This document shows, piece by piece, positions 1-12,514 of a stretch of DNA of 12,514 nt (positions within the stretch are counted from its first letter, which is position 1; every line of letters starts with the position of its first letter). The position numbers and the translations under genes were made by a program. Source of the DNA: Thermoplasmata archaeon. GTDB lineage: Archaea > Thermoplasmatota > Thermoplasmata > GCA-020350865. The stretch is from contig CP070751.1 in NCBI GenBank assembly GCA_020348445.1, positions 1,314,055 through 1,326,568 on the forward strand, written 5' to 3'. The notes under the pieces were generated by a model, which worked only from the letters and a program-made list of their open reading frames with translations, was not told the origin of the DNA and did no database searches.

Positions 1-718
1 GACAGTAAGAACCATGAAGCGCAGATTTAAAACCAAGATCCCCATCTCGACACTCAACAACTGGATCAAAAACTATGGAGACGAGCTCCCCGCAACAAAG
101 CTCAGAAAGAAGTACACCCTCGACCCCAACCAGACAATCAAAACAAGACGCCTCTTCCACCCCCAACCCTACCTATTCAAGGTCCACACCCTAAAGCTCA
201 ACATCAAAGGCAAGCAGTTCCCTGAACTCAAACAGTACATCAACGGCATGCTTAACAATCCAATGGACCATCTTTTCCAGTCAAAGAAGGTCCTACGGGT
301 ATCAGAATTAGCAAACACCATAAATCTTCCCAAGCCAAATGTAAGATTAGTAAAAAACAGTCCTGCATCAAGAATGACAGATCTAGCACTGGAACTTGCC
401 AAGACAAAATCAGAACGTCACCAAAAGGTAGAAGAATTCTTCCTGGTAAATGACTCAGCCACTGTAGCGGTTGAGGTTCCGGTCTACCTAACTGAAAAAG
501 AATCAGGATTCAAAAAGCCCCTCACAGGTCACATCGACTTGATCCAGGTAAGGGGGAATCGTATACACATTTTGGACTACAAGCCAGAGAAGGGAGGAAA
601 TGTGGAAAACCAGCTCTCACTCTATGCAAAATGTCTGAAAAAGAGAACAGGATTATCAAATATCACATGCGCGTATTTTGACGAGAATATGTATTTTCAG
701 TTCACACCATATTATTGA
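1..718 (+). CDS. HTH + PD-(D/E)XK (RecB-like) nuclease protein, copy 1; 5' end lies outside the window
   Basis: The window begins in-frame at (AT)G ACA GTA AGA ACC ATG, equal to MTVRTM in copies 2 and 3, so the true start is upstream. HTH helix ISTLNNWIKNY; nuclease motifs E-VPV...GHIDL...DYK...QLSLYA. Confidence 0.9.
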   Translation, partial: TVRTMKRRFKTKIPISTLNNWIKNYGDELPATKLRKKYTLDPNQTIKTRRLFHPQPYLFKVHTLKLNIKGKQFPELKQYINGMLNNPMDHLFQSKKVLRVSELANTINLPKPNVRLVKNSPASRMTDLALELAKTKSERHQKVEEFFLVNDSATVAVEVPVYLTEKESGFKKPLTGHIDLIQVRGNRIHILDYKPEKGGNVENQLSLYAKCLKKRTGLSNITCAYFDENMYFQFTPYY

Positions 719-1082
719 TGCTTTATTATACCACGTAGTGTAATACCAAAAGGTATAACTATCGACATATTCTTCAGAGAATGGGTTATTAAGATCACCA
801 ACCGTTGAACACGTCACTAAGTTTGAAGCAAACTTTTAATGTTTATCGTTAATAACATATTATTTTTTTCAATTTATATTTCATTCTTATTAATAATATA
901 TTGGAAAACCAACCCGCCAAAATACATACTTTTTACCTAGACAAGAGCAATACGATTCTCGCCATAATTAAATGAATTTATAACGATTATCATTGGCATA
1001 TACCTCAAAAAACCCATAAAACTGGTAAAGAAAAGCTTAAATTCGCCAAGAACGATATGTGAACAGGCCTATTTATCAGATA

Positions 1083-1088
1083 GGAGGG
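1083..1088 (+). promoter_or_regulatory. Ribosome-binding site of the large PKD protein
   Basis: GGAGGG ending 7 nt before the ATG at 1096. Confidence 0.6.
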
Positions 1089-1095
1089 AATATTA

Positions 1096-4000
1096 ATGAA
1101 AAAAGAGACAGGGAAATTATCGAATTTTATTATTGTCGGTATGCTTGTTCTGGGTTCGTTCTTGGCAATGGCCGGACCTTTGGCCACGATAACGGCCAGC
1201 GCGGACGCAGGAATAGATCAGGTCGTGGATGTCAATACCATTGTTAATTTTGATGGGTCAGGCTCCTTTGGTGTGGGTGACCTGGAATATACATGGTATT
1301 TTAGGGACGGAACAATAACCACAGTTGATTCCCCCTACATAGCACACACATATTCAGAGGAAGGAATTTATGAAGTCGGGTTGCTTGTCAAGGATTCCAA
1401 CGGTTACTATGACCTTGATACTGTTCAAATAACTGTGAAGAATTATTACCCAGTAGGAGACCCAGGTTTTGACAAGGTTGCAAATGAAGATCAAATTGTA
1501 AATTTCGATGCTTCTGCCTCGTCCGATCTCAACAACGATATCGTATCCTATGAATGGGACTTTGGGGACGGTACAAGTATGACAGGAATAAGCGCTTCAA
1601 ATGTATACGAAGATGAAGGCACCTACTACGCAAAACTCAAGGTGACAGACAACGATGGGGCTTACGATGAGGATTTAATACTTGTGACAGTAAATAATGT
1701 TGCACCTTCTGCAGATGGGAGAGGCAACAACGAGGTTGACGATGATGTAACGATCTATGAGGACGAACAAGTAACCTTCGATGCTTTTTTGAGCTCTGAC
1801 ACACCCTCCGATGTGCCACTTTTGAAATACTCATGGGATTTTGGGGACGGTTGCATGGGCTCTGGGATCACATCGGCGCACACCTACACAAAACAAGGGA
1901 TTTATATGGCTATTCTGAAGGTAACGGACGACAATGAGGCTTTTGCCATGGACACTATCATGATCAATGTGATCAATTCTCAACCAGTCGCTGATGCAGG
2001 TTTGGATCAAGCAGTCAACGAAGGATCATCCTGTTTCTTCGATGGAAGCGGCTCGTCAGATACTCAGTCTGATGAACCTCTGCTTCTTTACTCCTGGGAT
2101 TTTGAGAAGGACGGAGCATACGATGATACCGGCTGGTATTCAAAATATTCCTGGTGGGACAACGGTCCTATAGAGAATGCATTGAAAACAGAAGATGATG
2201 ATGGTGCTGCGCAGCAAGATAACAAAAAGATCACGGTAAATAATGTGGCGCCTTTACCGGGAATATTCAATTACAGCACATCTGAGATAACGATCGTGAA
2301 TTTCAGTTTGAGGGTAACAGGTGAGAAATATCATGATGTGCAGGCCACGCTTTATGAGGATTCGACGCAGATAGGCTACATGCAGGTGATAAGGGCCCCA
2401 GGAAACCCAAATGAGCAAATGGAATTCATCTACAATGTCGAAATACACTCTGAGAATACCTATGAGGCGAAGATCATCTACACTCCAGAAGATGACCCGA
2501 TCAACGGTCAGATAAAAGGCGCATCGCCCTGCTGGTTCAGTCTTTATCTTGAGGATGGGAACAAGTTCACGTTCTTCCGATCTTTCAATGTGAACAAGCC
2601 GGATGAATGGGAATGGACCATAGATTTGAGCAGTATCAGAAAGATGACATTCGATGCTGAGATATACGATCCAGGAATGGACATTGTGACCTTCGGCTGG
2701 GATTTTGGAGATTCGTCACCAATGGTGACTCGCTCATATTCGCCAGGCGGCGATCATCCCACAAAGGTATGTGATATGGTGATGCATGTCTATGTTCTTC
2801 CCAAGGTTTACACCGTTGTATTGAATTCATTTGATGATGACGGTGCCCACAGCATCTATGCTCTTATTCTGACCAATACACCTGACTCAGTAACATTGGA
2901 TAATCTTGCACCGAGAGCCCAGGCGTTCAGCAATAGAAGTACAGCTTTAGAAGATGAAGAGTTCGAGTTCTTAGGCTCAGGAATAGATCTTTTGAATGAT
3001 GGATTGACATATAGTTGGGATTTTGATGATGGCCATTCAGAAACAGGTCAGGTTGTTAACCATTCATATGATGATGAGGGAATTTATCTTGTGACATTGA
3101 CTGTAACAGATTCATTGGGCGCGCATGGAAAGGACTATATCTTCGTGAAGGTAACAAATGCACATCCTATTGCAGAGGCAGGTCAAAACCAGGTTGTGAG
3201 CGAGGATGATGTTGTCAAGTTCTGGGCATTTGATTCCTGGGATACGATTTCTGATTTACCTTTGCTGAGCTATGCCTGGGACTTTGGGGATGGAAGCAAA
3301 GGCTGTGGTATCACGACGGATCACATATACACGAAGAAAGGCGTGTACACAGTAACCTTGACTGTTCAGGACAACAACGGAGCTATGAGCAAAGATATCG
3401 TAAACATTACAGTAAATAATCCTGCTCCATACGGCATTTTGATGGTTGCAGAGCCAAACGCAAAAGAGGACGAGCTCATACACTTCAATGGCAGCGCTCA
3501 AGACACCGCATCTGATGAACCGCTGCTTGCTTTCAACTGGGACTTTGGTGATGGCAAAATAAGCTACGGAACTAATGTGACGCATTCGTATTCTTTGCCA
3601 GGCTTATATGAAGTGGAATTGACGATCACAGACGATGATCTAAGCTCGGCAAACAAAAGCATCTCAGTAATGGTGGTTAATGTGTATCCTACGGGTTTTG
3701 CAGGCGCAACTCATGTTGAGCTGTACGGACCTGCAATGACAGTTGAATTTGAAGGCAGAGGCTTTGATACGTTTTCAGATGGATCTTCCCTTAACTATTC
3801 ATGGAATCTGGGAGGAGGTGATTTTGAATATTCCCAAACCATAAACATGGATTTCACAGCCACAGGCATTTATGACGTGAGTTTTGAGGTTAAAGACGTT
3901 CATCTTGGATCCAGCTCTACGATAATGATAAGAATCGATTTTGTTCTGGATTCTGATGGAGACATGATGACAGACGAGGATGAGCAAGCCAAAGGCACTG

Positions 4001-6498
4001 ATCCATTTCTATGGGATTCAGATGGCGACGACCTAATAGATTACTGGGAGGTGTATTATTATTCTACAGATCCACAGCTTCCCGATACAGATAACGATGG
4101 AATGGATGACTGGGAGGAAATTACGTTTATCGGGTTCACAGATATCGATGAGGATGGAATATTCAATCCCTTGGATTGGGACAGCGACGGGGATTGGATC
4201 AGGGATGGTATGGATACCCACCCGATGTTGTACAACGATGTTGATGGCACTCCCATAACCAGGGATGCGATCTCCGTAAGCAATACTATCGGGTATGGTG
4301 TGAGTGTTATTATGTATGGTGGGTTCTCCTACGATAAACCAACTCTTTCAGATATCACACCCCCCGTTAAAATAGCAGGAGAAACCGGTATCTATGTAAG
4401 GGTGCAAACCATGGCATCACCACCATTCAATGCTCAAATAAGAATTAGGTACGATAAAAATGCAATTCCAGGAGGCATTGCCGAGGAAAGACTCAGGCTT
4501 TTCGAGTGGTCCTCCGTAGAGAACAAGTGGCTTATCGTTTCAAACTCAGGTGTTGATTTAACACACGGCTTTGTTTGGGCAAAAGTCTCATATTTCACGG
4601 ATTACGGGATTGGCGATATCGGTCTGGTGGATTCTGACGGCGACGGATTAAATAATTGGCAGGAGATCAACACAAAATACACTGCCAAATTTGTTGGAGG
4701 AGGGCTTTCACCGACCTACTATTCCGGTCCACTGTACGTAAAAAACCGCAGGATACAAATCCAAATTCCACCTCAAAATATATATGGAAATAAAGGGGCA
4801 GTGGACCTGTTCGGCCTTGGGTTTAAGAAGGCTGACTTTGCGATTGACGACACATGGAGGTTAACCAACGGAGGATATTTAGAGTATGCCAAGGTCTATG
4901 TTTCTGAGGTCTATAACGCAATCTCTGCAATAATGACTTTTCAATTCACTGGGAAGGATAAATATATGCGAATTGACGTCAGGGGTTTCACGGACCCCTT
5001 TAATCCAGATACGGATTCCGATGGATTTTTGGACGGTGACGAACTCAGTAAATATAAAACAAATCCAATCGATACAGACACCGATGACGATCGTATAAGG
5101 GATGGGAGCGACTTGGACCCATTAGTAGATTTGCATATTATAGTTCATATCAAGGAAATATTGGAAATAGACCGTATAGACACCTGGCCTTTCGGAATTC
5201 GCAATAATGGCGATTTCTATGCAAAGGTTAATATCTATGGTAAGTGGCATAAAAGTCCAGAATATGGGGGTATGGCTCATGGATATCCTAACTACTTCGC
5301 TTCTCAGGATATACCGGATAATGTCCAAAATATATACATAAAGATCGAGCTATGGGATGCTGACTGGCCCAGTGCAGACGACCAGGCGGACATAAGCCGT
5401 TCGGGGAAAACGCTGGATTTGACTTATGATGTGAGGACGGGAATGTGGAGTGGCGAGGACTCGCTAAATGATAGAAACGGTCTTGGACATGCGAGCGGAA
5501 CTGAAGATGGCAGCAACAATAAGAATGAGGGCGATGTAGACATATGGTTCGATATATATCAAAATGATTATGATAACGATGGATTAGCATATTGGAAGGA
5601 AGTGCACAGTCTTGGTACAAATCCAAAGTCCACGAATGGTGACTCAGATGGGGATGATATGGCGGATTGGTACGAAGTCAGATACGGGTTTAACAGATTG
5701 GACCCCTCTGACGCTCAGAGCGATTCCGATGGAGACCATCTTACTAATCTAAAGGAGTATCAGGTTGGAACAGATCCGAGATTCTTTGAAGTGAATCTCG
5801 TGGTATCTTTAGATTGGGACGCCTCTGAAAGTTATATGGACAAATATGTAAGTGGAATGAGAAAGGCATCAAATTTTCTATATGATGTAACTGATGGATA
5901 TCTATATTTCAGATGTGTATTCATATATGATAATGAGGAAAATTGGGATGAAGCAGATATTAGGGTTTACAACGGGACAGCTTGGAAAAATGATCAACCT
6001 CATTGGCCCCAAGCCAAAACAGGGGGATTTGACAAAGGAGGTTTTATCACCATGCCTCAATACTTAAATCCCTACGGATTTAATATCCGTTATGGTCCCA
6101 CCCGGAAAGAGTACTATAAAGCAATAGTTCATGAAAGCGGGCATTATATTATGCACAGTTATGATGAGTACTGTCGTTGGAGTGATACAGAATGGGGTTG
6201 GGTAAAGATTCCCTCATCGAGAAGACCTCATACTTTCATGAACGACGCGTTATTGTATTCAGAGGCCAGCACCCCGACAACCTATAAAAAGACAAAATAT
6301 CATATAACCGCACAATGGGAAGAAGCTGGGATGTCTACCTGGGAATCGTTTTTCTACAATTATACTAATAGGATATGGTTCGATCTAGATAAAAATGGTG
6401 TCGATGATACAATGTTTCTGAATTCATATACCACCGTCTCGGGACCAACCATAACTGTTGATGGAGGCTTTACGATCGTAAAAACATACAATACATAG
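1096..6498 (+). CDS. Secreted/cell-surface 1800-aa protein: signal peptide, ~9 PKD domains, ~11 bacterial TSP3-like Ca-binding repeats, C2-like beta domain, C-terminal CLCA-like zinc metalloprotease domain
   Basis: Basic then hydrophobic N-terminus (MKKETGKLSNFIIVGMLVLGSFLAMAG). Repeated PKD signatures (YxWDFGDG...HxYxxxGxYxVxLxVxD). DxDxDG...E...TDP repeats. C-terminal HESGHYIMHSYDEY motif preceded by ASNFLYDVTDGYLYFRCVFI. Confidence 0.9.
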   Translation: MKKETGKLSNFIIVGMLVLGSFLAMAGPLATITASADAGIDQVVDVNTIVNFDGSGSFGVGDLEYTWYFRDGTITTVDSPYIAHTYSEEGIYEVGLLVKDSNGYYDLDTVQITVKNYYPVGDPGFDKVANEDQIVNFDASASSDLNNDIVSYEWDFGDGTSMTGISASNVYEDEGTYYAKLKVTDNDGAYDEDLILVTVNNVAPSADGRGNNEVDDDVTIYEDEQVTFDAFLSSDTPSDVPLLKYSWDFGDGCMGSGITSAHTYTKQGIYMAILKVTDDNEAFAMDTIMINVINSQPVADAGLDQAVNEGSSCFFDGSGSSDTQSDEPLLLYSWDFEKDGAYDDTGWYSKYSWWDNGPIENALKTEDDDGAAQQDNKKITVNNVAPLPGIFNYSTSEITIVNFSLRVTGEKYHDVQATLYEDSTQIGYMQVIRAPGNPNEQMEFIYNVEIHSENTYEAKIIYTPEDDPINGQIKGASPCWFSLYLEDGNKFTFFRSFNVNKPDEWEWTIDLSSIRKMTFDAEIYDPGMDIVTFGWDFGDSSPMVTRSYSPGGDHPTKVCDMVMHVYVLPKVYTVVLNSFDDDGAHSIYALILTNTPDSVTLDNLAPRAQAFSNRSTALEDEEFEFLGSGIDLLNDGLTYSWDFDDGHSETGQVVNHSYDDEGIYLVTLTVTDSLGAHGKDYIFVKVTNAHPIAEAGQNQVVSEDDVVKFWAFDSWDTISDLPLLSYAWDFGDGSKGCGITTDHIYTKKGVYTVTLTVQDNNGAMSKDIVNITVNNPAPYGILMVAEPNAKEDELIHFNGSAQDTASDEPLLAFNWDFGDGKISYGTNVTHSYSLPGLYEVELTITDDDLSSANKSISVMVVNVYPTGFAGATHVELYGPAMTVEFEGRGFDTFSDGSSLNYSWNLGGGDFEYSQTINMDFTATGIYDVSFEVKDVHLGSSSTIMIRIDFVLDSDGDMMTDEDEQAKGTDPFLWDSDGDDLIDYWEVYYYSTDPQLPDTDNDGMDDWEEITFIGFTDIDEDGIFNPLDWDSDGDWIRDGMDTHPMLYNDVDGTPITRDAISVSNTIGYGVSVIMYGGFSYDKPTLSDITPPVKIAGETGIYVRVQTMASPPFNAQIRIRYDKNAIPGGIAEERLRLFEWSSVENKWLIVSNSGVDLTHGFVWAKVSYFTDYGIGDIGLVDSDGDGLNNWQEINTKYTAKFVGGGLSPTYYSGPLYVKNRRIQIQIPPQNIYGNKGAVDLFGLGFKKADFAIDDTWRLTNGGYLEYAKVYVSEVYNAISAIMTFQFTGKDKYMRIDVRGFTDPFNPDTDSDGFLDGDELSKYKTNPIDTDTDDDRIRDGSDLDPLVDLHIIVHIKEILEIDRIDTWPFGIRNNGDFYAKVNIYGKWHKSPEYGGMAHGYPNYFASQDIPDNVQNIYIKIELWDADWPSADDQADISRSGKTLDLTYDVRTGMWSGEDSLNDRNGLGHASGTEDGSNNKNEGDVDIWFDIYQNDYDNDGLAYWKEVHSLGTNPKSTNGDSDGDDMADWYEVRYGFNRLDPSDAQSDSDGDHLTNLKEYQVGTDPRFFEVNLVVSLDWDASESYMDKYVSGMRKASNFLYDVTDGYLYFRCVFIYDNEENWDEADIRVYNGTAWKNDQPHWPQAKTGGFDKGGFITMPQYLNPYGFNIRYGPTRKEYYKAIVHESGHYIMHSYDEYCRWSDTEWGWVKIPSSRRPHTFMNDALLYSEASTPTTYKKTKYHITAQWEEAGMSTWESFFYNYTNRIWFDLDKNGVDDTMFLNSYTTVSGPTITVDGGFTIVKTYNT

Positions 6499-6586
6499 AT
6501 ACAAATCTAATTAGTGTAAAACAATTATAATTTTATATACATTTCGTTCCTATAAATTAAATAATAATACATAAACCAAGACTTTC

Positions 6587-6707
6587 ATTTCACAAAGGGC
6601 TCCGCCCTTTTAATCCCGCTAAAAATTAGTAAACAAAAATATTTTTATATCTCATTCACAAAAGGCTACGCCCTTTTAATCCCCAAAAAAATTTAGTAAC
6701 CAAGAAT
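6587..6707 (+). repeat. Two tandem ~55-65 bp repeats, each with a mini-hairpin followed by TAATCCC
   Basis: AAAGGGC-TCC-GCCCTTT-TAATCCC (6594-6617) and AAAAGGC-TAC-GCCCTTT-TAATCCCC (6660-6684). Both are preceded by TTCAC and followed by an A-run then TTAGTAA. Periodicity 66 bp. A degenerate third start (TTTTCACGAAGGC) lies at 6721. Confidence 0.85.
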
Positions 6708-6746
6708 AGCTTTTCATATGTTTTCACGAAGGCCTCGCAGAGCCGC

Positions 6747-6919
6747 AAAAAACCGCCCCCATCACCCGAGGATCGTAACTCCCCCCTCAAAAACCGCCAC
6801 ACATACCCCCTCTGCGCACCCAAAACCGACCCCATCTCCCAAATCCCGCAAAAACCCCAAGATTCCCACCACACATACCTCCTCTGCAAGGCCCAGAAAC
6901 CCCCCAAATCGCGGGATTA
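6747..6919 (+). repeat. C/A-rich conserved non-coding block, copy A (internal ~72-bp duplication)
   Basis: 6861-6919 is 58/59 identical to 10527-10585. ACACATACC(C/T)CCTCTG occurs at 6799 and 6871. Confidence 0.9.
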
Positions 6920-6968
6920 GAGGGACGCAGCCAGCGCATCAAAATCGCACCAAGGATCATACCCCCTC

Positions 6969-7127
6969 ATCTCACGCAAATCGTATACGAAATACGAGTG
7001 ATAGATACCCGATCCCATTTACGAAACTCGTGAGATGCACGCCAAATCCTTTACGAAACGCGTGAGATACTTCGTATACGAAAACCGTGCGATATCTCAC
7101 GAAGATTGTATACGAAATTCGTGCGAT
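6969..7127 (+). promoter_or_regulatory. Array of 17-bp sites (consensus TACGAAANNCGWGNGAT); putative operator/iteron/end-binding sites of copy 2
   Basis: Direct units at 6986, 7020, 7052, 7077, 7111; inverted units at 6969-6985 and 7094-7110; palindromic cores TCGTATACGA. The repeats are seen directly; the binding-site function is inferred. Confidence 0.75.
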
Positions 7128-7160
7128 AGATTGAAATATCCACAATCCATCCACCAGCTA

Positions 7161-8177
7161 ATGGCAAAGAAAAAAACCCTAACCACCATGTTCGAGGATT
7201 TCAAATTCGAACCACCAGCATGCCCGCACTGCGATTCGAAAGAGAAAGTAGTCAAAAGCGGCACAAGATCCCTTAAAGAGGATACAGCGTAGGTTTTTCT
7301 ATGCAGAACCTGCAACAAGCGCTTTTCCGATCGTAAACTTCCAAAGACTTCATACCCACCCAAAGTCATTCTTACCGCGCTAACATATTACAACCAAGGA
7401 CACACTCTCGATATGACGGTACGCACCATGCGTAGAAAATACAAGACTAAAATCCCGATAACAACCCTCAGCAGTTGGATTTCACGTCATCAAGAAGAAC
7501 TCCCATTCACCAAGCTCAGAAAGAAGTACACCCTCGACCCCAACCAAACAATCAAGACAAGGCGCCTCTTCCACCCACAGCCATACCTCTTCCGGGTCCA
7601 CACACTCAAACTCAACATTAAAGGCAAACAGTTCCCGGAACTCAAGCGATACATAAACGATATGTTGAACAATCCAATGGACCACCTTTTCCAATCCAAG
7701 AAGGTTCTGCGGGTATCAGAATTAGGAAACACAATCAACATCCCCAAACCCAATATCCGATCTGTAAAAGACAGCCCCGCATCCAGGATGACGGATCTAG
7801 CATTGGAACTTGCTAAGACAAATTCAGAGAGGCATCAGAAGGTGGAGGAGTTCTTCCTGGTAAACGACTCGGCAACTGTTGCGGTGGAGATCCCCGTTTT
7901 CCTCACCCATAAAGAAGCAAGATCCCACGGAATCTCCATTCCTAAGACCCTTACAGGCCATATAGACATTCTCCAGGCAAGAAGTAACAGAATCCATATC
8001 CTAGATTACAAACCAGATGCTCAAAGCGAGAAACTGGCAAGGGAGCAACTCACACTATATGCAATCGCATTAGGTAAGAGAACCGGGATCGTTCCTTCGA
8101 AAATTATATGTGCATATTTCGATGAGAATGGATATTACCAATTCAAACCAGGGCATGTTTCCAAGGTTCATGGTTAA
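7161..8177 (+). pseudogene. Zn-ribbon + HTH + PD-(D/E)XK nuclease protein, copy 2, interrupted by an in-frame TAG at 7290-7292 (338 codons if read through)
   Basis: ATG 7161 gives MAKKKTLTTMFEDF...CPHC...DTA*VFLCRTC...LTYYNQGHTLDMTVRTM, colinear without frameshift with intact copy 3 and in frame with ORF 7413-8177. GHID/DYK/QLTLY motifs are retained. Confidence 0.85.
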
Positions 8178-8251
8178 TACCATTGATGTATAAAATATAC
8201 TTAGATAATTACGACAAAATTAAGTAAAACAGATTATAGGATGGATTGGAC

Positions 8252-8791
8252 ATGTCAAAAGTGTACGAATTTAAAGCGGCTTTTAAACGTCGAAAAGGAC
8301 TTTGGCGCCGAATCCAGATCAAAGATGATCAAACTCTCAAGGATTTCGACAGCATCATGCGTAAAGCATTTAATCATGATAAGGATGACCATCTGAGCGA
8401 ATTTTTCCCTGGAAGAGCATGGAGGTCAAAGGGATTTGGCGAGATAGATCCCACTGGAAAAGGTAAGGGCTCTAAATTGCGAATTAAAACACTTGGATTG
8501 AGCGAGGGGGACAAACTGGAATATGTCTATGATTTTGGAGATGACATCCAGCATATTATTACCTTTGAGAAGATGGTAGAACCCAAGAAGGGAACATCAT
8601 ATCCCCGCATTATTGCCAAGAACAAGCCAAAATATAATTACTGCGAAGCATGTAATAAACAGGGTAAAAAAACGAAAGCCACATGGGTATGTATTGAATG
8701 TACAAATGAGAGGGAAAAAGCTTTGTTTCTTTGTGATGATTGTTTGATAAAGGAGCATGAGGAACATTATGCAGACGAGCTGACATACTAA
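8252..8791 (+). CDS. pRiA4b ORF3-like family protein (also known as IS1096 passenger TnpR-like) with a C-terminal Cys/His zinc-finger-like tail
   Basis: Family-typical motifs WRRIQI...TLxDF...AF...DHLxEF...L...GDKLEYVYDFGDDIQHII; tail CxxC...CxxC...CxxC...H. ATG 8252 is preferred over TTG 8246. Confidence 0.8.
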   Translation: MSKVYEFKAAFKRRKGLWRRIQIKDDQTLKDFDSIMRKAFNHDKDDHLSEFFPGRAWRSKGFGEIDPTGKGKGSKLRIKTLGLSEGDKLEYVYDFGDDIQHIITFEKMVEPKKGTSYPRIIAKNKPKYNYCEACNKQGKKTKATWVCIECTNEREKALFLCDDCLIKEHEEHYADELTY

Positions 8792-8890
8792 AAATTCTTT
8801 ATGTTGTTAGTTTTATGACTACGCTATAATTAGTTATGGAAGAAAACATATGAAGGTAAAACTTCATGAATCCTGATAAAATTCAGAGAC

Positions 8891-8933
8891 GAAAGTTTAA
8901 ATAGGATGTATAGCATTTGTATTACATGGTGAT
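8891..8933 (+). promoter_or_regulatory. Archaeal-type promoter (BRE/TATA) and RBS of the TA operon
   Basis: GAAAG-TTTAAATA (8891-8903) about 35-40 nt upstream of ATG 8938; GGTGAT at 8928-8933. Confidence 0.6.
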
Positions 8934-8937
8934 ATAT

Positions 8938-9180
8938 ATGGCGAGTTCGCAGCTGAATGTAAGGACTTCTGCTACCCTAATCGAGGAATTAGATGCTTTG
9001 GTTAACCGCGGTTTTTTTAGAAACAGAACCGAGGCTGTAAACGAGGGTATAAGGCTTTTGATCCGCAGGTATAAGGCTATGAAGATTGCAGAGAAGATCG
9101 ATAAAATAGCCATGGGAAAGAAAAGCAAAAAAAGTCTCACAGAGGCCTTATTGGAGTTACGGGACGAGGAAGACGCATGA
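8938..9180 (+). CDS. vapB: Ribbon-helix-helix (CopG/Arc/MetJ-type) antitoxin, VapB-like
   Basis: QLNVRT...LIEELDALVNRGFFRNRTEAVNEGIRLL is an RHH pattern. Start follows the GGTGAT RBS. ATGA overlap with the downstream PIN gene. Confidence 0.8.
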   Translation: MASSQLNVRTSATLIEELDALVNRGFFRNRTEAVNEGIRLLIRRYKAMKIAEKIDKIAMGKKSKKSLTEALLELRDEEDA

Positions 9181-9626
9181 GTGAATATATTGACACAAGC
9201 GTTGTAGTGAAATGGTTCAGGGAAGGTGAAGATCACCGAGACGAATCGCTAAAACTGCGTGAGCGTATAATAAACTTCGATTGCGAATTTATAATGTCGT
9301 TTTTTGGTGTAATGGAATTGGTAAGGGCTCTCGTGAAAAATAAATATCCGAAAGATAAAATCGAGGACGCTTTTCAGAGTATGATGGATTTGTACAAGAT
9401 TGATGCAATAAAAAGCGTAGGGATTGAGGAGGCTCTATATCGAGCCAAGGATATTTCTATAGAGCTAAATCTTTTTGCAGGTGATGCTCTTCATCTGGCA
9501 TCGGCGATACAATGTGGATGTAAAATATTCTGGTCAGAAGACAAACATCATTTGAAGGCTTCTACAATAAAATTCATGAAGCGATATAACATAGAGATAA
9601 GGTCACTCTCACAGATTAAAATATAG
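9177..9626 (+). CDS. vapC: PIN-domain ribonuclease toxin, VapC-like
   Basis: YIDTSVVVKW...MELVRAL...GDALHLASA...SEDKH acidic PIN motifs; 149 aa; translationally coupled to the RHH gene. Confidence 0.88.
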   Translation: MSEYIDTSVVVKWFREGEDHRDESLKLRERIINFDCEFIMSFFGVMELVRALVKNKYPKDKIEDAFQSMMDLYKIDAIKSVGIEEALYRAKDISIELNLFAGDALHLASAIQCGCKIFWSEDKHHLKASTIKFMKRYNIEIRSLSQIKI

Positions 9627-9671
9627 AGAACACTCATGAGAGCTTAATTAAATAGAATTCTTGGACTTTTA

Positions 9672-9890
9672 ATTTCACAAAAGGCTCTGCCCTTTTAATC
9701 CCCAAAATTTAGTAACTAAGAATTATTTAGATACGTTCTACCGAGGGGTCACACCCCTCTAACCCCATTTAAAATTACTACCAAACGTCCAGGGGGAGAA
9801 ATCCCCCTGTAATCCCCTTTTTTTTTATAGCCTCCCTTGTCGGCTGACCGAATAGGAAAATTTCCGAAGGGCTATTCCCCTTCTAATTCC
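9672..9890 (+). repeat. Cluster of four mini-hairpin+TAA(T/C)(C/T)CC motifs
   Basis: AAAAGGC-TCT-GCCCTTT-TAATCCCC (9679-9703), whose flanks match the 6587/6654 copies; GAGGGGT-CAC-ACCCCTC-TAACCCC (9743-9766); CAGGGGGA-GAAA-TCCCCCTG-TAATCCCC (9790-9817); GAAGGG-CTATTC-CCCTTC-TAATTCC (9866-9890). Confidence 0.85.
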
Positions 9891-9937
9891 GCAAAAGAAT
9901 ATAAACGGGGAATTACATTATCACTTGGGCGATAGCA

Positions 9938-10270
9938 ATGGAAGAACGCCATAAGGAATTTAGGAAATGCAGAAAGGTGATAAAGATCTGGTTGAAAAAA
10001 GGGAGAGCTGAGGCTCAGAAGATCCCGGGTGCTAAAAAGTATATCTGGAATCTTGAGGCCAATCACTATGTTACCTTTGACGGCTCCCAATTGTTTGTAG
10101 AGGAATTTACTGATGTTACAGTTCCTCTCATGGTACTATGCGGAACAGGATACGTTAAGCGCGAGGAAACCGAAATAGGATATATTTATATTCCTAACGG
10201 TGATTACAGAAAATTCTTTGCTGACATCCTACCAAGGGCTCTGCCCTCTAACCCCGAAAAAAAATTATAA
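9938..10270 (+). CDS. Hypothetical protein (110 aa), possibly a captured or truncated gene fragment
   Basis: Protein-like composition with no recognisable family and no clear RBS. The frame is open from 9905, and the last codons run through a hairpin motif (10234-10255). Confidence 0.5.
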   Translation: MEERHKEFRKCRKVIKIWLKKGRAEAQKIPGAKKYIWNLEANHYVTFDGSQLFVEEFTDVTVPLMVLCGTGYVKREETEIGYIYIPNGDYRKFFADILPRALPSNPEKKL

Positions 10271-10321
10271 ATTAATAATTACTATAGACGTTCTTACGAG
10301 GGGCTACTCCCCTCTAACCCC
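10234..10321 (+). repeat. Pair of mini-hairpin+TAACCCC motifs, a direct repeat of the pair at 9679-9766
   Basis: AGGGC-TCT-GCCCT-C-TAACCCC (10235-10255) and ACGTTCT..GAGGGG-CTACT-CCCCTC-TAACCCC (stem 10298-10314); 66-bp spacing versus 64 bp in the 9679-9766 pair. Confidence 0.8.
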
Positions 10322-10410
10322 AAAATGAAATTTTTCATTACCTTTCCGGTCTGAGGCTTAAGACGATCCTGTTGTCTTATCATAACCCGCCAGGCTCCCC
10401 ATTCCCGCAG

Positions 10411-10585
10411 CCAAAAAACCGCCCCCATCCTCCAAATCCGGCAAAAATCCCCAGATTCCCGTAACACATACCCCCTCTACTCGGCCAAAAACCGAATCCA
10501 CCTCCCGAATCCGGCAAAAAACCCCAGATTCCCACCACACATACCCCCTCTGCAAGGCCCAGAAACCCCCCAAATCGCGGGATTA
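10411..10585 (+). repeat. C/A-rich conserved non-coding block, copy B (two ~73-74 bp tandem units plus conserved tail)
   Basis: Units start CCAAAAA(A)CCG at 10411 and 10485; ACACATACCCCCTCT at 10464 and 10537; tail 10527-10585 is 58/59 identical to 6861-6919. Confidence 0.9.
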
Positions 10586-10634
10586 TAAGGGCTCACCCAG
10601 TGCACCAAAATCCATCTCCGAACCACAATCCACC

Positions 10635-10793
10635 AACCCCCGCAGATGGCATGCCAAATACGAGCGTTAAAAAGACAAAACCATGTGCCAAATACGGGAG
10701 GTGAGCCCTGAAATTGGTGCCAACTGCGAGCGTTAGATGGCATGCCAATTACGAGCGTTAACTCCCGCAGATGGCATGCCAATTACGAGCGTT
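10635..10793 (+). promoter_or_regulatory. Array of 17-bp sites (consensus TGCCAANTRCGRGCGTT); putative operator/iteron/end-binding sites of copy 3
   Basis: Direct units at 10652, 10686, 10718, 10743, 10777; inverted units at 10635-10651 and 10760-10776; palindromic cores TGGCATGCCA. Function is inferred. Confidence 0.75.
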
Positions 10794-10825
10794 GATATCA
10801 AATAAGTCCAGGACAATTCCCTGTT

Positions 10826-11794
10826 ATGTCCAAGAAGAAAACCCTAACAACAATGTTCGAGGATTTTCACGAGGAGCGCCCCTCATGCCCTAAATGCTCA
10901 TCATCTGAATACGTTATCAAGTCTGGCAGTCGAACAGTCCGAGAAGAAACAGTTCCTTTATACTTTTGTAAATCCTGCCAAAAGCGGTTTTCGGACCGTA
11001 AGCTCAGTCACACCTCTTATTCACCAAAGCTCATTCTTTCAGCGCTAACATACTATAATATGGGCCACACATTAGATATGACAGTAAGAACCATGCGCAG
11101 AAGATACAAAACAAAAATACCCATTACAACCCTTAGAAACTGGATCAAGCGTTATGGAGAAGAGCTTCCATTCACCAAACTAAGAAAAAAATACACCCTT
11201 GACCCCAACCAGACAATTAAAACAAGGCGCCTCTTCCACCTCCAACCCTACCTCTTCCGAGTTCACACCCTCAAACTCAACATCAAAGGCAAGCAGTTCC
11301 CAGAACTAAAGCAGTACATCAACAATATGCTGAGCAATCCAATGGACCACCTTTTCCAGTCTAAGAAGGTCCTAAGAGTGTCAGAACTTGCAAACACAAT
11401 CGCCCTCCCAAAACCAAATATCAGATCAGTAAAAGACAGCCCGGCCTGTCGGATGACGGACCTAGCATTGGAACTTGCTAAGACAAATTCAGAGAGACAT
11501 CAGAAGGTGGAGGAGTTCTTCCTGGTAAACGACTCGGCGATAGTAGCAGTAGAAGTTCCAGTCTACCTAACAGAAAAGGAATCAGAATACCACAAACCTC
11601 TCACAGGCCACATAGACCTCATCCAGGTCAGAAGCAACCGCGTACATATCATGGACTACAAGCCCGACACGAGCGGGAATGTTGTAAACCAACTTCTATT
11701 ATACGCAAAATGTCTTAAAAAGAGGACAAGACTGACAAATATCATATGTGGGTATTTTGACAAAAATGCTTATTTTCAATTTAAACCCCCCTGA
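10826..11794 (+). CDS. Zn-ribbon (IS1 InsA-like) + HTH + PD-(D/E)XK (RecB-like) nuclease protein, copy 3, intact
   Basis: CPKC-x-VIKSG-x-CKSC Zn ribbon; HTH ending TTLRNWIKRY; C-terminal E-VPV, GHIDL, DYK and QLLLY motifs; 322 aa. Confidence 0.9.
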   Translation: MSKKKTLTTMFEDFHEERPSCPKCSSSEYVIKSGSRTVREETVPLYFCKSCQKRFSDRKLSHTSYSPKLILSALTYYNMGHTLDMTVRTMRRRYKTKIPITTLRNWIKRYGEELPFTKLRKKYTLDPNQTIKTRRLFHLQPYLFRVHTLKLNIKGKQFPELKQYINNMLSNPMDHLFQSKKVLRVSELANTIALPKPNIRSVKDSPACRMTDLALELAKTNSERHQKVEEFFLVNDSAIVAVEVPVYLTEKESEYHKPLTGHIDLIQVRSNRVHIMDYKPDTSGNVVNQLLLYAKCLKKRTRLTNIICGYFDKNAYFQFKPP

Positions 11795-11823
11795 TAAACG
11801 ATCCTGCAAATAATAACGGTAGA

Positions 11824-11831
11824 TTTATAAA
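11824..11831 (+). promoter_or_regulatory. Putative TATA box for the DUF5678-like/protease pair
   Basis: TTTATAAA ending 32 nt before ATG 11864. Confidence 0.45.
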
Positions 11832-11863
11832 GCAAGAAGGAAATAGACATAATTGGTATATTT

Positions 11864-12082
11864 ATGAAAATCAAGACTATACTAGAGAATCACAAGGACA
11901 GGTGGCTAGCTATTAGAGTGAGCCGGTTCGGTGAGAATAACATCCCATTGGAAGGGGAACTGATAGCGGAGGACGAGGATCGGGAAAAGCTCTGGAAAAA
12001 GGTCCCCCAAAGCAAGAAGAAAGCGATTTATATCCTGTTTTCTGGGGATTATCTAGAAGAAGGATACGCCGCGGCGTTCTAA
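11864..12082 (+). CDS. Small DUF5678-like protein
   Basis: 72 aa with the pattern H/YxxRWxAI...ELIAEDEDREKLWKKV; directly upstream of a retropepsin-like protease, the typical context of this family. Assignment is from recognition, not a search. Confidence 0.6.
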   Translation: MKIKTILENHKDRWLAIRVSRFGENNIPLEGELIAEDEDREKLWKKVPQSKKKAIYILFSGDYLEEGYAAAF

Positions 12083-12094
12083 AGTGGAATTTTT

Positions 12095-12481
12095 ATGAGA
12101 TTCAATATTGATAGGAGTGAACCTTTAATTGTTTTACCTGTGGGATTAGTTGGCAAATCCGCCAAGTATATCGTGAACATGGCTTTAGATACGGGTGCGA
12201 CATTTGTTATGATCCCATGGGATGTGGCTGAGCGCCTGGGATATGACCCAGCAATAAGCGATGATAGGATATCCATAACCACAGCAAGTACAGTTGAGAA
12301 AGTTCCCCTTATTACCCTTGAAGAGATAGACGTTCTAGGACAGTCGTTAAAGAATGTTAAAGTGGCGGTTCATGATCTGCCTGCGAAAAGTAGGGTTGAC
12401 GGTCTTTTAGGTTTAAGTTTCCTGAATAACTTTAATCTTAATTTAATGTTCAAAAAGGGATACCTTGAACTGGAAGAATGA
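12095..12481 (+). CDS. Retropepsin-like (clan AA) single-domain aspartic protease
   Basis: Catalytic ALDTGA, flap ITTAS and C-terminal DGLLGLSFL motifs; 128 aa. Confidence 0.88.
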   Translation: MRFNIDRSEPLIVLPVGLVGKSAKYIVNMALDTGATFVMIPWDVAERLGYDPAISDDRISITTASTVEKVPLITLEEIDVLGQSLKNVKVAVHDLPAKSRVDGLLGLSFLNNFNLNLMFKKGYLELEE

Positions 12482-12514
12482 AGCATAAATATAATAAGGC
12501 GAAATCGTATTTTG

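Follow-up and report, generated by a model that had tools for sequence, protein, structure and literature searches.

A nuclease with a transposase-type DNA-binding domain and its own five-site array: a possible engine of cassette shuffling in an uncultured archaeon

Introduction

What brings several diverged copies of one nuclease gene onto the same strand of an archaeal chromosome, each followed by accessory genes of a different kind? The question is raised by a 12,514 bp stretch of DNA (the window) from an uncultured sediment archaeon of the Thermoplasmata, with a genome completeness of 82%. To our knowledge, gene-cassette movement rests on DDE, HUH, serine, tyrosine or Cas1 enzymes. The initial annotation saw none of the first four here and proposed gene-capturing modules that insert head to tail at a hotspot, in the manner of integrons or Tn7 arrays. 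The analysis below leads to a different reading, in which the modules may represent an undescribed route of reshuffling accessory genes without a known recombinase.

Results

Three diverged nuclease genes

The whole window is one contig with a 100-N scaffold gap at either side. It carries on the plus strand three paralogues, 75-84% identical as proteins, of a gene whose Zn-ribbon, HTH and PD-(D/E)XK product we name NUC, confirming the three same-strand copies first described. Copy 1 (2-718) is cut at its 5′ end by the contig end and is equivalent to residues 85-321; as the window ends at N gaps, its missing 5′ part and leader lie in unassembled DNA and need not be lost, and the array may extend further than the window shows. 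Copy 3 (10826-11794) is intact and encodes 322 amino acids (P0003), while copy 2 (7161-8177) has an in-frame TAG at 7290-7292. Pyrrolysine read-through was ruled out by a profile search that found no PylS over cut-off in the genome, so that copy 2 is either broken or starts at the internal ATG at 7413.

There are 3-16 NUC copies per chromosome, often in tandem, and the paralogues inside one genome are 75-85% identical with no near-identical pair, which indicates that NUC itself has not recently been copied and pasted. Recent tandem duplication may not be the origin of the array: a quick tree places each window copy nearer to sequences on other contigs than to the other two, although all fall within one clade. 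The deep divergence of the paralogues in this tree resembles that of families under diversifying selection. Neither of the patterns that the initial annotation had set against its own proposal, namely solitary, leaderless homologues in fixed synteny or a one-off duplication lacking polymorphism, was encountered.

Domain composition and predicted structure of NUC

On sequence grounds NUC is an IS1 InsA-type Zn-ribbon and HTH fused to a Cas4/RecB-type PD-(D/E)XK nuclease. The Pfam and NCBIfam matches behind this assignment are weak (PDDEXK_1 at 20.7-28.8 bits against a cut-off of 22 bits; the Cas4 model TIGR00372 at 19 bits against 65; the InsA-like NF033558 over residues 21-113, E 8.5e-5), and the D...(D/E)xK...QxxxY motifs of Cas4/RecB nucleases are present. 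Across 40 homologues, down to 30% identity, the catalytic residues D264, D277-Y-K279 and Q289 are invariant and Y293 nearly so. In the Zn-ribbon C48 and C51 never vary, and C21 and C24 hardly do. The AlphaFold2 model (pLDDT 90.7) has as its closest folds in a Foldseek search the Cas4 protein SSO0001 and the AddAB nuclease, with Exo5 and RecE also retrieved. NUC thus has the fold and catalytic motifs of Cas4, RecB and AddB (PDDEXK_1) but differs from them in lacking the four-Cys iron-sulfur cluster (C308 is the only nearly invariant Cys of the nuclease half) and a CRISPR or helicase partner, no cas genes being present in the window, and in the fusion of its nuclease to a DNA-binding domain that is predicted to be sequence-specific and appears to have a site array of its own.

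A homodimer model of NUC scores 0.63, against 0.08 for the best of three controls; this score is reached by 20 of 30 proteins solved as one-chain pairs and by one of 23 solved as single chains. The homodimer runs have at least 85% of contacts in common, with a partner pLDDT of at least 82. The best reading of the protein as a whole, which we offer tentatively, is a dimeric, sequence-specific nuclease.

The N-terminus shares 27-30% identity with the DNA-binding region of a true DDE transposase, encoded in the same genome, that carries PF03811. A DDE transposase with this common DNA-binding domain (L007) was considered as the real enzyme of the system and rejected: it has two copies, which do not lie beside S arrays (described below) and have other repeats. 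NUC itself contains no DDE domain by Pfam or NCBIfam, its C-terminal half being PDDEXK_1/Cas4-like. It therefore resembles the IS1 and IS1595 transposases in its homologous N-terminal module (InsA Zn-ribbon and HTH), in the placement of its putative binding sites, on or next to its own promoter and at one end of the unit, and in being a multi-copy family annotated as ‘transposase-like’, but differs in its Cas4/RecB-type rather than DDE catalytic domain and in having no terminal inverted repeats, downstream sites or near-identical copies. A conserved DNA site at the 3′ end of the gene was also discounted, as homology does not go beyond the stop codon and what is conserved before it is a coding motif, CAYFDENxYxQF.

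The leader and its hairpins

Both visible leaders follow one order: H hairpins, a C-rich block, a J block with an inverted H, a five-site S array, promoter and gene. This shared order, noted at the outset, holds, whereas the leader proved not to be private to NUC, about 20 S arrays standing without one. H consists of a 7-bp stem, 86% paired and with compensatory changes, followed by TAAYCCC. In the first leader two H hairpins (6589-6627 and 6655-6693) lie behind cargo 1 and are followed by C-rich block 1 (6720-6898, with units of about 73 nt at 6749-6816 and 6822-6898) and J (6899-6968). An inverted H at 6911-6932 within J (against 6598-6619) leaves the C-rich block flanked by H copies. The return of the hairpin after both cargoes is borne out, H being found at 6589 and 6655 after cargo 1 and from 9674 onward after cargo 2. 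Further hairpins at 9738, 9862, 10228 and 10293 (9738-10331) surround a small cassette, orf110 (9938-10270, also in G001), and precede C-rich block 2 and its J with inverted H (10380-10634; units 10415-10491 and 10488-10564). A genome-wide REP-like nature of H was rejected after a strict scan (48 matches versus 23 in the control), clustering occurring in this window only, and Rfam returned no known RNA family.

The S array and its co-variation with NUC

The S arrays at 6969-7131 and 10635-10797 each have five units, the outer two palindromic with three half-sites between them. The first has a GTATACGAAA core, a CGTG(A/C)GAT distal part and a spacing of 34/32/25/34; the second combines a GGCATGCCAA core and a CGAGCGTT distal part with the same geometry. 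Each array holds 5-6 observed sites against a chance expectation of 0.07-0.09, with none elsewhere in the window; the lack of S sites on both strands downstream of NUC led us to reject S as transposon ends. A putative BRE/TATA, AGATTGAAATAT (7128-7145), read from the sequence and kept as a motif in relatives, lies about 30 bp 5′ of the ATG. In layout only, this recalls the res site of Tn3, at once crossover site and operator, as a multi-subsite platform of some 120-160 bp and fixed geometry immediately 5′ of the gene of its binder; here, however, there is no serine recombinase, and in place of conservative strand exchange the chemistry would be cutting by a nuclease followed by repair.

Every full-length NUC with assembled, examined upstream DNA in the four genomes of the genus (G000-G003) and in close metagenome relatives is directly preceded by an S array. 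In line with the initial proposal, such homologues within the genus carry the leader, and their cargo is variable and moves between contexts. The spacing 34/31-32/25/34 is kept down to 37% protein identity with unrelated unit sequences; subfamilies at 37-42% identity, from two taxonomic families, have arrays spaced 34/31/25/34. Arrays are absent from some relatives at 48-49% identity (L059, L061) and from relatives at 31-33%.

The NUC helix ‘IPxxTLxxWI’ co-varies with the 6-bp palindrome of the S core. GCATGC pairs with TLRN in six of seven cases (the exception being TLTN), GTATAC with TL(N/S)(S/N) in all eight and GGATCC with SSTL(N/D)D in all three, a small sample that is partly confounded by phylogeny. 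NUC appears to read its own S array. Even under the rival readings discussed below the family is a natural set of matched protein-site pairs, in which one recognition helix seems to have evolved in step with a 6-bp palindrome; such pairs could help in engineering DNA-binding specificity.

The roughly 20 further arrays without an adjacent NUC make up most of the S arrays of G000. They were rejected as relics, since a DNA profile at E 10 found no NUC remnant beside them in G000, and as a trans-regulon of resident NUCs, since the orphan types of G001 mismatch its two resident NUC types. Orphan arrays usually have a co-oriented gene within 40-150 bp downstream; some have instead of a promoter another 150-bp non-coding block next to them.

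Cargo cassettes

As first described, unrelated genes follow each NUC copy, the three cargoes being mutually unrelated by Pfam. Cargo 1 (1096-6498) is an 1800-aa PKD-repeat surface protein (PKD_4, E 4e-123). Cargo 2 comprises a PRiA4_ORF3 protein (8246-8791) and a VapBC cassette (8881-9712; VapB 8917-9180, VapC 9177-9626) that has a TATA of its own and ends in an H. Cargo 3 (11864-12481), a 72-aa protein with a clan AA Asp protease (PADLOC PDC-M08B), also follows a NUC remnant in G002:C36. The promoter of a nucleotidyltransferase-type cassette (12477-12514) is cut by the contig end. All lie on the plus strand. The VapBC cassette, 85% identical in G001 and G003, occurs in different contexts: in G003:C359 it follows NUC directly, with no PRiA4_ORF3 in between, in G001 it follows a NUC remnant, and in the window it follows PRiA4. 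Cassettes of the VapBC, AspP and DUF6036 kinds were found more than once, behind different copies or remnants of NUC. BRE/TATA-like boxes of their own can be read before the VapBC and nucleotidyltransferase cassettes.

Cassette promoters of this kind, together with the fact that most S arrays lack NUC, run against the proposal as first stated; integron cassettes are promoterless and read from a common promoter. With integrons, including those of archaea (PMC9668308) and attC clusters that lack an integrase, the array does share accessory or TA cassettes in one orientation, parted by hairpin-bearing repeats; it differs in that no IntI was found in the window or the related arrays examined and the recurrent gene is a nuclease. 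The cassette ends, a 7-bp-stem hairpin plus TAAYCCC without an Rfam match, look unlike attC sites (imperfect palindromes of 55-140 bp). The alternation of same-orientation element copies with unrelated cargo is also seen in IS26 translocatable units and pseudo-compound arrays, but there the copies do not differ from one another and the enzyme is of the DDE type, whereas NUC copies share 75-85% identity and each seems to have a site specificity of its own.

Recombinases and junctions

The initial impression that no DDE, HUH, serine or tyrosine recombinase is present withstood a search beside roughly ten arrays in five genomes and the metagenome contigs. Neither a serine recombinase catalytic domain (Pfam) nor a Tn7-like TnsB (DDE) or TnsC (AAA+) partner was found in the window or related arrays. 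Insertion of whole modules at a hotspot, as first proposed, is not borne out: no near-identical copies within one genome, terminal repeats or target duplications were found, and the system does not look like an integron, an IS or Tn7.

Breakpoints do fall within S. From S unit 2 onward, through NUC and its cargo, L074 and L075 share 99.9% identity, while their upstream sequences are unrelated; L047 and L073 share 99.8-100% as far as the first S unit, beyond which identity drops to about 80-88%. A Fic cassette is located inside S unit 5, an insert of about 95 bp lies in the core of S unit 4 at five or more loci, and S remnants are fused to NUC 3′ ends. Same-strand tandem arrays were found on at least five independent contigs (G003:C92, G002:C36, G001, G040:C126 and L074+L054), and NUC remnants are mainly 3′-terminal (about 17, versus about six of other kinds). 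Exchange, insertion and deletion at the S array fit these data better than integron-like or Tn7-like insertion. S would be both the binding platform of NUC and a recombination junction, an interpretation we advance with reserve; the breakpoints could also have arisen without a dedicated enzyme, by ordinary homologous recombination among dispersed repeats.

Discussion

We picture a module as an S array and promoter in front of the NUC gene, with at least one cargo cassette behind it. NUC would bind the five-unit array just upstream of its own promoter, and the res-like placement of this array suggests, by analogy, that it is probably autoregulated. It would then cut or process DNA at the palindromic units, and repair would exchange, insert or delete neighbouring DNA, so that cassettes with their own promoter and H hairpin ends would be shuffled and modules stacked head to tail, many 5′-deleted NUC remnants and orphan S arrays being left behind. 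The domain make-up and fold, the conserved linkage and geometry of S and NUC, the co-variation of helix and core, the shuffled cargo and the mosaic breakpoints in S are observed; that NUC binds S, cleaves there and drives the rearrangements is what we infer. Cas4/RecB-type nucleases are typically end processors rather than site-specific cutters, which counts against cutting at S. We regard as possible, though doubtful, a new class of gene-cassette shuffling that NUC drives catalytically and that is built on a sequence-programmable PD-(D/E)XK nuclease, a res-like five-site array and paralogue specificity groups. If this is true, a PD-(D/E)XK nuclease with a transposase-type reading head at its own array would be a new enzyme class for cassette movement; a candidate enzyme could be named for the integrase-less cassette arrays of uncultured archaea, and the ‘recombinase-less’ cassette arrays of this genome and related Thermoplasmatota would be explained.

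The main rival makes NUC a toxin or antiviral nuclease that controls its own expression, comparable to Rpn/YhgA proteins (PF04754), with S only an operator, the arrays accretions of a defence island and the mosaicism a product of host homologous recombination between leader repeats. Rpn proteins are likewise PD-(D/E)XK nucleases long annotated as transposases, with several paralogues per genome and links to illegitimate recombination and defence, and such multi-copy ‘transposase-like’ paralogues have proved to act against phages as toxic nucleases (PMC5350276, PMC10400941). The neighbours of NUC are mostly TA or defence genes (VapBC, MNT/HEPN, Fic, AbiEii-like, PDC-M08B), S abuts the promoter and the paralogues are old and diverged, all of which suits this alternative. 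Yet a defence nuclease that targets an array of ~20-bp sites in its own genome is hard to rationalize, five sites of fixed geometry kept to 37% identity exceed the usual need of an operator, and the non-homologous junctions within S are left over. NUC moreover has no conserved partner gene and does not match PF04754 at an E-value up to 0.01, and PADLOC assigns it to no family apart from weak Cas4; Rpn belongs to a different PD-(D/E)XK family, RpnA has little or no sequence specificity, and Rpn genes have neither site arrays nor an N-terminal Zn-ribbon/HTH. On balance we consider this rival rather unlikely.

It is quite improbable that NUC is a domesticated, transposase-derived transcription factor that acts through S on its own gene and the cassettes, its nuclease domain being minor or structural. 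The position of S just upstream of BRE/TATA, that of orphan arrays before co-oriented genes and the homology of the DNA-binding domain to InsA, a known repressor, would all suit such a role; conservation of the catalytic residues throughout the 40 homologues, the mismatch of orphan and resident types in G001 and the orphan arrays that precede a non-coding block instead of a promoter do not.

We also give little credence to the view that the modules ride on a classical element (an integron, an IS26-like unit or a Tn7-like transposon), with its recombinase encoded elsewhere or in the unassembled gaps and NUC as mere cargo. Gaps bound the window of this incomplete genome, H hairpins end cassettes much as attC sites do, and five HUH Y1 genes lie elsewhere in the genome. 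Against this stand the some ten arrays lacking an adjacent recombinase, a genome in which tyrosine recombinase (PF00589) amounts to two short fragments, neither near the window, the cassettes’ own promoters, and the S-NUC co-variation, which marks NUC as the partner of the repeat and not a random passenger. An iteron/initiator replication module of integrated plasmid-like elements, finally, has in its favour the classic iteron/Rep layout of direct repeats and palindromes right upstream of the binder’s gene, but is very improbable given 3-16 often tandem copies per chromosome, adjoining DNA that is C-rich with no AT-rich unwinding element, and the lack of Rep, primase or helicase similarity in Pfam, NCBIfam and structure searches.

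Empty sites were sought at the borders of the arrays. In G001 glgB was rejected as an interrupted target, as none of the five genomes has more than its truncated N-terminal part and hence there is no empty site. The right flank of the window has relatives in G001 and G003 that stand without a nearby NUC, and its left flank belongs to a multi-copy surface-protein family.

Tandem modules with changing cargo

The window is a single 12.5-kb contig within the 5.16-Mb scaffolded genome (G000) of an uncultured Thermoplasmatota archaeon, with 100-N runs directly before base 1 and directly after base 12514. It carries three same-strand paralogs of a protein, here called NUC, in which a Zn-ribbon/HTH part is fused to a Cas4/RecB-type PD-(D/E)XK nuclease. 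Copy 1 (2-718) has its 5' end cut by the contig end, copy 3 (10826-11794) is intact and encodes 322 aa, while copy 2 (7161-8177) presents an in-frame TAG at 7290-7292; because of this codon, and because genome G000 contains no PylS over the cut-off, copy 2 is either broken or begins at the internal ATG at 7413. The gene sets behind the three copies are mutually unrelated, comprising an 1800-aa PKD surface protein (1096-6498) behind copy 1, a PRiA4_ORF3 gene and a VapBC pair behind copy 2, and a 72-aa protein with a clan AA aspartic protease (11864-12481) behind copy 3, this last pair matching the PADLOC candidate defence system PDC-M08 (component B, PDC-M08B; E 1e-9). The final 38 bp form the promoter of a nucleotidyltransferase-type cassette that in relatives lies directly behind NUC copies, and the cassettes have TATA-like boxes of their own. 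The PKD protein has a full-length paralog 2.3 Mb away (G000 3598943-3604468, minus strand; 65-74% DNA identity), and another large PKD/CARDB protein stands behind a NUC copy in a second genome (G001, L038:11762-16183).

Comparison with related genomes (G001-G003) shows the same cargo in different settings. The VapBC cassette, 85% identical, is found downstream of PRiA4 in the window, 26 bp downstream of a full NUC in G003:C359 and downstream of a remnant of the S site array (described below) with 17 NUC codons in G001. Similarly, the 72-aa/protease cassette follows copy 3 in the window and a 19-codon NUC remnant in G002:C36, the two pairs sharing 82% DNA identity. A 238-aa/DUF6036 pair stands behind a full NUC in the metagenomic contig L074 and, in G001, behind a NUC that has lost its 5' part and is joined to a truncated glgB (L037:8514-10012), where glgB ends after residue 391 and runs directly into NUC residues 214-321; no further member of the alpha-amylase family turned up in the genus's five genomes.

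Each of the other four genomes in the genus has several members of the NUC family (3-16 matches), which at about 40% identity also occurs in another taxonomic family of the class. Same-strand tandem arrays recur in G003:C92 and G002:C36 (three copies each), G001 (three, including remnants), a further genome (G040:C126, two) and the overlapping contigs L074 and L054. Within a genome, paralogs share 75-85% identity. All three window copies fall in one clade, yet in what is only a quick tree each is closer to sequences of other contigs. There are more than 120 metagenome homologs, mostly on short contigs ending at the gene and annotated as 'transposase-like protein', 'PD-(D/E)XK nuclease family protein' or 'IS1 family transposase, partial'. 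NUC remnants are skewed to the 3' end, with about 17 C-terminal pieces against about six others, some of them at contig edges.

A leader with a five-site array

Both upstream regions visible in the window share one order: at least two hairpins (H), a strongly C-rich block of ~73-nt units (C), a block that includes an inverted H (J), a 160-bp site array (S) and a AGATTGAAATAT-like box ~30 bp before the ATG. The hairpin consists of a 7-bp stem followed by TAAYCCC; among 34 copies from several genomes 86% of stem positions pair, double-sided changes number 24 against 11 ± 2.6 in shuffles, and the pairing register is superior to all slid registers. The S array comprises five units spaced 34/32/25/34 bp, of which units 1 and 5 are ~38-bp palindromes and units 2-4 half-sites, each unit being built from a 6-bp palindrome (GTATAC, GCATGC or GGATCC), (G/C)AAAT, one variable base and a distal octamer such as CGTGAGAT or CGAGCGTT. 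At 6969-7131 and 10635-10797, the window's two arrays are unlike each other in both variable parts of the unit, and the sites are confined to them (5-6 matches where 0.07-0.09 would be expected).

An S array of one, four or five units lies directly upstream of every full-length NUC examined with assembled upstream DNA in the genus and its close metagenome relatives. Subfamilies of only 37-42% identity (G002 C114, C131 and C30; G040) have arrays spaced 34/31/25/34 with quite different unit sequences, and two copies of 48-49% identity (L059, L061) are without arrays. Within the protein, the two residues that follow TL in the helix 'IPxxTLxxWI' track the core of the unit: GCATGC accompanies RN in six of seven cases (TN in the other), GTATAC accompanies (N/S)(S/N) in all eight, and GGATCC accompanies (N/D)D in all three, there with SS preceding TL. 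The sample is small, but because the arginine occurs in differing backgrounds (copy 3 and the L021 group) and L051 has a GCATGC core in a copy-4-like background, this pattern is not purely clade structure. S is probably the platform to which NUC binds as its cognate protein.

Leaders are not restricted to NUC genes: about 20 S arrays in G000 stand without NUC and show no detectable remnant of it. Five of these (G000 2343650-2343800, 4624300-4624460, 4630220-4630376, 4637500-4637657 and 4643770-4643921, all minus strand) lead into a common C-rich block of 150 bp that contains TCCAACCCTACTCGTAACCC, in place of promoter and NUC. Orphan arrays are often mosaic in unit type, and those of G001 mismatch the two NUC types resident in that genome. 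One 20-kb region (L008, G000 4618001-4638000) holds at least eight minus-strand leader copies (C, J, S) and no NUC copy; these separate HTH-NTase/HEPN, AAA_14/DUF234 ATPase, C-type lectin and large plus-strand genes.

The site array as a probable recombination hotspot

Several junctions fall within S. The contigs L074 and L075 come from different samples. Starting at S unit 2 and extending across NUC and cargo, their identity is 99.9%; upstream, L075 continues into canonical H-C-J-unit 1 and L074 into unrelated DNA. Likewise L047 and L073 are 99.8-100% identical across NUC, cargo and the first S unit, past which identity drops to ~80-88% and the unit type switches. A Fic cassette lies within S unit 5 (L044, L045), and S remnants are joined to the final 17-30 NUC codons in G001 and G003:C47. 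In arrays of different types (GTATACC, GGATCC) a ~95-bp insert occupies the 6-bp core of unit 4 (L015 ~3400-3460, that is G000 4953400-4953460; G000 3027540-3027650, 3029230 and 4630420-4630520; L065 ~1900-2050) and is either a small element targeting this core or an optional part of the array. The insert is rich in GTGCAC palindromes. S is likely to be a hotspot for exchange, insertion and deletion; as a caution, the breakpoints could also reflect ordinary homologous exchange between repeats.

The nuclease and its possible role

In an alignment of 40 homologs, down to 30% identity, the Zn-ribbon cysteines C48 and C51 are invariant and C21 and C24 nearly so, while the nuclease motifs D264, D277-Y-K279 and Q289 are invariant and Y293 nearly invariant. 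The AlphaFold2 model is confident (pLDDT 90.7), and the structures nearest to the nuclease half are Cas4 SSO0001, the AddAB nuclease, Exo5, RecE and MGME1; the four-Cys cluster is absent from NUC. The N-terminal 110 residues match the IS1 InsA profile weakly and share 27-30% identity with the DNA-binding portion of a genuine DDE transposase of the same genome (SWIM, InsA ribbon and DDE). This 562-aa transposase (L007:691-2379, G000 2900059-2901744; also G000 4396915-4397706) combines a SWIM finger, an InsA-type Zn ribbon and an IS240/rve_3-like core, has three 15-bp-spaced repeats upstream, and its DNA-binding part is the closest relative of the NUC N-terminus in G000. Modelling NUC as a symmetric homodimer gave a score of 0.63, while the best of three controls reached 0.08. 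Among proteins of solved structure, 20 of 30 same-chain pairs and one of 23 single chains attained the NUC mark; the NUC runs had at least 85% of contacts in common and pLDDT of at least 82. The predicted dimer fits the palindromic sites.

The S-NUC layout most closely resembles a res site placed before its resolvase gene, and the resulting module arrays most closely resemble IS26-type arrays; unlike in either, the enzyme pairs a Cas4/RecB-type nuclease with a reading head of transposase type. In the mechanism we propose, NUC itself would make or process the break at S, a step we put forward only tentatively. Caution is advised by the S arrays that stand without NUC, the mismatched orphan types of G001, the divergence of paralogs within a genome and the possibility of ordinary exchange between repeats. 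Under the main rival reading, NUC would act as a toxin or in defence, like the Rpn nucleases, and have an operator (PMC5350276, PMC10400941). Compared with integrons, IS1/IS1595, Tn7, Cas4 proper and Rpn, the system lacks at least one defining feature of each, and no PF04754, PADLOC or PHROG family fits NUC beyond weak Cas4/exonuclease matches. A limited literature search found no description of a NUC-type fusion or its site arrays, and the words 'transposase' and 'zinc' are absent from a phylogenomic study of Cas4 (PMC5704561).

More distant homologs, at 31-33% identity, occur without an S array in a tight five-gene operon. In L083 (369-4880), L084 and L085 these 376-aa proteins belong to a conserved, overlapping gene order (81, 148, NUC, 133 and ~440 aa), possibly a viral or plasmid module.

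Follow-up and report, generated by a model that had tools for sequence, protein, structure and literature searches.

Results

Organization of the locus

The window, i.e. the whole stretch of 12,514 nt that was analysed, is one entire 12.5-kb contig of a Thermoplasmata-type MAG, the genome record of which consists of 354 contigs with 100 N at each joint. It contains three paralogs (A, B and C) of a gene for a ~322-aa protein, each followed by cargo (Table 1). Copy A is truncated because the contig begins at that point. Copy B is a single reading frame throughout, without a frameshift and with one in-frame TAG as its only interruption; no PylS was found in the genome, where TAG terminates 23% of the long ORFs, and the C-terminal third of this paralog is similar to a divergent subfamily. 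All motifs quoted in a preliminary description of this DNA, made by eye from the sequence, are present in the ORF of copy C. The 110-aa ORF that lies among the hairpin elements downstream of copy B is missing from the corresponding place in a congener.

Table 1 Features of the 12.5-kb window.
Feature	Position	Strand	Details
Nuclease paralog A	2..718	+	5'-truncated; residues ~85-322; recognition-helix dipeptide NN
Cargo of A: 1800-aa PKD-repeat surface protein	1096..6498	+	261-nt repeats
Mini-hairpin pair at 3' end of preceding cassette	6589..6693	+	GGGC-N3-GCCC, then TTTTAATCCC
Copy B leader block	6720..6960	+	C/A-rich; 72-73-nt repeats; conserved boxes including ACATACCCCCTCTGC, CGCGGGATTA
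Copy B palindrome array	6969..7131	+	cores TCGTATACGA (6981, 7072), TTGTATACGA (7106)
Nuclease paralog B	7161..8177	+	338 codons; dipeptide SS; single in-frame TAG, 7290-7292
Cargo of B: PRiA4_ORF3-like protein, VapB/VapC pair	8246..9626	+	8246-8791; 8917-9626
Hairpin elements around 110-aa ORF	9674..10331	+	elements at 9674, 9738, ~9790, 9862, 10228, 10293; ORF 9938-10270
Copy C leader block	10400..10600	+	C/A-rich
Copy C palindrome array	10635..10797	+	core TGGCATGCCA at 10647, 10738, 10772
Nuclease paralog C (P0001)	10826..11794	+	intact; 322 aa; dipeptide RN (R104, N105)
Cargo of C: 72-aa ORF, retropepsin-like aspartyl protease	11864..12481	+	

A transposase-type head joined to a RecB/Cas4-type nuclease

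The InsA-like N-terminus noted earlier was borne out by profile and BLASTP comparisons, which show the head to be homologous to the DNA-binding heads of IS1/IS6-type transposases. In copy C, the Zn-ribbon cysteines belong to CPKC (residues 21-24) and CKSC (48-51), and the model shows a three-helix HTH at residues 67-113. Positions 1-82 of the 199 in the NCBIfam IS1 model NF033558 align to the head (E = 8.5e-5), NF050000 also matches this region (E = 0.0035), and BLASTP aligns the head with the Zn-HTH part of a DDE transposase, IS6/IS1-like, that this genome also encodes (E = 5e-9, 29% identity over 95 residues); region 61-127 aligns structurally to terminase and transposase HTHs (Z = 5-6.7). 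A DDE catalytic domain is absent: the IS1 model covers the head alone, and both motifs and fold mark the C-terminus as PD-(D/E)XK.

As first proposed, the protein ends in a RecB/Cas4-type nuclease. The motifs of copy C are E243-x-P245-V, G261-H-I-D264, D277-Y-K279 and Q289-x-x-x-Y293; across 34 homologs at 30-85% identity, no variation occurs at E243, H262, D264, D277, K279 or Q289, Y293 is nearly invariant, and the other motif residues, Zn-ribbon cysteines included, are invariant or almost so. As none of the catalytic residues varies, the nuclease is complete and its active site, to judge from the alignment, intact. PF12705 scores 20.7 bits on copy C (Pfam gathering threshold, 22) and 28.8 bits on a fragment of copy B, and is annotated on many relatives in precomputed tables. 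A fold search with the 322-aa copy, which the preliminary description had suggested, recovered the Cas4/RecB-like fold (model pLDDT 90.9). Residues 178-322 match the DinG N-terminal nuclease (Z = 8.9, rmsd 3.9 Å, 116 aligned), MGME1 (Z = 7.8, rmsd 3.9, 116 aligned) and Cas4 (Z = 7.5, rmsd 4.1, 113 aligned), and AddA matches the nuclease domain with Z = 6.6. For the near-invariant central domain described earlier, the near-invariance is confined to the protein (pN 0.03-0.05 and pS 0.5-0.6 between the window copies), and the domain is not a separate one: because structural alignments to Cas4, lambda-exonuclease-like and related nucleases begin at residues 116-135, it makes up the N-terminal portion of the nuclease fold.

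The nearest structural relatives, namely Cas4, RecB/AddA, MGME1, EXO5 and lambda exonuclease, are end-processing, end- or single-strand-dependent nucleases and not classical double-strand homing enzymes; therefore, site-specific double-strand cleavage is not implied. Cas4 proper was ruled out by the lack of a four-cysteine Fe-S cluster and of a cas neighbourhood: C308 is the sole conserved cysteine outside the Zn-ribbon in the 34 homologs, no cas genes occur within the window or among 140 neighbours, and the Cas4 model TIGR00372 scores 19.3 bits (cut-off, 65). PF04754 (Rpn/YhgA, Transposase_31) was not among the Pfam matches at E up to 0.1, although the nuclease may be distantly related to that family within the superfamily.

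The protein is predicted to form a homodimer (ipSAE 0.64; best of 3 controls, 0.00), with an interface composed of the hairpin 129-150 of the central domain and HTH helix 1. Contact agreement among the runs was at least 93% and partner pLDDT at least 82. Of 30 proteins with homo-pair structures, 20 attained the ipSAE mark, as did 1 of 23 with single-chain structures; these counts are only rough because the analysis used its own alignment.

Upstream palindromes and proposed specificity classes

New in this work are 10-bp palindromes at −180, −90 and −55 from the start codon, the core of which varies in step with a pair of recognition-helix residues. Both copies with a readable upstream region (B and C) have their own set 5' of the gene: relative to the ATG, copy B carries TCGTATACGA, TCGTATACGA and TTGTATACGA at about −180, −90 and −55, and copy C carries TGGCATGCCA at −179, −88 and −54. 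Across genes, the spacing is conserved and the core sequence variable. The core class fits the TLxxW dipeptide of the recognition helix in 16 of 17 genes, and with the helix columns left out of the tree, at least 7 switches of site class are counted. The independent contrasts available all point in the same direction (2 of 2, and 3-4 of 4), a covariation test that is underpowered (sign test, p = 0.125-0.5); joint inheritance or recombination of leader and head as a single block could be an alternative source of the covariation. GTATAC-type palindromes are also found 5' of homologs with 45-50% identity and of a few DPANN homologs. The earlier suggestion that the protein binds its own leader is, on comparative grounds, well supported by these phased palindromes and their co-varying cores, from which we infer binding by the nuclease head. 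The −55 site adjoins an apparent TATA box, and for this reason the protein most likely autoregulates.

The leader modules are not private to the nuclease gene; they also front toxin-antitoxin cassettes that lack it. The genome contains 12 orphan arrays, all within the three classes of the resident paralogs, which stand 5' of ParE, PIN, BrnT/MazE-like, NT/HEPN and AAA_14 genes; no nuclease remnants were found 3' of these arrays. Because toxin-antitoxin and defence-like cassettes at other places in the genome have the same arrays in front of them, the proteins can, in principle, act in trans. The leader module shared among cassettes is ~350 nt long and, together with hairpin elements, repeats between same-orientation cassettes both here and in contig 346.

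Distribution, cargo shuffling and selection

The family comprises hundreds of 50% clusters from archaea and bacteria and is uncharacterised, the searched literature having yielded no description. Within the class, the gene is present in 5 of the 28 genera sampled (including that of the window), and in all 4 other genomes of the genus it is multi-copy, with fragments and same-strand arrays. It is spread sporadically and horizontally across archaeal and bacterial phyla and always lies in variable regions. Among the neighbours at 79 loci, MNT/HEPN, AbiEii, HepT and PIN are enriched, and toxin-antitoxin-rich neighbourhoods likewise appear in distant lineages.

A VapBC cassette, ~85% identical in three congeners, adjoins different nuclease classes, and in one of these congeners a nuclease 3' remnant lies upstream of it; identical cargo was also found behind different nuclease classes. 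Homology among the copies ends ~10 nt before the stop codon. These comparisons indicate that the cargo downstream of the nuclease is swapped among congeners. In one contig from another sample, 833 is joined to 6585 without the PKD-repeat gene, weak evidence given that such joints have short sides and are possible repeat artefacts. We saw no junction left by the excision or insertion of a nuclease unit, no clean empty-site allele lacking the gene was recovered, and no intron or intein was identified at these loci. Ordinary homologous recombination between repeats can explain the shuffling of cargo without a role for the nuclease.

Overall, pN is 0.03-0.25 and pS 0.5-0.9; with synonymous sites saturated and pN low, the copies are therefore old, selected paralogs. 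In 10 multi-copy genomes, copies within a genome share at most 81% DNA identity, a ceiling to be read with the caveat that identical repeats may be collapsed in MAG assemblies. The gene is dispensable, because one copy has a stop codon and many fragments exist.

Discussion

We tentatively favour, at somewhat less than an even chance, a homodimeric site-reading nuclease that is selfish, homing-like or cassette-shuffling rather than a cut-and-paste transposase. The transposase-type Zn-ribbon/HTH head would read the 10-bp palindromes, and the Cas4/RecB-type PD-(D/E)XK domain would cut or resect DNA. The paralogs would represent specificity classes, with residues 104-105 matching the core of the palindromes 5' of their own start codon and setting the preference between the cores GGCATGCC and CGTATACG. 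Breaks created or processed by the nuclease at the arrays, followed by repair between the repeated leaders and conserved nuclease genes, would drive the gain, loss and exchange of the adjacent downstream cargo; it is this proposed exchange by break and repair that would make the nuclease selfish, homing-like or cassette-shuffling. We infer cleavage, its link to cassette turnover, and mobilisation from the arrangement of the arrays and cargo, which suggests that a nuclease with a transposase-derived DNA-reading head represents a new selfish or cassette-shuffling type.

Among the alternatives, the one that survives best, and which we nonetheless consider unlikely, is a regulator-nuclease of defence or toxin-antitoxin islands, i.e. 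a protein that acts mainly in transcription, at its own promoter and at site-bearing cassettes, and the nuclease domain of which would attack invading or damaged DNA (defence or abortive infection), with the shuffling as unrelated background recombination. The sites lie directly 5' of the apparent promoters of the gene itself and of the ParE, PIN, BrnT, NT/HEPN and AAA_14 cassettes, in agreement with such a role, as are the enriched neighbours and the match of the retropepsin-like protease behind copy C to the PADLOC candidate PDC-M08B; strong purifying selection and the divergence of co-resident paralogs also resemble immunity gene families. However, PADLOC matches to the nuclease itself are Cas4-like only and weak (E about 2e-4), no conserved partner or sensor domain was found across homologs and neighbourhoods, and the cargo breakpoints at the 3' end of the nuclease gene and at the leaders are left unexplained.

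It appears improbable that the protein initiates or maintains integrated plasmid-like elements, for which it would bind iteron-like repeats and nick or process DNA for replication, transfer or partition. Directly repeated units of ~34 nt do occur upstream of the gene (spacing 34, 57 and 91 nt), the differing specificities of co-resident copies are incompatibility-like, parA follows the gene in Thiocapsa and Ca. Thiosymbion, and a TraG/VirD4-like ATPase adjoins it in Ca. Methanoperedens. Yet ParA adjacency amounts to 2 of 140 neighbours, unrelated toxin-antitoxin cassettes are also headed by arrays, the window contains no other replication genes, and no replication initiator of such a fold is known to us.

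Still more doubtful is the view that the protein is a true transposase, with PD-(D/E)XK in place of DDE, that would cut and paste leader, gene and cargo as a new IS-like element. The head is shared with IS1/IS6 transposases. The multi-copy gene with its fragments and nonsense copy, the assembly breaks at leaders (contig ends) and the leader-only modules, which look like non-autonomous derivatives, would also fit. Against it, no pair of terminal inverted repeats links the leader to sequence past the stop codon, no second-end sites were found, and the similarity of copies stops at the stop codon; nor do the identity ceiling (subject to MAG collapse of repeats), the age of the selected paralogs and the orphan arrays without trailing remnants agree with it. 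Unlike IS1, the family has no DDE domain, frameshift, terminal inverted repeats or near-identical copies, and its catalytic part is a PD-(D/E)XK nuclease; because it lacks the DDE domain, the terminal repeats and the near-identical copies, we do not regard it as an IS.

A housekeeping DNA-repair nuclease duplicated by chance is scarcely credible, the RecB/AddB/Cas4-like fold notwithstanding, given the patchy distribution of a gene that is multi-copy where found, its transposase-type head with copy-specific sites, and its constant location in variable regions.

The favoured site-reading nuclease resembles several known systems in part. Its head, a four-Cys Zn-ribbon with an HTH, is homologous to that of IS1 InsA/InsAB' and other IS1/IS6/IS1595-type transposases; InsA binds the element's own end, overlapping its promoter, and represses it, and the site arrays described above likewise overlap a promoter region. 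With the RecB, AddA-AddB, Cas4, MGME1 and EXO5 nucleases (PF12705), it shares the common fold and the motif set E...hhhD...DxK...QxxxY; unlike them, it is neither fused to a helicase nor partnered by one, lacks the Fe-S cysteines of the Cas4/AddB type and any nearby cas genes, and has a probably sequence-specific DNA-binding head and a predicted dimer through an added beta-hairpin. In the R2-type non-LTR protein, a Zn-finger and Myb head directs an RLE PD-(D/E)XK endonuclease to a specific site; the combination of a Zn-finger and HTH/Myb-like head with a PD-(D/E)XK nuclease is the same here, whereas the host is prokaryotic, there is no reverse transcriptase, and the core is of Cas4/RecB type rather than restriction-like. 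TnsA of Tn7 is likewise a PD-(D/E)XK nuclease employed in DNA mobility, but it requires the DDE protein TnsB, has its domains arranged differently and works on defined transposon ends, features that are absent here. Integrons (IntI with attI/attC) similarly consist of short same-orientation cassettes, many of them toxin-antitoxin, with a repeated boundary element. No IntI or other tyrosine recombinase-like ORF was found in the window or the flanking arrays examined, however, and here copies of the nuclease gene themselves form part of the array, a ~350-nt leader carrying phased palindromes serves as the boundary on the 5' side of cassettes, and the cassettes apparently carry their own promoters.

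The genes of free-standing homing endonucleases, among them those within 'fractured genes' (Dassa et al. 2009, PMC2677866), are, as here, stand-alone nuclease genes with their own control elements, spread sporadically and horizontally and found in varying intergenic positions. Those enzymes are Vsr-like, LAGLIDADG, GIY-YIG or HNH, whereas the fold and architecture here differ, and the candidate recognised sites precede other cassettes as well as the nuclease's own gene.

Genome setting and spread of the family

The source genome (G000) is an assembly of 354 contigs joined by 100-N spacers, and one of these contigs, 12,514 bp long, makes up the entire window; thus, the 5' truncation of nuclease copy A is the contig end rather than biology. 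Two further nuclease copies of G000 also abut contig ends, on the leader side, which fits with the repeated leader breaking the assembly. All three nuclease copies of the window are real and all motifs quoted in the preliminary description are present. Copy B stays in one reading frame, interrupted by a single TAG; given that no PylS in G000 scored over the cut-off and that TAG terminates 23% of the long ORFs of this genome, reading of this codon as pyrrolysine was ruled out, and it is a true nonsense codon. The window gave nothing against Rfam (E up to 1) or in tRNA scans, and a bacterial promoter/terminator scan did no better than with shuffles. Among the sequencing runs listed, the stretch was found only in DNA contigs of sediment metagenomes and in no RNA run.

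Among GTDB species representatives, we confirmed 504 stretches of the family by tblastn, from Thermoplasmata, DPANN, Methanoperedens, CPR, Omnitrophota, Chromatiaceae and others. At 50% identity, 453 clusters score E ≤ 1e-30; the closest relatives are metagenome-assembled genomes labelled Thermoplasmata or Methanomassiliicoccales. Source annotations read hypothetical, transposase-like, exoDNase V beta or PD-(D/E)XK family, and the architecture is undescribed in the literature searched. Within the class, the gene is patchy (5 of 28 genera), and in 4 of 4 congeners it is multi-copy and accompanied by fragments, often lined up on one strand at intervals of 2-4 kb.

No terminal repeats were found at the window copies, similarity between copies stops ~10 nt short of the stop codon, and DNA identity between within-genome copies never exceeds 81% (10 genomes). 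Between paralogs, pS is saturated (0.5-0.9) and pN is 0.03-0.25. The missing repeats, the similarity ending near the stop codon, the low identity and the saturated pS set the gene apart from a classical insertion sequence; judging by these comparisons, the copies are old paralogs retained by selection on the protein.

Protein architecture and predicted fold

The head consists of a four-Cys Zn-ribbon (residues 21-51, copy C numbering) and a three-helix HTH (67-113). Its earlier assignment to the IS1 type is borne out: hits to Zn-binding (IS1/IS1595) and transposase (IS1) models, all below their cut-offs, are joined by an alignment to the head of a bona fide IS6/IS1-like DDE transposase encoded in the same genome (E = 5e-9, 29% identity, 95 residues). 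This 562-aa transposase combines an extra SWIM-like N-terminal region with a Zn-ribbon/HTH head of the nuclease-family type.

The proposed RecB-like PD-(D/E)XK tail likewise stands, both by its motif residues, of which E243, D264, D277, K279 and Q289 do not vary across 34 homologs (30-85% identity) and Y293 hardly does, and by structural alignment of the AlphaFold model of copy C (pLDDT 90.9). The stretch 178-322 superposes on the N-terminal nuclease of DinG (Z = 8.9, rmsd 3.9 Å, 116 aligned), MGME1 (Z = 7.8), Cas4 (Z = 7.5) and AddA (Z = 6.6). Against Cas4, lambda exonuclease and a putative exonuclease, the alignment begins at residues 116-135, so that the central domain, near-invariant as originally described, is not separate from the nuclease, being the N-terminal half of its fold. 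The modelled Cas4/RecB-type fold suggests end or single-strand processing rather than clean double-strand cleavage; Fe-S cysteines were not found in the alignment of the 34 homologs. Sequence and profile searches of the PDB returned only TFIIS/Rpb9-type Zn-ribbons, and thus no sequence relative has a solved structure; a Foldseek check against the PDB gave no match at or below 1e-3 (Cas4 and AddAB in the top rows), and the ESM Atlas yielded only generic 'PD-(D/E)XK nuclease' clusters.

Homodimer prediction passed with a score of 0.64, compared to 0.00 for the best of 3 controls. Of proteins with solved structures, 20 of 30 homo-pairs and 1 of 23 single chains reach the pass mark (counts that hold only roughly, the alignment being our own). 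Contact agreement between runs was at least 93% and partner pLDDT at least 82. The predicted interface is the near-invariant hairpin 129-150, which would explain the conservation of the central stretch, and the predicted homodimer fits with palindromic sites.

Leader palindromes and the recognition helix

Copies B and C are each preceded by a C/A-rich, G-poor block and then an array of ~34-nt units. The block, with conserved boxes ACATACCCCCTCTGC, CGGGATTA and AGCCAGTGCAC, occurs at least 14 times in G000, 5' of palindrome arrays, and with such a composition a structured RNA is unlikely whichever strand is read. In the window and in relatives, 10-bp palindromes occupy similar places upstream of the ATG, and their core, which varies by copy, tracks residues 104-105, the two that follow 'TL' in the recognition helix, with agreement in 16 of 17 genes. 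On a tree built without the recognition-helix columns, site class changes at least 7 times; the independent contrasts all agree (2/2; 3-4/4) and are too few for significance (p = 0.125-0.5). GTATAC-type palindromes also lie 5' of 45-50% identical homologs and occur in some DPANN loci.

Positions of features and cores of the leader palindromes (window coordinates unless stated)
Feature	Position	Remark
Nuclease copy A	2-718 (+)	class NN
Nuclease copy B	7161-8177 (+)	class SS; TAG at 7290-7292
Nuclease copy C	10826-11794 (+)	class RN
Further G000 copy	4953549	class NN
C/A-rich blocks	6720-6960; 10400-10600	~200 nt
Palindromes	~-180, -90, -55 from ATG	10 bp
Core, class RN or TN		GGCATGCC
Core, class NN		GGTATACC
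Core, class SS or NS		CGTATACG or TGTATACA
Core, class ND or DD		CCGGATCCGG
Hybrid cores	L127 -54; L046 -56; G000 991887 region; G000 4637671-4637762	L127, L046: further loci of the family
Post-stop hexamers	719-770; L002 2467-2540; L125 downstream of gene	L002, L125: loci with NN-class genes
VapBC in window		behind PRiA4-like gene, itself behind copy B
VapBC in G003		directly behind RN-class nuclease
VapBC in G001		in front of ND-class nuclease
Mini-hairpins	6589, 6655, 9674, 9738, ~9790, 9862, 10228, 10293	cassette 3' ends
110-aa ORF	9938-10270 (stretch with the hairpins 9767-10330)	between duplicated hairpin pairs
PKD-repeat protein	1096-6498	1800 aa
PRiA4_ORF3/SNAPC3-like protein	8246-8791	C-terminal Cys-rich finger
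72-aa ORF and retropepsin-like aspartyl protease	11864-12481	
Skewed stretches	1-500; 6500-8000; 10000-11500	
DDE transposase	G000:C1:2900059-2901747	L007 691-2379

Some loci carry hybrid cores such as TGGTATGCCA, including one array that mixes three core types; together with the near-invariant dimer interface, these raise the possibility of heterodimers between paralogs. NN-class genes have 2-5 GGTATA/TATACC hexamers, the half-sites of their class, in the first 50-70 nt past the stop codon (~0.1 expected), and genes of the other classes have none of their own half-sites there. These hexamers may serve the same protein as an operator for the cargo.

The leader is an alignable module of ~350 nt with 19 BLAST matches in G000 and is not private to the nuclease gene. 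In 12 orphan arrays of this genome, i.e. arrays heading cassettes that lack a nuclease gene, the cores belong to the three classes of the resident paralogs, and the genes headed encode ParE, PIN, BrnT with a MazE-like protein, NT/HEPN, AAA_14 and aspartyl-protease-like proteins. No nuclease-gene remnants were found 3' of these arrays, whereas in the congener G001 a nuclease 3' remnant lies between such a leader and VapBC.

Cargo cassettes and candidate functions

A VapBC cassette ~85% identical in three congeners occurs in three different arrangements. Identical cargo follows nucleases of different classes (copy C and M124; G003b and M126, these being relatives' loci and a G003 copy), and at least 7 cargo types lie behind close homologs. 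Neighbours across 79 loci are enriched for NTP_transf_2 (9), AbiEii (3), HepT, HEPN and PIN; no conserved partner gene was found across these loci, and no intein families among the families common to at least 2 of 140 neighbours. A Woesearchaeota-type member sits among HicAB and HepT genes, parA lies 3' of the nuclease gene in Chromatiaceae, a TraG-like ATPase adjoins it in Methanoperedens, and an Avd-like (23S_rRNA_IVP) partner, absent from the window, accompanies it in 1 of 5 CPR loci examined.

The best supported reading is a dimeric nuclease that reads sites, binding the arrays of other cassettes as well as those in its own promoter. We further infer that it would cut at the arrays and that cutting would drive the observed cassette turnover. 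In the full proposal, the nucleases would act as dimers, their transposase-type head recognising the phased palindrome arrays of a portable leader through a specificity code of two residues; the DNA would be broken there, and the breaks would lead to capture, loss and exchange of the genes that follow immediately, which encode toxin-antitoxin, defence and giant surface proteins. The family would then supply the enzyme for a gene-cassette system that uses no integrase and has so far gone unrecognised, which we consider unlikely; such a system would work like integrons and homing elements, but by PD-(D/E)XK chemistry.

The nuclease would not be needed for cargo shuffling if the repeated leaders and the conserved ends of the genes simply recombine in the ordinary way, as they could. 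A role in defence or regulation is a less likely rival for a protein with sites in its own promoter and neighbours such as AbiEii and HepT. A true transposase would suit the head but is very unlikely, as is an iteron-type initiator, for which the phased repeats would act like iterons.

If it acts at coded sites, the protein would be a natural compact (~320 aa) dimeric nuclease with specificity apparently set largely by two residues, which, if true, is of interest for protein-DNA recognition and enzyme engineering. Action at these sites would also account for the assembly and reshuffling of variable toxin-antitoxin and surface-protein islands in ultra-small bacteria and uncultured archaea, where classical mobile-element enzymes are few; even if the protein is only a regulator-nuclease, a large family gains a name and testable sites.

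Further observations

Cassette 3' ends carry mini-hairpins (4-5-bp GC stem, 3-4-nt loop, then T(T/C)TAA(T/C)CCC), which may be terminators or cassette-end signals; a loose pattern matches ~20 times in G000 vs 0-1 in a reversed-sequence control. The 110-aa ORF is absent at the matching place of G001, where the VapBC hairpins lead straight into the nuclease site array, and its presence or absence is, from the sequence comparison, a small cassette insertion or deletion.

The PRiA4_ORF3/SNAPC3-like gene is inserted between copy B and VapBC. The 72-aa ORF and retropepsin-like pair, which matches the PADLOC candidate PDC-M08B (E = 1e-9), also lies behind an other-class nuclease in a metagenome contig. 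The C-terminal region of the PKD protein has an HExxH-like motif (HESGH) that hints at a metalloprotease-like domain. In one contig from another sediment sample, position 833 is linked to 6585 across 10 other letters, so that the whole PKD gene is missing; this contig may be a population variant without this cargo, weakly so given the short 35-nt side of the joint; contig joints from other samples have sides of 23-96 nt inside repeats and are hints at most.

In a DPANN/CPR-type branch (metagenome contigs L145-L150), 376-aa members belong to a tightly overlapping conserved row of five genes (81/97, 148, 376, 133 and ~440 aa) in which no Pfam matches were found. In the window, GC skew is strongly negative (-0.2 to -0.44) and AT skew positive over the leader and the initial two-thirds of the nuclease gene at each copy, where the coding strand is unusually G-poor.

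Follow-up and report, generated by a model that had tools for sequence, protein, structure and literature searches.

In the 12,514-nucleotide stretch of Thermoplasmata archaeon DNA analysed here (the window), two copies of a nuclease gene are each preceded by an array of 17-bp sites with the same geometry and different letters, and across homologs these letters change together with two residues in the recognition helix of the protein encoded downstream. The arrays are probably the cognate sites of that protein. This joint explanation, which we consider reasonably likely, combines site letters read by the helix, an auto-operator at the gene's own promoter and shared borders of gene modules.

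Array 2 (6969-7127) and array 3 (10635-10793), both on the forward strand, each consist of five direct and two inverted units. In array 2, the direct units start at 6986, 7020, 7052, 7077 and 7111 (unit 5 spanning 7111-7127), with inverted units at 6969-6985 and 7094-7110. In array 3, they start at 10652, 10686, 10718, 10743 and 10777 (unit 5 spanning 10777-10793), with inverted units at 10635-10651 and 10760-10776. The layout given in the initial annotation is recovered throughout: all five direct units of each array lie at the starts it listed, the spacing is 34/32/25/34 in both, unit 1 begins 175 nt (array 2, ATG at 7161) or 174 nt (array 3, ATG at 10826) ahead of the start codon, and inverted units precede units 1 and 5. 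The letters it described are also present, reading TACG..GAT in 5/5 direct units of array 2 and TGCC..GTT in those of array 3, with unit 2, ending in GGT, as the sole exception. The inverted units share the type letters of their own array (TACG/TACA..GAT versus TGCC..GTT). Each array is accompanied by a distal inverted unit of matching type on the reverse strand: a TACG-type unit at 6761-6777, reading TACGATCCTCGGGTGAT, in the C/A-rich leader of array 2, and a TGCC-type unit at 10500-10516, reading TGCCGGATTCGGGAGGT, 135 nt ahead of array 3, an offset that is identical at other arrays. The leader of array 2 contains C/A-rich repeats of ~72 bp (6794-6968). Short hairpins occur at 6589-6693 and 9674-10331.

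The unit is bipartite, with a T-n-C-n-A half, a spacer and a G-n-G-n-G-n-T half. Its scaffold, TNCNAANNNCGNGNGNT, is invariant at T1, C3, A5, T8, G11, G13, G15 and T17, and matches the window 10 times against 0.04 expected (0/200 shuffles). A two-unit pattern has 8, 6 and 8 matches in three sister genomes and none when read backwards. Across 225 units in 41 distinct arrays the scaffold positions are near-invariant, while positions 2, 4, 10, 12, 14 and 16 are array-specific, their within-array agreement exceeding that of all 2000 shuffles; hybrids combining two types are frequent among the arrays. Upstream of homologs in other genomes and metagenomes, counted from the ATG, units recur at -175/-141/-109/-84/-50 and a TATA-like box comes after them, and the geometry is kept, with other unit sequences, even in relatives that are 40-52% identical.

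Three tandem copies of the gene lie on the forward strand, and their helix classes all differ (Asn-Asn, Ser-Ser and Arg-Asn). Copy 1 (2-718; Asn-Asn codons at 56-61) is visible only from residue ~85 because the assembly breaks at the left edge of the window, where a scaffold gap of 100 N (G000, 1313956-1314055) directly adjoins it; each of the 353 N-runs in the assembly is exactly 100 N long. Copy 2 (7161-8177; Ser104-Ser105 codons at 7470-7475), which encodes the same Zn-ribbon, HTH and RecB-like nuclease parts, is broken by an in-frame TAG stop at 7290-7292. The genome yields no PylS above its cut-off and no tRNA-CUA. Copy 3 (P0001, 10826-11794; Arg104-Asn105 codons at 11135-11140) is intact and encodes 322 residues.

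The protein consists of an IS1-InsA-like zinc ribbon (C21/C24/C48/C51 in copy 3) and a three-helix HTH (67-78, 83-94 and 100-113), fused to a RecB/Cas4-like PD-(D/E)XK nuclease with motifs D264, D277-Y-K279 and Q289..Y293. D264, D277-Y-K279 and Q289 show no variation among 59 sequences and Y293 hardly any, in agreement with the PD-(D/E)XK signature and the RecB-branch motif QxxxY. Against PF12705 (cut-off 22), copy 2 scores 28.8 bits, copy 1 22.8 and copy 3 20.7. The AF2 model (pLDDT 90.7) places residues 104-105 within helix 100-113 of a transposase/Myb-type HTH. Its residues 178-322 align to the DinG N-terminal nuclease, MGME1, Cas4 and AddB (Z 6.7-8.8), and the C-terminal domain is predicted to have a restriction-endonuclease-like alpha/beta fold; Foldseek matches are weak (best E 2e-3). 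Cas4 proper is rejected, with TIGR00372 at 19.3 bits against a cut-off of 65. The invariant cysteines of the 59 sequences are confined to the zinc ribbon, C308 being the sole near-invariant one in the nuclease part, and the four-cysteine Fe-S cluster of Cas4 is missing. Of 401 Thermoplasmatota genomes sampled, 36 were found to carry the family. Searching for homologues brought up Nanoarchaeota, Woesearchaeota and a single relative from bacteria as well, and neither IMG/VR nor PLSDB yielded the nuclease family.

A correlation between array letters and HTH residues across homologs had been proposed, and such co-variation is found at 24 loci read from DNA. Among 22 locus pairs, Asn105 occurs with C at position 4 in 11/11, residues other than Asn105 (Ser, Gly or Asp) with G or A in 10/11, and Arg104 with G at position 2 in 5/5. 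Both residues lie in the third HTH helix. Of the variable columns of the 322-residue protein, column 105 is the top predictor of position 4 (MI/H 0.70); column 104 ranks only fifth for position 2. On the tree there are at least 5-6 state changes, never in opposite directions. The independent-pairs sign test gives p 0.5 and is underpowered, with only 2-3 well-supported contrasts, so that the statistics rest on non-independent counts and out-of-sample calls. Calls made ahead of DNA retrieval were correct for P0030, P0021, P0004, P0044 and P0042, and for P0064 position 4 was called correctly (C) while position 2 was C and not the predicted A. The two-residue rule also holds for L090, L091 and four over-extended ORF calls. 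It has two exceptions, both Asn-Ser: L020/P0066 occurs with TCCC and P0094 with an inferred TGCC. It fails in a distant subfamily of 40-48% identity, in which a single helix class, His-Ser, accompanies TATT, TACG and TTCC units. In genome G001, TACC-type arrays are present and no Asn-Asn protein was found.

These pairings suggest that the recognition helix reads unit letters 2 and 4 through the two residues at its start, 104 and 105; this would divide the paralogs into discrete specificity classes. The classes proposed from the sequences are Arg-Asn with TGCC, Asn-Asn with TACC/TCCC, Ser/Asn-Ser/Gly with TACG/TACA and Asn/Asp-Asp with TCCGG. Since the site letters change with the two helix residues, each nuclease copy probably reads its own array.

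Across 21 aligned upstream regions, unit 5 is followed after 1-3 nt by a conserved TATA-like box, at ~24 nt from the ATG. In the window, the box of copy 2 (TTGAAATAT, 7131-7139, forward strand) comes 3 nt past unit 5 and likewise ~24 nt ahead of the ATG, and that of copy 3 (ATCAAATAA, 10797-10805, forward strand) follows unit 5 of array 3. By analogy with standard archaeal promoter geometry, the box would act as a promoter, and the gene behind it is probably leaderless. Given this adjacency, unit 5 is likely an auto-operator, acting together with its inverted partner directly upstream of the box. The remaining units may add cooperative or higher-order binding. Orphan arrays have no TATA box next to unit 5, and for that reason an operator role cannot explain them.

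This genome contains ~20-25 arrays and fragments, which also lie ahead of toxin-antitoxin, Fic, ATPase and protease genes. Orphan arrays are no less intact than those linked to a gene, and a 25-kb island carries eight co-oriented arrays and no nuclease gene; array orientation in such islands is often uniform, regardless of gene direction. The earlier suggestion that each paralog recognises only its own array gains support insofar as the letters track the helix, but the arrays are not exclusive to the paralogs, as equally intact ones precede unrelated genes and cluster without a nuclease gene. In six relatives (L011, L057, L058, L061, L064 and L065), 0.7-2.2 kb of cargo, made up of accessory genes, separates units 1-4 from a unit 5 of the same type. 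Cargo junctions vary by several bases, with no single fixed phosphodiester, and in L122 the junction falls within the first 13 codons of the gene. The same RHH-PIN and Fic cassettes adjoin arrays of differing types, and head-to-head palindrome centres at two distinct positions in arrays contain a mini-insert of ~100 bp. As whole or partial arrays border unrelated accessory genes, they may serve as shared module borders for gene exchange, which the nuclease may start by cutting palindromic unit pairs. Binding, regulation and any cutting or recombination are what we infer from these patterns.

Uniform letters within an array could also arise by concerted evolution, through conversion or slippage among units, with the link to the protein reflecting mere co-inheritance of neighbouring DNA. 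Short repeats are prone to conversion, the hybrid arrays show that recombination occurs and the sign test is not significant. Moreover, the position 16 difference (GAT/GTT) follows the N-terminal lineage exactly, via the Val/Ile column 31, and is therefore inseparable from linkage. We nevertheless regard this explanation as quite improbable. Orthologous arrays keep unit-specific central letters while their type letters differ, a pattern that conversion would erase; columns of lower predictive value lie nearer to the array than codon 105 does, those physically between the two having MI/H for position 4 of <=0.55; the pairings are repeated across N-terminal clades; and most calls on unseen loci are correct. 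In the P1, F, pSC101 and RK2 replicons, direct and inverted repeats immediately precede the gene whose product binds them. The five direct 17-bp repeats with inverted repeats seen here invite, as a general comparison, a reading as iteron-type origins of integrated plasmids, in which an initiator binds the direct repeats and the inverted repeats form an operator at its promoter. Iteron/Rep and lambdoid operator/repressor systems share with the present one arrays of ~17-bp sites adjoining the gene of a putative binding protein, and site letters and a recognition helix that have split jointly into classes, as a possible safeguard against cross-talk. An origin is nonetheless highly improbable: one chromosome holds more than 20 arrays, the 34/32/25/34 spacing is out of helical phase, the leader is C/A-rich and not A+T-rich, PLSDB and IMG/VR gave nothing, and the protein has no initiator domain, Pfam and NCBIfam returning no Rep family. 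Unlike in both systems, the protein also has no repressor fold and carries an apparently active (predicted) nuclease, and arrays stand at many unrelated chromosomal genes.

With a zinc finger and an HTH, the InsA protein of IS1 attaches to the inverted repeats of that element and keeps its own promoter repressed. The present protein resembles it weakly in its N-terminal zinc ribbon and HTH (NF033558, E 8.5e-5; NF050000, E 3.5e-3) and in a predicted site that overlaps the promoter of its own gene. Gene and array could accordingly form one end of a transposable element derived from IS1, in which a PD-(D/E)XK nuclease took the place of the DDE domain, with the units as sub-terminal transposase-binding sites. 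The HTH is similar to DNA-binding domains of the Tc3, SETMAR and Mu transposases (Z 5-5.6), several copies of the gene exist, and 'transposase-like' is the label given to it in sources. The ends of Mu and Tn7 likewise contain several irregularly spaced transposase sites, and the Tn7 protein TnsA is a PD-(D/E)XK nuclease. Still, such an element is improbable. The NF033558 match is confined to residues 21-113 and reaches 22.6 bits against a family cut-off of 100, a RecB/Cas4-like nuclease stands in place of the DDE domain, and five-plus-two sites contrast with one inverted repeat per end in IS1. No unit above 5 bits, direct or inverted, lies between 7128 and 10499 or after 10794, leaving copies 2 and 3 without a second end downstream; unlike in Mu and Tn7, there is one array per gene, no paired inverted end and no DDE partner. 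Target duplications and sharp element borders were not seen, arrays occur without the gene, and the family is absent from the IMG/VR and PLSDB results. An IS1 family transposase, and an insertion sequence or transposon in general, are rejected on these grounds. No discrete mobile element with two ends was found, and that the pairing lets several elements coexist is a suggestion of the initial annotation. It is possible, if unlikely, that the arrays are attachment-type sites of an integron-like cassette system, in which the matched nuclease cuts at the palindromic unit pairs, host repair inserts, removes or swaps accessory genes and self-regulation is secondary. The arrays ahead of accessory genes, their co-orientation, the cargo that parts unit 4 from unit 5, with one unit type on both sides, the cassettes shared between types, the mini-insert and the invariant nuclease motifs all favour it. 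As with integron attI/attC, co-oriented repeated sites lie between small accessory genes, many of them toxin-antitoxin, and a multi-site layout adjoins the enzyme gene as at attI. Some array clusters lack the enzyme gene, as do the attC clusters without integrase (CALINs), which are reported in Archaea too (Ghaly et al. 2022, PMC9668308). In contrast to integrons, the ORFs of the window include no recombinase, such as the tyrosine recombinase IntI, the junctions are imprecise, and the units, direct and inverted, would act as double-stranded DNA instead of folding into hairpins like attC. No recombinase, circular intermediate or empty-site/filled-site pair is known for the arrays. RecB/Cas4-type domains usually act at DNA ends, PRiA4_ORF3 stands in the window without flanking units, and because the junctions are not fixed, the split arrays could come from ordinary homologous recombination between repeated modules, which at the level of units suffices for the patterns. 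A nuclease-based counterpart of integrons in archaea, in which site-specific RecB-like nucleases of several orthogonal, helix-encoded classes per genome cut their own palindromic unit pairs and thereby promote the capture and shuffling of accessory-gene cassettes, with array-only clusters corresponding to CALINs, is a tentative and rather doubtful extension.

In conclusion, reading the arrays as cognate sites of the downstream-encoded protein provides a simple rule for an uncharacterised family of DNA-binding nucleases, relating two helix residues to two site letters. To our knowledge, the gathering and exchange of accessory genes in archaea are poorly understood. In these sediment archaea, islands of toxin-antitoxin, Fic and ATPase genes share the arrays as a recurrent organising element. 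The site/protein pairs may offer a source of naturally orthogonal tools, and if the nuclease acts at the arrays, they would constitute a cassette system that operates without a tyrosine recombinase.

The initial annotation placed five direct 17-bp units before each of two of the three tandem genes for zinc-ribbon/HTH/RecB-like nuclease paralogs, and all ten are found exactly there, starting at 6986, 7020, 7052, 7077 and 7111 in array 2 (TACG..GAT, before copy 2) and at 10652, 10686, 10718, 10743 and 10777 in array 3 (TGCC..GTT, before copy 3). As described, the start-to-start spacing is 34/32/25/34 in both arrays, unit 1 begins 175 nt before the ATG at 7161 in array 2 and 174 nt before the ATG at 10826 in array 3, and inverted units precede units 1 and 5 (6969 and 7094; 10635 and 10760 by position weight matrix). 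The matrix also reveals an extra distal inverted unit in each array, at 6761 and 10500; in their type letters, inverted and distal units agree with the array they belong to. The common unit scaffold, TNCNAANNNCGNGNGNT, matches the window ten times, at the array units only, against a chance expectation of 0.04. The window gave no match in an Rfam search, and sigma-70 and terminator scans returned nothing informative. A 39-nt hairpin motif, with a GGGC..GCCC stem followed by TTTTAATCCC, occurs in seven copies (6589-6693 and 9674-10331) placed between the accessory genes, termed cargo, and the next leader, with an inverted relative at 6911-6932, immediately before array 2. Between copy 1 and array 2 lies a gene for an 1800-residue protein of about nine PKD domains (1096-6498), unusually big as cargo for this layout.

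Whether other homologs might lack the array had been raised as a point against it; arrays of equal geometry are present upstream of homologs in sister genomes and metagenomes, the direct units standing at about -175, -141, -109, -84 and -50 relative to the ATG and the inverted ones at -192 and -67. At these loci, 1-3 nt separate unit 5 from a TATA-like box located about 24 nt ahead of the ATG. In the standard archaeal promoter, the TATA box precedes the start site by about 26 nt and is itself preceded by the BRE element. By this geometry, the nuclease gene probably yields a leaderless mRNA, and unit 5 would overlap the BRE region. The first halves of the units read TACG, TGCC, TACC, TCCC, TACA or TCCGG, the endings GAT, GTT or GGT, and hybrid arrays of mixed types are common. 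In 41 distinct full-geometry arrays with 225 units, positions 1, 3, 5, 8, 11, 13, 15 and 17 are nearly invariant, and within-array agreement at positions 2, 4, 10, 12, 14 and 16 exceeds that of all 2000 shuffles; the unit thus consists of a two-part scaffold with a few type letters. Relatives of 40-52% identity also have upstream arrays, each with its own unit sequence. At four loci (L001, L013, L016 and L028), TCCGGAAT-type arrays adjoin nuclease genes of the Asn/Asp-Asp class, and the sequence at the position of unit 5 mismatches the unit; an array of this type without an adjoining nuclease gene, at 1399649-1399790 of the source genome, retains its fifth unit.

The protein of copy 3 (322 residues) consists of a zinc ribbon with four Cys, a three-helix HTH (residues 67-78, 83-94 and 100-113) and a C-terminal PD-(D/E)XK domain. 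In its AlphaFold2 model (pLDDT 90.7), residues 178-322 align with Cas4, MGME1, AddB and the DinG nuclease domain (Z 6.7-8.8), and the HTH has its matches among transposase, Myb and terminase-type domains (Z 5-6.8). Across 59 homologs, D264, D277-Y-K279 and Q289 show no variation. Family models match weakly for the IS1 N-terminus (22.6 bits, cut-off 100) and Cas4 (19.3 bits, cut-off 65), PF12705 scores near its cut-off, and PADLOC and PHROGs give weak Cas4 or exonuclease matches and nothing else. Of 401 Thermoplasmatota genomes sampled, 36 contain the family; IMG/VR and PLSDB hold no relatives. No description of this architecture with arrays was found in the literature searched, and a Cas4 phylogenomics paper does not mention the architecture. 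Residues 1-13 of copy 3 (10826-10865) hold a peptide, KKKTLxTMFEDF, that is almost invariant among all homologs, fast as the family diverges, yet is modelled as disordered (pLDDT <50); the region may be conserved at the DNA or RNA level rather than as protein.

The reading frame of copy 2 is interrupted by a TAG at 7290-7292, where relatives have Gln or Pro. Reading this codon as pyrrolysine was considered and rejected: the genome lacks a tRNA-CUA and any PylS scoring over the cut-off, which makes copy 2 a pseudogene or a very recently broken gene. Its array is still intact.

The initial annotation had asked for array letters to be correlated with HTH residues, and such a correlation exists. 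The third HTH helix contains the motif T-L-X1-X2-W-I (residues 102-107), with W106 invariant, in which residue 105 tracks unit position 4 and Arg104 tracks G at position 2. Among 22 loci with both protein and array, Asn105 goes with C at position 4 in 11 of 11 cases, Ser, Gly or Asp105 with G or A in 10 of 11, and Arg104 with G at position 2 in 5 of 5. The three tandem copies of the window represent three classes by residues 104-105: Asn-Asn, Ser-Ser and Arg-Asn. Predictions on DNA fetched afterwards were borne out for the proteins P0030, P0021, P0004, P0044 and P0042, and for P0064 at position 4 only. A new Ser-Gly class (P0007 and P0049) has TACG in both members, and two loci of 50-52% identity (L090 and L091) fit the two-residue rule. 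Among ORF calls over-extended through unit 5, four fit and a fifth, P0094, does not; P0094 and the locus L020 are the exceptions to the rule. Tried on the distant subfamily of 40-48% identity, the rule fails.

Plain linkage between an array and the gene beside it would also make residues and letters travel together. In a mutual-information scan of all variable protein columns, column 105 ranks first for position 4 (MI/H 0.70), and columns 1-60 reach at most 0.55, though on the DNA they separate codon 105 from the array; that a farther column predicts better than nearer ones argues against plain linkage. On the tree, residue 105 and position 4 change at least five to six times, and Arg104 and G2 three to four times, never in opposite directions. 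An independent-pairs sign test gives p 0.5, not significant because well-supported branches yield just 2-3 contrasts. Outside the helix, the associations are of a lineage kind: a zinc-ribbon code sought for positions 12, 14 and 16 yielded lineage-like associations only, with position 16 tracking Val/Ile31, a lineage marker, perfectly and position 12 partly tracking Lys/Arg39. The N-terminal and whole-protein trees differ: at the homolog locus L017, for example, the N-terminal 125 residues join one clade and the whole protein another, a conflict suggesting that DNA-binding modules, with their arrays, seem to be reshuffled with nuclease domains among paralogs.

The proposal that arrays are private to their own paralogs does not hold, as intact arrays also precede unrelated genes. 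A scan of the source genome, a scaffolded assembly of 5.16 Mb, finds about 20 to 25 arrays or fragments against six gene copies, four of them close and two distant. Genes following intact arrays are VapBC-like, RelE/ParE-like, Fic, ATPase and aspartyl-protease genes, and the unit scores there are as high as in nuclease-gene arrays. At 4617-4645 kb, a gap-free 25-kb island contains eight co-oriented arrays or fragments of mixed types, no nuclease gene, and some genes on the opposite strand. Such orphan arrays also occur in sister genomes, and they have no TATA box next to unit 5. Their types match resident proteins for three classes in the source genome, whose assembly is incomplete; in incomplete assemblies, a TCCGG array there has no matching (Asn/Asp-Asp) protein, nor do TACC arrays in another genome, G001.

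Cargo also lies within arrays. At six loci (L011, L057, L058, L061, L064 and L065), a lone unit 5 remains in position ahead of the TATA box and nuclease gene, and units 1-4 are found 0.7-2.2 kb farther upstream; Fic, HicAB, DUF433-PIN or other genes lie between, and both parts of each split array are of one type. The junctions fall near the boundary of unit 4 and the inverted unit or at unit edges, with no single fixed base. At the locus L122, two nearly identical arrays (1-175 and 1381-1556) flank an RHH-PIN cassette, and the first is followed by the first 13 nuclease codons (MLKKKTLITMFED) fused directly to the RHH ORF, indicating module exchange also within the highly conserved 5' coding end. 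Two other genomes have copies of the window's VapBC-like RHH-PIN cassette (8881-9766) at 85% identity, a higher conservation than the 69-79% of the nuclease genes beside it; in one of them the cassette precedes the nuclease gene, in the other it follows. Mini-inserts of about 95-110 bp occupy head-to-head palindrome centres at two array positions and in three array types (source genome 3027561-3027661, 1116330-1116428 and 4953418-4953462; L028; L122:1232-1326). They have common ends (TTTAAATTA.CGATTG ... GTGCACTG) and contain a GTGCAC hairpin, resembling a very small element that targets these centres. Together, split arrays, L122, the cassette copies and the mini-inserts show frequent module exchange at arrays, and they fit site-specific cutting and homologous recombination between repeats alike.

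Copy 1 is visible from residue 85 onward only, as a 100-N scaffold gap (1313956-1314055) directly adjoins the left edge of the window; beyond the gap, on the side where a third array had been expected, lies unrelated coding sequence. By the two-residue rule, copy 1 would have a TACC-type array. Every one of the assembly's 353 N-runs measures exactly 100 N. Biological 5' truncation of gene copies was considered and dropped, most such copies stopping at contig ends. Several N-runs adjoin arrays or nuclease genes, one of them 46 nt from the array at 4953463, so the repeats break the assembly, and the order of scaffolds close to them may be arbitrary.

In conclusion, the best-supported reading takes the arrays as putative cognate sites for the protein encoded next to them, with specificity classes encoded in the HTH helix and unit 5 as a likely auto-operator. 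The pattern of accessory genes also places their exchange at these arrays, and we hypothesize that the nuclease drives it.
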